A stretch of DNA of 64,000 bases from an uncultured Gemmatimonadales bacterium. Lineage in GTDB: Bacteria; Gemmatimonadota; Gemmatimonadetes; Longimicrobiales; RSA9. How positions within the stretch are numbered: the first letter of the stretch is position 1; the number at the start of each line of letters is the position of its first letter. The position numbers and the translations under genes were made by a program. The notes beneath the pieces are model-generated. The model was given only the letters and a program-made list of their open reading frames with translations. It was not told the DNA's origin and did not search any database. Where the stretch lies: the NCBI GenBank assembly GCA_963741945.1, contig CAVUKA010000005.1, forward strand, positions 96,001 through 160,000. Reading direction: 5' to 3'. Shown piece by piece: positions 1 to 64,000 of the stretch.

Positions 1-2
1 TG

Positions 3-2225
3 GGCGCGGCGCTCGTGGAGGGGGACCACCTGTTGACCACGGCGTATCGCCTGGCCGCGGCCACGGGGAGCCTCGAATGGGTGGCCCTCTTCGCCCGTGC
101 AGTGGAGCGGACGGTGGCCGGTGAGAAGGCGCAGGCGGCGGGGGCCGGTCGAGCGCTGGGCTGGCAGGAGTACGAGGAGATCGTGCTGGGCAAGTCCGGC
201 GAGCTGCTCGGGGCGGCGCTGGCCGCGCCGGCCGTCCTGTCCGGGCTGCCGGAGTCGGCGGCTCACTATCGGCTGGGACGTCGGATCGGGCTGGTCTACC
301 AGATGCTGGACGACCTCCTCGACTACTCCCCCACGGCCGACCTGGGCAAGGCGCCACTGGCCGACCGCGCCCGCGGCCTCTGGACCTGGCCTCTCCTGTT
401 CGTGGACGGTGGCGAGCGCATCGAGGCCGACGAGATCGTCCGCCGGCTCGCGCTCCCCGACCCTCTTGGAGTGCGGCCCGCCGACCGGGCCGTGGACCAC
501 CTGCGCGACGAGGCCACGGCCGCAGCCGCAGCCGCGGTGCAGCTCTTTCCGGCCGACCCGGTCCTGCGGGAGCTGCTCGCTTCCTGGATCGGGCGGGCCG
601 AAGCGGCCGTGGCGATGCTTCCGCTCGCGCGACCCGCGGGGGCGCCCGCGGCGGCGGCGGCGCGCGGCGCCCCGCCGCTGCCACCCGTGGACGACTGGGA
701 GCGCCTGCTCCGCACGCACGCCCGCTCCTTCCACTTCGCGGCGCGTCTGTTCCCGGCCGCGCGTCGCCGGCAGGTGATGGGGGTGTACGCGTGGTGCCGG
801 TACACGGACGACCTGGTGGATGGGCAGCCGTTCCCGGCACCGGCGCTGGAGGCGAGGCTGGACGCGTGGCTGGAGCTCTCGCGTCGGGCGTACGAGGGCG
901 AGCACACGGGGAACGACCTGGCGGACCACGTCATGGGGCAGATGCGCACTGCTGGCGTCCCGTTCGGATACGCCGCGGAGCTCATCGAAGGGATGCGCAT
1001 GGATGTGAGGGGTGCGTCGTACGAGACGCTGGCGGAGCTGCGCGCCTACACGTACCGCGTGGCTTCCGTGGTGGGGCTGTGGCTGTGCGAGCTGTTCGAC
1101 GTCCGCGACCCGTGGATGCTGGGTCGCGCCAGCGCGCTGGGCCACGCCATGCAGCTCACGAACATCGCCCGCGACGTGGGCGAGGACCTGCGGGCCGGGC
1201 GCGTGTACGTGCCCGCGGCGTGGCTCGCCGACGAGGGGCTGTCGCGTGACGACCTCGTCCGGATGATGGAGGACGGGCGGCCGGACGATCGGCTCCGCGC
1301 CGTCGTCGCCCGGCTGCTCCAGGCTGCCGACGACGAGTACCGCCTGGCGAGTGCCGCGATCCCGCTCCTCCCCGGATTCTTCCGCCACCCGGTGGCCGTG
1401 GCCGCGGCCGTCTACCATGGCATCCACGAGGCGCTGCGCCGCAACGACCTCGACCCGCTCACCCGCCGCGCCTACACCAGCCTCCCGGAGAAGCTTCGCC
1501 TGGGCGCGGCGGCGCTCGGGCGCACGGCGCTGGCGCGGCCGCGCGTGTGCCACTGCCGGCGTATCGCCGCCGCGCTGGGACTCGGGGTCCTGAGCTTGCT
1601 GGCGGTCACCGGCATCGCCGCCCAGGACCCCGGGGCATCGGAGCTTCCGCCGGTGTCCGTGACGACCGGGTCCACCGTCGTCGCAGCGCGCCCGGCCGTG
1701 ACGGCCGTAGCGGGACCGGCGGGCCCCGCAGACCCCGCGCTGGACGCCGTGGCCCGGCTCTGGCGCATGGGCGTGGACGACGAGGGGGCGGTGGATGCCG
1801 GTCTGGACGTGATCGCCTCCCTGCGCGCCGGTCGTCGCCCGACACCCTCGTCGCCCCTCGACCTGCTGCTGCGAGCGTACGAGGGCTCGTTCACCGCGCT
1901 GCGGGGGAAGCACGGCTCCTGGCCGCCGGCTCGCCTGCGGGCGCTGCGCTCTGGATTCGGGCTCATGGACGCTGCCGTGGCCGCGGCCCCCGACGACCCG
2001 CGGCTCCGGTACATCCGGCTCCGCAGCGGCTTTCATCTCCCCGGCATCTTCGGCCGCAAGACGGAAGTGGACGACGACCTGGCCGCGCTGGCCCGCGTCC
2101 TCCCCGAGCGGGCCGGCGCCTTCGACGACGACGCCCTGGCGGAGGTGGTGGCTTTCGTCCTCCAGCACGGCGCGCCCTCGCCTTCCGCGCGGCGGGTGCT
2201 GGAAAATCTGCTGCGATCAGGCTGA
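3..2225 (+). CDS. 5'-partial fusion: polyprenyl diphosphate synthase C-terminal part + phytoene/squalene synthase + hydrophobic segment + C-terminal helical domain
   Basis: Frame is open from the window edge (GAALVEGDHLL). Prenyl synthase motifs GKSGEL and YQMLDDLLD; CrtB motifs ARSFHFA, YAWCRYTDDLVD and QLTNIARDVGED; hydrophobic IAAALGLGVLSLLAVTGIAA at ~1563-1622. Confidence 0.85.
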   Translation, partial: GAALVEGDHLLTTAYRLAAATGSLEWVALFARAVERTVAGEKAQAAGAGRALGWQEYEEIVLGKSGELLGAALAAPAVLSGLPESAAHYRLGRRIGLVYQMLDDLLDYSPTADLGKAPLADRARGLWTWPLLFVDGGERIEADEIVRRLALPDPLGVRPADRAVDHLRDEATAAAAAAVQLFPADPVLRELLASWIGRAEAAVAMLPLARPAGAPAAAAARGAPPLPPVDDWERLLRTHARSFHFAARLFPAARRRQVMGVYAWCRYTDDLVDGQPFPAPALEARLDAWLELSRRAYEGEHTGNDLADHVMGQMRTAGVPFGYAAELIEGMRMDVRGASYETLAELRAYTYRVASVVGLWLCELFDVRDPWMLGRASALGHAMQLTNIARDVGEDLRAGRVYVPAAWLADEGLSRDDLVRMMEDGRPDDRLRAVVARLLQAADDEYRLASAAIPLLPGFFRHPVAVAAAVYHGIHEALRRNDLDPLTRRAYTSLPEKLRLGAAALGRTALARPRVCHCRRIAAALGLGVLSLLAVTGIAAQDPGASELPPVSVTTGSTVVAARPAVTAVAGPAGPADPALDAVARLWRMGVDDEGAVDAGLDVIASLRAGRRPTPSSPLDLLLRAYEGSFTALRGKHGSWPPARLRALRSGFGLMDAAVAAAPDDPRLRYIRLRSGFHLPGIFGRKTEVDDDLAALARVLPERAGAFDDDALAEVVAFVLQHGAPSPSARRVLENLLRSG

Positions 2226-2900
2226 GGCGCGGTCCGGGGCTTCGCCCGCATCCTCCTCCCGCCGCGGCGGACCGGCCAGGCGGCGCGCCACCGCGTCGAT
2301 CACACGCCCGCTGCGCGGCATCCAGCCGTGCCAGAGGGCCGGGATGCGCCACGTCTCGCCCGCGCCCAGGACGGACGTGCGCGGCGGGAACGACATGACG
2401 TCGAGCGGCGACCACACGGAGACGGCCACGGCGGCGAGCCGGTGGGCATCGCGCTGGAGTCCTTCCAGGAACGCGCTCCCGGGGCGCATCTGGCGCATGG
2501 CGGGGAGCGGGAGGAAGCGGGCAAGGAGAGAGCCGCCATGGGGCGTCGCCATGAGGATCAGGTGCTCCAGGCGACGCAGCCCGCCCAGCCGCTGGGCGTA
2601 CCAGCGGGCCACCAGGCCGCCCATGCTGAAGCCGACGATGGACAGCGGCCGCTCGGGCCCCAGCTCCCGGTGGATGAAGGCCGCCAGCTCGCTCCCCAGG
2701 ACCTGGAACGGCGCGCGCCCGCTGCTCGGGGCCAGGGCGTAGGTTCGGACGTCCAGGCCTTCCTCGCGCAGCCGACGCCGCATCCTGCTGAACAGGCCCG
2801 CCTCGTCGAGCCACCCGGGGATCAGCACGACCGCCCCCGGCGACCCATCCGCATCCCCAGCTCCCCCGCTCGCTTGACCGCTCCGACTTCGATCGTTCAT
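2217..2900 (-). CDS. alpha/beta-hydrolase (lipase/esterase family)
   Basis: GFSMGG nucleophile elbow, ATPHGG, late Asp and His residues. Confidence 0.85.
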   Translation of the reverse strand: MNDRSRSGQASGGAGDADGSPGAVVLIPGWLDEAGLFSRMRRRLREEGLDVRTYALAPSSGRAPFQVLGSELAAFIHRELGPERPLSIVGFSMGGLVARWYAQRLGGLRRLEHLILMATPHGGSLLARFLPLPAMRQMRPGSAFLEGLQRDAHRLAAVAVSVWSPLDVMSFPPRTSVLGAGETWRIPALWHGWMPRSGRVIDAVARRLAGPPRREEDAGEAPDRASA

Positions 2901-2909
2901 CTACCCGCC

Positions 2910-3677
2910 ATGAAACAGGCCACAATTCTCGCAGTACTCGGATTCTTCGCTCTCGGTTCCGGCACCGCGCGTGCCCAGGACACCGGGGAGGACGCGACTC
3001 CGCCCGGCCGGTGGGGGGCCGAAGTCGGCCTCTCCCTCAACAGCGCCGCCGGGAACGAGCAGCTCACCGTCCTCACCACGGAAGTCGGCATCACCCACCT
3101 GGAGACGGAACGCTACGAGCTCTCGTTCAACGGGCGATACCGCTACGGCAGAAGCGCCGGCGAGGTGGTGGCGCGCAACATCCGGGGGTCGCTCTCGCTC
3201 GACCTCTGGCCTGCCGCCGGCTGGTCTCCGTTCGTCTTCACCACAGTGGAGCAGGATCCTTTCCGGAAGCTCGATGTCCGCGCGGACGGGGGCGGAGGCG
3301 TGAAGCGGACATTCTACCAGCGGGAGTGGGACGAGGTCTCGCTGAGCGCGGCCGTCCTCTACAGCTACGAGCAGGTGCAGGCCGCCGACCCGGCCGTGGA
3401 CCCCCTGACCCGCACCGCGCGCTGGAGCTGGCGGGGCCGCGCGCGGCACCAGTTCCGGGAAGGGACCCGCCTGGAACAGATCTTCTTCTACCAGCCAGCC
3501 TGGAACGATGGCGGCGACTACATCATCGAAGCCCGGACTTCCGGGCGTCTCGCCCTCACGTCCGCCCTGGCCTTCACCGCCAACGTGCTGTACCAGCGCG
3601 ACAGCACGCCCGCGCCCGACGTCGAGCCCGATGACGTCTCGGTCGCCCTCGGCCTGAGCCTGGCGACCACCTGGTAG
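2910..3677 (+). CDS. DUF481-like outer-membrane beta-barrel protein
   Basis: Signal peptide MKQATILAVLGFFALGSGTARA, alternating beta-strand pattern, C-terminal Trp. Confidence 0.7.
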   Translation: MKQATILAVLGFFALGSGTARAQDTGEDATPPGRWGAEVGLSLNSAAGNEQLTVLTTEVGITHLETERYELSFNGRYRYGRSAGEVVARNIRGSLSLDLWPAAGWSPFVFTTVEQDPFRKLDVRADGGGGVKRTFYQREWDEVSLSAAVLYSYEQVQAADPAVDPLTRTARWSWRGRARHQFREGTRLEQIFFYQPAWNDGGDYIIEARTSGRLALTSALAFTANVLYQRDSTPAPDVEPDDVSVALGLSLATTW

Positions 3678-3812
3678 CCGGCCGCGCCGAGCGGAACGAG
3701 CGGAGGCCCGGCCGATCCGGCGGCCGGGCCTCCCTCGCGCCTGCTCCCACGGGGCGCGGAGCAGCGGAGGGGCTCCGGGACGTACGGCGTCCCGGAACCC
3801 CAACCGCGTCGC

Positions 3813-5792
3813 TCAGGCCACCTTCTTCGCTTCCCGGTTGGCCGTGCTGTAGAAGAACCAGAGCACCAGCGGGAAGACGAGCAGCCCCAGGATGCCCTGG
3901 ATCAGCGGATCGCTGATGATCACGGGCAGCGTGAGGCCGCCCACGATGAACCCGGCGATGACCACCCCCATCAGCGCTTCCCCGGCGACGAACCCGGAGG
4001 CTACCAGGACGCCCGTGTTGTCCGCCCTCGCCCGCGGCTCCGCGGCCGCGTACCGGCGCTCCATCATCCGGTCCACGATCCAGCGGAAGACGCCGCCCAC
4101 GAAAATGGCGAACGTGCTCCAGATCGGCAGGTACATCCCGACGGCCACCAGCATCACCGACGGCGCCCGCACCAGAATCAGCATGACGGCGAACAGCATT
4201 CCGGCAATGAAGAGCGGCCACGGCATCTGCCCGTTGATGATGCCGGTGCTGACGAGCGCCATCAGCCCCGCCTGCGGCGCCGGCAGCGCCGTGGCCGGGT
4301 TCGCGCCGGGCGCACCCGCGAAGCCGTACGCCTGGCTCAGCAGCGCCAGCACGAACGCCAGGGCTGGCGCGGCGGCCACCACGGCGATCATCTCGCCCAT
4401 CTCCATGCTCCTGGGTGTGCCGCCGAGGATGTGACCCACCTTCAGGTCCTGCATCATGTCGCCGGCGATCCCCATGGCGGTGCACACCACCGCCGCCACC
4501 CCCAGCACGGCCAGGACCCCATGGTCCCCCTTGAGACCGATGGCCACCATGAGCAGGGCGGCCAGGATGAGCGTGGAGAGCGTCAGGCCGCTGATCGGAT
4601 TGTTGCTGCTCCCGATCAGGCCGACCAGGTAGCCCGCCACGGCCGCGAACAGGATCCCCGCTACCACCATGACCACCGCCGCCAGCACCGATCCGCCGAA
4701 GCTCTTCGTGAAATAGTAGTAGAGGACGGTGATCGGGATCAGCAGGCCGAAAATCCCGAAGACGATCCACTTGTAGCGGATGTCCGTTTCATGACGATCC
4801 GGCGCCTCCCTCTGGGGCGTGACGCGCTGGAGGTCGGCGAACACGCGGCCGAACCCCTGGCCGAGGCTCTTCCGCATGTTCCACAGCGTCCACGCCGCGC
4901 CCACCACCATTGTGCCCACCGCCAGCGGCCGCACCTGCTGCTGCCACACCACCTCCATGGCCGTGGCGCCGTACCCGTTCGCCGCCGCAGCGGCCATCAG
5001 GTCACGGTTCACGAACGTCATCACGGGCACCAGGCACCACCAGCCCAGCACGCCGCCCGCGAACACCACCGCGGCCAGCGAAGGCCCGATGATGTAGCCC
5101 ACGCCCAGGAGCGCCGGCGATGCGGACGGCGTCGAGGCGAACATGCCGCCCGTGTACGTGGAGCCCGCGGGGCCGCCGATCCGCTCCCCCACGGCAGTCC
5201 CCCAGCTCCACCACCCCGTCATCTCAGAGGCCAGAACACGAATTCCCGAGCCGTTCTTCATCAGCTCGATGAGCGCCGAGATCAGCCCGGCACCCAGCAG
5301 GTACTTCCCTCCGCTCGCGCCCGCCTGGCCCGCCTTGTGGATCTCCGAGGCCGCGATCGACTCCGGGAACGGCAGCCCCGATTCCTCCACCAGCGTCCGC
5401 CGGAGGATGATCACGAACAGCACCCCGAGGATGCCACCGACCATCATGATGAACGTGGCGATCCAGAGGTTGATCTCCGTCCACACGCCGGTGATCACGA
5501 ACGCAGGGATCGTGAAGATCGCGCCCGCAACCAGCGCCTCGCCCACCGAGGCGGTGGTCCGGGCGATGTTCTCTTCCAGGATCGTCCCGCCCATCGGTCT
5601 CAGCGCCGCCATCGCCACGACCGCTGCGGGGAACGTGGCCGCGATGGTCAAGCCGGCCACCATCCCGATGTAGGCGTTGGCCGCGCCCAGGACCACCGCC
5701 ATGACAACCCCGAGCAGCACCGCCCTGAGAGAGAACTCCTTGGGGTTCTGGTCTGCCGGGATGTACGGCTGGTACGGCAATTGGTCCGCCAT
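3813..5792 (-). CDS. OPT-family oligopeptide transporter
   Basis: ANAYIGMVAG, LPFPES, SSNNPISG, QDLKVG and LPAPQA motifs; many TM helices; GGAAGGG RBS before MADQLPY. Confidence 0.92.
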   Translation of the reverse strand: MADQLPYQPYIPADQNPKEFSLRAVLLGVVMAVVLGAANAYIGMVAGLTIAATFPAAVVAMAALRPMGGTILEENIARTTASVGEALVAGAIFTIPAFVITGVWTEINLWIATFIMMVGGILGVLFVIILRRTLVEESGLPFPESIAASEIHKAGQAGASGGKYLLGAGLISALIELMKNGSGIRVLASEMTGWWSWGTAVGERIGGPAGSTYTGGMFASTPSASPALLGVGYIIGPSLAAVVFAGGVLGWWCLVPVMTFVNRDLMAAAAANGYGATAMEVVWQQQVRPLAVGTMVVGAAWTLWNMRKSLGQGFGRVFADLQRVTPQREAPDRHETDIRYKWIVFGIFGLLIPITVLYYYFTKSFGGSVLAAVVMVVAGILFAAVAGYLVGLIGSSNNPISGLTLSTLILAALLMVAIGLKGDHGVLAVLGVAAVVCTAMGIAGDMMQDLKVGHILGGTPRSMEMGEMIAVVAAAPALAFVLALLSQAYGFAGAPGANPATALPAPQAGLMALVSTGIINGQMPWPLFIAGMLFAVMLILVRAPSVMLVAVGMYLPIWSTFAIFVGGVFRWIVDRMMERRYAAAEPRARADNTGVLVASGFVAGEALMGVVIAGFIVGGLTLPVIISDPLIQGILGLLVFPLVLWFFYSTANREAKKVA

Positions 5793-6029
5793 CAGACCCT
5801 TCCATGATTCGAGGACGAGGACCCGTCGGCTCCCGGACTCCCCCTGGCCGCGGGCGATGGACACCATGAGCCGCTGACACGCTGCTCTCCAACGCCGCCA
5901 CTGTCAAGGAGCACACGCATCTCGATGCCTACTCCTCCCCGCTTGCGCCCGGGGCCGCGTCGCGCCCACGTTCCTCCGGCACCGCCCGCACGATCCGGCG
6001 GCGGAACCTGCAACTGCAACGGGACAAAC

Positions 6030-7127
6030 ATGCGCACCCTGATGAAGGGGAGTTTCGGGACCACGCTGGCCGCGGCCCTCCTCCTGGCCGTCGCTTCCCC
6101 TGCCGCCCCGCAGGATGACCCGCGCGAGACGCTCGAGGCCGCTCGCCGACTGCTGCGCGCCCACGAGAGCCTCGACCATCAACTCGATGCCCTCGCCAAG
6201 AACGTCGACGACATCCTCTGGTTCGACCGCGTGGGCGATGTGGCCGTGGTGGAGAAGGTGCGGATCTACGGCCCGCCGCTGGCCAACGAGCCGCACCCGC
6301 CGCCCAGCGGCCCGGGCAACCCATTCCGCTTCTACATGTACGTCTTCACGCCGCGGGCGGAGTTCGCCGGTCGAAAGCTCCCGCTCCTGCTCCTGCCGCA
6401 CGGCGGCGTGCACTCCGACTTCACCACGTACCACACGCGCATCGTGCGCGAGCTCATCGCGCAGGGGTACATCGTGGTGGCGCCGGAGTATCGCGGCTCC
6501 ACCGGATACGGCCGGGGGACGTACGAGGCCATCGACTACGGCGGCCGGGAGGTAGGCGACGTGCTCGCCGCCCGCGACTGGGCCGTGGCCAACCACCCGC
6601 GTGTCGATGCCGACCACGTGGGCCTCATCGGCTGGAGTCACGGCGGACTGATCACGCTGCACAGCCTCTTCGACCACCCGGACAAGTACGTGGTGGGGTT
6701 CGCCGGGGTGCCCGTCTCCGACCTCGTCCAGCGGATGGGGTATCTCGGCCCCTCGTACCAGGCGAACTACGACGCGCCGTACCACATCGGGAAGACGCCC
6801 GGCGAGGCGCTGGACGAGTACAAGCGGCGCTCCCCCGTCTGGAACGTGGAGAAGCTGACGCGTCCCGTCCGCATCCACGGCAACGTCCACGACGATGACG
6901 TCAACGTCATCGAGGTCGAGCACCTGGTGCAGGCGCTCAAAGCGGCAGGGAAGGACTTCGAATACGAGATCTACGACCTGCCCGGCGGGCACAGCTTCGA
7001 CCGGCTCGACACGCCCTCGGCCTGGGAGGTCCGCCGCGAGATCTACCGCTTCCTCGCCCGCTACCTCAAGCCGCCCCGCCCCGACATCCGGCTGGGCGTG
7101 GGAGCGGACGGTCGCGCAGCGCCCTGA
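6030..7127 (+). CDS. secreted S9-family (prolyl oligopeptidase-like) peptidase
   Basis: Signal peptide, HGG, YRGSTGYG, GWSHGG, catalytic Asp (DDDV) and His (GGHSF). Confidence 0.88.
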   Translation: MRTLMKGSFGTTLAAALLLAVASPAAPQDDPRETLEAARRLLRAHESLDHQLDALAKNVDDILWFDRVGDVAVVEKVRIYGPPLANEPHPPPSGPGNPFRFYMYVFTPRAEFAGRKLPLLLLPHGGVHSDFTTYHTRIVRELIAQGYIVVAPEYRGSTGYGRGTYEAIDYGGREVGDVLAARDWAVANHPRVDADHVGLIGWSHGGLITLHSLFDHPDKYVVGFAGVPVSDLVQRMGYLGPSYQANYDAPYHIGKTPGEALDEYKRRSPVWNVEKLTRPVRIHGNVHDDDVNVIEVEHLVQALKAAGKDFEYEIYDLPGGHSFDRLDTPSAWEVRREIYRFLARYLKPPRPDIRLGVGADGRAAP

Positions 7128-7224
7128 CAGGCGGCTCGTACGGTCCCGGGGGACGCTTGCCTCCGGGCCACCGCCCCCGTACGCTCCGGCCGGAAACGGA
7201 ACCGCGGGCAGACGGAGTGGAGCG

Positions 7225-8922
7225 ATGAGCATGGGCGGGTGGCGACGGGTGGGGATGGCGGCGCTGGCCACGGGCGCGCTGGTGGCTGCGCCGCCCGCCT
7301 CCGTGCGCGGACAGGACGTCCCCAGCACGGTGCCGGAGCGCACCGACTATCAGCGCACGTCCACGACCGCGGACGTGGCCGCGTTCCTGGACAGTCTTGC
7401 GGCCACGGGCGCCCCGGTGACGGTCGGCAGCATGGGCCGGACGGCCGAAGGGCGGCCGATCCTCTTCGCCGTGGCCTCGGAGCCGCGGATCACGTCGCCG
7501 CGTGAAGCCGCGCGCTCGGGCAAGCTCGTGGTCTACCTGCAGGCGAACATCCACGGCGGTGAGGTGGAGGGAAAGGAAGCGGTGCAGCAGCTGCTCCGCG
7601 AACTGGCCGGGCCGCGTCGCCAGCTGCTGGAGAAGCTGATCCTCCTCGTCGCCCCCGTCTACAACGCCGACGGCAATGATGCCTTCGGGCCGGTGGAGGA
7701 GCACCGGCCCGAACAGGACGGCCCCCCACGCGTGGGGCTGCGTCCCGACGGGCTTCAGCTCGACCTGAACCGGGACTACCTGAAGGCCGAGGCGCCCGAG
7801 ACGCGCGCCTCCCTCGCCCGCGTCTTCGACACGTGGGACCCCGCCCTCATGATGGACCTGCACACAACGGATGGCACGCTCCACGGCTACCTGCTCACCT
7901 ACTCGCCGCCGCTCGACCCGAACGGCCCCGCGGGCCCGACCACGTTCGCGCAGGATACCCTGCTCCCCGCCGTCCGAGACGCGATGCAGCGGAAGTACGG
8001 CGAGCCCGTCTTCCCCTACGGCAACGTGCGCAACCCGGCCGAGCCCCGCGCCTGGACCACGTACTCGCCGCTGGCGTGGTACGGCACCAATTACGCCGGC
8101 CTCCGCGGCCGTATCGGAATCCTGAGCGAGGCCTACTCGCACGCGGACTTCCGCACCCGCGTGAACGTGACGCACGACTTCGTTCTGGAAGTGCTCCAGT
8201 ACGCGGCCGCCCACGCCGACCGTATCCGGGCCATCGTCGCCGAGGCGGACCGCCGGACCACGGCGGAGGGAGCGGGCGACGTCGCCCGGCCGGACCTCGC
8301 CATTGCCTACCAGCCGGCCGACCGCGGTACCGAGCCCGTCGTGCTGCGCCGCATGCGGCGGAGCGGGTCGTCGCCCTCCGGGCGCCCCCGGTTCGAGCCG
8401 CTGGAAGGGTACGACACGGTCGACCTCCCCGTCTACGACCGCTTCATCGCTTCCGCCACGGAGCGGATGCCGGGCGGCTACTTCCTCCCCCCCGCGGAAG
8501 CCGGGATCGCCCGCCTCCTGCGGCTCCACGGCATCCAGGTGCGACGCATCGACCGGGAATGGTCGGGACCGGGAGAGACATTCCGGATCGACAGCCTGAC
8601 CTGGACGCCGGGCGCGTTCCAGGGGCACCACATGCTGGCCGTGGCCGGAGAATGGACCGCGGCGACGCTCACGATCCCGGTGGGGGCCTACTACGTCAGC
8701 ACGGCCCAGCCCCTGGGGCGGCTCGTCTTCTCACTGCTGGAGCCGGAAGGATACGGGCTGCCGCGCTGGAACTCCTTCGATCGGCTCCTCGGCTCGGAGG
8801 AAGGCGCCCTCCCAGGACTGGTCTACGGCTCCACCCCCTTCGGGACGTTCCCGCTCTGGCGCGTGGATCGCGACCCGCGCGCCCCCATGGCCACACTGCC
8901 GCCCATCGGCGCGGAGCCGTAA
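7225..8922 (+). CDS. secreted M14-family zinc carboxypeptidase
   Basis: IHGGEVEG (HxxE), YNADG, DLNRD and DLH motifs; signal peptide. Confidence 0.88.
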   Translation: MSMGGWRRVGMAALATGALVAAPPASVRGQDVPSTVPERTDYQRTSTTADVAAFLDSLAATGAPVTVGSMGRTAEGRPILFAVASEPRITSPREAARSGKLVVYLQANIHGGEVEGKEAVQQLLRELAGPRRQLLEKLILLVAPVYNADGNDAFGPVEEHRPEQDGPPRVGLRPDGLQLDLNRDYLKAEAPETRASLARVFDTWDPALMMDLHTTDGTLHGYLLTYSPPLDPNGPAGPTTFAQDTLLPAVRDAMQRKYGEPVFPYGNVRNPAEPRAWTTYSPLAWYGTNYAGLRGRIGILSEAYSHADFRTRVNVTHDFVLEVLQYAAAHADRIRAIVAEADRRTTAEGAGDVARPDLAIAYQPADRGTEPVVLRRMRRSGSSPSGRPRFEPLEGYDTVDLPVYDRFIASATERMPGGYFLPPAEAGIARLLRLHGIQVRRIDREWSGPGETFRIDSLTWTPGAFQGHHMLAVAGEWTAATLTIPVGAYYVSTAQPLGRLVFSLLEPEGYGLPRWNSFDRLLGSEEGALPGLVYGSTPFGTFPLWRVDRDPRAPMATLPPIGAEP

Positions 8923-9046
8923 CGGGGAATCCGCGCTGACGGCAGCGAGGCCCGCCGTGGCCGATCCCACGCGCGGGCCTCCGGGCCCCCGCCGCCCGCG
9001 AACGGGCCGGACAGGAGGGGCGGTCGGACTCGGCCGACCGCCGATG

Positions 9047-9475
9047 TCAGACCGCCTCGATCATGAACGCGAAGCGCCAGTCGCCCAGCTGCTCGGGGTC
9101 GGAAACGTCGTCCGTGCCCTGGTCCCACGGCGAGTGGCTCCCCAGGTAGCCCGAGACCGGGCCGTGGAACTCGCGACGGTACGCGTTCAGCTGGTCGTTC
9201 GCGGAGAAGGTGTCCAGCTCCTCACCGCCCGCTTCCAGCACGAACGTCTGCTCGTCCGATACCTCGCCCTCGAACACCACCGTGTTCAAGGTCACCTTGT
9301 TCATCGACGGATGGTCCGAGATGGACAGGTGGCCCTTCTCCGGGATCCGCGTCGTCTGCTCCGTCGCGCCCGTCGAGCCCTTGAACTGGAACACGAACTC
9401 GCCCTCGGCGTCCAGATCCTTTCGGTCCAGGATCTCGACGTACTTCACTGTAACGCGGATGCGCGTGCTGGCCAT
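9047..9475 (-). CDS. hypothetical protein (142 aa, acidic, beta-rich)
   Basis: Protein-like composition from MASTRIRV, GGAG RBS upstream, GC3-biased codons. Confidence 0.7.
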   Translation of the reverse strand: MASTRIRVTVKYVEILDRKDLDAEGEFVFQFKGSTGATEQTTRIPEKGHLSISDHPSMNKVTLNTVVFEGEVSDEQTFVLEAGGEELDTFSANDQLNAYRREFHGPVSGYLGSHSPWDQGTDDVSDPEQLGDWRFAFMIEAV

Positions 9476-9682
9476 TGCTTTCTCCGAATCGATAGGGGGC
9501 CGCTTGATCCGCATATCGTGCCACGAGGGCGAGGGAGTGCGCAAGTCCGGAGGCGATGAGGCGCCGCCCGCAGGCCACCGGAGGTGTTGCCGCAGCAGCC
9601 GAATTGAACCCCCAACATCCGGTATTGCGGAGTTCCGCATGCACAGTATATTGCGGCAATCACAAAAACTCAGAGGCTCCCG

Positions 9683-9964
9683 ATGCTGCTCTCTCTCCCC
9701 GACGGCAGAACGGTTCAGGGTGACTACAACCCTGTCACGCGCCGCGTCTTCGCCGAAGCGTGGCCGGACGTCCACGTGGGGCAGGTCATCACGGCCGACG
9801 GCCACCGCCAGCGCGTGGCGTGTGTCACATACCTGACGCCGAAGCTCGTGGCCGTGCAGTTGCACCCGTGGGCACCGGGCCCGGATTTCTGCCGCACGTG
9901 CGCGGGCTTCTGGAAGAGCGTGTCGTGCCGGCTGCTGCCGAACCAGGACGCCCTGAGCGCCTGA
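9683..9964 (+). CDS. hypothetical protein (93 aa, CxxC near C-terminus)
   Basis: GAGG RBS, GC3-biased codons, plausible composition. Confidence 0.55.
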   Translation: MLLSLPDGRTVQGDYNPVTRRVFAEAWPDVHVGQVITADGHRQRVACVTYLTPKLVAVQLHPWAPGPDFCRTCAGFWKSVSCRLLPNQDALSA

Positions 9965-10769
9965 GGTCCAGCCGACCAGGCACCCGGTAGCCGGCCTCCC
10001 GAACCCGGGCTGGCGAGCAGCTCCCTCCCCTCCGGCGGAGGCCCCCACCAGAGGCCACCCGCACGGAACGCCACCCGCACGCACAGCGCAGCGCAACACC
10101 GCGCGCCCCGGACCGGTCCTACCGAGGCGTCTGGGCCTGAATACGCCAGTTCCTGCGCCCCTCGCGCCGCTTCGCCGTGCCTCGCGGCGGGTCGATATGT
10201 TACCGGAATTGTCACCCACACGCAGCCGTCACCGTTCAGACGAAGTGCGCTTTGCTTGTGGAAATGTTCGCTTGCGGAAGCGATCCCGGACGGGTTCCAT
10301 GGGGACCGCCGCGATCACCCGACATGCTGGACTTCGGGTGAGTCGCTACACCTCCTGGGTGTTCTGCCGGTTCACCCGTTTTCGGGTCCACCTGGTGACG
10401 GGCCGCTATCGGCGGTGAAGAGGCAATGGTGCCAGCGGGTACGTTCCTCCGACCAGATTGTTCCCCGCTGGAGAGAAGAAGACCCGACAGAGGTGCCCTG
10501 CGCCATCGGATGATCCCCAGCGAGCTGCCAGACGGCGCCCTCTCGGCAGCCCAGAGTTGAACGGACAGACGGATCGGTAAATGGATCGCCTCACCCATTT
10601 CTCAATCCCTCTGGCTAACGTCTCCCGCACCACCCGCAGCGGCGCCTGAACGGACGAGCTGTGTTCGCAAGGGCGAGTCGCCCGCGGTCACGCGCCAACC
10701 CCGCCCGGACTTTCCTGTCCCCGGGCCGGGGCGGGCGGCGGCCATGGCGCCCGCCGTCGGGCCAGCGTC

Positions 10770-11726
10770 TCAGCGCGCCCGCGGCCCCCCGTCTTCGCCC
10801 GCGACGTCGGTCAGCCGGGTCGCCCCGGTCCCGTCCGCATTCATGACATAGATCTCGTTGTTGCCGGCGTGGGCGGGCCGGAACGACATGAACAGGATCT
10901 CGCCATTGCGAGTCCAGGCGGGTGCGCGGCTGCACCACGCGCTGTTCGTGTCGGTGAGGTCCCTGGGGGTCAGGTTGGTCTGTCCGCTGCCGTCCGCATT
11001 CATCAGGAACACGGCGCAGTAGCCGTCGCGGAAGCTCATGAACGCCAGCCGTTGCCCATCCTGTGACCAGACGGCCATCTGGTCGAGCGTCGAGGGCAGG
11101 GCGGTGAGGCGGGTGGCGTCGCCCGTCGCGACATCGATCACGTAGATGTCCATGTCGCGGCGGATGGCCAGCCGTTTTCCGTCCGGCGACCAGTCCGGCC
11201 ACATGTCCGCGCCGGCATGCGTGGTCACGCGGCTGAGCTCGCCGGTGCGCAGCGCGAGCACGTAGATCTCGGTGTCCCCGCTCGCGTCGCCATGAAAAGC
11301 CACCCGCTGGCCATCCGGCGAGAAGCGCGCCCAGTCCTCGGCGGCGCTGGGCGTATTCGTCAGGTTCACGGTTACGCCCGTGCTCACGTCGAGCAGGAAG
11401 ATGTCGCTCTTGCCGCCCCGGTTGGAGGTAAACACCAGCGACCGGCCGTTGGGGGAGATGTCCGGGTAGTAGTCGGACGCGCCATCGTACGTCAGCCTGA
11501 CCGGGTCGCTCCCGTCCGGATCCATCCGGTATATCTCGCGGTTGCCCGCGCGATCGCTGTGGAACACGATGCTGCCCGGCGCGCCCGCGCGCTCCAGGCT
11601 CATGGTCGAGAGGTCGGGTGCCGACGGCCGAGGGCCTGTCGGGTCGTCGACGCAGGAAGCAGGCAGCACGCCAATGGCCAGTGCGGCGAGCAGCGTGCGG
11701 CGGCTCAGGGGGGTCGGACGCGGCAT
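10770..11726 (-). CDS. TolB-like PD40-repeat beta-propeller lipoprotein
   Basis: Repeated (W/F/I)SPDG...IYxM motifs; SRRTLL Tat-like signal and LPASC lipobox. Confidence 0.85.
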   Translation of the reverse strand: MPRPTPLSRRTLLAALAIGVLPASCVDDPTGPRPSAPDLSTMSLERAGAPGSIVFHSDRAGNREIYRMDPDGSDPVRLTYDGASDYYPDISPNGRSLVFTSNRGGKSDIFLLDVSTGVTVNLTNTPSAAEDWARFSPDGQRVAFHGDASGDTEIYVLALRTGELSRVTTHAGADMWPDWSPDGKRLAIRRDMDIYVIDVATGDATRLTALPSTLDQMAVWSQDGQRLAFMSFRDGYCAVFLMNADGSGQTNLTPRDLTDTNSAWCSRAPAWTRNGEILFMSFRPAHAGNNEIYVMNADGTGATRLTDVAGEDGGPRAR

Positions 11727-11920
11727 GAGCTCGAGAGGTCTCGTTGTGACGGGGCTGGTGGTGTGCCTGGCGCTGTTGCCGATCGTGTGCGTCTGGATGA
11801 TCCTACGGATCCACGACAGGGTTCGAACTGAGCACGGCCGGCAGATCGGACTGCAGCGCCGGCTCTAGCGCCGGCCGGATCGCTTCCCGAGGAAGCCGTC
11901 AACGCGGCTCGAGCTGGCGC

Positions 11921-11989
11921 GATGACCTGCGTCCACATGTGCAGCGTCTCGACCGTATCCCGCCAATCCTCGTAGGGGAGGCCGTACAT
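11921..11989 (-). pseudogene. N-terminal remnant of a DUF5996-like gene
   Basis: MYGLPYEDWRDTVETLHMWTQVI resembles, from memory, the family N-terminus; the frame then decays. Confidence 0.5.
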
Positions 11990-12125
11990 TGCTCGGGACC
12001 GCCTCCTGGGCGCGAATCCCGGGGTCGCTCCCATGAGACTGTGAATGCCGATGTCGCCGACAGCCGACTGTCGGCGACACCTTAGAACGCGCGGCAACCG
12101 CGGCGTTCCCGTGGAGGCCCGGCGG

Positions 12126-13106
12126 CTACCTGGGTCGGGCCACGAAACCGACCTGCTCGCCATCCGTGAGGACCGCATAGCCGGCGATGACGCCGTTCGG
12201 CGCGATCGCCGTCGGGAAGGTCTGCGAGGCACCGGGGACCATCAGCAGGCCCAGGAACCCGCCGTCCTTCCACACCCAGCCGTAGATGCCGTCCGGGAAG
12301 GTTCCACCCACGTGCCCGACGGCCGCTCCATCCACGCCGATCCCCATGGCGCAGCTCATCCAGTCGTTCTCGCCGGGGTAGTCCAGGACCGCCGTGGTCT
12401 TCCCGTTGGCATAGACGAAGCCGAGCATCTGGCCGTCAGGATCGTCGGCGTAGGTGAAGTGGCCGGCGACCTCGCCGCGGACGTTGATTGCGTAGCCCTC
12501 GGTCAGGCTCGAGCCGGCGACCATGATATCGGTGAAGCGCCCCCCCTGCAGCACGAATCCGTGGGATCGTCCATCGGCGGCCACGTAGGATCCGGCCATC
12601 ACGCCGTTCGCCCCGATGTCCCAGATCCAGGTGTCCTCCCCGAAGTGGACGCCGGCCGGGGCGTCGAAAGTCGTATACTCCCCGTGATCATAGGTGAACC
12701 CGTGCCAGGTGAAGTCCTCGTTCATGTATGTGCCGACGATCGTGCCCCGCTCATTGATGCCCAGCGCTCGGGTGTAGCGGGCTCCATCGACGTGAATCGT
12801 CTCGACCATGCCCTTGCGCAACAGGAACCCCCGCCACGCATCCCGCCCCAGGCCGTCGGTGGTGAAGTACATGCCCACGACGTCCCCCCGGGTGTTCGCC
12901 CGGTGGACGATGGTGCCGCTGGCGGCGAGGGCCGCCGGGACGCGGATGATCTCGTAGTCGAAATCGTCGGGCGTCAGGCTCGATCCCTTCAGCCGCGAGG
13001 GCTCGGGAGTCGCCGGCGCGAGGGCGAGCCCGGTGGGGGCCGCGTCGCAGGCGGCGAGCATGGCGACGGCGAGGACGAGGATTGGGAGTGTGAGCGTGGT
13101 CTTCAT
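12126..13106 (-). CDS. secreted repeat lipoprotein (HAF-like extracellular repeats)
   Basis: Lipobox LAAC; repeats of type TxAxGINxxGxIVG...GF; GAGG RBS. Confidence 0.8.
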   Translation of the reverse strand: MKTTLTLPILVLAVAMLAACDAAPTGLALAPATPEPSRLKGSSLTPDDFDYEIIRVPAALAASGTIVHRANTRGDVVGMYFTTDGLGRDAWRGFLLRKGMVETIHVDGARYTRALGINERGTIVGTYMNEDFTWHGFTYDHGEYTTFDAPAGVHFGEDTWIWDIGANGVMAGSYVAADGRSHGFVLQGGRFTDIMVAGSSLTEGYAINVRGEVAGHFTYADDPDGQMLGFVYANGKTTAVLDYPGENDWMSCAMGIGVDGAAVGHVGGTFPDGIYGWVWKDGGFLGLLMVPGASQTFPTAIAPNGVIAGYAVLTDGEQVGFVARPR

Positions 13107-13357
13107 GGCTACCTCTGCAGCGGTGTGGGTCCGGGTGCTCCCCGGGGATCCGGGCAACCGGGCCCGGGATGGATGCATCGATCGCGAACGGCTGAGCGAC
13201 ATCGTGTGCTCCTCTGGATTGTCGAACGAGTGGCTGTCGTGGCGATGGCGGGCGGCACGTTCCTCCACTTTGCAGACGCGCAAAACCGGCCCGATCGGGG
13301 CCAGGGGATCCGCATGCCGTCCTTGTTTACCTCGCCGCGCGGGGCCTATCTTGGCCC

Positions 13358-16009
13358 ATGAAGGTGCGCCGCCCCGCTGAAGAGCCCGTCCCCGGTCAGC
13401 CTCCCGACGACGGCCCAACGGGCGACTCCGCGCGCCAGTGGCACCGCATCAAGGAAGTCTTTCTCGAAGCCCTCGATCAGCCGCCCGCGAGCCTGCCCGC
13501 GTTCCTGGCGCGTGCGTGCGGCGGGGATACGGGACTGCGCCGCGAGGTGGAGTCACTGCTGGCCAGTGACGACGCGGCCGCCGGTTTCGGCGAGACACCG
13601 GCGGCCGCGCTGCTTTCCGGCAGCCTCCCGGACGCGCCTGTGGCTGCCAGCGGTCCCCGTCTGGCGCCTGGCGCGCGCCTGGGCGCATACGAGATCACGG
13701 GGTTCGTCGCAGCTGGCGGCATGGGCGACGTTTACCGCGCGCGCCACACGGTGCTGGGTCGGGAAGTGGCGCTGAAGACGGTGAGTGCAGAGCGGGCGGA
13801 CGAGTCCTCGTGCCGGCGTCTGCTGCGCGAGGCGCGGCACGCTTCGCAGCTGAAGCACCCCGGGATCTGCACCATCCACGAAGTGGGCGAGTCCGAACGA
13901 GGCCCCTACATCGTGATGGAGTACGTGCCCGGCCGTCCGCTGAGCGAGCTGGTGCAGGCAGGCGCAGTAACGGTGGACGGGGCGCTCGATTACGGCCTCC
14001 AGGTGGCCGCGGCGCTGGCGCACGCGCACGGGCGGGGAATCGTGCACCGCGATCTGAAGGCCTCGAACGTGGTGGTGGACGGGGCCGGCCGTGCCATCGT
14101 GCTGGACTTCGGGCTCGCGCGTCGCCTTCCGGAGATGGAGGAGGGGCGGACGCGCGAGCAGACCGTGACGGAGCTGGGCTCTCTCGCGGGGACACTCAGC
14201 CACATGGCGCCGGAGGTGCTGCTGGGCGGCGAAGCGGACGCGCGCAGCGATGTCTGGGCTCTGGGCGTGCTGCTGTACGAGATGGTCGCCGGCCGGCTGC
14301 CCTTCCGTGGGCGCACGCCCTACGAGACCACCGGCGCGATCCTGGGGGATCCCATCCAGCCGTTGGATCACAATGCGCCGATGGCGCTGCGGCTGGTGAT
14401 CGAGCGCTGCCTGCTGAAGCAGCCGGAGGCGCGCTATCAATCCGCGGGCAAAGTCGCCGTGGCGCTGGACGCCATCCGCCGTCGGCGCTCGTGGCCGCTC
14501 CTGGGTGCGCTGCTGGTGTCGGTGCGCCGACGAACGCTGATCGTGGTCGGCAGCGTGGTGATCGTGGGCACGGGCGTGCTGCTGGGCGCGCACGCCGCGC
14601 GAGGGCAGCTTGAGGCGCTGTTTCGCCCGCGTCTTTCCACGCTCGCGCTTCTGCCGCTGACGAACGACACGGGCGAGCCTGAGCAGCAGTACTACGCGGA
14701 CGGGATGACGGACGCGCTGATTGCGCAGCTGGGCGCGGCCACGGACATCCGCATCATCGCTCCCGGATCGGCCGCTCGCGCCGCCGCGAACGCGAGAGAT
14801 GCCACGGAGATCGCACAGCGGCTGGGGGCGAATGCGCTCGTGCAGGGCTCCATGCGACGCATCGATGGCAACGTGCTGGTGGACCTGCAGCTGGTGCGTC
14901 CGACCGATGGAAGTGTGCTGTGGCACGACAGCTTCCAGCGGCGCGACAGTGACGTGCCGGCCCTGCAGGCGGACGTGGTGCGGGCGCTGGTGCTCGAGGT
15001 GCGGCTCTCGCTGCGCTCGGGCGCGCGCGAGCGCCTGACCACGGTTCGCTCGGTGAGCCCGGACGTGTACGAGGCATACCTGAAGGGCCGCTACGAGTGG
15101 AACCGCCGCACGCCGGAATCGCTGCAGGACGCCATTGCCTACTTTCGCCGCGCAGTGGAGCTCGACCCCACATACGCGCCCGCGCACGCCGCCCTGGCCG
15201 ATTGCTACAGCCAGCTGGGCACGGTGATCGTAGGCACCGGCTCACCGCTCGAGTGGCGCCCCCGGGCGGCCGCGGAGGCCATCCAGGCCCTCCAGCTCGA
15301 CCCCGGTTCGGCGGCGGCGCACGCTTCACTGGGCTACGTCCTGCATTACGACTGGAAATGGGCGGCCGCGGAGCGCGAGTTCCGCCGCGCGCTCGAGCTG
15401 AACCCCAGCAACTCCATGGCGCATATCTGGTACGCGAACCTGCTCATGTCGCTGGGTCGCTGGGACGAGGCCATCGCCCAGGTCTACGCGGCCCGTGAGC
15501 TGGATCCGTTCTCACTCATCGTGAACACCAACGTCGCATGGGTGCTGGACGGCGCGGGTCGGCCCGAAGAAGCGGTGGCGGCGGCACGACGGGCGGTGTC
15601 GCTCGACTCTACCTACCTGCAGGCGCACTGGCGGCTGGCCGGCGCGCTGCAGTCGCTGGGGCGGGTGGACGAGGCGCGCGCGCAGGTGGACCGGCTCATT
15701 GCGGTCACGGACAGCGGCAGCTCCTCGCTCGCCTTCCTGGCGGGCGTGCTGGTCTCGGAGGGGCAGCGCGACAGCGCGCGCGCGATCCTGGACCGGCTGC
15801 TGCAACGCGCGCGGACGTCCTACGTGGCGCCGTACAGCATTGCCGGGATCTATCGCTCGCTGCGGGACGACGAGAACGGCGTCGCATGGATGACGAAAGC
15901 GCTCGAGGAGCGAAGCAACGGCATCGCCTATATCGGCAACGATACTGTCGGCTTCGGACGGGACCCTCGCTACCGCGCGCTGCTGGCCCGGGTGGGGTTG
16001 CCGAAGTGA
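13358..16009 (+). CDS. Hanks-type Ser/Thr protein kinase with TM, TolB-N-like and TPR domains
   Basis: GGMGDVY, VALK, HRDLKASN, DFG, APE and DVWALG motifs; TM segment; LALLPLTN...DGMT; TPR repeats. Confidence 0.95.
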   Translation: MKVRRPAEEPVPGQPPDDGPTGDSARQWHRIKEVFLEALDQPPASLPAFLARACGGDTGLRREVESLLASDDAAAGFGETPAAALLSGSLPDAPVAASGPRLAPGARLGAYEITGFVAAGGMGDVYRARHTVLGREVALKTVSAERADESSCRRLLREARHASQLKHPGICTIHEVGESERGPYIVMEYVPGRPLSELVQAGAVTVDGALDYGLQVAAALAHAHGRGIVHRDLKASNVVVDGAGRAIVLDFGLARRLPEMEEGRTREQTVTELGSLAGTLSHMAPEVLLGGEADARSDVWALGVLLYEMVAGRLPFRGRTPYETTGAILGDPIQPLDHNAPMALRLVIERCLLKQPEARYQSAGKVAVALDAIRRRRSWPLLGALLVSVRRRTLIVVGSVVIVGTGVLLGAHAARGQLEALFRPRLSTLALLPLTNDTGEPEQQYYADGMTDALIAQLGAATDIRIIAPGSAARAAANARDATEIAQRLGANALVQGSMRRIDGNVLVDLQLVRPTDGSVLWHDSFQRRDSDVPALQADVVRALVLEVRLSLRSGARERLTTVRSVSPDVYEAYLKGRYEWNRRTPESLQDAIAYFRRAVELDPTYAPAHAALADCYSQLGTVIVGTGSPLEWRPRAAAEAIQALQLDPGSAAAHASLGYVLHYDWKWAAAEREFRRALELNPSNSMAHIWYANLLMSLGRWDEAIAQVYAARELDPFSLIVNTNVAWVLDGAGRPEEAVAAARRAVSLDSTYLQAHWRLAGALQSLGRVDEARAQVDRLIAVTDSGSSSLAFLAGVLVSEGQRDSARAILDRLLQRARTSYVAPYSIAGIYRSLRDDENGVAWMTKALEERSNGIAYIGNDTVGFGRDPRYRALLARVGLPK

Positions 16010-16014
16010 GGCCG

Positions 16015-16596
16015 ATGGAGAGCGGCGCCCCCGCGGATGTCACGGGCCTGCTCCTGCAGTGGTCGCAGGGCGAGGCCGGGGCGCTCGACCGGCTGCTGCC
16101 GCTGATCTACGACGAGTGCCGTCGCATCGCCGCGCGCCAGATGCGGCACGAACGCGCGGAGCACACGCTCCAGCCCACCGCTCTCGTCCACGAGCTGTAT
16201 TTCAGGCTGGTGGATCAGCGCCGCGCCACCTGGGAGAACCGCGCGCAGTTCTTTGGCGTGGCCGCGCGCCTCATGCGCCGGATCCTGGTGGACCACGCGC
16301 GAGCGCACCGCACCGCCAAGCGCGGCGGTTCCGCCATCTTCGTATCGCTCGAGGCGGCCGGTGAGGCCCCGACGACGAGCGACGTGGCGGACGTGCTGGC
16401 CATCGATGGAGCGCTCAAGCGGCTGGAGACACGCGACCCGGACCAGATGCGCATCGTCGAGCTGCGCTTTTTTGCGGGGCTCACCGTCGAGGAGACCGCG
16501 CACGTGCTCGGCCGCTCCGCACGCACGGTGAAGCGCGAGTGGCGGCTGGCCAAGGCGTGGCTGTACCGCGAGCTGCAGGCGCCGGGTCCGCCGTGA
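16015..16596 (+). CDS. ECF sigma factor, kinase-associated (TIGR02999-like)
   Basis: HTLQPTALVHE, ILVDHAR...KRGG, VELRFFAGL, TVKREW motifs; directly follows the kinase. Confidence 0.92.
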   Translation: MESGAPADVTGLLLQWSQGEAGALDRLLPLIYDECRRIAARQMRHERAEHTLQPTALVHELYFRLVDQRRATWENRAQFFGVAARLMRRILVDHARAHRTAKRGGSAIFVSLEAAGEAPTTSDVADVLAIDGALKRLETRDPDQMRIVELRFFAGLTVEETAHVLGRSARTVKREWRLAKAWLYRELQAPGPP

Positions 16597-16629
16597 CTCT
16601 GTGCTGATCTCTCGCGACTGCGATAGCTG

Positions 16630-16870
16630 GACCCGCCGGTCGTGGCGTAGCACGTGAACTTCTCTACGAGGTTGTCCCAGGCATAGCTCACCTTGTCAGC
16701 TTCGACCTGATCCACCGCTCGGCGCCTCTCAACTACTTCACAGACCGCACGATCGCGCGGTTGTACCACCTGCTCCAGTCGTGCTTCAGATCTCCAGTAT
16801 CGGGGAAGGCGCAGGTCTCGTCGGAGAAAATGACCACATGCTGCTCGAACACGACCAGCACATCACAGAC
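16630..16870 (-). pseudogene. fragmented remnant of a nuclease-like / SEC-C-associated gene
   Basis: Two frames: CDVLVVFEQHVVIFSDETCAFPDTGDLKHDWSRWYNRAI* and EADKVSYAWDNLVEKF. Lower GC and no start codon; family assignment is from memory. Confidence 0.5.
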
Positions 16871-16896
16871 CGCAGGGCACCGAGGGTCACCGAAAC

Positions 16897-16930
16897 AGAA
16901 AAACCCGCACCGTAAGTCACGGTGCGGGTT
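16897..16930 (-). terminator. intrinsic terminator after tRNA-Arg(CCG)
   Basis: AACCCGCACCG-7 nt loop-CGGTGCGGGTT hairpin running into a T tract on the minus strand. Confidence 0.85.
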
Positions 16931-16943
16931 CAACTTGGAACAG

Positions 16944-17017
16944 TGCGCCCGACAGGATTCGAACCTGTGACCTCATGCTCCGGAGGCATGCGCTCTATCC
17001 AACTGAGCTACGGGCGC
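16944..17017 (-). tRNA. tRNA-Arg(CCG)
   Basis: GCGCCCG/CGGGCGC acceptor stem, anticodon arm CATGC-CTCCGGA-GCATG, GGTTCGAATCC T-loop; CCA not encoded. Confidence 0.97.
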
Positions 17018-17375
17018 AGAAACGCGTGGAACCACAACCTGCCGTCCACCCGCCTGCATGTCCACCCTGCGGCAAAGTGTCGTCGCGCGAAGCGTGGCGA
17101 CAACTGAGCTACGGGCGCAGAAACGCGTGGAACCACAACCTGCCGTCCACCCGCCTGCATGTCCACCCTGCGGCAAAGTGTCGTCGCGCGAAGCGTGGCG
17201 ACAACTGAGCTACGGGCGCAGAAACGCGTGGAACCACAACCTGCCGTCCACCCGCCTGCACGTCCACCCTGCGGCAAAGTGTCGTCGCGCGAAGCGTAAC
17301 GACAACTGAGCTACGGGCGCAGAAACGCGTGGAACCACAACCTGCCGTCCACCCGCCTGCACGTCGACGCTGCGG
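17000..17375. repeat. 101-bp tandem repeat (3 full units + partial), each containing the tRNA-Arg(CCG) leader and nt 1-18
   Basis: Units start at 17000, 17101, 17202 and 17303 with caactgagctacgggcgcagaaacgcgtgg; units 1 and 2 are identical, unit 3 has 3 substitutions. Confidence 0.97.
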
Positions 17376-17394
17376 GCCCTCTGTTTCTGGCAGC

Positions 17395-17781
17395 GGGGAA
17401 GCGGAATAAGCCGAGTTCTGTCTCCGGCGAACCGGAGGCGAGCCATTTCTCTGGGACGGCGGTCGCCCGCCGCCTCGAGCAGCCTACCCGGGACTCTCAC
17501 GACGAATCGCGTCGGCGCGGGCCGCGCCATCATCCCTGCTTGGCCTTGCTCCGGGTGGGGTTTACCATGCGACGACTGTTGCCAGCCGCCCGGTGGTCTC
17601 TTGCACCACCCTTTCACCCTTGCCTGTGCCGGCGCCTTTCGGCTCCGGCCATCGGCGGTCTGCTCTCTGTGGCACTTTCCAGCGCCTCGCGGCGTCCGGG
17701 CGTTACCCGGCACCCTGCCCTGCGGAGCTCGGACTTTCCTCGACCGTCTCACGGACGGCCGCGGCTCGCACTCGCTTCCCT
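17395..17781 (-). ncRNA. rnpB: RNase P RNA, class A
   Basis: GAGGAAAGTCCGAGC, GAAAGTGCCACAGA, AGGGTGAAAGGGTGG, GGTAAACCCCACCCGGAGCAAG and ACAGAACTCGGCTTA motifs; P1 GGGAAGCG/CGCTTCCC. Confidence 0.96.
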
Positions 17782-17823
17782 CTGCTGTCAAACAGCACGG
17801 CCCCCGCTGCGGGGGGCCGGCAA

Positions 17824-17897
<74 letters not shown>

Positions 17898-17971
17898 AAT
17901 CCGGAGAAAGAACCGCCCGCGGTTCGCCATGCGCCCCGCGGGGTCGATTGCCCTCCCCGATCAGCCTCGGA

Positions 17972-18000
17972 ATTCTAGTGCCGGCGCCCCGGCCTGTCAA
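17972..18000 (-). promoter_or_regulatory. sigma70 promoter of the tRNA-rnpB-tRNA operon
   Basis: TTGACA (18000-17995), 17-bp spacer, TAGAAT (17977-17972). Confidence 0.85.
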
Positions 18001-18336
18001 CCGGCGGTGCCGCCCCGGACGCAATAGCCCCGGCACATATTGACCCACCCCCTCGCGATGTGGAGCTGTCGTGTTTTGGGGTGGTGGGGCGGGAGCGGTT
18101 CTGGACGGTGTGGGATCAGCTGTTTGACAGCGGGGGTGTTCGAACGCCGAAGCGCCGCAGGCGCGGGAGGCGACGCTTTGTCCTGGGAGATCGTGTTGAA
18201 CGATCACCCCGAAATTCGACCGGAGGCCCTCGCTCTTCCGCCGGTACTGCTCGAGGCTGAGTACCAGCGCGAGCAGGTGGGTCAGGATGTGCCCGAGCTT
18301 GCCGCGGTGCCGCCCCGGATCACAGCGCGGACGACA

Positions 18337-18369
18337 GGAATGGGGCGGCGCGCGCGCCGCCCCATTCCT
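18337..18369 (-). terminator. hairpin downstream of the CBS gene
   Basis: aggaatggggcggcgc/gcgccgccccattcct perfect inverted repeat; no clear U tract. Confidence 0.5.
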
Positions 18370-18391
18370 CGTGGCTCAACTCCGCCGTGGC

Positions 18392-18838
18392 CTAGCGCTC
18401 CGGCTCGGCCGGCTCGGAGATCTCCTCCACGGTCCGCTCCACCTCGCGCGCTTCGCTGTCCGGCGTTTCCACGGCCAGGTCCGCCTGGGCGATCATGCCG
18501 ACCACCCGCTCGTCCTCCACCACCGGGATCCGCCGCACCTGCCCCTCCTTCATCCGGCTCATCACCGTGTCCGTGCTGTCCTCCGGCGTCACGGTGTAGA
18601 GCGGATTGCCGGACATCTCGTCGCCTACGCGGCAGCTGCCCGCGTCGTGGCCCTCGGCAACGTGACGGATGGCGATGTCGCGGTCCGTGATCACACCGCG
18701 CAACCGGCGGCTGGACGCGTCGTCAACCACTGGGATCAGCCCGACGTTGAGCTCGCGCATGAGCTGCGCCGCGCGCTGGACGGTCTCGCCCTCGCTGACG
18801 CATTCTGGATCTTCGGTCATGAGCTCGCGTGCCTTCAT
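18392..18838 (-). CDS. CBS domain pair protein
   Basis: ELMT...GLIPVVD...GVITDRDI and RRIPVV...GMIAQADL; GGAGG RBS. Confidence 0.92.
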   Translation of the reverse strand: MKARELMTEDPECVSEGETVQRAAQLMRELNVGLIPVVDDASSRRLRGVITDRDIAIRHVAEGHDAGSCRVGDEMSGNPLYTVTPEDSTDTVMSRMKEGQVRRIPVVEDERVVGMIAQADLAVETPDSEAREVERTVEEISEPAEPER

Positions 18839-19137
18839 GGTGTTGCCTCCGGAGTAACTGTCGCTGAATCGGACATTCTAGACGGGCGCAATCACCATGC
18901 CTGGCAATGTGGTAACATTCAACTGTACATGGACTTAGGCGGCGGTCGCGAGGAGCGGTGGATGGGGGCCGCCACGCTGTGGTCAACCCGACTCTTCGAA
19001 GGCTCGCCCGGGGCCTCTCGTCGATCGGACAGCGAAATCTGCCGTCAACTCGACATTCCTGCGCGGGAACGGGACTGTGGAAGTCGCGTTCACTGCGATT
19101 GGCGCGGTCAAGTCGACTCAGCCCGGGAAAACGCGGC

Positions 19138-19300
19138 CGAGTGGTCGAGTTGACGCGGCCGACACCGCGAGGACGCGGCCGACACCTCGAGGACGCGGCC
19201 GACACCTCGAGGACGGGGCCGACACCTCGAGGACGCGGCCGACACCTCGGGGCTCGCGGCCGACACCTCGGGGGTCGCGCAGCTCGGCGAGTGGTCGAGT
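19138..19300. repeat. six 20-21 bp tandem repeats (ggacgcggccgacacctcga) flanked by 13-bp direct repeats
   Basis: Units at 19151, 19171, 19191, 19211, 19231 and 19251; cgagtggtcgagt at 19138-19150 and 19288-19300. Confidence 0.92.
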
Positions 19301-19320
19301 ATCGGCCGGTCGAGCCGGCT

Positions 19321-20505
19321 CTAGAAGGCCGGGAACCCGGTGATGTCCTGGCCGAGGATCAGGGTGTGGATGTCGTGGGTGCCCTCATACGTGTAGACGC
19401 TCTCGAGGTTGGCCATGTGGCGCATGGCGGAGTACTCGACGAGGATGCCATTGGCCCCGAGCAGCCTGCGCGCTTCCCGGGCGGTGTCCGCGGCCATGGA
19501 GACCATGGCGCGCTTGGCGAGGGAGACCTGCTGGGGGCGCATGGTGCCCTTGTCCTTGAGGCGTCCGAGCTGGAGGACGAGGAGCTGGCCCTGGGTTATG
19601 TCGGTGAGCATCTCGGCCAGGCGAGCCTGCTGGAGCTGTTTGCCGGCGATCGGTGCGTCGCCGAACTGGGTGCGCTGCTTGGCGTAGCTGAGCGCCTCGT
19701 CGTAGCAGGCCATGGCGGCGCCGACGCCGCCCCATGCGATGCCGTAGCGGGCCTGCGTGAGGCACATGAGCGGGCTCTTGAGGCCGCCGGACTCCGGGAG
19801 GAGAGCGTCCTCACCCACGCGCACGTCCTCGAGGACGAGCTCGGAGGTGTCGGACGCCAGCAGGCTGAGCTTCCCCTTCTGGTCGCGGGCGGTGAAGCCG
19901 TCGGCATCCGTGGGGACGATGAAGCCGCGGATGGAGGAGGCGTCGTCGATTTCGCCGGTCTTGGCCCAGACGATGGCGATATCGGCCATGGACCCGTTGG
20001 TGATCCACATCTTGGCGCCGTTCAGCACCCAGCCGTCCCCGTCCTTGCGGGCGGTCGTGAGCATCCCCGCCGGGTTGGAGCCGAAATCGGGCTCGGTGAG
20101 GCCGAAGCAGCCGATGACTTCGCCGCGGGCCATGGGCGGCAGCCATTTCTTCTTCTGTTCCTCGCTGCCGAACGCGAAGATCGGGTACATGCAGAGCGCG
20201 CCCTGGACGGAAGCGAAGCTGCGGATGCCCGAGTCGCCGCGCTCGAGCTCCTGCATGATGAGGCCGTAGGCGACGTTGTTGAGGCCGGCTCCGCCGTATT
20301 CCTCCGGGAGGTTGGCGCCGAGCATGCCGAGCTCGGCGATCTGCGGGATCAGCTCGCTGGGGAAGCGGCGCTCGATGTACGCCTCCTCGATGATGGGGAG
20401 GAGCGCATCGTCCACCCACTGGCGGATGGTGTCGCGCACCATGCGCTCTTCCTCGGAGAGGAGGGAGTCGATCTCGTAGTAGTCCACACCCTGGAATTTC
20501 GCCAT
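19321..20505 (-). CDS. acyl-CoA dehydrogenase (glutaryl-CoA dehydrogenase-like)
   Basis: GCFGLTEPDFGS, KMWITNG, RTQFG and YTYEGT motifs. Confidence 0.93.
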   Translation of the reverse strand: MAKFQGVDYYEIDSLLSEEERMVRDTIRQWVDDALLPIIEEAYIERRFPSELIPQIAELGMLGANLPEEYGGAGLNNVAYGLIMQELERGDSGIRSFASVQGALCMYPIFAFGSEEQKKKWLPPMARGEVIGCFGLTEPDFGSNPAGMLTTARKDGDGWVLNGAKMWITNGSMADIAIVWAKTGEIDDASSIRGFIVPTDADGFTARDQKGKLSLLASDTSELVLEDVRVGEDALLPESGGLKSPLMCLTQARYGIAWGGVGAAMACYDEALSYAKQRTQFGDAPIAGKQLQQARLAEMLTDITQGQLLVLQLGRLKDKGTMRPQQVSLAKRAMVSMAADTAREARRLLGANGILVEYSAMRHMANLESVYTYEGTHDIHTLILGQDITGFPAF

Positions 20506-20548
20506 CGCTCGCGTTCGTTGGGGGTTTCGGGAAGCCGCTAAACTACGG

Positions 20549-21571
20549 TCACTGGAGCCGGCGCACGATGGCGCCCGCGAACTCATCGGTCGTGGCATGG
20601 CCGCCCAGGTCGCGGGGAAGCGACTCCACATCGCATTCCCGCAGGCAGACGTCGAGGGCGCGGCGGATGCGGTCCGCCACATCCTTCTGCTCGACGTGAT
20701 CGAGCATCATGCACGCGGCCAGGATCTGGGCCGTGGGATTCGCCACGTTCTGGCCGGCAATGTCGGGGGCGGAGCCGTGCACGGGCTCGAACATGGCCAT
20801 GTCGTGGCCGATGTTCCCGCCGGGCGCCATGCCGAGGCCGCCCACGAGGCCGGCCATGAGATCGCTCAGGATGTCGCCGAACATGTTCTCCATGACCAGC
20901 ACGTCGAACCGGTAGGGGTTCATGACCAGGTGCATGGCGGTGGCGTCGATGATCATGTCCTCGAACTCGACCTGCCCATCGTACTGCTCGTACACCTCGC
21001 GGCCGACATCGAGGAAGAGCCCCTGGGTGTACTTCAGGATGTTGGCCTTGTGGGCGAGCGTGACCTTCTTGCGGCCGTTCCGCACGGCGTAGTCGAAGGC
21101 GTATTCCAGGATCCGGCGGGCGCCGAAGCGGGTGATGATCATGACCGACTCGGCCGCGGCCTTCGGGTCACCGTCCATGCCGATGTAGTGCTCCACGCCC
21201 ACGTAGAGCCCCTCGGTGTTCTCCCGGATCAGGACCAGGTCGATATCCTCGTAGCGCCCGCCCGCCATGAGCGTGACGGCCGGCCGAACATTGGCGTAGA
21301 GGTCGAACTCCTTCCGCAGCGCCACGTTGATGGAGCGGAACCCGGATCCCACGGGCGTGGTCAGCGGCCCCTTGAGAATTATGCCCGTGCGTCGTGCGGA
21401 GTCGAGCGTCTCGTCGGGGAGCGGAGTGTCCCGCTCGTGGACCGCTATCATGCCGGCCAGCTGGCGGTCGTAGTCGAGGTCGGCGCCCGCGGCGTCCAGC
21501 ACGTCCAGGGTCGCCCGCGTGATGGACGGGCCGATGCCGTCACCCGGAATCAGTGTGATCTCTGTGGTCAT
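20549..21571 (-). CDS. isocitrate/isopropylmalate dehydrogenase family (NAD-IDH-like)
   Basis: PGDGIGP, RENTEG, HKANILK, NMFGDILSD and EPVHGSAPDIAG motifs. Confidence 0.93.
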   Translation of the reverse strand: MTTEITLIPGDGIGPSITRATLDVLDAAGADLDYDRQLAGMIAVHERDTPLPDETLDSARRTGIILKGPLTTPVGSGFRSINVALRKEFDLYANVRPAVTLMAGGRYEDIDLVLIRENTEGLYVGVEHYIGMDGDPKAAAESVMIITRFGARRILEYAFDYAVRNGRKKVTLAHKANILKYTQGLFLDVGREVYEQYDGQVEFEDMIIDATAMHLVMNPYRFDVLVMENMFGDILSDLMAGLVGGLGMAPGGNIGHDMAMFEPVHGSAPDIAGQNVANPTAQILAACMMLDHVEQKDVADRIRRALDVCLRECDVESLPRDLGGHATTDEFAGAIVRRLQ

Positions 21572-21574
21572 CGA

Positions 21575-22126
21575 TCAGGATTTCACGAACTTTGGATTGT
21601 AGTGGTGCTGCGTGTACGCCTCGCCCCACTCGGTGAGCTCCTCGAGCTTGCGCGGGTTATCCCGCCCTTCCCGAAGCGCGTGGCCCAGCAGGTTGAGGGT
21701 GCGCCGCCAGCGAATATCGCTCAGTGTCTGTCTGCGCAGCATGGCGCGCGCCACCTGCTGGCCGTCGGGCAGCACGGTGATGACGCGCACCGCGGCCACG
21801 CCCGGGAAATCGGTGAACACCGCCCGTGTGGCGGGGGTCATCAGGTAGATGTAGGGCCCCACCCGCGCCCAGATCGACCCGCCGCGCTCGAGCTGCTGGT
21901 ACGGCTGCCCCACCGTGAGCTCCACGACGTTGCCGCTCATCACCACCGACTTCACGCCCCTGGCCGCCGCATAGTACGGCCGGACCTGTGCCGCCGTGGG
22001 TGGTGGTGGGCTGCTGCCCCGGCCCAGGAATCCCTGGACCCGGTCGCATCCCCCGGAAAACAAAACGCAGGCGATCACGCCCGCGGTTGTCAGTTGCTTC
22101 GATGTCCGTCGCACTGCTGTCACCAT
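21575..22126 (-). CDS. hypothetical lipoprotein
   Basis: Hydrophobic leader ending GGC; co-oriented in the operon with a 3-bp gap. Confidence 0.7.
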   Translation of the reverse strand: MVTAVRRTSKQLTTAGVIACVLFSGGCDRVQGFLGRGSSPPPPTAAQVRPYYAAARGVKSVVMSGNVVELTVGQPYQQLERGGSIWARVGPYIYLMTPATRAVFTDFPGVAAVRVITVLPDGQQVARAMLRRQTLSDIRWRRTLNLLGHALREGRDNPRKLEELTEWGEAYTQHHYNPKFVKS

Positions 22127-22187
22127 CCCGCTAGCTCAACTCCCGCGCGGGGCCGCCTTCCATCCCGTTCCGGGGGCCCCAAGCCTA

Positions 22188-22775
22188 TCACGGCGACAGC
22201 GCTCGCGCCAGCGCCGAGGCCGCCGCGGCCACGGCCGCCGCCTCGTCTCCGCCCGCTGGCGCCTCCCCGCCCACCGTGCCCATCCAGACGATCTCCCCCC
22301 CGCGCACGTTCACGAACGCCGCCGTGATCGTAGCGGCCGCCCCGTCGGGTCCCGCGCCCGCCCGGACGGTCATGGGGACGAGCGCATAGCCCGCGTCCAG
22401 CACCGCGGCCAGCTTCCGCAGGTCCCCGTACAGCGGGTCCGCCAGTCGGCGCTGGCCCCGGCTCACTTCCACCACGGTGCGGGGATCGTTCCGCAGCGTG
22501 AGCCGCCACTGGGGCGTGCGGGCCGCCACGGCCTCCAGTTTCGCTGGCAGGATCCACTCGGTGTCGGGTGCCCGGTCCTGGAGCCAGAACGCCAGCTCCG
22601 CGTCCACCTGAGCCGGCGACCCCGTCAGCGCCGGCACCAGCATGACCGTGGCGCCGCGAAGGTCCGGTGGCCCGGCCCGCTCCGGCTGCCGCGCCGTTCC
22701 CTGCTTCGCGCACCCGGCGCCGACGGCGAGAACGAGGAGGAGGAGGAGGGCGACGATGGACGGGCGAGAGCGCAT
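22188..22775 (-). CDS. hypothetical lipoprotein
   Basis: MRSRPSIVALLLLLVLAVGAGC lipobox; start uncertain. Confidence 0.7.
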   Translation of the reverse strand: MRSRPSIVALLLLLVLAVGAGCAKQGTARQPERAGPPDLRGATVMLVPALTGSPAQVDAELAFWLQDRAPDTEWILPAKLEAVAARTPQWRLTLRNDPRTVVEVSRGQRRLADPLYGDLRKLAAVLDAGYALVPMTVRAGAGPDGAAATITAAFVNVRGGEIVWMGTVGGEAPAGGDEAAAVAAAASALARALSP

Positions 22776-22842
22776 CAGCGGTTTCTCCATTGGGGGCGGC
22801 GCCGGGAGCGGGGCCGGGCGGTGGTGCTTCATGTCCGTCCGG

Positions 22843-23763
22843 TCAGAGGAGGTGGCCGCCGTCGACGGGGATGACGGCGCCCGTGATGTGGCGCGCCTGC
22901 TCGGAGCAGAGGAACAGGACCACGCTGGCCACATCCTGGGGATCGCCGAGACGGCCGAGGACGCTCCGCTCGCGGGCGCGGTCCAGGATCTCCGCGGGCA
23001 CGGCATCCGTGAGGCGCGTGGTGCGGATATAGCCGGGTGCCACGGCGTTCACGTTCACGTTGGACGGCCCGAGCTCGACGGCCGCGGCGCGGGTGAGCCC
23101 CATCACGCCGGCTTTCGAGGCGGCGTAGTTCGACAGCCCGAACTCCGGCTGCAGGCCGTGGATCGAGCTGATGTTCACGATCTTGCCATCCTGCTGCGAG
23201 CGGAGGAGCGGGGCCACGGCGCGGATCATGTTGAAGGCGCCGGTGAGATTGGTGGCCAGCACGTCGTCCCACTCCTCGTCGCTCATGCGCCAGAGCGCCC
23301 TGTCCCGCGCCACGCCGGCGTTGTTCACCAGGATGTCGACCCGCCCCAGTGCCTCCCGAGCCCCCGCCACGAAATCATTCACCGCGGCGGCGTCCCTGAT
23401 GTCGCATTCCCGGAAATAGACCTGCACTTCCAGCTGCCGCAGCTCCAGGGCGGTGCGCTCGGCTTCCTCCCGGACCCCGTTCCGGTCGCCCAGGAAGTTG
23501 AACGCGATCGCGGCGCCATGGCGGGCGAGCTCCAGGGCGACGGCACGCCCGATCCCGGTGGCCCCGCCGGTCACGATGGCGCCCCGGCCGCGCAGGTCGG
23601 CGAGCCACGGCGCGGCCCTGGGCTGCGTCTCCTCGACCACCTGGGCGAGCAGCTGCTCGAGGACTTCGACTTCGTCCACGACGGCGTGACCGGGGCGCTC
23701 GGGATGCGGCTCGCCGCCCGACCGCGCCCGCGGCGCTCGCTCCGACGGCTCGTGGCGCGGCAT
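22843..23763 (-). CDS. SDR oxidoreductase (FabG-like) with N-terminal extension
   Basis: TGGATGIG, NNAG, YAASK, NAVAPG motifs. Confidence 0.9.
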   Translation of the reverse strand: MPRHEPSERAPRARSGGEPHPERPGHAVVDEVEVLEQLLAQVVEETQPRAAPWLADLRGRGAIVTGGATGIGRAVALELARHGAAIAFNFLGDRNGVREEAERTALELRQLEVQVYFRECDIRDAAAVNDFVAGAREALGRVDILVNNAGVARDRALWRMSDEEWDDVLATNLTGAFNMIRAVAPLLRSQQDGKIVNISSIHGLQPEFGLSNYAASKAGVMGLTRAAAVELGPSNVNVNAVAPGYIRTTRLTDAVPAEILDRARERSVLGRLGDPQDVASVVLFLCSEQARHITGAVIPVDGGHLL

Positions 23764-23884
23764 CAACCTCTTTCGCTGCGGGGGGTGGGAATGGATGGGA
23801 CCCAACCGGGGCAGGATGGGGAGCGCGGGCGCGCGGTGTCAAGCGCGCCACTGCCCCACCGCCGCATGCGGGGGCCCGGGGGGA

Positions 23885-24583
23885 TCAGGAAGTCCCGGCG
23901 TCGCCGACGGCCGGGCCGTCCGCGTAGCCGTGCTTGATGTTGCGCCCCTCCACCATGAACACCACGTCCTCGGCGACATTCGTGGCCAGGTCGGCGATGC
24001 GCTCCAGGTTGCGCGAGACCAGGATCATGTCCATGCCGGGACCGATCTTCCGCGAGTCCTCCATCATGTGCGTGAGCAGGATGCGGAACACGTTGTCGTG
24101 CAGCTCGTCCACGCGGTCGTCCCGGCGGCCGATATCGCGGGCAGCGGTGCTGTCCGCGCGGACGAACGCGTCCAGCGCGTCATTGAGCATGTCCGTGGCG
24201 AGCCCCGTCATCTCCTCGAGCTCCGGCAGGTGCGGCAGCGGCGGCGCCTTGGCGATGAAGCCCACGTTCTCCGCGATATTGACCGCGTGGTCTCCCACGC
24301 GCTCCAGGTCGTTGCTGATCTTCATGGCCATGGTGATGAAACGGAGGTCCCGAGCCATCGGCTGCTGGAGTGCCAGGAGCTGGACCGCCTGGTTGTCCAC
24401 TTTCACCTCCAGGTCGTCCACGTCGCGGTCGCGCTCGATGACGGCCTCCGCCTTCACCACATCCCGCTCCAGCAGCGCCGCCACCGCCATGTCCACCTGC
24501 TCCTCGGCGAGGCCCGCCATGCGAACCAGGCATTCCTTGAGGCGATCCAGCTCGTCCTCGAAGTGCCGGTGCCGCTTCGTCAT
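23885..24583 (-). CDS. phoU: phosphate signalling complex protein PhoU
   Basis: [16 protein letters not shown] and LERIADLA repeats; overlaps the pstB stop. Confidence 0.95.
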
Positions 24584-25356
24584 CCGAACCTCCCCGTGAT
24601 GTACGATTCGGTCCGCTCCTCCACCGGCGTGGTGAACAGTGCGTCGGTGGGGCCGTACTCCACCAGCTCGCCCATGTAGAGGAACGCGGTATAGTCGGAG
24701 ATGCGCGCCGCCTGCTGCATGTTGTGCGTCACGATCACCACCGAATAGTCCTGCTTCAGGTCGAAGATCAGCTCCTCGATCTTCTGGGTCGCGATCGGGT
24801 CCAGCGCCGACGTGGGCTCGTCCATGAGGATCACGTCCGGCTCGATGGCCAGGGCGCGCGCGACCACCAGGCGCTGCTGCTGCCCGCCCGAAAGCCCGAG
24901 CGCGCTGTCCGTCAGCCGGTCCTTCACCTCCTCCCACAGCGCCGCCTGCCGCAGGGCCCGCTCCACCACGTCGTCCAGGCTCCCCCGGAACCCGTTGATC
25001 TTCGCCCCGAACGCCACGTTGTCGTAAATGGATTTGGGGAACGGGTTCGGCTTCTGGAACACCATGCCGATCCGCCGGCGCACGTCCACCGGGTCCACGT
25101 CATCGCCGTACAGGTCGGTCCCGTGGTAGCGGACCACGCCCTTCACGCGGGCGTCCACGACAAGGTCGTTCATCCGGTTGAAGCACCGCAGGAGCGTGCT
25201 CTTCCCGCAGCCGGACGGGCCGATGAACGCCACCACCTGGTTGGCCGGGATCTTCAGCGTGATCTCACGGATGGCCGCCTTCTCGCCGTACGTGACCCAC
25301 AGGTCCTCCGTATCGAGGACCGCGTCACCCGGCGGTGTCTGGATCGCCTCTGTCAT
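24580..25356 (-). CDS. pstB: phosphate ABC transporter ATPase
   Basis: [40 protein letters not shown]. Confidence 0.97.
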
Positions 25357-25375
25357 CCGTTCCCGTGTCGTTGCC

Positions 25376-26428
25376 CTAGAATACCACCTGGAGCTCGGCC
25401 ATGAACGACCACTCCGTCCCCGTCCCCGAACCCGACGGTACGTACACGTCGGCGTTCAGCATGAGCCGGCTCGCCGGCGCGAAGTACAGGTTCACGCCCG
25501 GCGTCAGCAGCACGCCCGCGTCCGACGCCCTGCTCGTGTCCGGGTCGCCCCAGCTCGCCCGCACCACCGGCTCGTACCCCCGGAAGCCCCGAGGCCCGGT
25601 GAAATAGTACGTGGCGGCAACCTGCCCGCCCACCATCGCCGGCGCTTCGCCGTCCGCCAGCAGCGCCAGGTCGTCGCCGTACATCCATTCCGCCAGCACG
25701 TGGACTCCCGGCACGCCGAACCGGCCGTACTCCGCGTCCACGCCCCAGGCCGTGCCGGTCAATTCAGCGCCCGCCACCGTGTCCCGGGCCGGCTGCACGC
25801 TCACGTCCCCGCCCAGCACCAGCGGCGCCCCGCCCCACGTCACCCGCGCCGTGTACGACTTAGAGCCGTACACCTCGCGCCGGTTCATCCCCTCGCCGTT
25901 GAACACGCCCACCGCGTAGCCGAGGCGGCCCACCTCCCCATGCGCCATCGCCCCCACCTGCCGCCCGGCATACTGCGCGGCGGCCAGCAGCCATTGCTCC
26001 TCGCCCGGCACCCCCACCGCCTTCTCGATCCCGGGGATCCGAAGCTGCCGCTCGATCGTCAGCAGGCGAGGACTGCCGTACAGGGCGAACGGGCTGAACG
26101 GCTTCTTGAACTGACCGGCGCGGACGGCCACGCCCTCCGCCAGCCGCACGTCCGCGTAGCCGTCCTTGATCGTGAGCGCGCCGTCCCCGAAGTCCACCTG
26201 GAGGAACGCCAGCACGTCGTCGGACACCTTCGCCTCGACACCCAGGTGCAGCCGCCTGAGCTCCAGCTCCGTGGCTGGCGGCGCTTTCACACCCGCCCCC
26301 ACGTCCGACGCATCCACGGACGTGGTGTGGAACTGCAGCTCCGTACGCCCGAAAACACGCACGGTCTGTCCCCGGGCGCCCCCCGCCAGGAGGAGCGCCA
26401 GGACAGCCGCCAGTGGCACGCATCGCAT
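25376..26428 (-). CDS. porin, phosphate-selective OprO/OprP-like
   Basis: Signal peptide, GQFKKPF, beta-strand pattern, C-terminal Phe, pho-locus context. Confidence 0.75.
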
Positions 26429-26511
26429 GGACCCACTCCCTTCCAGCTGCGGCTTCGCCGGCAGTGTTCGCGGGGCCGGAGAGAGAGATAGCCGGATCGT
26501 TACGCAGGCAC

Positions 26512-26539
26512 CGTAACCTACGTGTAACGGGAATGTAAC
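26512..26539 (-). promoter_or_regulatory. putative Pho box (three 11-bp-period GTTAC repeats)
   Basis: Minus strand reads GTTACAttccc GTTACAcgtag GTTACG upstream of porin-pstB-phoU. Confidence 0.7.
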
Positions 26540-26588
26540 CGCCACGACGCCGGCGCCGGGGGACCAGCTGACGGGACCGGGTCGGCTG

Positions 26589-28019
26589 TCAGTCGGCCGG
26601 GAGCCAGAAGTGGATCGTGGTGCCCTTCCCCAGTTCGCTGCGAGCCGTGATTGCGCCGCCCATGCTCTCCACCATGTGCTTGACGATGGAGAGACCGAGA
26701 CCGGTGCCGCCCTCGGCGCGGGAGCGGGCGGGATCGACGCGGTAGAAGCGTTCGAAGATGCGCGGGAGGGCGTCGCGGGGGATGCCGGCGCCGCTGTCGG
26801 ATACCTCCACCATCCGCCAGGGTCCGCCGGTGGCGCCGGTTCCCGGTGCGGTTTCGCTGGGGGAGACGGTGACGCGGACGCTGCCACCTTCGGGCGTGTA
26901 GCGGAGGGCGTTGTCGAAGAGATTGGCCAACACCTGCTCCAGCCCGCGCGGATCGGCGAGGGCGGCATCGCCGGGCGGGTCGGCGGCGGCATCGGCGGCG
27001 GCGGCGGCGAAGGAGACACCGGCGGCGGCGGCGCGGTCGGCGAACGGGGTCCAGGCGGCCTCGGCGTGCTGGAGCAGGTGGACGGTCTGCAGCTCGGGGT
27101 GCCAGCGTCCGGACTCCAGGCGGGAGAGGTCGAGGAGGTCGTCGACAATGTGCTGGAGCCGCCCTGCGTTGCGGGCGATCGTCGCCAGGAACTGATGCTG
27201 GTCTGCCTCCGGCAGCCCGCCCGCCATCAGCGTCTCCGTGTAGCCGCGGATGGAGGTGAGGGGCGTTTTCAGCTCGTGGCTGGCGTTGGCGACGAAGTCC
27301 CGCCTCACCTCTTCCAGGCGACGCAGGTCCGTCAGGTCCACGACCGTCGCCACCAGCCCGTCGTCCCCGGGTCCGCGGCTGGACGAGACCAGCAGCCGCT
27401 TCTCGTCCAGCACCACCTCAGCCGGCTCGGCCCCGACGTTGCCGGGGTCCATGAGGCGGCGCAGGTCGGCGTTCCGGATCAGCGACGCCGCGCGCCGCCC
27501 CACGACGTCGGCAGGCCAGCCGAGCATGTCGCGCCCGGCCCGGTTCGCCCGCACGATCCGCCCTTCCGCGTCCAGCTGGACCACCCCTTCGGAGAACGCT
27601 TCCACCAGCGCCGCCAGCTCCGCGCGCTCCCTCGCCTCCCGCTCCCCCCGCTCCCTCAGCTCCGTCGCCGTCCGCGCCATGGAGCGGACCACGTCCTGCA
27701 CTTCCGCCACCACGCTCTCGCCGCCAGGACGGTGGCTCGACTGCGTGAGCTGCTCGGCGACGCGCCGCACGCGCGCGAGTGGCCTGGCCATGGCCCGGGC
27801 CGCCACCACGCTCACGGCAGCGGACAGGACCACGGCCAGCGCGCCCCAGCGGAGGACCGCATCCCGGGCGGCGTGGGCCGCGTGCTCCGCGCCTGCTGCG
27901 GGGGCGGCGGCCAGGGTACGGGCCACATCGACGCTCACGGCGTGGGCGGCGAGGGCGGCCATGACCGCTACGACGACGCCGATGAGGACGGGGAGCAGGA
28001 CCTGGAGCGGGATGCGCAC
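26589..28019 (-). CDS. phoR: PhoR-like sensor histidine kinase (HAMP, PAS, HisKA, HATPase)
   Basis: DFVANASHELKTPLT, NLFDNALRY, DSGAGI, FERFYRVD, GTGLGL; GTG start. Confidence 0.88.
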   Translation of the reverse strand: MRIPLQVLLPVLIGVVVAVMAALAAHAVSVDVARTLAAAPAAGAEHAAHAARDAVLRWGALAVVLSAAVSVVAARAMARPLARVRRVAEQLTQSSHRPGGESVVAEVQDVVRSMARTATELRERGEREARERAELAALVEAFSEGVVQLDAEGRIVRANRAGRDMLGWPADVVGRRAASLIRNADLRRLMDPGNVGAEPAEVVLDEKRLLVSSSRGPGDDGLVATVVDLTDLRRLEEVRRDFVANASHELKTPLTSIRGYTETLMAGGLPEADQHQFLATIARNAGRLQHIVDDLLDLSRLESGRWHPELQTVHLLQHAEAAWTPFADRAAAAGVSFAAAAADAAADPPGDAALADPRGLEQVLANLFDNALRYTPEGGSVRVTVSPSETAPGTGATGGPWRMVEVSDSGAGIPRDALPRIFERFYRVDPARSRAEGGTGLGLSIVKHMVESMGGAITARSELGKGTTIHFWLPAD

Positions 28020-28036
28020 CGTGGCTCGTCCCCGTC

Positions 28037-28756
28037 TCAGGAGCCGGACTCGCTGCCGCGGAAGCGGTAGCCGAAGCCGCGGACGGTCTCGATGAGGTCG
28101 CCCGCGTCGCCCAGCTTGGCGCGCAGCCGCTGGATGTGCATGTCCACGGTCCGCGTCTCGATGTGGACGTGGATGTCCCACGCGGTCTCCAGCAGCTGCT
28201 GCCGGCTCTGCACCCGCCCCTTCCGCTCCAGCAGCGCCAGGAGGAGCCGGTACTCCGTGGGCGTCAGGTCCACCGGCTTCCCCTCAACGGTGACCGCCAT
28301 GGCCGACACGTCCACGAGCACGGGGCCAGCCCATAGCGTGCGGCCCGCCCCGCCGACGGGCGGCGCCTGGACCCGGCGGAGCACGGCGCCGATCCGCAGC
28401 ACCAGCTCCTGCGGGCTGAACGGCTTGGTCATGTAGTCGTCGGCGCCCAGCTCCAGCCCCTTGATCCGGTCCGCCTCCTCGCGACGCGCGGTGAGCACCA
28501 CCACGGGAACGTCCCGCATCTCGTCCCGCCGCCGCAGCTCCGCAAGGACTTCGTAGCCGGACCGCTCCGGGAGCATGAGGTCCAGGACGACGAGGTCGGG
28601 GCGGTCCGCCCGCACCGCTTCCAGCGCCTCGTCGCCGCTCGCCACCGTGCGCACGCGGAAGCCCTCGCGCGTCAGGTGGTACGCCACCAGCGCGGCGATG
28701 TCCCGCTCGTCCTCCACCACGAGGATCTGCGCCGAGGCCGTTGTGGCTCCTGCCAT
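28037..28756 (-). CDS. phoB: PhoB-like OmpR-family response regulator
   Basis: VVEDE, LDLMLP, GADDYMTKPF, RTVDMHIQRLR, TVRGFGY. Confidence 0.88.
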   Translation of the reverse strand: MAGATTASAQILVVEDERDIAALVAYHLTREGFRVRTVASGDEALEAVRADRPDLVVLDLMLPERSGYEVLAELRRRDEMRDVPVVVLTARREEADRIKGLELGADDYMTKPFSPQELVLRIGAVLRRVQAPPVGGAGRTLWAGPVLVDVSAMAVTVEGKPVDLTPTEYRLLLALLERKGRVQSRQQLLETAWDIHVHIETRTVDMHIQRLRAKLGDAGDLIETVRGFGYRFRGSESGS

Positions 28757-28843
28757 CCGCTTCCTCTTCGGGTGAGCTCCGCCCGCGGGCGGCCGCGTGG
28801 GTCTCGTTCCGATGCTGGAGATAAGGACCCGTGATCAAGGCAG

Positions 28844-28871
28844 GGTCACTGGCATGTAACATACATATCAC
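28844..28871 (-). promoter_or_regulatory. putative Pho box upstream of phoB
   Basis: Minus strand reads GTGATAtgtat GTTACAtgcca GTGACC, 11-bp period. Confidence 0.5.
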
Positions 28872-29059
28872 GGGCGCCGTTGCGGTACAGTACGGTGGCG
28901 AGCCTGTCACGCGGCGCCACGTTTCCTATTTTGCATGCGTGCCCATGCCATGTCGATGCTGCGCCCACCACTTGCCGCCCCGCCGCTCGCCGCTTCCCGC
29001 GGACGAGGGATCGGCACGCGCCCGCGCAACGTTCCGCCCCGCCCGTGCGTCGTGAAGAC

Positions 29060-29608
29060 ATGACGGGGGATGCGGAGCTGGTTGCCCGCACCCTGGAAGG
29101 GGACGGTGCGGCGTTCGAGGCGCTCGTGCGGAAGTACACCCGCACCGCGCACGCGGTGGCGCTGGCCGTGGTGAAGGAGCCGGCGGACGCGGACGACGTG
29201 GTACAGGACGCGTTCATCCGTGCGCTGGAGCGGCTGGAGGATTGCCGGGACCCGGGCAAATTCAGCTCCTGGTTCCTGCGGATCGTCCGCAACCGCGCCC
29301 ACAGTGTGCGCCGGTACCTGGGCGTGCGGGAAGCATCGCCGCTGGCTGCCGTGTCGCCCGCGTCGCGGCAGCCGGGCCCGGATCGGGACACGGACCGGTC
29401 GCAGCTCCGGGCCGACCTGCTGTCGGCGCTGGGCGAGCTGACGGAAGTGCAGCGGCAGGTGGTGCTGCTGCACGACCTGGAGGGATGGAAGCACCGGGAG
29501 ATCGGCGATCTCCTGGAGCTGCCGGAAGGGACGGTGCGGGCGCACCTGTTTCACGCGCGCCGCGCGTTGAGGGAAAACGAAGCGCTCCGACGCTCGATGG
29601 AGGACTAG
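29060..29608 (+). CDS. ECF RNA polymerase sigma factor
   Basis: DADDVVQDAF, FSSWFLRI, EIGDLLELPEGTVRAHLFHAR. Confidence 0.92.
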   Translation: MTGDAELVARTLEGDGAAFEALVRKYTRTAHAVALAVVKEPADADDVVQDAFIRALERLEDCRDPGKFSSWFLRIVRNRAHSVRRYLGVREASPLAAVSPASRQPGPDRDTDRSQLRADLLSALGELTEVQRQVVLLHDLEGWKHREIGDLLELPEGTVRAHLFHARRALRENEALRRSMED

Positions 29609-29612
29609 AGAA

Positions 29613-29966
29613 ATGGAACCGCAACGGCTCGATCTATCGCCGCTGGACCCCGCGGGGGACCAGCTCGGCTACGAGCGGCTCGTGCGGCGCATCCTGGATG
29701 CCGCCGCGCCCGAGCTCCACCGCCGCGCGGCGTCCACCACACCGCTGGCCGCCGTCGCCGGCTGGGCTCGCCCCGCCCTCGCGGCCGCCGCCATCATCGC
29801 CGCCATGGCGGCAGGGGCCATGTTCAGCATGACCCGACGCGCCGTCGAGCCGGCATCCACGATGATCGAAGCCATGGGCGTGCCCGCGCCCGCCGCGGAC
29901 TGGCTGGCCGAGGGGCGCGCGCCCACGCGTGGCGACCTCGTGGTCGCCATGGAGCGGCGTCCGTGA
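29613..29966 (+). CDS. putative anti-sigma membrane protein
   Basis: Single TM helix, immediately after the ECF sigma. Confidence 0.65.
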   Translation: MEPQRLDLSPLDPAGDQLGYERLVRRILDAAAPELHRRAASTTPLAAVAGWARPALAAAAIIAAMAAGAMFSMTRRAVEPASTMIEAMGVPAPAADWLAEGRAPTRGDLVVAMERRP

Positions 29967-30391
29967 GCGCCGAGCGCGCCAACAGCCGACGCATGGTCGG
30001 CCTCGGGCTGCTGCTGGCCGTGTTCGTCGCCGGCATCCTCGCCGGCGCCGCCATCGACCGCTTCATCGCCTCCCCGGACCATGGCCGCCGGGCGGAGCGC
30101 CGGGACGACGACCGGCGCCGCTACGTCATCGACCAGGTCGACCTCACGGCCGAGCAGCGCCAGGAGATCGACGCCATCCTCGACCGCCGCGCCACCCGCA
30201 TGCGCGCCCTCTGGCAGGAGGCCTCGCCCCGCCTGGATGCCATCACGGACTCCGCCCGCGTCGAGATCATGGACGTGCTCACGCCCGAGCAGCGGGCCGA
30301 GTACACGCGGCGCCTCCAGGCGAGGGAGGCAGCCGCCCGCGCTCGTCGCCACGAGTCGGGCGACACGGTGAGCGGCGACTCCGGCAGCTGA
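29963..30391 (+). CDS. membrane-anchored Spy/CpxP-like (LTxxQ) protein
   Basis: TM helix, LTAEQ and LTPEQ motifs, GTGA overlap with the upstream gene. Confidence 0.75.
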   Translation: MSAERANSRRMVGLGLLLAVFVAGILAGAAIDRFIASPDHGRRAERRDDDRRRYVIDQVDLTAEQRQEIDAILDRRATRMRALWQEASPRLDAITDSARVEIMDVLTPEQRAEYTRRLQAREAAARARRHESGDTVSGDSGS

Positions 30392-30425
30392 GCCCGCTGG
30401 TCCGCTTCGCCGTCGCGCGGGCTGC

Positions 30426-31394
30426 CTACACGCGCAGCAGCAGCTTCCCGGAAGTTTCCCGCCCCTCCAGCCGCCGGTGCGCCTCGGCCGCGTCCTCGAG
30501 GGGAAGGACGTCGTGGATGCGGACGTGGAGCCGCCCGCTGGCGACGGCGTCCAGCACTTCACCGGCGCGCCACTCCACTTCGGCCCGGTCCAGCGTGTAA
30601 TGGCCGAGCGACGGCCGCGTCAGGAAGAGGGAGCCGCCGGAATTGAGGCGCTGGGGGTCGAACGCCTCCACCTTCCCGCTGGCCTGGCCGTAGAGCACGA
30701 GGTAGCCACGGGGCCGGAGTGACCGGAGGCTGTCTTCGAACGTGGAGCGGCCAACGGAATCGTAGACCACCGTGGCACCGCGGCCGTCGGTGAGCTCCAT
30801 GACTGCGGGCTGGAACGGCTCCTCGGTGTATCGGACCACGTGGTCGGCACCGTGGTCGCGGACGCGCGCGGCCTTCTCCTCGGTGGAGCAGGTGCCGATG
30901 ACGGTGGCGCCCCGGGCCTTGGCCATCTGGACGAGCAGCAGCCCCACGCCGCCGGCCGCCGCATGGACCACGGCCACGTCCTCCGGACCGAGCACGTAGG
31001 TGCTGTTCACCAGGTAATGGGCGGTCATTCCCTGGAGCATGACAGCCGCCGCGTGCTCCAGACTCACCGCCTCCGGTACCCGCACCAGCTTCCACGCGGG
31101 GACAACCACCGCTTCGGCATACGACCCCGGCGCCATTGCCCAGGCGACGCGGTCGCCCACCGCCACGTGCGACACCCCGTCACCGACGGCGTCCACGCGG
31201 CCCGCACCCTCCTGGCCGGAGGTGAACGGCACGTCCCGACCATAGAGCCCGGTGCGGTGATAGACGTCGACGAAGTTCACGCCCGCGAACTCCACGCGCA
31301 CGCGGCCCTCACCCGGCCCCGGCTCCGGCGCCGCGATCTGGGAGAGCTCCATGACTTCGGGACCGCCGGTCCGGCTCACGCGTATCGCGCGCAT
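30426..31394 (-). CDS. qor: NADPH:quinone oxidoreductase
   Basis: AGVNFVD, HAAAGGVG, YDSVG, SLFLTRPSL, GKLLL. Confidence 0.9.
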   Translation of the reverse strand: MRAIRVSRTGGPEVMELSQIAAPEPGPGEGRVRVEFAGVNFVDVYHRTGLYGRDVPFTSGQEGAGRVDAVGDGVSHVAVGDRVAWAMAPGSYAEAVVVPAWKLVRVPEAVSLEHAAAVMLQGMTAHYLVNSTYVLGPEDVAVVHAAAGGVGLLLVQMAKARGATVIGTCSTEEKAARVRDHGADHVVRYTEEPFQPAVMELTDGRGATVVYDSVGRSTFEDSLRSLRPRGYLVLYGQASGKVEAFDPQRLNSGGSLFLTRPSLGHYTLDRAEVEWRAGEVLDAVASGRLHVRIHDVLPLEDAAEAHRRLEGRETSGKLLLRV

Positions 31395-32644
31395 CACACC
31401 TCTCCCTTTCCGGCGGGCGCCCCGCAGCACGCCTCGATCTCCGCGGCCGTGAGCGTGTGGCCCACGCTCTTGGCCAGCTCGAAGACGCGGCGGCAGAGGG
31501 CATCATCGTCGGCGTCGTACCCGTGCTCGGCGAGCCAGTAGCGAACGTTCGACATCCCGCTCATGTGGCTGATCTCGATCTCCTGGCGCCGCCCGAAGAA
31601 GGCGGCGGGAACGCCGGAATAGACACGGTCCGCGAGCCAGTCGTCGCCCTTGTGGCGGGCCTTGATGATGGCGGAGGCGTGGACCCCGGTTCCGGTGCGG
31701 AAGGCGTCCGCTCCGATGACCGGGTAGTTGGCCGGCAGCGGCACGCCCATGGTCTCGGACACCACGGTGCAGTACTCGCCGAGGCGCGACAGGTCGTAGT
31801 CGTGGAGCCCGAGCAGCTTCAGGTTGACCAGCAGCAGGTCCATCTCGATGTTGCCCACCCGCTCGCCCACGCCCAGCGCAGTGCCGTGCACCCGGTCGAC
31901 GCCCTCCTCGATGGCGGCCAGGGCGTTGGGCACGCCCAGGCCGCGATCGCGGTGGCCGTGGAAGTCCACTTTCACGTCCTCACCGCTGGGCTCCACGATC
32001 TCCGACCGGACGAAGCGCACGAGCTGGCGCACGCCGTTCGGCGTGGCATGGCCCACGGTATCCGCCAGGCAGATGCGGCGGGCGCCGTTCTCGATGGCCG
32101 TCCGGTACAACGCCTTGAGCGTTTCGGGACGGGCGCGCGTGCTGTCCTCGGTCACGTACATCACCGGCAGCCCCTCGGCCACGGCGAAGCGCACGGCATC
32201 CTCCGTGACGCGCAGCATCCGGTCGAGCGTCCACTCCTCCGCATACTGCCGGATGGGCGAGGATCCGATGAACGTGCACGCCTCGATGGAGATGCCCACC
32301 TCCTGGCTGATGCGGGCGATCGGTTCGATGTCCGCCCGCACCGTCCGGGCGGCGCAGTTGGGCCGGATCGCCATCCCCTGCTGCGCGATCTCCGTGGCCA
32401 GCGCCCGGACATCCGCCACGGCCCTGGGGCCGGCGCCCGGCAGACCAATGTCGGCGCTGTGGATCCCCAGCGCCTCCATGAGGTGCAGGATGCGGATCTT
32501 GTCCGCGATGCCAGGGTCCCGCGCGGACGGCGATTGCAGCCCGTCGCGCAGCGTTTCATCATCCAGTTCGACAGGGCGAAGCGCGCCATAGTCGAACGCG
32601 TCGCCGACAGTGTTCCAGTCGTGGATGAGTTCGCGCTCGTCCAT
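31394..32644 (-). CDS. LeuA-family (DRE-TIM) acyl-CoA condensing enzyme lacking a regulatory domain
   Basis: DETLRDGLQ, LADTVG, HGH, GERVGN motifs; ~416 aa. Confidence 0.85.
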   Translation of the reverse strand: MDERELIHDWNTVGDAFDYGALRPVELDDETLRDGLQSPSARDPGIADKIRILHLMEALGIHSADIGLPGAGPRAVADVRALATEIAQQGMAIRPNCAARTVRADIEPIARISQEVGISIEACTFIGSSPIRQYAEEWTLDRMLRVTEDAVRFAVAEGLPVMYVTEDSTRARPETLKALYRTAIENGARRICLADTVGHATPNGVRQLVRFVRSEIVEPSGEDVKVDFHGHRDRGLGVPNALAAIEEGVDRVHGTALGVGERVGNIEMDLLLVNLKLLGLHDYDLSRLGEYCTVVSETMGVPLPANYPVIGADAFRTGTGVHASAIIKARHKGDDWLADRVYSGVPAAFFGRRQEIEISHMSGMSNVRYWLAEHGYDADDDALCRRVFELAKSVGHTLTAAEIEACCGAPAGKGEV

Positions 32645-32776
32645 GTCGATGCCCTTGTTGTTGCGGGAGGAGCTACTGCATCTAGACGGCAACGCGCGGG
32701 CCTGCTCGCGGATCATGCTGGGAAGCGGAAGATGCCGCGAACACGGGCACGCTGTAAAGCCCGCGGGCGGCCGGGG

Positions 32777-33766
32777 CTACTCCTCGATCGTCGAATCCGG
32801 CGCCACGTTCACCGTGCCGGTCACGCCGCGCACGACGGCGCGGTCCCCGATGATGCTGTCGTGCAGCTCACACTGCTCGATCATGGCGCCACGCCCCACG
32901 ATGCAGTCGCGCAGGGTGGAGCCGCTGATGGCCGCCCCCTCTTCCACGGTCACGTTCGGGCCAATGCGCGAGTGCCGCAGCGTCACGCCCTCCTCCACCC
33001 GCACGGGCGCCGTCACCCGTGACGACACGGCGCCGCGGGGTGCCCGAGCGCGGCTGGTCTCCAGCAGGTGGCCGTTGGTGGCGATGAGCGTCTCCGGCTT
33101 CCCGCAGTCGTACCACCCCGCCACTTCCGCGGTACGGATCCTGGCGCCGTGGTCGATCATGTACTGGAACGCGTCCGTGAGGTAGTACTCCCCGCCCGGA
33201 CCGAGCGTGTGCTTCAGTGTGTCGCGGATCCCTTCGAACAGCATGGTCGAGTCGCGGATGTAGTAGAGGCCGATGTTGGCCAGCTTCGAGATCGGGTCCT
33301 TCGGCTTCTCGATGATCCGCTGCATGTATCCCCGGTCGTCCGTCAGGATCACGCCGAAGCGCTGGTAGTCCTCCACCTCCTTCGCCCAGATCACGCCGGC
33401 CTCGTCCGCCGGCAGGTCCCCGATGATGGAGAGGTCGGCGTCGAAGAGGGTGTCCACGAATATGATGAGGGCGTCGTCGTCGATGTACGGCTCCGCCAGC
33501 CTCACCGCGCCCGCCGTCCCGTCCTGGACCTTCTGCTCCACGTAGTGCACCGTGAAGCCGGGGTATTCCCGGGCGATGTAGTCCTCGATGTGCTCCTTCA
33601 GGTACCCCGTGATGAAGACGATCTCCTCCACCCCGAGCTCCTTCAGGTCGTCCAGGATGTAGCTCATCACGGGACGTCCGCCCACGCGCACGAGCGGCTT
33701 CGGCGTGGCATAGGTGTGCGGACGCAGGCGCGTCCCCTTGCCTGCCAGCGGGATGACGACCTTCAC
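32777..33766 (-). CDS. sugar-phosphate nucleotidyltransferase with C-terminal hexapeptide repeats
   Basis: LAGKGTRLRPHT...PKPL, EKP, WYDCG; GAGGAG RBS. Confidence 0.92.
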   Translation of the reverse strand: MKVVIPLAGKGTRLRPHTYATPKPLVRVGGRPVMSYILDDLKELGVEEIVFITGYLKEHIEDYIAREYPGFTVHYVEQKVQDGTAGAVRLAEPYIDDDALIIFVDTLFDADLSIIGDLPADEAGVIWAKEVEDYQRFGVILTDDRGYMQRIIEKPKDPISKLANIGLYYIRDSTMLFEGIRDTLKHTLGPGGEYYLTDAFQYMIDHGARIRTAEVAGWYDCGKPETLIATNGHLLETSRARAPRGAVSSRVTAPVRVEEGVTLRHSRIGPNVTVEEGAAISGSTLRDCIVGRGAMIEQCELHDSIIGDRAVVRGVTGTVNVAPDSTIEE

Positions 33767-33912
33767 CTCGGCTCCTCGTTCGGGTTCGTCCGGTACGGCG
33801 GTTGCGCGGGCATGCAAGCCCGGTACCCCGCGCCGGCAGAATACCCGCCGGGCACCGGACGCGTCAACGCGACATCCTCGCGCGGGGTCGGCGTCGCTTC
33901 TATCTTTTCGGC

Positions 33913-34650
33913 ATGATGAGAACAGTCACGATTTTCGTTGCGGCCGCGCTGACCGGCTGCGCATCGCTGCCCGCGACCACGGCCGCGCAGCAGCCGGAGC
34001 CCGGCGTGCCTTCCGTCACGCGCAGCATCCAGGTGAACGCGCAGGCATCGGTTGCGCGGGTGCCCGACAGGGCCACCGTGGAGCTGGCGGTGGAGACCAC
34101 GGCGAAGACGGCGCAGGAGGCCGCGGCCCAGAACGCGCGGGCCATGAAGGCCGTGCTCGATGCGGTGCGCGCCGTCGGCGTGCCCGAGCGCAACATCCGG
34201 ACGCGCCGCGTGGAGCTTTCGCCGCGCTACAACAATCCTGGCCCGGACGCGACGCGCTCCATCATGGGCTACCAGGCCACGAACCAGGTCAGTGTGCGCC
34301 TCGAGGAGCTGGATCGCCTGGGCGCGGTGATCGATGCGGCGGTCGCGGCCGGCGCGAACCGGGTCACCGGCGTCCGCTTCGAGCTGGCGGAGCCCGACGA
34401 TGCGTACCGGGAAGCCCTGCGCGCGGCCATCACGCGGGCCACGAGTGAAGCCCGCACCATCGCCGACGCGCTGGGCGAGACGCTCGGGCCGCCACTGGAA
34501 GTCTCCACGGGCGGGTTCTCGCCGCCGTCCATGCCGATGGCCATGGAGTCGGCGAGGATGCGGACGGCTGGCGACTTCGCACCGCCCGTCCAGCCGGGCG
34601 AGATGGAGATCCAGGCCAGCGTGAGCATTCGATTCCGCCTGGGGACGTGA
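33913..34650 (+). CDS. SIMPL (DUF541) domain lipoprotein
   Basis: LTGC lipobox, PDRA, GYQATN, AGANRV, PGE motifs. Confidence 0.88.
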   Translation: MMRTVTIFVAAALTGCASLPATTAAQQPEPGVPSVTRSIQVNAQASVARVPDRATVELAVETTAKTAQEAAAQNARAMKAVLDAVRAVGVPERNIRTRRVELSPRYNNPGPDATRSIMGYQATNQVSVRLEELDRLGAVIDAAVAAGANRVTGVRFELAEPDDAYREALRAAITRATSEARTIADALGETLGPPLEVSTGGFSPPSMPMAMESARMRTAGDFAPPVQPGEMEIQASVSIRFRLGT

Positions 34651-35075
34651 CATCCGACCGGCTGCAGTCGCTGTGGGTCGGGCTGACGCGGAACGTGGCG
34701 TTCACCGCCCCGACCTCCGACGACCCGCGCCTTCGCGGGCGCACGTACGCCATCCCGTTCGACGACGTGTGGCGGGCCTCCGTGCGGCTCGTGGCCGGCG
34801 GGCTCCGCCACTGGGAGCTGCTGGAGTCCGATGACGAGGACGGGATCATCCGGGGCGCGGTCCACGGGCGCATCCACGCTTTCGACAGCGCGGTGACCAT
34901 CCGGATCACGCTGGACCTGGATGCGCAGACGCGCGTGGACGCACTGGCGGCGGCCCTCACCGGGGGCGGCGACCTGGGCGCCGGGGTCCGCCGGCTCCGT
35001 CGCTTTTTCGCGGCCCTGGACGGCGAGCTCGGGCGGGCCCGTGGTGGGCGCATCGATTCCGCTCGCCTGGCCTGA
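34647..35075 (+). CDS. DUF1499-like protein
   Basis: GLTRNVA...LRGRTY...GDLG pattern; GTGA coupling to the upstream gene. Confidence 0.65.
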   Translation: MTSDRLQSLWVGLTRNVAFTAPTSDDPRLRGRTYAIPFDDVWRASVRLVAGGLRHWELLESDDEDGIIRGAVHGRIHAFDSAVTIRITLDLDAQTRVDALAAALTGGGDLGAGVRRLRRFFAALDGELGRARGGRIDSARLA

Positions 35076-35092
35076 GGCGCGGCTCCCGCCTG

Positions 35093-35908
35093 GTGATCGA
35101 TTTCCACACCCACCCCTGGCTCCCGCGCTTCCTGAACCCGGGGACGGAAGCGTTCATCCGCGGGATCTCGCCCGCAGTGGCCGAGCACGGCGACCAGCTC
35201 TCGGACCCGTCGTACGCGGCGGAAGTGCTGCGGTCGCAGGGAGTGGAGCGCGCCGTGGTCCTGCCGGAGCACTGCCGGGAATCGTCCGGCGACGTGCGCA
35301 CCGAGACGGTGCTGGCGTTCTGCGCTGCGGAGCCCGGCTTCTACACCCCGTTCGCCAGCGTGAATCCGAACCTGGATCCGGACCCGGGCGCGCTGTTGAG
35401 GACCTACATCGCGGCCGGTGCCCGGGGCCTGAAGCTCTACCCGTCGTACCAGTTCTTCCACCCGGACGAGCCCCGGCTCTATCCGATCTACGAAGCGTGC
35501 GTCGACACGGGCATCCCCCTGCTCCTGCACGTGGGCAGCTCCGTGCTCCCCGGCACGCGCCTCGAGTACTGCAACCCCGTCCATCTCGGACCCGTCGCGC
35601 GCGACTTCCCCGACCTGCGCATTGTCATGGCGCACGGGGGGCGCGGCCACTGGTACGACGAGTGCGCCCGCATGGTGGAGACGCACGAGCGCGTGTACAT
35701 CGACGTTGCCGGCCTCGTCCCCGCGCGCCTGCTCGAGCACTTCCCCTCCCTCGCCGCCCTGCCCGAGCGATTCGTCTTCGGCAGCGATTGGCCGGCCATG
35801 CCCAAGAGCGTGGCACACAACGTCGCAGCGATCCGGCAGCTCGGTCTCGGACCGGCCGCCGAGCGGCTCGTTCTGCGCGACAACGCCGCCCGACTGCTGC
35901 GCCTCTGA
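35093..35908 (+). CDS. amidohydrolase_2 family metal-dependent hydrolase
   Basis: IDFHTH, GLKLYP, LHVG, AHGG, FGSDWP. Confidence 0.9.
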   Translation: MIDFHTHPWLPRFLNPGTEAFIRGISPAVAEHGDQLSDPSYAAEVLRSQGVERAVVLPEHCRESSGDVRTETVLAFCAAEPGFYTPFASVNPNLDPDPGALLRTYIAAGARGLKLYPSYQFFHPDEPRLYPIYEACVDTGIPLLLHVGSSVLPGTRLEYCNPVHLGPVARDFPDLRIVMAHGGRGHWYDECARMVETHERVYIDVAGLVPARLLEHFPSLAALPERFVFGSDWPAMPKSVAHNVAAIRQLGLGPAAERLVLRDNAARLLRL

Positions 35909-35995
35909 CGCCCGCCGGGCGCCACGTCGCTGGTCCCGAACGTGCAGCCCCCTGAAGGACCGGCACCCCGACTCTCTCGAACGACCCGCGAGGCA

Positions 35996-38410
35996 ATGGC
36001 GCAAAAGAGAAAGACCGATACACTGCCGTTGATGCCGCTCCGTAGCACGGTGGTGTACCCGTCCGCCGCCATGTCGGTGCAGATCGGCATGCCGGAGACG
36101 CTCGCAATGCTGGACGCGTTTCCGGGCGACGCCCTGGAGGTGGTGACCGTGTTCGATCCCGGGGGCGCGGATGAGCCGGTCGACCGTGACAAGCTGGTGA
36201 AGATCGGGGTGCGATCGAGGCTGACGGACCGGCTCTACATGCCGGGCGGCTCCGTCCAGGCCACCGTTCAGGGTGTCCAGCGAGTCCGGATCCGGAGCGT
36301 GGAGCAGCGCGATGGCTATTACATGGGCACCATCGAGGCGGTGCTTGAGAAGGAGCCCGCGCCCGAGGAGGCGGAGGAGGTCATCACCCGTATCCTGACG
36401 GCGCTCGACACGCTGGCGGCGGAGATCGAGCGCATCTCCGCGGAGATCCCGGCCGTGCTGCGGATGAACGTGGGCAAGCCCGGCCGGTTCGCGGACCTCG
36501 TCGCCACGCTCGCCCACTTCACCGTACCCGGGAAGGACGAGGTGCTCCAGCGCCTGGACGTGCGCGCGCGGCTGCGCTTCGTGCTGCGTGAGCTGGAGGC
36601 GGCCGTGGCGCGGGTGGAAGAGACCGAGGCAGCGGCCGCGGAGGCGACAACGGAACGGAAGCCGCGGGAGCGGGCTGCGGACCTGCGTCGCCAGATCCGG
36701 CGGCTGGAGGTGCAGCTCGGGCGGCTGGACCCGGCGGAGCGCGAGGCGGTGCAGCTGCTGCAGCGCCTCGAGGCATCGCACCTCCCCGCGCGCATCGCCA
36801 GCCGCGCGCGGCAGGAGGTGGAGCGGCTGCGCACAGCCGGAGCCGCGGGGCCGGAAGCCGACGAGATCCGCGCGTACGTGGACTGGCTCCTCCACATGCC
36901 GTGGGACAAGTGCTCCACGGACGGACCGTCCCGGATCGACCTGGAGGGCGTTCGCACCGCCCTGGATGAGCGGCTGCTCGGACTCGAGGAGCCGAAGGAG
37001 CGGCTGCTGGACGACCTGGCCGTGGCGCGGCTGCGCGGTGACCTGCGCGGTCCCATCCCCTGCATCGTCGGACCCCCCGACGTGGGCAAGAGCGCGCTCG
37101 TGGCCGCAATGGCCGCAGGGCTGGGCCGCTCTGTCGCCCGGATCGACCTGGGCGGACGCGGTGAGGCCGAGCTGGTGGGCGCCCGCCGCACGCAGCGCGA
37201 TGCCGCGCCCGGCAAGCTCGCGGCCGCGTTCCGCGACCTGGGCGCCTGCGATCCCGTGCTGGTCCTGGACGAGATCGACCTGATCGGGCTCGGGAAAGTG
37301 GAGGGCGACCCCGTAGCCGCACTGGAGGAAGCGCTGGCCTGGGAGACGCGCTCGGCGTTCGTGGACCGCTATCTGGACGTGGAGCTCGACCTCTCCCGCG
37401 CGGTCATCGTGGCCATTGCGCAGGACTTTCAGCGCATCCCCCGCGACTTGCGGGAGAAGCTGGTGGAAATCCGGCTGGCCGGCTACACGCCAGAGGAGAA
37501 GGTGGCCATCGCCCGGGAGAAGCTGCTTCCCCTGATGGTGGCCGAGCACGGCCTCGACTCCGACGACGTGGTCTTCTCCGACGCGGCCCTCTTCGACCTC
37601 ATCCGCGGCTACGCCCGCGACTCGGGGATGGAGCGCACGCGCCGCACGCTCGCCACACTGCTGCGCACCCGCGCTCGCGCGAAAGCGGGCGGCGATGAGG
37701 GGGTCTGGGTATTCGACGACGAGCGAATCGAAGAGATCCTCGGACCCGTCCGCTACGTGGCCACGCCGGCCGAGAGCGCACCGGAAGTGGGCGTCGTCAC
37801 CGGGCTCGCCTGGACGGCTTCCGGTGGCGAGCTGCTCTTCATCGAGGCCCTCCAGATGCCGGGGTCCGGACGCCTCATCATCACCGGCTACCTGGGCGAC
37901 GTCATGCGCGAGTCGGTGACCGCGGCCTATTCCTACGTCCGGAGCCGGGCCCCGGACCTCGGGATCCAGGACCTGGATTTCGGCGAGATCGACGTTCACG
38001 TCCACTTCCCCGTCGGCGCGGTCCCCAAGGATGGACCGTCCGCCGGCATTGCCGTGACGCTCGCCGTCGCCTCCTCCCTGGCCGGGCTACCCGTCCGTCA
38101 CGACATTGCCATGACCGGCGAAGTGACGCTGCGGGGCAAGGTCCTGGAAGTGGGCGGGATCAAGGAGAAGGTCCTGGCTGCCTACCGGGCGGGCATCCGC
38201 CAGGTCATCCTCCCCGCCGGCAACGAGCGGGACCTGCGGGATGTGCCCGATGCAGCGCGCCGGAAGACCCGGTTCCACTTCGTGGAGAGCATGGACCAGG
38301 TGCTCGACCTCGCCCTCATGCGCAAGCCCGAGCTCGCCGAAGGCGGCACACCTCGCCCCAAGAAGGACCGCCCCGATCGGGCCGAGAAACGGGCGGCGCA
38401 GGAACGGTAG
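35996..38410 (+). CDS. lon: Lon-family protease with divergent AAA+ module
   Basis: Lon N domain, GPPDVGKS, LDEID, PKDGPSAG, TGEV...GGIKEK. Confidence 0.9.
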   Translation: MAQKRKTDTLPLMPLRSTVVYPSAAMSVQIGMPETLAMLDAFPGDALEVVTVFDPGGADEPVDRDKLVKIGVRSRLTDRLYMPGGSVQATVQGVQRVRIRSVEQRDGYYMGTIEAVLEKEPAPEEAEEVITRILTALDTLAAEIERISAEIPAVLRMNVGKPGRFADLVATLAHFTVPGKDEVLQRLDVRARLRFVLRELEAAVARVEETEAAAAEATTERKPRERAADLRRQIRRLEVQLGRLDPAEREAVQLLQRLEASHLPARIASRARQEVERLRTAGAAGPEADEIRAYVDWLLHMPWDKCSTDGPSRIDLEGVRTALDERLLGLEEPKERLLDDLAVARLRGDLRGPIPCIVGPPDVGKSALVAAMAAGLGRSVARIDLGGRGEAELVGARRTQRDAAPGKLAAAFRDLGACDPVLVLDEIDLIGLGKVEGDPVAALEEALAWETRSAFVDRYLDVELDLSRAVIVAIAQDFQRIPRDLREKLVEIRLAGYTPEEKVAIAREKLLPLMVAEHGLDSDDVVFSDAALFDLIRGYARDSGMERTRRTLATLLRTRARAKAGGDEGVWVFDDERIEEILGPVRYVATPAESAPEVGVVTGLAWTASGGELLFIEALQMPGSGRLIITGYLGDVMRESVTAAYSYVRSRAPDLGIQDLDFGEIDVHVHFPVGAVPKDGPSAGIAVTLAVASSLAGLPVRHDIAMTGEVTLRGKVLEVGGIKEKVLAAYRAGIRQVILPAGNERDLRDVPDAARRKTRFHFVESMDQVLDLALMRKPELAEGGTPRPKKDRPDRAEKRAAQER

Positions 38411-38431
38411 GCCGCGCGAGATCCAGCCTCC

Positions 38432-39727
38432 TCACCCGCCCATGCGGATGGGGTGGTCCACCACTCTCGGCTCCAGCACCTCCCCCTCGGAGCGGGCCAC
38501 GAAGCTGGCGGCGGTGAGGTCGCCCGTGACGTTCACGGCCGTGCGCAGCATGTCCAGGATCCGGTCCACGCCCAGGATCAGGGCGATCCCCGCGGCCGCG
38601 TGGCCGCCGAGCCCCACGGAGTTCAGGACCAGGACCAGGATGATGATCCCCGCACTGGGCACGCCCGCCGCGCCGATGCTGGCGAGCGTGGCCGTGAGGA
38701 CGATCGTGAGCTGCTCGAGCGGCCCGAGCGACACCCCGTAGATCTGGGCGATGAACATGGTGGCCACGGCCTGGTACAGGGCGGTACCGTCCATGTTGAT
38801 GGTGGCGCCGAGCGGGAGGACGAAGCTGGCCACGGAGTTGGAGATGCCGAGGTCCTCCTCCGCCGTTTCCATGGTCACCGGGAGCGTCGCGTTCGAGCTG
38901 GACGTGGAAAATGCCACCACGGGCGCTTCGATGATGCGGCGGAAGAACGTGGCCGGGTTCATCTTCACGAGGAACCGGATGATCAGCCCGTACGTCCCGA
39001 ACGCGTGGAGGGCGAGGCCCGCCACCACGGTGAGCGTGTAAATGAAGAGGGAGCGCAGGAGGTCGAGCCCGAAGCGGGCGACGACGGAGGCGATCAGGGC
39101 GAACACCGCGTACGGCGCCAGCTTCATGATCCAGTCGATCAGGACCATGACGGCGTCGTTCACGCCTTCCGCCACCATGAGCACGGCTCTTCGCTTCTCC
39201 TCCTCGACCAGCGTTATGGCGGCGCCGAACAGGACGGTGAAGACGATGAGCGGCAGCAGGTCCATGTTCGCCGCCGCCTGCACCGGGTTGCGCGGGATCA
39301 TCTCCAGAAGCGTCTGCACCACGGGCGGCTTCTCCGCCGCCAGCTCCACGCTCTGGCCCGCCTGCGCCGCGTAGGCCTGCGACAGTTCGTCACGGGTGGC
39401 CGGGTCAATGCGGCCTCCGGGCCGCACCACGTTCGACAGCACGATCCCGATGGTCACGGCGACGGCCGTGGTGACCATGTAGTACGCCACCGTCTTCCCG
39501 CCGATCCGCCCCAGCTTCCGCAGGTCGCCCAGCGACGCCGTGCCAATGAGCAGACTGGCGGCCACCAGCGGGACCACCACCATGGTGATGAGCCGGATGA
39601 ACACGGTTCCGAGGGGCTCGATCGCGACCAGCGTCGCCTGGAGCCACTCGAGCCCCATCAGGTTCGCGATCATGCCCACAGCGACACCGAGGGCGAGACC
39701 GATGAGGATCTTGGTATAGAGCTGCAT
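38432..39727 (-). CDS. dicarboxylate/amino acid:cation symporter (GltP-like)
   Basis: FSTSSSNATLP, GATINMDGT, DMLRTAVNV. Confidence 0.95.
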   Translation of the reverse strand: MQLYTKILIGLALGVAVGMIANLMGLEWLQATLVAIEPLGTVFIRLITMVVVPLVAASLLIGTASLGDLRKLGRIGGKTVAYYMVTTAVAVTIGIVLSNVVRPGGRIDPATRDELSQAYAAQAGQSVELAAEKPPVVQTLLEMIPRNPVQAAANMDLLPLIVFTVLFGAAITLVEEEKRRAVLMVAEGVNDAVMVLIDWIMKLAPYAVFALIASVVARFGLDLLRSLFIYTLTVVAGLALHAFGTYGLIIRFLVKMNPATFFRRIIEAPVVAFSTSSSNATLPVTMETAEEDLGISNSVASFVLPLGATINMDGTALYQAVATMFIAQIYGVSLGPLEQLTIVLTATLASIGAAGVPSAGIIILVLVLNSVGLGGHAAAGIALILGVDRILDMLRTAVNVTGDLTAASFVARSEGEVLEPRVVDHPIRMGG

Positions 39728-39863
39728 AGCCGTTCTGCGCTGTTCTCCGGGGGTCCCGGCCCAGGGCGGCCGGAGGCAGCCGAAGTTAGCGGGCGACGGA
39801 GCACGGTGCTAGTTTTCGGCGCTCGTGAACGGCCTCGCCGCCGCCGCACCGACCCTGGAATCC

Positions 39864-40910
39864 ATGCCGTCACGCTCGAAATCCATCGCGCCGGCGCTTC
39901 TGCTCGCCGCCCTCCTGGCCGGGAGCGCGTGTGACCGCCCCGCCGCCGTGCGTACGACGAGGACCGCCCGGACCGCCGCCGCCCGCCCCGATTTCGGCCC
40001 GACGGCCGGCTACGACCGCGTCTTCGTCTTCCTGGGGCCCGGCACCGAGATGCCCGCCGCCGCCGTATTCGACTTCACCACGCTCTCCGACAGCAGCGGC
40101 GTCCGGCGGGGCGAGCGCGTGCGGGTGCTGGACGGTCGCGACTGGATCCCGCTCCTGGATGAAGGCTGGCGCGGAGACCCGCTGCGTGAGCCGTGGCGCA
40201 TCGTCCCCCACGGCTCGCTCAAGCTGATCGTGGGCGATGGCGGCGAGATCTCCGCGCTCGCCGTGGGCGGTGATCCGGACGTGCGCCTCGAGCCGGGCGC
40301 CACGCTGGCGGAGGACAGCCCGGGGGCGGGCACGCAGCTGCTCCTGAGACAGGCCACGCTCCGTGTGGACGGGGGAACGGTGGACGGTGTGGTGCTGGAC
40401 GCGCAGCTCGGCCGGCCGGTGCCGGAGGGGCTCGCTCGCGACCTCGCCCGCCTCGCCGCCCGTTCCGATTCCGCCACAGAGGCGGCCCTGAGCCAGGGCG
40501 GCCCATCGGCAGTTCCGGGCCCGGATGAGGACGGCACGGCCATCGCCTGGGCCGGCGCGCAGGCGTTCCTCCTGGACAACACCGGCTACTACGCCGTGTT
40601 CGTCGCGTCCGCGGACGGGGACGTGACCTGGATCCACGACGTGGACCACGACGATGTCCGGCGGAACGCGCGGCTGGAGCCGACGGCATGGGAGGACTTC
40701 CGCGCCGCGTCCGTCCAGTTCCCGACGGCATGGCGGGTGAGCGCGCCGGGCGAGGAGCTGGCGGGCGAGCTGCGCGCGGAAGCGGCGGACCACACCGTCC
40801 TGCGCGATCTGCCCGGGCTCTCTGCCCTCGGGTACGTCGTGGTGTCCGGCTGGATCGAGGACCGGGGATTGCGGCGCGGCGTTTTCGGTCTCGTGCGGCA
40901 GGTCCGGTGA
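39864..40910 (+). CDS. hypothetical lipoprotein
   Basis: AGSAC lipobox; coupled to the next gene. Confidence 0.7.
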   Translation: MPSRSKSIAPALLLAALLAGSACDRPAAVRTTRTARTAAARPDFGPTAGYDRVFVFLGPGTEMPAAAVFDFTTLSDSSGVRRGERVRVLDGRDWIPLLDEGWRGDPLREPWRIVPHGSLKLIVGDGGEISALAVGGDPDVRLEPGATLAEDSPGAGTQLLLRQATLRVDGGTVDGVVLDAQLGRPVPEGLARDLARLAARSDSATEAALSQGGPSAVPGPDEDGTAIAWAGAQAFLLDNTGYYAVFVASADGDVTWIHDVDHDDVRRNARLEPTAWEDFRAASVQFPTAWRVSAPGEELAGELRAEAADHTVLRDLPGLSALGYVVVSGWIEDRGLRRGVFGLVRQVR

Positions 40911-42475
40911 TCCTCTCGCCCGCCCTCCAGGCCACCGTCACGGTGGCGTTCGGCGCCCTCGCGGGCGGGATCACGAACAGCGTCGCCATCTGGATGCTGT
41001 TCCACCCGTACGACCCGCCGCGGCTCGGGCGATGGCGGCTCCGGCTGCTGCAGGGGGCCATTCCGAAGAACCGGGAGCGACTCGCGGCGGCCATGGGGCG
41101 GACCGTGGGCGAGCGCCTGCTCACCGGCGACGACCTGGCCCGCGCGCTGGCCGAGCCCGCATTCCGTGAGACGTTCGAAGAGCGCCTCGACCACTTCCTC
41201 CGCGACCTGCTCGAGCAGGAGCGCCCTTCGCTGGCGGAGCTGTTCCCGGCCCGGGCGCTCGACGAGCTCCGGCCGCTGCTGGACGACGTGGTGGACTCCG
41301 GGCTGGGTCGCCTCGACGACTACCTCGAAAGCGAGGCGTTCGTGGAAGCGGCGCGGCGCTGGAGCGCGCGGCTCATGGGCGAAGTGCGGGACCGGCCCAT
41401 CGCCGAGCTGCTCACGGTGGAGCGGGAGGAGGCGCTCACGGAGATGGCGCACCGGTTCATCCGGGAAGCCGTGGGTGGCGCCGGCTTCGAGCTGGCCGTG
41501 CACGATTACCTGGACCGCGCGGCCGTCCGGCTGCTGGCTCCCGGGCGCACGTTCGAAGCGCTCCTCCCCACCGGACTGGTCGCGGCGGTGGAGAAGGCCA
41601 TCGCGGGCTACCTGCCGCTGGCCATCGAGCGGCTGGCCGGGCTGCTGGACGACCCGGACGCCCGCGAGAAGCTGAGGGCGGTGCTGCACCGCCTGCTGGA
41701 GCGCTTCCTCCAGGACCTGAACTTCTACAAGCGCGTGGTGGCCGCGCTCATCATCCCGCCCGACACCGTGGACCGGGTGATCCGGGCCATGGAGTCCGAG
41801 GGCGCCGCCAACCTGTCCGAGCTCCTGCACGAGCCCGCCGTGCGGGACGCCATGGCGCGCAGCGTCAATGACGCCATCGTGGATCTCCTCCGTCGCCCGG
41901 TGGCGGAAGTGCTGGGGCGCCCGGGCGATCCGACGGTGGAGCAGGCGAAGGAGACGGTGGGCGGCTGGGTTCTCGGCGTCGCCCGGGACCCGCAGACGGG
42001 GGAGTTCCTGGTCGAGAAGCTGCGCTCCACGCTGGGCGCCGCGGAGCAGCGCACGTGGGGCGACCTGCTCGGGCGGCTGCCACCGGAGCGGGTGGCGGAC
42101 ACAGTGGTGTCCGCTGCGCGAAGCGAGGAAGCGGCGGCGCTCTACCGCGAAGTGGCCGAGCGCGGAGTGGAGCTGCTGCTGAGCCGGCCGATCGGGCGGC
42201 CGGCGGACCTGCTGGGGGAGGACGCGGCGGACCGGGTCGGCGGCGCGCTCCAGGACCCGCTCTGGAAGTGGCTGCAGGAGCAGGTGCCCGCCGTGGCGCA
42301 GCGGATCGATGTGGCGGGCAAGGTCGAGCAGAAGATCCTGGACTACCCCATGCGGAAAGTGGAGGAGCTGGTCCGGGGCGTGACCCAGCGGGAGCTGCAG
42401 CTGATCGTGTACCTGGGCTACGTCCTCGGCGCCATCATCGGAGTCAGCCTCGTGGTGGTCCAGGCGTTCACGTGA
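40907..42475 (+). CDS. DUF445-family membrane protein
   Basis: GGITNSVAIWMLFHP, QGAIPK, ELQLIVYLGYVLG. Confidence 0.88.
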   Translation: MILSPALQATVTVAFGALAGGITNSVAIWMLFHPYDPPRLGRWRLRLLQGAIPKNRERLAAAMGRTVGERLLTGDDLARALAEPAFRETFEERLDHFLRDLLEQERPSLAELFPARALDELRPLLDDVVDSGLGRLDDYLESEAFVEAARRWSARLMGEVRDRPIAELLTVEREEALTEMAHRFIREAVGGAGFELAVHDYLDRAAVRLLAPGRTFEALLPTGLVAAVEKAIAGYLPLAIERLAGLLDDPDAREKLRAVLHRLLERFLQDLNFYKRVVAALIIPPDTVDRVIRAMESEGAANLSELLHEPAVRDAMARSVNDAIVDLLRRPVAEVLGRPGDPTVEQAKETVGGWVLGVARDPQTGEFLVEKLRSTLGAAEQRTWGDLLGRLPPERVADTVVSAARSEEAAALYREVAERGVELLLSRPIGRPADLLGEDAADRVGGALQDPLWKWLQEQVPAVAQRIDVAGKVEQKILDYPMRKVEELVRGVTQRELQLIVYLGYVLGAIIGVSLVVVQAFT

Positions 42476-42992
42476 GGCGCCTGCCTTCGAACGCCTCGAT
42501 CCGCGCCCGGGTCTCCGGGTCGAGAGGCTTGGACCGGCCGCGGTCGTAGTCGAACATCACCTGCGTGCTCCGCCCCGAGACCAGCGCCAGCCCGTCCCCG
42601 TCCCACAGGCCATACTCCATCTCCCAACTCGAGCGGCCGAGCCGCACCACGCGGGCTCCCGCCCGCAGCCTGGAAGGGAACCGGATCCGCTCATGGAAGC
42701 GGAGCGTGAACGCCCCCATGACGTAGTCGATCGCTTCCACAGTCTCGCGACCGGCCACCTCGCGCCAGTACCGCGCCCGGGCTTCCTCCCAGTACATGAG
42801 CGGGAGGGAGTGGTGCACGTGGCCCATGGGGTCCAGGTCGCGGAAGCGGACCTCCACGTCATGGTGGAACCGGAAGTCGGAGGGCGAGGCGACGCCGGGC
42901 GAAGCGGCCGCGCCGGCGCCCGACCGCGCGCCGGCCACCGCGGGATCGGGGTCCGCCCGGCTCACCGGCGCCGCTCGCTCGGACGCTCCCAC
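42468..42992 (-). CDS. acyl-CoA thioesterase (4HBT/hotdog fold)
   Basis: VRFRDLDPMGHV, EEAR, GRSS; start uncertain. Confidence 0.85.
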   Translation of the reverse strand: MGASERAAPVSRADPDPAVAGARSGAGAAASPGVASPSDFRFHHDVEVRFRDLDPMGHVHHSLPLMYWEEARARYWREVAGRETVEAIDYVMGAFTLRFHERIRFPSRLRAGARVVRLGRSSWEMEYGLWDGDGLALVSGRSTQVMFDYDRGRSKPLDPETRARIEAFEGRRLT

Positions 42993-43147
42993 TGCCGGAG
43001 CAGGTCCAGCGGCGTGAACCTGCTCTTCCGCCGCCGCTTCATCCCGCCCGGCAGCACCCGGTCCTTTCGGCCCGGCAGACCGGGGAACCCGAGTCCGATG
43101 TAGAAACCCACGAGCAGGGCGACGACCATCCCGAAGATCTGCAGCAT
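42962..43147 (-). CDS. small membrane protein (61 aa)
   Basis: GGAAGGAG RBS, N-terminal TM helix, basic tail. Confidence 0.65.
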   Translation of the reverse strand: MLQIFGMVVALLVGFYIGLGFPGLPGRKDRVLPGGMKRRRKSRFTPLDLLRQWERPSERRR

Positions 43148-43184
43148 CAACCTTCTCCTTCCGCGATCGGTGCGGCGCTCCATC

Positions 43185-44018
43185 TCAATTCTGGCGAACG
43201 GTCTCCAGCCCGGCCAGGGCGGTCACGAGCCGCCGGTGCAGGCCGGGCGTGGACGCCACGATCCCTTCGTGCTCCGGACGCGGCTGGTTGAAACCGAGCC
43301 GCCGACCCCGGATGTCGGTGACCACGCCGCCAGCCTCCTCCACCACCAGGGCACCGCCGGCCACGTCCCACTCGCTCTTCGGGCCGCGGCTGAGGAACGC
43401 ATCGCCGAACCCGGCCGCCACACCCATCAGCTTGTACGCGGTGCTCCCCACCTGCCGCAGGCGCCACTCGCCCGCGAACGGCTCGAACTCGCCGCGCCGG
43501 AGCTCGCTGCGCGACACGAGCAGCGTCGGCGTGCGCCCCGGGTCCGGGTCGCGCACCCGCAGCGGCTCGCCCTGCCACGCGCCCGTCCATGGCCGGGCTC
43601 GCCAGGCGCCCGCGTCCGCCACCGCCCAGAAGAGGTCCCGCTGCGCCGGGTTGTACACCACGCCAATGACCACACGCCCGTCCTCCACCAGCCCCACCGA
43701 CACCGCGAACTCGCGGTACCCCGCGATGAACGAGCGGGTCCCATCGATCGGGTCCACCACCCATACACGAGGCTTCCGCGACCGGTCCGGATCCGCTTCC
43801 GACTCCTCCGACAGCCAGCCGTACTCCGGCCGCTCCCCACGGAGCCGCTCGCCGAGCAGCCGGTCCGCCCTCAGGTCCGCGTCCGTCACCGGCTGACCGG
43901 GGCCCTTCATCCGTACCTCGCCGGGCGACCGGAAGCTCTCCATCACCGCTTCGCCCGCTTCCGTCGCCGCCGCCAGCGCCAGCGCCAGGTCCGCCGACAG
44001 GTCAGCTCCCGGGCTCAT
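43185..44018 (-). CDS. inositol monophosphatase / CysQ-family phosphatase
   Basis: TDAD, SEE, WVVDPIDGT, EWDVAGG. Confidence 0.92.
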   Translation of the reverse strand: MSPGADLSADLALALAAATEAGEAVMESFRSPGEVRMKGPGQPVTDADLRADRLLGERLRGERPEYGWLSEESEADPDRSRKPRVWVVDPIDGTRSFIAGYREFAVSVGLVEDGRVVIGVVYNPAQRDLFWAVADAGAWRARPWTGAWQGEPLRVRDPDPGRTPTLLVSRSELRRGEFEPFAGEWRLRQVGSTAYKLMGVAAGFGDAFLSRGPKSEWDVAGGALVVEEAGGVVTDIRGRRLGFNQPRPEHEGIVASTPGLHRRLVTALAGLETVRQN

Positions 44019-44394
44019 CGATCACCAGCTCCGGCTGACGGTGGCAGCCGTAGCACTCCAGCGCCTGGGGATTCCGGATCCGGGACCCCGGCTTCACTTC
44101 CAGCGCGCCGCCACAGCGCGGGCACGACCCTTCGAACTCCGTCACGTAGTACTCACCCACCCAGTATTTCCGGGCGAAGTAGACGCCGGCGGCCAGCGAG
44201 AGCAGCGGCCACAGGAAGTGCGGCGGGATGAAGAACACCACCGGCATGAGCAGGATGGAAACCACCAGGATCCCCACCGCCCTCGCGATCCGGGCGGGAC
44301 GCGGCTGGAAGATCACTTCCACGGAAGCCGGGGCCGTCCCCGAGCCCGGGAGGTGGAGGTGGGCGGGCGGGCGGACACGTTCCGTCGTCGCCAT
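44002..44394 (-). CDS. membrane protein with C-terminal zinc ribbon
   Basis: Two TM helices; CPRC...CYGC. Confidence 0.75.
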   Translation of the reverse strand: MATTERVRPPAHLHLPGSGTAPASVEVIFQPRPARIARAVGILVVSILLMPVVFFIPPHFLWPLLSLAAGVYFARKYWVGEYYVTEFEGSCPRCGGALEVKPGSRIRNPQALECYGCHRQPELVIDEPGS

Positions 44395-44398
44395 GCCC

Positions 44399-46132
44399 CT
44401 ATACCTCCACTTCCGCCACGCGCCGGACCGCCGCCCGCAGCGGGAGGACGATGGCCGCCAGCGAGATGGCCGCGGCGCCGGTGAGCCCGGCAACCAGCCA
44501 GACCATCGTGCTGCTGCCGAGCGGGACGCCATCCAGTCGGGCCCGCAGCACCGCATGGACCGGCCACGCTTCCAGCACGATCACCGCCGCCATGTAGCCG
44601 GTCGCGGTCATCATGAACATGAGACCGCCGAAGCCGGTGGGGATGTCGGCGGCGTTCGCCGTGTCGAAGCGAGGGAACAGGGCGCCGAAGCCGATGGCCA
44701 GGGCGCCGATCGCGAAGGTCATGACCACGATGGTCACGAGCGAGAGCGTCATCATGAACGGGCTCACCTTCAGAATGTGGTTCGTGCCCGCGGTCAATCC
44801 GAGGGCGAGGGCCAGGAGCGGGATCATGTTGACCCAGTACCGGCTCCAGATCAGGCTCCGCAGCGCGAGCGGCGACGACCGGAGGAGCCACAGCGTCCGT
44901 CCCTCCAGGCTGACTGCGGGGAACAGAAATCGTGCCGCAATGGCCGCGAGGACGAACCCGGCGAGACCGAGATTGAGGAAGCTCACGACATTCACCAGGA
45001 AGAAGCCGACCTCCACGCCGGAGAAGAGCGGCAGGACCTTGATGTTGTAGACGTACACCACCACCAGCACGGCCAGCAGGATCAGCTGGGACCACTGGGT
45101 GGTGTCGCGGAAGAAGGTCCGGATCTCCTTGCCGACCAGCGCCCGCGCCGACGGCGAGAGTGGGCGCAGTGCCAGCGCGAGGAGCGGCCATTCCCGACGC
45201 TCCACTTCCCGCAGCGCCGCACCCTCCTGGGCCCGGCTGAAGCCGTCCGCGAAGAAGCGGCCGTGCAGCCAGGCGCCCATGACGACGAACGCGGCGGCCG
45301 TGCTCACCAGAAGGAAGAGCGGGAACCAGTCCGCCGCGCCCGCGCGCAACGGCGCCATGATGACCTGCGCGGCCCACTCACTGGGGAGCCACGTCCCTGC
45401 GGGCGTGCGCAGTGCGGCGATGAAGTCAACCAGGCTGTTGAATCCTTCCGGGCTCATGATCTGCTCGGGGCGCAGCAGCCGGAAGAACAGCACCACACCG
45501 GCGGCGGCGAACAGGGCCAGGAGGGCCAGGAGGTCCCGGGCCCGGCGGGCCGGGAAGATGTTGACCAGGAGGAGCGTGATGGCGCTCCCCGCCACGGCCG
45601 GGATGATGAAGAACGCGGCGAGGGCGAGGACGGCCACGCCTACGAAGAGGACTCCACCGTGATAGGCGACGCCGTACGCGGCGAGGATGGGGACCATCAT
45701 CAGGCCGACCATCCAGGACGAGTAGGTGAGCGTCTCCAGCAGGCGGGCGCCATAGACGCGGAGCGGGTCGGCGGGCGAAGCCATGAGGAGCTCCAGGTCG
45801 CTGGCCAGGAAGAACGTGGAAAGCGCAGCGATCACGTTGGACAGGAGCAGCATGGCCATGAACGAGAGCAGCACCAGCGCCAGCAGCTTCACCGCCAGCA
45901 CTTCGCCGATCCCCTCTGCCGCGCGGAAGTAGCGTAGCAGCCGGAAGAGGACGCCGAACATGAGGAGCCAGAACAGCAGCCCCGTGGCTCCGAGCACCAC
46001 GGTCCGCACGGGCCGCCCTCCCTCTTCCCGGCGGCGGCGGAGGGCCACGATCTTCGGGCGCACGATCCCGAACACGCCCGGCAGCCGCGCCTCACTCCAG
46101 CGCGCCGGCGGGGGTGAGGCGATGGGCTTCAC
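44399..46132 (-). CDS. putative ABC exporter permease
   Basis: About 12 TM helices, KEIRTFFRD, SLEG; coupled to the ABC ATPase. Confidence 0.85.
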   Translation of the reverse strand: MKPIASPPPARWSEARLPGVFGIVRPKIVALRRRREEGGRPVRTVVLGATGLLFWLLMFGVLFRLLRYFRAAEGIGEVLAVKLLALVLLSFMAMLLLSNVIAALSTFFLASDLELLMASPADPLRVYGARLLETLTYSSWMVGLMMVPILAAYGVAYHGGVLFVGVAVLALAAFFIIPAVAGSAITLLLVNIFPARRARDLLALLALFAAAGVVLFFRLLRPEQIMSPEGFNSLVDFIAALRTPAGTWLPSEWAAQVIMAPLRAGAADWFPLFLLVSTAAAFVVMGAWLHGRFFADGFSRAQEGAALREVERREWPLLALALRPLSPSARALVGKEIRTFFRDTTQWSQLILLAVLVVVYVYNIKVLPLFSGVEVGFFLVNVVSFLNLGLAGFVLAAIAARFLFPAVSLEGRTLWLLRSSPLALRSLIWSRYWVNMIPLLALALGLTAGTNHILKVSPFMMTLSLVTIVVMTFAIGALAIGFGALFPRFDTANAADIPTGFGGLMFMMTATGYMAAVIVLEAWPVHAVLRARLDGVPLGSSTMVWLVAGLTGAAAISLAAIVLPLRAAVRRVAEVEV

Positions 46133-46899
46133 CTCTCCGCCACGGCGCGGAGCGACGCGATCAGCTCCGCCATCTCCTCGCCGCCGGTAAGCTTCAGGAA
46201 GACCTCCTCCAGCCCGGCCGCCCCCGCTTCCGCCTCCGCCCGCAGCTCCGCCATGGTCCCCTGCGCGCGGATCCCACCATCCTGCAGGATGGCGATGCGG
46301 TCGCACAGCGCCTCCGCCACTTCCAGCGTGTGAGTGGAGAGGAAGACGGTCCCGCCCTGCCGCACGAACGACCGGAGCAGCTCCTTGATCATGCGCGCGG
46401 CCCTCGGGTCGAGCCCGACCATGGGCTCATCCACGACGATCACGCGCGGGCCATGCACCAGTGCCGAGCTGATGAGGAGCTTCTGCCGCATGCCGTGACT
46501 GTAGCTTTCGATCAGTGTGTCCTTCCAGCGCGTGAGCTCGAACACCGACAACAGCTCCTCCGCCCGCCGCTCCGACTCCCGGCCGTCCTGGCCCCACAGA
46601 CCGCTCACGAACCGGAGGAACTCCGCGCCCGTGAGCTTCTCGTACAGGAACGGCCGGTCGGGGATGTAGCCCAGCAGCGACTTCGCCGCCGCCGGCTCCC
46701 TCGCCACGTCGTGCCCGCCGATCAGCACGCGGCCCGCGCTGGGCCTGAGCACGCCGGTGAGCATCCGGATCGTCGTCGTCTTCCCCGCCCCGTTCGGCCC
46801 GAGGAAGCCGAACAGCTCGCCCGCGGGGACGTGCACGTCCAGCGGGCGGACGGCGGTGAACGCGCCATAGCGCTTGCTCAGCCCTTCCAGCCGGATCAT
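46129..46899 (-). CDS. ABC transporter ATP-binding protein
   Basis: GPNGAGKTT, YSHGMRQK, DEPMVGLD. Confidence 0.95.
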   Translation of the reverse strand: MIRLEGLSKRYGAFTAVRPLDVHVPAGELFGFLGPNGAGKTTTIRMLTGVLRPSAGRVLIGGHDVAREPAAAKSLLGYIPDRPFLYEKLTGAEFLRFVSGLWGQDGRESERRAEELLSVFELTRWKDTLIESYSHGMRQKLLISSALVHGPRVIVVDEPMVGLDPRAARMIKELLRSFVRQGGTVFLSTHTLEVAEALCDRIAILQDGGIRAQGTMAELRAEAEAGAAGLEEVFLKLTGGEEMAELIASLRAVAER

Positions 46900-48443
46900 T
46901 GTCGCGTTCCCAGGATGTCCAGGTCCAGGCGCCCGATCAGCCGGATCAGCTCCACCTGCCGGGCCAGTCCGCCCACCAGGAACCGGATGTGGGACGCATC
47001 GGCCGGCACCTGTCCGAGCGTCGGGTCCACGGCCACCCACCCGTCCAGCCACACTTCCGGCCACGCGTGGTAGTAGAACCGATCACCCACGTGCACCAGC
47101 CCCACGGCCGTCCGGGCTGGCAGCCCCAGAGACCGCGCCATGGCCACGTACAGAACCGTATGCTCGTTGCAGTCGCCCCGCCGCGCTTCCAGCACCTGCG
47201 TGGCGCTCGGGATGCTGAGCGTGACGTCCTTCCGCAGGTAGCCGTGCACCCACTCCGCCAGGCGGCGCGCCGCTTCCGCCGGGTCCGTCGAGCCCCGCAC
47301 CGCCCGCACCGCCGCTGCCCTGATCGCCGGGTCGTCCACCTGGATCAGCGGCGTGGCTTCCAGCTCCGACGCCGGCTCCCCACCGCCGGTGTACGGCAGG
47401 GTGTAGTCGGCGCGCATCGCCGCGGCGGGCTCGCGCTCCACCGTCAGCGTGTCCCCCCGCAGCGTCTGGCGTCCGCCGTCGAGGTCGAATCCGGTCAGGT
47501 CCACGTTGCGCAGGCGGACCACCATCCGCTCGAGCCGCCCTTCTGCACCGCGCAGCGCAACGTTGGAGGCAATGGCCGTGTTCTCGATCACCGCGCCGTA
47601 GCCGGCCGACGCGGACGGGGACGCCATCTCCTCGGTCCAGCGCTGCCGGGCGAGCTCGTACGGAGCGCGCTCCAGCGTGAAGCCCATGGGGCTCTCGGCC
47701 TTGACCAGCCTGCCATCCCCGTCCAGCCAGCTGCGCACACTCACACCGCCGTACGTCTCCTCCACCACCCAGACGGGGACGGTATCCAGCCGGGCCGGGG
47801 CCCACCGACCCCCTGGTTCCACGGCGGCAACGGAGTCCACTACCTCGAGCATGTCGCGGCCTACCACTTTCAGGAGCACGCCGCGTGAGGAGAGGGCGGA
47901 CGGGTCCAGCACGCGGGCCGAGTACTCCGTGCCCACCTCCAGCCGCCCCCCCGCCGCGATCCGCAGCGGCAGCGCCACGGGCAGTGTGAGACCGCGCTCG
48001 AGGGCGATGGACGTCTCCTGGGCGCCCGCGCCCGTATCCAGCCGGAGCGCGAGCGTGGAGTCCGGCCTCGCCTCACCCGTCACGTGGAAATCCCCGATCT
48101 CCGATTGCAGGCGGAAATCGAAGTCGCGCAGCTCGAGGGCACGGCCCAGATGGGCGCGGGTGCGCACCACGGCCGGATGGACGGTGTCCAGGGCGGGGAC
48201 GTTCAGGCGCAGGAGGTCCTCGAACAGGAAGCCGTCCGGGACGGTGTCCAGGCGAGAGGACGCCAGACCGATCACCCGCCCGGCCATGGACACCGCGTAG
48301 AAATACGTTCCCGGCGCCAGCGCTCGCGCGCCCTGGGCCAGGACCACGGCTTCGGGACGGAAATACTCACGGCGGACGTGGAGCCCGATGGCTCCCATCC
48401 ATACCGCCAGCACGGCGGCGCCCACCGGGACCCGCCACCTCAC
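46896..48443 (-). CDS. membrane-anchored transglutaminase-like protein
   Basis: N-terminal TM; Cys-His-Asp triad in GDCNEH, YHAWPE and WVAVDPT. Confidence 0.88.
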   Translation of the reverse strand: MRWRVPVGAAVLAVWMGAIGLHVRREYFRPEAVVLAQGARALAPGTYFYAVSMAGRVIGLASSRLDTVPDGFLFEDLLRLNVPALDTVHPAVVRTRAHLGRALELRDFDFRLQSEIGDFHVTGEARPDSTLALRLDTGAGAQETSIALERGLTLPVALPLRIAAGGRLEVGTEYSARVLDPSALSSRGVLLKVVGRDMLEVVDSVAAVEPGGRWAPARLDTVPVWVVEETYGGVSVRSWLDGDGRLVKAESPMGFTLERAPYELARQRWTEEMASPSASAGYGAVIENTAIASNVALRGAEGRLERMVVRLRNVDLTGFDLDGGRQTLRGDTLTVEREPAAAMRADYTLPYTGGGEPASELEATPLIQVDDPAIRAAAVRAVRGSTDPAEAARRLAEWVHGYLRKDVTLSIPSATQVLEARRGDCNEHTVLYVAMARSLGLPARTAVGLVHVGDRFYYHAWPEVWLDGWVAVDPTLGQVPADASHIRFLVGGLARQVELIRLIGRLDLDILGTRQ

Positions 48444-48964
48444 GTGCCGGTCCCTGCCCGCTCCCCGGCGTGACGCGCCACGGCCGCGCCGAACGCTTCC
48501 CGCTGATACGCGTCCTCCACGACCAGGATGACCGTGGAGGGATGGGCGCTGTTCCGCAGGTGCTCCACCAGGACGGGGAGCATGGCATCCGCGGACTCTT
48601 CGGCATCGAGATTGCCCGCCCCGACGCCGAGCGGCGTCACGGCGACCGTTTCGATCCCCCACTGCTGCAGCCGCCGCAGCCCGTTCAGGAGGCCCCGCTG
48701 TACGGCGGTGCGGGACGGGTTCTCCTCCGCCGAACGGACCGCCACGTGGACGATGTAGTCGGCCTGGAGATCGCCGGCCTGCGTGATGACGGCCGAGCCC
48801 ACGGGGATCTCGCCCAGCCTCGCGCACTGCGCCGCGACCTGCGGGCCGGCGACCTGGTCGAAGCGCCGCATGGCCGGGGTCACGGCGGAGAAGTCGGCGG
48901 AAACGGGACGCAGCACCGCCTCGGCCGCGACCTCCGTCAGCTCCGCGACGCGAACTTCGATCAT
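48440..48964 (-). CDS. macro domain protein (divergent)
   Basis: GSAVITQAGDL, YIVHVA, PLGVGAG. Confidence 0.82.
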   Translation of the reverse strand: MIEVRVAELTEVAAEAVLRPVSADFSAVTPAMRRFDQVAGPQVAAQCARLGEIPVGSAVITQAGDLQADYIVHVAVRSAEENPSRTAVQRGLLNGLRRLQQWGIETVAVTPLGVGAGNLDAEESADAMLPVLVEHLRNSAHPSTVILVVEDAYQREAFGAAVARHAGERAGTGT

Positions 48965-49641
48965 TCCGTCCGAACCTCGCGCGCCTTCCGGTACATGGCC
49001 GTGGCTTCCTGCCCCAGGTGCTTTCGGTCGTACAGGATCCCCATGGTGTAGTACGCCCGCACGTTCCGGGGCTGGTGCCGCACGGCCCGCTCCAGCATCT
49101 CCAGAGCGCCGTCCACGTCCCCGAGCTGGTTCAGCGCCTCACCCCGATAGAAGTAGGCTTCGCCATCCTGGTCATCCAGCTCGATAGCCCGCTTCAGCTC
49201 CGCCTCCGCCTGCCGGTACAGTCCGCGCTTGAACAGCACCACACCGAGCTGGCTGTGCGCTGCGCCGCTCTGCGGGTCCAGCCGCTGCGCCCGACGGAGC
49301 TCCTTCTCCGCGTCCTGGGATCGGCCAGCTGCGGCCAGCGCGGACCCGAGCGCCACGGCCACGTCCACGTCCTCGGCCGACTCCGACCGGGCAGACTCCA
49401 GCTGCTCCACCGCGAGCGCGATCTCCCCACGCTCCCGCAGAATGGCCGCGAGCGCGAGCCGCGCGGCCACGTCGCTCCCATCCTCCGCCACCCGCCGGCG
49501 CGCTTCCGTCAGCGCATCCACGGCGCTCGGCTCCTCGCGCGCCGGCGAGGCACCCGTTGCGTCCGCAGCGCCCACGGACCGCTCTTCCTGCTCCACGTTC
49601 CGGGACCTGCGGCCCCGTCTCTGGCTCACGCCATCGGTCAC
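48961..49641 (-). CDS. TPR protein
   Basis: Tandem 34-aa TPR patterns. Confidence 0.88.
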   Translation of the reverse strand: MTDGVSQRRGRRSRNVEQEERSVGAADATGASPAREEPSAVDALTEARRRVAEDGSDVAARLALAAILRERGEIALAVEQLESARSESAEDVDVAVALGSALAAAGRSQDAEKELRRAQRLDPQSGAAHSQLGVVLFKRGLYRQAEAELKRAIELDDQDGEAYFYRGEALNQLGDVDGALEMLERAVRHQPRNVRAYYTMGILYDRKHLGQEATAMYRKAREVRTE

Positions 49642-49970
49642 GACTCACCACTCACGTTAGCGACCACCCATTCGAGATATGGCCCGTGCCCGGTTTCCAC
49701 GGGCAGGACCAGAACCTCGGGGACATCGTACGGGTGCAGCTCAGGCACCCGCTCCACCAGCCTCGCCGCCGCCTGCGACGTCGTCTTCAATACGATCATG
49801 CACTCCTCCGCCCGCTCCACTTCCCCCGCCCACCGGTAGATCGACGTGACACCCGGCAGGATCGTGCCACAGGCGACGACGCCCTCCTCGACCAGCCGCC
49901 GAACCAGCGACTCGGCAGTCGCGGCATCCGGCGCGGTGACCAGCGCCACGCGGGCGTTCGCCTCAGTCAT
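49638..49970 (-). CDS. cutA: divalent-cation tolerance protein CutA
   Basis: AC, SIYRW, HPYDVPE, YLEW. Confidence 0.92.
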   Translation of the reverse strand: MTEANARVALVTAPDAATAESLVRRLVEEGVVACGTILPGVTSIYRWAGEVERAEECMIVLKTTSQAAARLVERVPELHPYDVPEVLVLPVETGHGPYLEWVVANVSGES

Positions 49971-51822
49971 CGTCCACCACGAGCACCCGGTTGTCCTGGT
50001 AGAGCACCTCGATGACGTCCTTGAACCGCTCTTCCACAACCCGCCGCTTCACCTTCTGCGTGGGAGTGAGCTCGCCCGTATCCACGGAGAACTCCGTGCG
50101 CAGCGCCGCGATCTTCTTCGGGCGCTCGAAGCGGGCGAACCCCTCGTGCAGACGCCCCAGCGACTCCAATTCCAGCTTCTCCAGGGTGCGGGGGTCGGAC
50201 AGGAAGCCGGCGGCGCCGGGATCCAGCCCCTCGGCCGCCGCCCACTCGGACAGCTTCTCCGTGTTCGGGACCAGCAGCAGGATCGGGTACGGCCGCCGGT
50301 CGCCCAGCATCACGGCCTCGTCGACGAACGGACTCTCCTTGACCCGGTTCTCGATGGGCTGCGGCGCGATGTTCTTCCCGCCCGCCGTCACGATCAGGTC
50401 CTTCTTCCGATCCGTGATCCGGAGGTATCCGTCCGTATCGATCTCCCCGATATCGCCGGTGTGGAACCAGCCATCCCCGTCGATGGCCGCCGCCGTGTCC
50501 TCCGGGCGGTTGAAATAGCCCTGCATCACCTGCGGTCCACGGACCAGGATCTCGCCGTCGCCGGCGATCATGACCTCCGTGGCGGCCACGGGCTTGCCGA
50601 CCGTACCGAAGCGCAGGTCCTGCTCCGTGTTCACATTGGTCACCGGCGAGGTCTCGGTCAGGCCGTAGCCTTCCAGGATCAGGACTTTCGCGCCGTAGAA
50701 GAACGTGGCCACGTGCTGCGCCAGCGGTGCGCCACCGGAAATGAAGAACCGGAGCCGACCGCCGATCCGCTCGCGCAGCTTCCGGAACACGAGCCGGTCT
50801 GCCACGGCGCGCTGTGCCACGATGGCCAGCCCCGGCGAGCGTCCCGCCATCTTCGCGGCCGTCCATTCGCGGGCGACCATGGCCGCCCACGCCACCAGCT
50901 TCCCCTTCACACCGGTCTGCGACACGACCCGGTCGTATACCTTTTCGTACAGCCGGGGCGTGGAGACCGCGATCGTGGGGCGGACTTCCACCAGCGACTC
51001 CGCCACCAGCTGGATGTCGTGCACATAGGCGATGCTCACGCCGTGCGAGAACAGCCAGTAGTCCACCATGCGCTCCAGGATATGCGAGAGCGGGAGGAAG
51101 CTCACCGCCACGTCCTCCGGACTCGCGTAGAACGCCCGGTCCACCGCCTCCACGTTGCTGTGGATGTTGTTGTGCGTCAGGAGCACGCCCTTCGGCGGTC
51201 CGGTGGTGCCGGATGTGTACAGCATGGTGGCGATGTCGTCCGGCTCCGCCGCCAGAGCGCGCTCCCGGAAGTCACCCCCCCGCCCCTCCGACTCCTCCAC
51301 CGCCCCGCGCCCCTGGAGCTCCGCCAGTGTGAGCACCCGGTCGTCGTCCGACTCGCCGTCGAACAGCACGGCCCACTCCAGCGACGGCACCTCATCCCAG
51401 ATCTCCTGCACCTTCGCCAGCTGATCGGCGTCGGAAGTGAAAATCAGGCGGATGCCGGCGTCTTTCAGGATGTACGCCACCTGGTTGGCCGGCAGCGTGT
51501 CGTAGACCGGGATATCCGTGATCCCCGCGCACAGCGCCGCCCAATCCGCCTGCGCCCATTCCGGGCGATTCTCCGACAGGATCGCCACACGGTCGCCGCG
51601 CTCGAGCCCCAGCGAGCGCAGGCCGAGCGACGCGTGCCGCACGCGCTCGAGCAAGGTCCGGTGCGAGATCGAGCGCCACTCGCCGGGGGCGACGCGATAC
51701 TGCAGCGCCCGCTCGCTGTCGATCTCGTCGACAGCGTGGAAGAAGAGCTCCACCAGCGTGCCCCTGGGCAGGTCGGCGGGATTGGCCGCGTACTGGCGGG
51801 TGGTCTCTGAAGCCATCGCCAT
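49963..51822 (-). CDS. long-chain fatty acid-CoA ligase
   Basis: YTSGTTGPPKG, EGYGLTE, TGDIG, DRKKD, LTPTQK. Confidence 0.95.
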   Translation of the reverse strand: MAMASETTRQYAANPADLPRGTLVELFFHAVDEIDSERALQYRVAPGEWRSISHRTLLERVRHASLGLRSLGLERGDRVAILSENRPEWAQADWAALCAGITDIPVYDTLPANQVAYILKDAGIRLIFTSDADQLAKVQEIWDEVPSLEWAVLFDGESDDDRVLTLAELQGRGAVEESEGRGGDFRERALAAEPDDIATMLYTSGTTGPPKGVLLTHNNIHSNVEAVDRAFYASPEDVAVSFLPLSHILERMVDYWLFSHGVSIAYVHDIQLVAESLVEVRPTIAVSTPRLYEKVYDRVVSQTGVKGKLVAWAAMVAREWTAAKMAGRSPGLAIVAQRAVADRLVFRKLRERIGGRLRFFISGGAPLAQHVATFFYGAKVLILEGYGLTETSPVTNVNTEQDLRFGTVGKPVAATEVMIAGDGEILVRGPQVMQGYFNRPEDTAAAIDGDGWFHTGDIGEIDTDGYLRITDRKKDLIVTAGGKNIAPQPIENRVKESPFVDEAVMLGDRRPYPILLLVPNTEKLSEWAAAEGLDPGAAGFLSDPRTLEKLELESLGRLHEGFARFERPKKIAALRTEFSVDTGELTPTQKVKRRVVEERFKDVIEVLYQDNRVLVVDDD

Positions 51823-51848
51823 GGGAGTCTCCGGTCTCTGGAAGGCAA

Positions 51849-52256
51849 TCAGCCGCGGTCGATCCGGATCGTCAGATCGAGGTCCGGCTGGAGCGTGTGC
51901 AGTACGCTGCAATACCTGTCCCGCGAAAGGTCGATCGCGCGCTGGAGCTTGTCTCCGTGCTCTTCGGCGATCCCCTCGGTCTCGTATACCAGGCGCACAA
52001 CCGTGTATCTGCGCGGTGCCTTCGGGCGCCGGTCACCCTCCGCCCGGACCCGCAATGCCGTGAAAGGCACATGCATCCGGTTGAGGATCTCCACCAGATC
52101 GGCTCCCATGCAGGTGGCCAGCCCGGTCAGCAGCATCTCCATCGGCGACGGTCCGGCTTTGCGATCCCCGTCCACCACCACGGGCACGCCCGCCTTCCCT
52201 CGCGTAGCGAACCGTAGCTCGCCCTCCCAGTGGGCTTCCACCGTGATGTCGCTCAC
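51849..52256 (-). CDS. OsmC-family protein
   Basis: PSPME...LATC, YCSV. Confidence 0.9.
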   Translation of the reverse strand: MSDITVEAHWEGELRFATRGKAGVPVVVDGDRKAGPSPMEMLLTGLATCMGADLVEILNRMHVPFTALRVRAEGDRRPKAPRRYTVVRLVYETEGIAEEHGDKLQRAIDLSRDRYCSVLHTLQPDLDLTIRIDRG

Positions 52257-52690
52257 CCGGACTCCCCCTCCGCTCCCCCCACGCCGCCCTCCAGCCGGTT
52301 CAGCGTGGCCTGGGCGTGAGCCACGTGACGCTGCGCTTCCTCATCGGCCGGCGGGGTGGCCAGGAAGCTGCGCAGGTGTTCCGCCGCCCGCTCCGCCCGC
52401 CCCTCAGCCAGGTGCAGGAACGCCAGCCCGTAGTGCGCCCCCGCAGCGCTCGGATCCCGCTCCAGCACCGTCCGATACGTCTTCGCCGCCTCGTCGGTCA
52501 TCCCGATGCGGGTGTAGGTGATGGCGATCTGCTGCATGACCGCCAGGTCCTTCGGACGGTTGCGCTGCGCCAGGCGGAAGGATGTGAGCGCCTCGTGGTA
52601 CCGCCCCGATCGGAGCAGTTCCGTTCCCTCGCGGTAGTAGTCCACCGCCTCTGGTTCCGTTGCGGTGAACAATCTCTTCAAGAAGTCCAT
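52253..52690 (-). CDS. TPR protein
   Basis: TPR patterns; GGAG RBS before MDFLKRLF. Confidence 0.85.
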   Translation of the reverse strand: MDFLKRLFTATEPEAVDYYREGTELLRSGRYHEALTSFRLAQRNRPKDLAVMQQIAITYTRIGMTDEAAKTYRTVLERDPSAAGAHYGLAFLHLAEGRAERAAEHLRSFLATPPADEEAQRHVAHAQATLNRLEGGVGGAEGESG

Positions 52691-52772
52691 GGACTCCAGG
52701 ATCGGGAGGGTGCTACAGCCTCGATGGGAACAATCGGCAAGATAGAAATGGCCCCGGGCCCACGCAATCCGG

Positions 52773-53486
52773 TCACCTGCCCGCCACCACGGTTTCCCCC
52801 TCTCGCGCCAGCGTCCGGAGTCCCGCCGCATCCACCCGCTCGCCCGCGTCCGCCGGCGCCGGCTCCACCAGGAGGCGACCCCCGGGCGACACCAGCCGCG
52901 CGCCTTCTTCCAGCCAGTCCGCCGCCCACCCCGTGAGCGCCACCGCCCGCACCCCCCGACTGCGCACGGGCAGCGCCGAAGAGACCCGGAGCGCGGACCA
53001 CGACCGCGGCTCCCGCTCGATGGCAGCCTCGCCGGCGGGAGTGTCGCCGGCCGCACCTTCGCCGGCCGCAGCTTCGCCGCCCGCAGCGCAGTCGAGGGAG
53101 GGCGGCGCTCCCGGGCGGGCGCCGACCACGGTCAGCACGTCGATGTCCGGGAGGAGCGCCGCGAGCGCCCCGGCGTGCGCGGCAGCCGGCCCGGCGAGGA
53201 TCACCGTGCCCCCACCTTCCCCCAGTCCGAGCAGCCCGCCCAGACGCACGGCGGCATCATCGCCGGCCGTCGGACGCGACTCCCGGACGCCGGTGTCTTT
53301 CGGCGCCTCGCCGGGGACCTCCAGCTCGGCGACGCCTCCCGTGATGGGGTAGCGCTCCCGACAGTTCGGACACCCCAGCACGCCCTCATCCACCCACCGG
53401 CCCATCGAGCGGGTGGGCATCAGCACGAGCCCCCACTCCGGGCCGCAGCGGGGGCAGGTCAGCAGGTCGCTCAAGGATGCCTTCAT
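52773..53486 (-). CDS. Trm112-like Zn domain fused to a degenerate methyltransferase-like domain
   Basis: LLTCPRC...GVLGCPNCRERYPI; C-terminal ARLVSPGGRLLV. Confidence 0.7.
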   Translation of the reverse strand: MKASLSDLLTCPRCGPEWGLVLMPTRSMGRWVDEGVLGCPNCRERYPITGGVAELEVPGEAPKDTGVRESRPTAGDDAAVRLGGLLGLGEGGGTVILAGPAAAHAGALAALLPDIDVLTVVGARPGAPPSLDCAAGGEAAAGEGAAGDTPAGEAAIEREPRSWSALRVSSALPVRSRGVRAVALTGWAADWLEEGARLVSPGGRLLVEPAPADAGERVDAAGLRTLAREGETVVAGR

Positions 53487-53535
53487 CTGGACGGGGCCTG
53501 GGTCATGGGACGGCGTCCGCGGCGCCGGGTCCGGC

Positions 53536-53922
53536 TCAGAAGAACAGCGTCTTCTCCGAGTACTGCGCCCATTGCGTGGGCGTTTCCCAGATCCGGATGT
53601 AGAGGAGAGCTTCACTCATCCTCCCGGGGAGCCGGCCTTTCAGCTCGTCGAAGAAGAAACGGGCCTGGTTTTCGGCCGATGGCTCGAGCTCGGTGAACGG
53701 CGGCAGGTCATTGATGTTCTCGTGGTCCATCCAGTCGGCGAGCTCCCGCAGGTGGCGCTTCACTTCCACGAAGTCGTACGCCAGCCCGCCCTCGTTCAGC
53801 GCTTCGGCCGTGAGCGCGGCCTCGACCACGTAATGGTGGCCGTGCAGCTTCTCGCACTTCCCCTTGTACTTCCGGAGGAAATGCGCCGAGTCATAGTGTG
53901 CCTGAACCGTGACTACGTACAT
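53536..53922 (-). CDS. queD: COG0720 6-carboxytetrahydropterin synthase (QueD / PTPS-I/III type)
   Basis: SAH, CEKLHGH, DH, SAEN, WET. Confidence 0.85.
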   Translation of the reverse strand: MYVVTVQAHYDSAHFLRKYKGKCEKLHGHHYVVEAALTAEALNEGGLAYDFVEVKRHLRELADWMDHENINDLPPFTELEPSAENQARFFFDELKGRLPGRMSEALLYIRIWETPTQWAQYSEKTLFF

Positions 53923-53925
53923 GGA

Positions 53926-54639
53926 TCAGCTCCGTTGCACCGAAACGACGGGGATCCGAACCTCCGTCGGTCGGGATAAGGCGTACAGCACCGCGTCGGC
54001 CACCGCCTCCGCGGACAACATCTGTTCGCGCGACGGCAGGTCCTCGCGCGCGTTCGGCTGGATTGCGTCCCAGATCGGCGTGTCCGTGGCCGCGGGCTCC
54101 ACCAGCGTGGCCCGCACCCCCGTCCCCCTCAGCTCCTCGTCCAGCACGGCGTGCAGGCCGCGCACCCCGAACTTCGACGCCGAGTAGGCGCCGTTCCCCG
54201 GGAACGCCGAGCGCCCGGCCACCGAGCCCACGGTCACGATCTGTCCCTGACCCCGGGCGAGCATGGCGGGGAGGAACGCGCGAATGCAGAGGAACGGAGC
54301 CCTGAGATTGCCATCGAGCATCCGGTCCAGCATCGCGGGGTCGGTCTCCGCGACGGGCGCCAGGTCGAACGCACCCGCCGCGTTGACGAGCGCGTCCAGC
54401 GAGCCGGCAGCCTCCACGCGCTCACGAAGAGCCGCCACCGCGGAAGCGTCCGCGACATCGGCCGGCAGCGCCTCCGCGCCCAGCTCCTGCGCCAGCGCCC
54501 CGAGCCGGTCCGCGGTCCGCGCCGTGAGAAGCAGGCGCGCGCCCGAGCTGGCCAGTCCCCGGGCCACGGCGAGCCCGATGCCGCCCGTGGCTCCCGTCAC
54601 CAGGACACGACGGTCCCGGAGCTCAGGCCACGATGCCAT
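53926..54639 (-). CDS. SDR oxidoreductase in the pterin operon
   Basis: [17 protein letters not shown]. Confidence 0.88.
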
Positions 54640-55243
54640 TGATCGCGCTCAGACGCAGGAACTCCTCGCGCGTCCGGAGATCCTCCAGGAACACGCCCTT
54701 CATGGCGCTGGTGATGGTCTTCGAGTTCTGCTTCTCCACGCCGCGCATCATCATGCACAGGTGGTACGCCTCGCAGACCACGGCCACGCCCTCCGGCTCC
54801 AGCACGCGCTGGATCGCCTCGGCGATCTGCTCCGTCAGCCGCTCCTGCACCTGGAGCCGGCGCGCGAAGACATCCACCACCCGCGGGACCTTCGACAGAC
54901 CCACGATCCGCCCGTTCGGGATGTAGGCGACGTGCACCTTCCCGAAGAACGGGAGCATGTGGTGCTCGCACATCGAGTACATCTCGATGTCCTTCACCAC
55001 CACCATGTTGTGGTGGTCCTCGTCGAACATGGCGTCCCCGATCACTTCCTCCACCGACTGGCCATAGCCCCGCGTCAGCCACGTCAGGCTGTCCGCCACG
55101 CGCGTCGGCGTCTTCAGCAGCCCCTGGCGATCCGGGTCCTCACCCAGCCGCACGAGCAGCTCCCGCACCAGCTCCGGCAGCTCCACCGAAGCGAGCGGTC
55201 GGGCCGTCTCCACGGCCGCTCCCGTCTCCCCGTTCGCTGTCAT
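54623..55243 (-). CDS. folE: GTP cyclohydrolase I
   Basis: [28 protein letters not shown]. Confidence 0.97.
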
Positions 55244-55659
55244 CGGTCCCCGCTGTACTCGACATAGTTCCGCGGCGTCTCCCACAGCCCCAGCCGTAGC
55301 AGCCGGACCCCATCCGGCATGGCCGGCTCCAGCCGCCGCCAGATCGCGACCACCAGGTTCTCCGTTGTGGGATTCAACCCTTCCATCCACCCCACATCCA
55401 GGTTCAGGTTCCGGTGGTCGACATCCCCGATCACCCGCTCCTCGACCAGCGATTTCAATGCCTTCAGGTCGAGCACGAACCCCGTCTCCGGGGAAATCTC
55501 CCCCTCGACCGTGACATCCAGCTCGTAATTGTGACCGTGCCAGTTCGGATTCGAGCAGTCCCCGAACACTTCCCGGTTCTTCTCGGCGCTCCACTCCGCT
55601 CGACCAAGCCTGTGCGCCGCCGCGAAGTGAAGCCGCCGCGTCACCGCCACGTTCGCCAT
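55240..55659 (-). CDS. 6-pyruvoyl-tetrahydropterin synthase (PTPS-II type)
   Basis: [18 protein letters not shown] (Cx5HGH), DHRNLN, TTEN, WET. Confidence 0.9.
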
Positions 55660-55760
55660 GCCAACCCCCCCTCTCGAGGATCCGGGCCACCGCCACAACG
55701 GTCCACGCCGCCGCCCCGCCCACCGTCCGTCAACTTCCGCGATGGCGCACGCGCATATCG

Positions 55761-55795
55761 AAAGGGCCGGCCCGTGACGATCCACAGGCCGGCCC
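55761..55795 (-). terminator. hairpin terminator downstream of 6S RNA
   Basis: GGGCCGGCC...GGCCGGCCC followed by TTT on the minus strand. Confidence 0.55.
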
Positions 55796-55796
55796 G

Positions 55797-55953
55797 ATCG
55801 GCGCACCGAAGGGTGAATTTGAAGCCCAGTTTTCAATAACTGGTGACCTCCCCGCGCCTTCCGCCTTCCCTCGCGGGCCTGGCGTCCGGCGCAGAAGCGG
55901 GTCCCTGCTTCTTCAGTGTCGGCTCAAATTAGGAGCCCCCCAGCACGCCGCAT
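55797..55953 (-). ncRNA. ssrS: 6S RNA (probable)
   Basis: 15-bp terminal helix CGGCGTGCTGGGGGG/CCCTTCGGTGCGCCG that needs G-U pairs (minus strand); TGAGCCGACA and TTGAA...TTCAA resemble 6S elements; TTGACG upstream. Confidence 0.72.
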
Positions 55954-56040
55954 GTCCAATCTCTACCCAACCCCGTGTCGCGTCAACAGCCGGCCGCCCC
56001 CGGACCGTGGCCACCCACCGGCGGTCGGCCGCGACCGCTG

Positions 56041-56095
56041 GCGGACAACGACGAAACGGCCGCTGCAAATGAGCAGCGACCGTTCGTCTGTCCGC
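56041..56095 (-). terminator. long hairpin, probable terminator
   Basis: GCGGACA...CGGTCGCTGC-tcattt-GCAGCGGCCG TTTCG...TGTCCGC. Confidence 0.5.
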
Positions 56096-56278
56096 GGCGC
56101 TCTCCCCGGTTATCCCGCCGCCGCGGTCACCCTTGTTGTGCCACCCGTTGAGGCAGGAACGGGTCCTCGCCGCTCAATGCTGGCGCAAGTCCAATCGCCG
56201 CAAACGCTTAGGAGGATGGGTCCCGCACGTTGATACGCCCGCAGTCGGCTACTCTTTGCCGCCATCCTTCACTTTGGT

Positions 56279-57179
56279 TCAACCGCGGTAGCTCCGGAGC
56301 CGCGCCAGGTTGGCGCGGTCGGCCACCAGCGCATCGTCGCCCTTGGGTGTTTCGATCACCTTGGGGACACCGCGCAGCGCCGGATGGCGGACGATGGCGG
56401 CGAACACGTCCTCACCGATGGTCCCCTGCCCGATGTCCGCGTGGCGGTCCCGCTGGGCCGCGAAGGGCGCCAGGGAGTCGTTGAGGTGGAGGAAGCGGAG
56501 GTAGCGGAGTCCGACGGTGCGGTCGAAGCGTTCCAGGACGTCGTCGAGGGCGCGCAGATCGTATCCGGCGGCCCAGAGGTGACAGGTGTCGAGACAGAAT
56601 GGCGATCCGATGCGGGTGTCGGTCGGCCACGTCGCCCAGCATCCGGGCCAGCTCCTCGAACGTCGAACCCAGGGCGGTCCCGGTGCCGGCGGTCCCCTCG
56701 AGGAGGACGCGGACGTCGCCGGGGGTCGCGTCGAGGGCATCGGCAATGGCGCTGGCGTTCTGACGCAAGCCGCGGCCGGCATCGCCGTCGGTGGCATTGC
56801 CGGGATGGGTGACCACGAACTCGAGGCCGAGTGTCTCACTGCGCCGGAGCTCGGCGGTGAACGAGGCGCGGGACCGTTCAAGGAGCGCGGGATCGGGGGT
56901 GGCCAGGTTGATGAGGTAGGAATCGTGCGACGCGGCCACGCGGACGCCATGGGCTGTGCGTGCCGCCCGGAAAGCTTCGGCCTGCCGGGTCGAGAGCTCC
57001 CGTTCGGCCCAGCGGTTCGGCTGCTTGGTGAAGAGCTGCAGGACCACGGAGTCCAGCTCTGCGGCCCGCGCGGGTGCATTCTCGACGCCGCCGGCCGTGG
57101 AGACGTGGGCGCCCATCTCGTCGGCGCCCGGACCTGGTCCGGGAAAGGCATGGGGCCGGTCCGCAATTTGCTCGGGCAT
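56279..57179 (-). pseudogene. nfo: endonuclease IV, frameshifted at ~56600
   Basis: GAHVS, HDSYLINL, HPG and LLE in one frame; CLDTCH, HLND, DRH and ETP in another; one extra base at the junction. Confidence 0.88.
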
Positions 57180-57214
57180 CCCGGTGAAGGTGTGCCCTCA
57201 GGAGCAACTGTCAA

Positions 57215-57751
57215 ATGGTGCTGGGTCTTTATCTCTCGCTGGCAATCGTGCTGCCGCTGGCCGTCGGGGCGACAGTGCGCCTCCGATCCCTCCCCCGCAC
57301 GCGCCAGTGTCCGGGGTGCGGACGGGAGACGCTTCGGCTGCGCTCGCGGCTGCACGCGGCCGTGAGCTTCCTGTCCCGCCGCCATGATCTGCATCATCGG
57401 TGGTGCCCGGCCTGCACCTGGAAGGGGACGGTCCGACTGGCGAACAGCGCGTCCGTTCCGTTCGGCGACTCCCCCGATGCTTCGGTGATGGCGCCGCCGG
57501 CGGGTGTGGGCGAGAGCGTGGAGGTTCGGCACGTCGACGTCGCCGGCCACAGGTGGCGGGTCATGGTGCAATGCTGGCAGACCCGGAACGGCTGGGTCGG
57601 CCGGCTGCTCTTCGTCGGCCCGGACGGTCACGCCTGGATGGAGGCGGACTGGTCGATCAAGGGGCGCTCCGTTCCCGAAGTGCTGGCCCACGCGCTGACG
57701 ATCCCCGAACATTCGCTCAGCGGGCGCCTCCGGCGCGCGCTGCAGCACTGA
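57215..57751 (+). CDS. membrane-anchored protein with zinc ribbon
   Basis: N-terminal TM; CPGC...CPAC; AGGAG RBS. Confidence 0.75.
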   Translation: MVLGLYLSLAIVLPLAVGATVRLRSLPRTRQCPGCGRETLRLRSRLHAAVSFLSRRHDLHHRWCPACTWKGTVRLANSASVPFGDSPDASVMAPPAGVGESVEVRHVDVAGHRWRVMVQCWQTRNGWVGRLLFVGPDGHAWMEADWSIKGRSVPEVLAHALTIPEHSLSGRLRRALQH

Positions 57752-58624
57752 ATGGCCCGGCTGTACGGTCCGGAGCCGGGCGAGCCGCCTCCTCTCATCG
57801 CCACGGAGGACCTCGCCGGTCTGTCGGTGGATGACGTGGACGGGCGCCCGGTGGGCGGGCTGGTGGGCGCTCTCTCCGAGAAGCGGACCGGGCTGATCCG
57901 GTACCTCGATCTCGCCCTCGCCGACCGGCCCAAGCACGTGCTGGTTCCCATCGGCCACGCGCGCTTCGAGCGCCAGCGTGTGCCGCCCCGCGTGAGGCTC
58001 CGCGCCGCCACACACGAGGATCTCCACGCGGTTCCCGCGTACGACGGCAGCCCTGCCGGCCTGGACGCCGGCTATCAGGAGAGTGTCCTCCAGGCCACCG
58101 GTCGGCTCTTCTACGGCAGCCGCTACTACGCTCACCCCGCGTTCGATCACGCGGCGATCTACCCGGGCGACCACGCCGTCGAAGGGCCGGAGCCCGGGGC
58201 TGGCGAGCCGGAGACCCCATCGGTCCGGCCACTTTCCGACCTCCCCGACTTCCGCGTGGCGAAAGGGCAGCCGGACATCCGCGGACTCCCGCTCAAGGAT
58301 GCTCGTGGGGAGACGGTGGGTGAAATCACGGAGCTGCTCGTGGACCCGCGCGCGCGGAAAACGCGCTACGCGGTGATCCGGCTGGCGGACCTGCCACGCG
58401 AGGCTGCCCTGCCCATAGGATACCTGGATGCCGGCGGCGACCCTCCCGACGACCTCGTGACCCCGGCGCTGCGGCGGGAGGACATCCGCCTCCTCCCCGC
58501 GTACGAACCGCCCATGGATCGCCAGCAGGAGAACCGGATCCACGCAACGTTGGAGGGGCGCCTGAGCGGCAGTCGCTATTTCCAGCGACCGGACTTCCGT
58601 GGTACGGACGCGACGCTTCCCTGA
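57752..58624 (+). CDS. tandem PRC-barrel domain protein
   Basis: Two repeats of type D(I/L)xGxxxxDxxGxxVG...RY. Confidence 0.8.
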   Translation: MARLYGPEPGEPPPLIATEDLAGLSVDDVDGRPVGGLVGALSEKRTGLIRYLDLALADRPKHVLVPIGHARFERQRVPPRVRLRAATHEDLHAVPAYDGSPAGLDAGYQESVLQATGRLFYGSRYYAHPAFDHAAIYPGDHAVEGPEPGAGEPETPSVRPLSDLPDFRVAKGQPDIRGLPLKDARGETVGEITELLVDPRARKTRYAVIRLADLPREAALPIGYLDAGGDPPDDLVTPALRREDIRLLPAYEPPMDRQQENRIHATLEGRLSGSRYFQRPDFRGTDATLP

Positions 58625-58666
58625 CCGCCCGGCCGCTGACTGGCACCGCTGGTTCCGCTGGCGGTG

Positions 58667-59374
58667 TCAGAAGAGCCGATCGGCGAAGCCGGCCGCCGTT
58701 TCCCAGGCATCGAACCGCTCGGCCGCCTCGGCGCCGTGAGGCCCGCCGGCGGTCCGCAGCCTGTCGCGAAGCCACTCCGCTGGCGGCCAGCCCACCCGCT
58801 CCCGATAGAACGCCGCCAGCTCTTCGATCCGTACCACCTGGGCACTCACGTCCACCACGGCCTCCGGGAGCGTGGAATGCTGCCCCCGCAGCGTGAAGAC
58901 CGGGACAGGCTCCCGGTGCGGATTCGGCCCCACCACCCGTCCCAGCCGGGCAAGCGTTATGGCGTCCCGCACGATCTTCCCCGTGGCCTGATGGTCGGGA
59001 TGGCGCATGCCCCGCGCCCACGCGTCGCCCCACGTGATCACCGCGCCCGGCCGCACTTCGGCGATCACCCTGGCCACTTCCCTCGCCGCATCGGGGGTGG
59101 GCTCGATGCGCGTGTCAGGGAAATCCAGGAACCAGGGCTCCGCGCCCAGGATCGCCGCCGCCTGCTCCCCCTGTCGCGTTCGCCGCTCCGCCACCGCTTC
59201 CGGTGCCAGGTCCCCGTAGATCTCCGTCATCTCCCCGCGCGTGAGCCAGAGGAGCACGACCCGGTCTCCGGCGGCCGCGTGGCAGGCCATGGTGCCCGCG
59301 CACCCCATCTCGTCATCGGGGTGCGACAGGGCGACGAGCAGCGTCCTCAACGATCCCTCCAGTTGACGTTCCAT
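58667..59374 (-). CDS. PIG-L/LmbE-family deacetylase
   Basis: HPDDE, TRGE, HPDH. Confidence 0.9.
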   Translation of the reverse strand: MERQLEGSLRTLLVALSHPDDEMGCAGTMACHAAAGDRVVLLWLTRGEMTEIYGDLAPEAVAERRTRQGEQAAAILGAEPWFLDFPDTRIEPTPDAAREVARVIAEVRPGAVITWGDAWARGMRHPDHQATGKIVRDAITLARLGRVVGPNPHREPVPVFTLRGQHSTLPEAVVDVSAQVVRIEELAAFYRERVGWPPAEWLRDRLRTAGGPHGAEAAERFDAWETAAGFADRLF

Positions 59375-59400
59375 TCCATCTCCGTCATCATCGCGGCGCC

Positions 59401-59796
59401 ATGAAGCTCTTGCTCTCGCTGGCCTGCGAGGACGCCCGCGCGCGTCCCGACGGCCGTCTCGATTTCGTCGGCGTCTTCGATCGCCTCCAGGCCCCGGGCT
59501 TTCCCGCGGCCCAGGATCGCATGACGGTGGTCTTCGTCATGGAATGGTCCCCAACGGAGCGGGGGCGGCAGGAGTTCCAGGCCGACCTCCTGGACGACGA
59601 GGACCGCAAGGTCCTCACCATCAACGGGCATACGGATGTCGACCCGGCATCCGACGAGCCGGATCGCCCGCGCACCCGGCTGCTGATGCCACTGGAGAAG
59701 GTGGTCTTCCCACACGCGGGCGCGTATCGCTTCGTGCTGCGGGCAGGGGCGGAGACGCTGGAAGCGTTCTCGCTCAACGTCTCCGAGACCGGATAG
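59401..59796 (+). CDS. DUF6941-like hypothetical protein
   Basis: LACEDA...GRLDFVGVFD...FPHAGAY. Confidence 0.7.
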   Translation: MKLLLSLACEDARARPDGRLDFVGVFDRLQAPGFPAAQDRMTVVFVMEWSPTERGRQEFQADLLDDEDRKVLTINGHTDVDPASDEPDRPRTRLLMPLEKVVFPHAGAYRFVLRAGAETLEAFSLNVSETG

Positions 59797-59880
59797 CCGG
59801 CGCGGACCCCGGCCGCGACACGCGGGTAGTATCCGCCCGAAGCCACGAACCACCACCGTCCAGGCAGCGCCGGAGGGCCA

Positions 59881-60264
59881 GTGCAGGATTCCCAGTCGAC
59901 GTCGAGTGATACCATCCGCGTTCTCGCGGCGCTGTCCGACGAGAAGCGCTTTCGTATCGTCGAGCTGCTCGCGGGCGAGGATGCGGAAATGACGTGCGGC
60001 GCCATCGGCAGTGCCCTGGACCTCTCCCCGTCCCTGCTGTCGCACCACCTGGCCATCCTGGCCGAGGCGGGGATCATCGGCCGCCGCAAGAACGGGCTGT
60101 GGACCATGAACGTGCTTCAGCGGCCCGTGATCGCCCGCGAGGTGGAAAACCTGAAGTCGCTGCTGTCCACCAACGGCGACGGTGGCGGCATTGCCCGCGA
60201 CGCGGACGCCACGCCGGTGGCGCCGCCGCCACCCGAGGACGAGGGCGCTGTCGCCGGCTCATGA
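59881..60264 (+). CDS. ArsR/SmtB-family transcriptional regulator
   Basis: ALSDEKRFRIV...LSHHLAILAEAGII. Confidence 0.9.
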   Translation: MQDSQSTSSDTIRVLAALSDEKRFRIVELLAGEDAEMTCGAIGSALDLSPSLLSHHLAILAEAGIIGRRKNGLWTMNVLQRPVIAREVENLKSLLSTNGDGGGIARDADATPVAPPPPEDEGAVAGS

Positions 60265-61644
60265 GCCGGGGATTCCCGGCTCCGTCATGGACCGGGGATC
60301 CAGCACTTTCTCGAGCTCTTCTTCCGACAGCACTTCCCTTTCCCGCGCCAGATCGCGTACCGTCCGGTTCTCGCTGAAGGCTTCCTTCGCCAGGGACGCC
60401 GCGGCGTCGTAGCCAATGTGGGGGGCGAGCGCCGTGCCCAGGGACAGGTTCCCTTCGAGCAGCGCCCGGATCCGCTCGCGGTTGGCCACGATCCCATCCA
60501 CGCACCGCTCCGCCAGGACCTTCGACGCGTTTCCCAGGATCGTGATGGACTGCAGCAGCGCGTAGGCCATGACCGGCATCATCAGGTTCAGCTCGAAGTA
60601 GCCGCCGATCCCGCCCACGGTGATCGTGGTGTTGTTTCCCATGACCTGCGCGGCCACCATGGTGACGGCTTCAGGAATCACCGGGTTCACTTTGCCGGGC
60701 ATGATGCTCGACCCCGGCTGCGTGGTGGGGAGCGTGATCTCCGCCAGCCCCGCCCTGGGGCCGCTGCCGAGCCAGCGGATGTCGTTCGCGATCTTCATCA
60801 GCGATACGGCCAGCGTGTTCAGCGCGCCGTGCAGGTACACCACGGTGTCGCGCGTGCTCTGGCGCTCGAAGTGGTTTTCCGCTTCCCGGAAGTCCTCCCC
60901 CGTGGCTTCGGCGATGCGGGCAATGGTGCGGCGCGCGAACTCCGGATGCGTGTTGATCCCCGTCCCAACGGCCGTGCCCCCGAGGGGCAGCTCGCGCATG
61001 TCCTCGAGCGTCGCCCGGACTCGGCGGATCCCGTGCTCCACCTGGCTGGCGTAGCCGCCGAATTCCTGGCCCAGCCGCACCGGGGTGGCGTCCATCAGGT
61101 GCGTGCGACCCGACTTCACGATGCCATCGAACTCCTGTGCTTTCCGCTCCAGTGACTCCCGCAGCCGATCGAGCGCTGGCAGCAGTGCGCGCACCGACAG
61201 CAGCGTGGCCGAGACCTGCATGGCCGTGGGGATCACGTCGTTCGACGACTGCGCGTTGTTCACGTGATCGTTGGGGTGCACCTTCGAGCCCAGATGCCGG
61301 CTGGCCACGGTCGCGATCACTTCGTTCGCGTTCATGTTCGTGGACGTGCCGCTACCGGTCTGGAAGATGTCGATGGGGAACTGGCTGTCGTGCTCGCCGG
61401 CGATCACCTCCTCGGCCGCTTCCACGATGGCGTCGGCCAGCGGCTCGTTCAGCAGCCCCAGCTCCGCGTTCGTCTGCGCCGCCGCCCGTTTGATCATGCC
61501 GAGCGCGGCAATGAACTCGCGCGGGAAGCGCAGGTCGCTGATGGGGAAATTCTCCACTGCGCGCTGCGTCTGGGCGGCGTAGAGGGCATCGGCGGGAACC
61601 TTCATCTCGCCGAGCGAGTCCTTCTCGATCCGGTAGTCGGTCAT
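60259..61644 (-). CDS. fumC: class II fumarate hydratase
   Basis: QTGSGTSTNMNANE, GRTHLMDA, GSSIMPGKVNP. Confidence 0.95.
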   Translation of the reverse strand: MTDYRIEKDSLGEMKVPADALYAAQTQRAVENFPISDLRFPREFIAALGMIKRAAAQTNAELGLLNEPLADAIVEAAEEVIAGEHDSQFPIDIFQTGSGTSTNMNANEVIATVASRHLGSKVHPNDHVNNAQSSNDVIPTAMQVSATLLSVRALLPALDRLRESLERKAQEFDGIVKSGRTHLMDATPVRLGQEFGGYASQVEHGIRRVRATLEDMRELPLGGTAVGTGINTHPEFARRTIARIAEATGEDFREAENHFERQSTRDTVVYLHGALNTLAVSLMKIANDIRWLGSGPRAGLAEITLPTTQPGSSIMPGKVNPVIPEAVTMVAAQVMGNNTTITVGGIGGYFELNLMMPVMAYALLQSITILGNASKVLAERCVDGIVANRERIRALLEGNLSLGTALAPHIGYDAAASLAKEAFSENRTVRDLAREREVLSEEELEKVLDPRSMTEPGIPGS

Positions 61645-61724
61645 GGCGCGGTCGGGGCAACGGGAACGGGATGACGGAACGACGATACGTCCGTTGGTCG
61701 GTCCGGCGGTAGTGCAGCCATCCG

Positions 61725-62438
61725 CTACTTCCGCGGCGGACGGGAGGGGCGGACTTCGACCCGGCTGGGGAGCGTCCGGTCGGGAGTGGCCAGGAGGTCG
61801 AGCACGATGGCGCCGATGTCCTCGGGCTGGATCTTCCAGGCGTCGTCGCTGCCTGGGTCCGGGTGGGAGAACTCGCTCGCCACGCTGCCGGGCATGACAT
61901 AGCTGACGCGGATGCCGTCGTGTCGGACTTCCTGCATGAGCGCCTCGCTGAATCCCACGAGTCCGAACTTGCTCGCGTTGTACGCGGCGCCGCCCGGGAA
62001 CGCGTTCTTCCCGGCGAGGCTCGCGATGTTGATGATCCAGCCGCCTCCGCGCCGCTTGAGCAGCGGTATGGCCGCCCGGGACGCATGGAACACACCGCTG
62101 AGGTTCGTCTCGATCACGGCGTCCCAGGTCTCGGTGGTCATGTCCGCCACGCGCTCGAACCGGCCGATCCCGGCGTTGTTCACCAGGATGTCGACGCCTC
62201 CGAACGCCGCCACGGCCGCCTCCAGCAGCGCGTCGCAATCGGACGGGCTCCGGACATCGCACACCACGCCGCGCGCATCGCCGCCCAGCTCCTCGGCCGC
62301 CCGCGCAACATCCGCCTGGGTCCGTGCGCCCACCACCACCCGGGCACCCGCGCGCAGAAGCGCCTCCGCGATGGCGCGTCCGATCCCGCGGGTCCCTCCC
62401 GTCACCACGGCCACTTTGCCGTTCAGGTCCGGCTCCAT
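61725..62438 (-). CDS. SDR oxidoreductase
   Basis: TGGTRGIG, NNAG, YNASK. Confidence 0.9.
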   Translation of the reverse strand: MEPDLNGKVAVVTGGTRGIGRAIAEALLRAGARVVVGARTQADVARAAEELGGDARGVVCDVRSPSDCDALLEAAVAAFGGVDILVNNAGIGRFERVADMTTETWDAVIETNLSGVFHASRAAIPLLKRRGGGWIINIASLAGKNAFPGGAAYNASKFGLVGFSEALMQEVRHDGIRVSYVMPGSVASEFSHPDPGSDDAWKIQPEDIGAIVLDLLATPDRTLPSRVEVRPSRPPRK

Positions 62439-62620
62439 GCCACTGCTCCCGTCTCCGGTTCCTCTGTCTGCGAGCGTGATCCTGCCGCCCCCGGGCGCAA
62501 GGGCGCGCCCGGCCCCCGGCGTGCCGGAAGGACGGATGGGGCGGACGGTACAGCGTCGCATGCACGCCGCGAGCCAGACAGCCCGTTGTCCGCCTCACGC
62601 GGGCGGCGTAACCTTCCCGC

Positions 62621-63349
62621 ATGGATCTCCACGACCGCACTGCCCTGGTCACGGGAGGCGCACATCGCGTGGGCCGAGCCCTCGTTCTGGCGCTCGCCCG
62701 GGCCGGCGCCGATGTGGCCGTGCACTACCATTCGTCGGACGATGCAGCGCGGGACACGGTACGGGCCGTGGAAGCGCTGGGCCGCCGCGGGTGGGCCGTC
62801 GGCGCCAATCTGCTGGACGCGGCCGAGGCGGAAGCCCTTCCCGGGCGGGTGGCCGGACACTTCGGGGGGCTCGATGTCCTGGTGAACAGCGCCTCGCTGT
62901 TCGAGTCCGCGGCGTTCCTGGACGTGACCGCGGAAGACTGGGACCGCGTCATGGCCGTGAACCTGCGCGCGCCGTTCCTCCTCACGCGCGCCGCCACCCC
63001 CTTCCTCCAGGCGGCCGAGGGCGTGATCATCAACGTGGCGGACCTCGCGGGGCTGCAGGCGTGGCCGCGGTTCGCGCACCACGGTGTCTCGAAGGCGGGG
63101 CTGATCCACCTCACCCGGGTGACGGCCCGCGTCCTGGCGCCGCGGGTGCGCGTCAACTGTGTGGTGCCCGGAACCGTTCTGCCGCCGGACGACTATACCG
63201 AGGAGCAGATCGCCGCCACCGTCGAACGGACGGCCCTCAAGCGATTGGGGAGTCCGAGCGACGTCGTGGAGGCCATGATGTTCCTTGTCCGGTCGGATTT
63301 CGCAACGGGCTCCATTGTCACTGTGGATGGGGGCCGCCTGCTCAGGTAG
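62621..63349 (+). CDS. FolM/PTR1-like SDR (pteridine reductase-type)
   Basis: TGGAHRVG, VHYHSS, VNSAS, LAPRVRVN; HGVSK at the catalytic position. Confidence 0.75.
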   Translation: MDLHDRTALVTGGAHRVGRALVLALARAGADVAVHYHSSDDAARDTVRAVEALGRRGWAVGANLLDAAEAEALPGRVAGHFGGLDVLVNSASLFESAAFLDVTAEDWDRVMAVNLRAPFLLTRAATPFLQAAEGVIINVADLAGLQAWPRFAHHGVSKAGLIHLTRVTARVLAPRVRVNCVVPGTVLPPDDYTEEQIAATVERTALKRLGSPSDVVEAMMFLVRSDFATGSIVTVDGGRLLR

Positions 63350-63369
63350 CCACAGGAGGAGTCGCGCGC

Positions 63370-64000
63370 ATGAAGAAGCTGTTCGTCCGCTGGAAGCGCT
63401 GGGGCCGGATCCGGCGCGGCCTGTTCTCCGTGGTGCTGCTGCTCGCCCTGGCGACGGCGGGCGTCCTCACGTGGTCCGCACTCACGGTCACTGGCGTTCG
63501 CGGCGACGGCTGTCCGTCTCTTGCCGACCTGCGGGACTACCGTCCGCCCGAGGCCACCCGCGTGCTGGCCATGGACGGCTCGCTCGTGGCCGACCTCTCA
63601 CCCCAGCGCAGAATCGTGGTGGGGATGTCCGACATCCCGCCGCTCCTGCGCGAGGGGTTCATCGCCGTGGAGGACCGCCGCTTCTGGAACCACGGCGGCG
63701 TCGACCTGCGGGGAGTGGCGCGCGCCGCGTGGCACGACCTCCGTACGCTTTCGCTGTCGGAGGGCTCCAGCACGATCACCATGCAGCTCGCCCGCAGCAT
63801 CTTCCCGGAGCGGCTCCCGATGCGGGAGAAGCTGGGCCGCAAGCTGTGCGAGGTCTACCTGGCGCGCCGGATGGAGGCCGAGCTCCCCAAGCGGAGCATC
63901 CTCCAGATGTACCTCAACCAGATCTACCTGGGCGGCGGGCTGTACGGGGTGGAGGCCGCCGCGCAGGGGTACTTCGGCAAGCCAGCGCGGGCGCTGGACC
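63370..64000 (+). CDS. class A penicillin-binding protein (transglycosylase domain), 3'-partial
   Basis: AGGAGG RBS, TM helix, EDRRFWNHGGVD, GSSTITMQLAR, RKLCE, YLNQIYLG. Confidence 0.93.
   Translation, partial: MKKLFVRWKRWGRIRRGLFSVVLLLALATAGVLTWSALTVTGVRGDGCPSLADLRDYRPPEATRVLAMDGSLVADLSPQRRIVVGMSDIPPLLREGFIAVEDRRFWNHGGVDLRGVARAAWHDLRTLSLSEGSSTITMQLARSIFPERLPMREKLGRKLCEVYLARRMEAELPKRSILQMYLNQIYLGGGLYGVEAAAQGYFGKPARALD

Follow-up and report, generated by a model that had tools for sequence, protein, structure and literature searches.

A 101-bp tandem array between rnpB and tRNA-Arg(CCG) contains repeated tRNA gene starts and a covarying hairpin

Organization of the rnpB/tRNA-Arg operon

The window (the whole stretch of DNA that was analyzed, 64,000 nucleotides) is part of a metagenome-derived genome, here designated G000, which consists of 8 contigs, is 96.7% complete and has 57 tRNA predictions. 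On the minus strand, genes for tRNA-Arg(ACG), RNase P RNA (rnpB) and tRNA-Arg(CCG) follow one another, and a tandem array occupies the interval between the last two (Table 1). The tRNA-Arg(CCG) gene is the only one with this anticodon in the genome. A sigma-70-like promoter site upstream of tRNA-Arg(ACG), which has a counterpart at the same location in the congeneric species G001 (TTGACA-17-TACAAT), is the probable start of the operon, and a terminator-like hairpin is its probable end. No promoter-like or terminator-like sites were found when the rnpB-tRNA-Arg(CCG) interval was scanned. The array is probably co-transcribed with the operon, in a transcript that starts at the promoter 5' of tRNA-Arg(ACG) and ends at the terminator beyond tRNA-Arg(CCG). 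An RNA-library contig (run X9) of a relative contains the rnpB 3' end, 96 other letters and tRNA-Arg(CCG), which is compatible with co-transcription but is no proof of it. The protein-coding neighbors of the array encode an ECF sigma factor and a Ser/Thr kinase, and no recombinase was found among them.

Table 1. Features of the rnpB/tRNA-Arg operon, in order of transcription (positions in the window)
Feature	Position	Strand	Details
Sigma-70-like promoter TTGACA-17-TAGAAT, 5' of tRNA-Arg(ACG)	17972..18000	-	11/12 matches; 1 site vs 0.2 expected
tRNA-Arg(ACG)	17823..17898	-	ARAGORN, Rfam
rnpB, RNase P RNA, bacterial class A	17391..17781	-	Rfam, 259.7 bits, model positions 1-367
Partial first unit, tail/leader only, without head or hairpin	17321..17375	-	
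Unit 3 (distal)	17220..17320	-	head 17320-17304; hairpin 17303-17280 (CC>TT variant); tail 17279-17220
Unit 2	17119..17219	-	head 17219-17203; hairpin 17202-17179; tail 17178-17119
Unit 1 (proximal)	17018..17118	-	head 17118-17102; hairpin 17101-17078; tail 17077-17018; CM R1 84.4 bits
tRNA-Arg(CCG), intact	16943..17017	-	ARAGORN, Rfam
Intrinsic-terminator-like hairpin, 14 pairs, plus T run	16901..16931	-	

Tandem Repeats Finder (TRF) reported a single array at 17000-17375, with a period of 101, 3.7 copies, 98% matches, no indels and a score of 710, in agreement with the original prediction, which had described about 3.7 copies of a 101-bp unit in this interval. Each unit comprises the first 17(-18) nt of tRNA-Arg(CCG) (the head), a 24-nt hairpin and a tail of about 60 nt, and the three complete units differ from one another at 0-3 bases. 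The minus-strand heads, GCGCCCGTAGCTCAGTT, begin at 17320, 17219 and 17118, exactly where reiterated RNase P cleavage junctions had been proposed, and the true tRNA begins at 17017. The hairpin begins exactly where the D-loop of the tRNA would go on (...GCUCAGUU/GG, the slash marking the junction). The tail of a unit is the leader for the following head, and that of unit 1 is the leader of the genuine tRNA-Arg(CCG). The initial description of the head as a copy of nt 1-18 holds in G000, in which identity to the tRNA reaches nt 18 because the hairpin there happens to begin with G; in relatives it ends at nt 17.

Copy number of the array

It is conceivable that the assembler collapsed or expanded the repeat, as the source genome is metagenome-derived, in 8 contigs, and no single contig examined bridges the array. 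In error-free unitigs of DNA run X1, which is possibly the source sample of the assembly and hence a test of the assembler rather than independent biology, depth was 16.4 over the shared core (17060-17159), 9.2 over a two-copy variant (17130-17190) and 5.5 over a one-copy variant (17235-17291), compared with 5.63 over the unique flank (17336-17560). These depths agree with about 3, 2 and 1 copies, so the read-depth check proposed along with the original prediction supports the assembled copy number. Independent support came from G001, which has the same arrangement with 4 extra heads and an identical period of 101. With both observations against it, an assembly artifact appears extremely improbable. 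In runs X2, X3 and X9, cover within the array was absent or only scattered, and the shares of up to 0.2 seen in runs correspond to conserved tRNA and rnpB parts from other organisms.

The array units evolve in concert: units of G000 and G001 differ at 15-16 of 101 positions and units within a species at 0-4, and the rnpB genes of the two species are 92.7% identical.

The rnpB-tRNA-Arg(CCG) spacer in related genomes

The tRNA-Arg(ACG)-rnpB-tRNA-Arg(CCG) cluster is present across the family, and rnpB followed by tRNA-Arg(CCG) was found across the order. At 21 of 30 related loci (17 of 26 without the four from the unpublished genomes G016, G017, G020 and G026), the distance from the rnpB P4 3' motif to the tRNA-Arg(CCG) start is 15-26 nt, which places the tRNA just ~5-15 nt past the rnpB 3' end. 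Longer spacers occur in G000 (389 nt), G001 (496 nt), G005 (120 nt) and a few others. Since the cluster is conserved and its genes are tightly spaced, any sequence that becomes joined to the start of tRNA-Arg(CCG) is automatically located behind rnpB. A comparison of this spacer among relatives had been suggested as a check on the original prediction; the array is also present in G001, and most loci have the short spacer.

A further genome, G072, shows an apparent clean gain of ~102 nt with a 17-18-nt direct repeat when compared with "empty" loci. Its upstream head still has the short rnpB-proximal leader native to the locus, and identity between the two copies extends upstream no further than tRNA +1 (a run of 18 nt), as is also the case at the first head of G001 (17 nt).

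Related elements upstream of other tRNA genes

A BLAST search with the array against its own genome identified a second locus, in which three 61-bp tandem units lie between tRNA-Glu(CTC) and tRNA-Val(CAC) and have a 21-nt hairpin core in common with the array units. The two loci hold 6 near-exact copies of this core, and no further copy with fewer than 4 mismatches was found in a scan of the G000 genome. A third locus carries one extra head 5' of tRNA-Gly(CCC). Among the 57 tRNA predictions of G000, Arg(CCG) and Gly(CCC) are the only two for which the first 16 nt of the gene recur in a non-tRNA copy up to 400 nt upstream. A covariance model built on nine copies (CM R1) had 7 matches in G000, all of them 5' of tRNA genes. 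The same model matched 13 of the 73 family genomes and gave no match in the other 60; 16 new hits were inspected, of which 11 lay directly 5' of a tRNA gene, 2 within a MITE, and 3 were weak and had no tRNA nearby. With a broader model, 6 of 50 sampled genomes of this family were positive and none of 50 in each of two sister families of the order. Including that of G021, verified elements were found in 10 genomes from 5 genera of one Gemmatimonadota (Longimicrobiales-type) family, and their host genes encode tRNA-Arg(CCG), Val(CAC), Gly(CCC), Gly(GCC) and Ala(UGC).

These loci have a common layout, in which tRNA nt 1-17 are followed by a hairpin and a tail, ahead of the intact tRNA gene. This one layout occurs with three unrelated hairpin families (CTCGCCACGC..., CTGTGAACG... 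and CTTCGCAC...), each of them at tRNAs that differ in the acceptor stem. The head is identical to the next tRNA at 17 of 17 positions for Arg in G000, G001 and G072, for Gly-CCC in G065 and G000, and for Gly-GCC in G001; the Ala head of G019 matches at 16 of 17. In such head-type copies, nt 17 of the tRNA itself lies 97-102 nt beyond the junction (79 nt for Ala). Elsewhere the head is decayed and retains 2-12 of the 17 identities. Among these decayed copies, those at Gly-GCC in genus g5 have intact hairpins and a distance of 100-102 nt. The distance is 58-60 nt for Arg in G073 and G005 and for Val in G000, G071 and G072, 84 nt for Arg in G068 and 107 nt for Val in G065. The periods gather near 100 nt, or at 77 and 59 nt in subfamilies. 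Individual sites also differ between genomes: the Gly-CCC site has an intact element in G000 and a shortened, decayed one in G001, at Gly-GCC, G001 has an element in a 158-nt spacer and G000 a plain spacer of 46 nt, and the Glu-Val spacer of G021 contains a hairpin family other than that of G000, together with an intact Val head. Hairpins therefore outlast heads, which decay, and site occupancy turns over.

In several independent events, the duplication begins at mature tRNA +1, and at several loci 30-63 nt of leader are shared along with the head. We considered whether the left end of the duplication corresponds to the 3' end of the upstream tRNA; this fits the Gly-CCC locus of G000 but fails for Gly-GCC in G001. 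Between genera that share 75-80% identity in their rnpB regions, ~60 nt of the tRNA-Val element are ~95% identical. At a non-tRNA site in G059, 2 MITE copies are interrupted by a 70-nt insertion with a hairpin of the same family at its start.

Structure of the repeat unit

An alignment of 20 rows showed that 8 of 13 hairpin pairs have changed on both sides. The proportion of paired cells was 88.3%, compared with 79.9% in shuffles and 26-56% in slid registers, and neither the observed pairing percentage nor the covariation score was reached by any of 500 shuffles. The hairpin thus covaries, in the register TGTCG.../...CGACA. The original prediction had drawn a stem between the head end and the insert. 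A hairpin beside the head is real, but the proposed register (GTTGTCGC/GCGACGAC) is three bases off, as both the exchange of G-C for C-G and the A.C to A-U change from G000 to G001 fit TGTCG/CGACA and the G-to-C/C-to-G exchange is compensatory only there. The statement that the CC>TT change of unit 3 preserves the stem was borne out (C.A becomes U-A, and C-G becomes U.G). This covarying hairpin is a candidate for a new structured motif, in RNA or DNA, of tRNA operons. It is kept by selection, which could act on propagation of the element or on a role of the RNA within the precursor; the latter option stays alive because the tRNA-Val element is nearly identical across genera.

Other pairings did not withstand controls. 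An acceptor-like helix between CGCCCG and CGGGTG of the next leader had also been predicted, and a closing helix of this kind, which would make each unit a "mini-tRNA", was persuasive by eye at several loci. However, complementarity between tail and head was equal for own and swapped heads (5.03 vs 5.08 with 6-mers and 5.65 vs 5.64 with 7-mers), and we rejected this structure. Whole units folded no better than shuffles (z -0.24 and +0.38), and the compact G073 element had a z of -2.48. Rfam 15 had no match in 17018-17390 at E<=10, and searches at five other element loci returned tRNAs and rnpB only.

Occurrence in other lineages

In a scan of one genome per species, the pattern required two heads spaced at a period of 74-104, the first continuing with CT and the second with GG. 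Among the 18 loci detected, 6 were real tRNA-Ile/Ala pairs, one in Pacearchaeota (archaea) resembles a partial tRNA, and one in Pacebacteria (L256) resembles a decayed tRNA copy. Seven were Gemmatimonadota elements, including the third hairpin family, which was found at tRNA-Val(GAC) and three tRNA-Gly(GCC) genes in one MAG. The others were a tRNA-Phe locus in an Actinomycetes MAG, with a period of 100 and identity that ends at +1, and two tRNA-Thr loci in Saccharibacteria. The Actinomycetes hairpin is unrelated and has an 11-bp stem, and a second, compensated copy of it lies at a gene end elsewhere in that genome. Three further loci were found in a metagenome scan, two of them with exact 17-18-nt duplications. 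It should be noted that the pattern used in the species and metagenome scans fixed 10 of 17 head bases and the period range, so that the free evidence consists of the seven acceptor bases and the leader; across 12 head-plus-insert loci, the seven acceptor bases match in all except Saccharibacteria L258 (4/7).

Scans with exact patterns yielded less. One gave 0 matches, and a second gave matches no commoner than those of the reversed control, with 3 of 7 outside G000 being real. In a third, 1 of 80 fetched loci was beside tRNAs, and in a fourth 3 of 35 loci were real. A phage origin of the element was also considered and rejected, as the hairpin pattern had 0 matches in viral_contigs.

Origin of the array

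The reading that we favor, with roughly even confidence, is that a small insertion element led by a hairpin integrates into tRNA genes after nt 17, duplicates the 5' head and was later amplified here; the same even estimate, made jointly, covers the view that the array owes its place behind rnpB solely to conservation of the tRNA-Arg(ACG)-rnpB-tRNA-Arg(CCG) operon. A non-autonomous palindromic element would insert, or be copied, into the D-loop position of a tRNA gene, after ...GCTCAGTT, in a mode that duplicates the 5' head and leaves an intact tRNA gene downstream. The direct head repeats could then support unequal crossing-over, or the regenerated ...CAGTT target could receive further insertions, and either route would give a perfectly periodic array and concerted evolution. 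The array would be co-transcribed and then discarded during processing, and the extra heads would be poor RNase P substrates because they have no partner strand. For this reason, and because they decay over time, we regard the extra heads as by-products. We favor insertion because the filled and empty sites differ by a ~102-nt gain with a 17-18-nt repeat in G072, because homologous hairpin-plus-tail modules occur at tRNAs with differing acceptor stems and always with the local head, because occupancy turns over between close relatives, and because a 70-nt insertion with the same hairpin lies in two MITE copies. The low copy number (7 model matches in G000) counts against it, since typical mobile repeats are not so rare. 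The ~95% identity of the tRNA-Val element would fit purifying selection on a functional RNA as well as mobility. In addition, the several loci that share leader (30-63 nt) together with the head may instead have arisen by plain tandem duplication, and neutral slippage, which the original prediction had listed, is a valid option.

It is also possible, though in our estimate rather unlikely, that the hairpin and its ACUUCGC flank have a function in tRNA-operon spacers and are inherited vertically, and that heads and arrays are side effects of recombination with the adjacent tRNA gene. Such a spacer element could conceivably act as a processing or stability signal or give a processed spacer RNA. 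Covariation of the hairpin agrees with this, as do its retention even by degenerate distal units, the sense orientation of all elements within tRNA operons and the near-unchanged tRNA-Val element in three genera in which the remaining spacer is unalignable. However, three unrelated hairpin families occupy one position, sister genera have different families in the same spacer, 60 of 73 family genomes have no match, most rnpB-tRNA loci (21 of 30) leave just 15-26 nt between P4 motif and tRNA, and there is no Rfam match; moreover, recombination over 17 nt leaves the constant junction after nt 17 unexplained. Alternatively, the units might be decayed tandem duplicates of an entire tRNA gene plus spacer (~75 + 25 nt, ~100 nt), in which the head alone is still recognizable. 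The gathering of periods at 95-102 nt at many loci, the long leaders common to copies at several loci and the Pacebacteria locus L256 point in this direction, but we searched for a decayed tRNA body within the unit and found that, at 6 loci, 86-396 of 500 shuffles scored at least as high against tRNA nt 18-75 as the observed insert. In addition, 17/17 heads beside unrelated sequence would require non-uniform decay, and homologous hairpins are found at different tRNA species, which together make this origin improbable.

Similar weighing applies to the RNase P link of the original prediction, in which the reiterated leader-head junctions were seen as substrates or decoys through which RNase P activity would be linked to the maturation of rnpB and the tRNA, or as a source of ~101-nt small RNAs. 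The junction is present 4 times, each time behind an identical leader that is 45 nt or longer, and probably in one transcript with rnpB, the array is retained in both species of the genus, and the X9 RNA-library contig of a relative spans the rnpB 3' end, 96 letters and tRNA-Arg(CCG). Nevertheless, this proposal is hardly likely: the acceptor-like partner strand is no better than chance, whole units are not distinguished from shuffles by folding, heads decay in relatives, and most relatives have no element in this spacer. The same head-plus-hairpin layout is also seen at tRNA genes that lie far from rnpB and have no connection to it. The repeats are, therefore, probably no device tied to RNase P.

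Returning to the insertion element, we examined G000 for an enzyme that could be tied to it, and found none among RVT_1, Y1/RAYT and GIY-YIG candidates. A reverse transcriptase was rejected, as the RVT_1 search of this 96.7% complete genome gave no match. The single Y1/RAYT-like gene scored 72.1 bits with NF047646, below the cut-off of 80, and is flanked by a 26-nt inverted repeat with 12 genomic copies; these repeats are unrelated to the hairpin, model R2 found nothing around the gene (best 10.4 bits), and the link was dropped. The sole GIY-YIG match is located inside a 626-aa frame, so a free-standing nuclease of this type was also rejected.

We know of no transposition mechanism that yields a 17-nt duplication starting at the mature tRNA 5' end. 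A more specific version of the insertion reading, which we consider doubtful, is that an undescribed class of mobile hairpins targets the tRNA D-loop at 17/18 and that nt 1-17 are copied from an RNA or DNA end defined by processing. The tRNA gene might be regenerated by repair or template jumping on mature tRNA, or by rolling-circle read-through of an element that lies against +1 and has its termination site at ...CAGUU, a sequence that would also be its target. If true, such copying would account for duplications that begin at the mature 5' end in several independent events, for the one layout shared by unrelated hairpins (including those of the Actinomycetes MAG and Saccharibacteria) and for the perfect arrays. 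The sharp boundaries at tRNA +1 and nt 17 provide a concrete handle on the mechanism.

A literature search (titles and abstract openings) found no description of repeats composed of a tRNA 5' head and a hairpin. The array is an amplified representative of a family of hairpin elements located in duplicated starts of tRNA genes, a family that is restricted to this lineage and apparently undescribed. If the insertion reading is true, tiny hairpin elements have repeatedly struck the tRNA genes of this lineage at one exact position, and the genes persist thanks to the duplication of their 5' ends. This would be a mutational or mobile process not described in the literature searched, and the resulting arrays could pass for regulatory devices. 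For annotation, tRNA-like starts 5' of tRNA genes should be treated with caution, as scars or elements and not as genes.

Comparison with known repeats

Tandem repeats have been reported 3' of E. coli rnpB. As a comparator we used the tyrT-tyrV (rttR/tpr) region of E. coli K-12, which has 3.1 copies of a 178-bp unit with 95% matches that extend 19 nt into the tyrV 3' end. The E. coli tRNA-linked repeats resemble the array in being head-to-tail, in adjoining a stable-RNA gene and in containing a terminal gene piece in each unit (17-18 nt here). However, they lie downstream of the upstream tRNA and copy its 3' end, whereas the array copies the 5' 17 nt of the downstream tRNA, a contrast that the original prediction had drawn correctly. 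The array unit also differs in its covarying hairpin and in that the module recurs at other tRNA genes; this comparison is one of layout.

Duplications at integrase attL/attR sites in tRNA genes are similar in that direct repeats of partial tRNA surround foreign sequence and the tRNA gene stays intact. In contrast, the insert of the element is 60-85 nt (84 nt in the array), with no gene and no integrase nearby, and the element duplicates the 5' part with a junction always in the D-loop after nt 17, whereas the 3' part is duplicated at att sites. Hairpin elements of the IS200/IS605 type (PATE) insert 3' of a fixed short target beside a subterminal hairpin and do not duplicate the target. The junction of the element is always after ...AGTT, but the 17-nt head repeat is present, and duplication would be absent only if the head belongs to the moving unit.

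According to Di Nocera et al. (2013, PMC3733652), GTAG-tagged REP and REPIN are palindromic hairpins of 20-40 bp with compensatory changes, intergenic and transcribed. The element resembles REP so described in being a small covarying palindrome, and its 24-nt hairpin falls within that size range. REP typically have a high copy number and spread over intergenic regions; the element has 7 copies in G000, all 5' of tRNA genes, and no inverted dimers. A cognate RAYT gene would be flanked by the same repeats, whereas the RAYT-like gene of G000 has an unrelated 26-nt repeat. REP also have an unpaired GTAG tag at one end of the hairpin. In the Val copies and some Arg copies, GGTAGTT is located 5' of the hairpin (with GGTAG two bases before it), and in head-type copies the sole GTAG is the tRNA's own nt 7-10.

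Organization of the rnpB-tRNA unit

The order tRNA-Arg(ACG)-rnpB-tRNA-Arg(CCG) forms a conserved unit (loci L006-L034), with tRNA-Leu(AAG) occupying the upstream slot in place of tRNA-Arg(ACG) in one sister family. The gap between the rnpB 3' end and tRNA-Arg(CCG) is only ~5-15 nt in 21 of 30 loci. With this spacing, RNase P would come close to setting the 3' end of its own RNA subunit when it cuts the leader of the downstream tRNA. An all-GC hairpin of the tRNA-Arg(ACG)-rnpB spacer, which is also kept in G001 (a second species of the same genus), could serve in RNA processing or as a partial terminator.

Coordinates of the features discussed (G000, genome containing the window; C1, C5 and C6, its contigs)
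Feature	Location	Strand	Remarks
tRNA-Arg(ACG)-rnpB-tRNA-Arg(CCG)	window 16943-18000	minus	
8-bp all-GC hairpin and weak T tract, between tRNA-Arg(ACG) and rnpB	window 17798-17819	minus	
Second array, tRNA-Glu(CTC) to tRNA-Val(CAC)	G000:C5:395603-395793 (L035)		three 61-bp units; outside the window
Tyr-Val(GAC) spacer, G001	L191 revcomp 2240-2330		91 nt
tRNA gene cluster	G000:C1:1189526-1191883		19 genes
'tRNA-Arg(acg)', long ARAGORN prediction	C1:1139126		
'tRNA-Thr(ggt)', long ARAGORN predictions	C1:1163709, C5:363416, C6:36589		
RAYT-like gene	G000:C1:754734-755838 (L218)		324 aa; scores 26.9 bits against Y1_Tnp and 72.1 bits against NF047646, short of the latter model's cut-off (80)

Repeats at other tRNA genes

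The units of a second array in G000 carry the same hairpin as the window array. Two units are retained between tRNA-Glu(CTC) and tRNA-Val(CAC) in two other genomes (G071 and G072), where the distal one is degenerate and its hairpin is still able to form. The Tyr-Val(GAC) spacer of G001 contains three GGGACGCG-like repeats, similar to the start of tRNA-Val(GAC), whereas the corresponding spacer in G000 is only 6 nt long.

None of the 19 tRNA genes in the large G000 cluster encodes CCA, and a T follows each gene listed ahead of the terminal Pro gene. This pattern fits a pathway in which RNase Z processes the 3' end and CCA is added. ARAGORN also returned several 91-101-nt tRNA predictions with odd starts in G000, which are probably false positives arising from GC-rich DNA.

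Putative mobile elements

The tRNA-associated hairpin was also found at the start of a 70-nt insertion in two G059 copies of a MITE. This element is ~290-360 bp long with 25-bp terminal inverted repeats (L172 and L184 in G059; L213 and L216 in G011). Dozens of its copies, whole or partial, occur in the genus g11. In G000, a RAYT-like gene is flanked by a 26-nt inverted repeat. This repeat occurs in 12 copies in the genome, at the gene itself and in five other places, mostly as inverted pairs ~110-150 nt apart, and the family resembles a small MITE or REPIN family.
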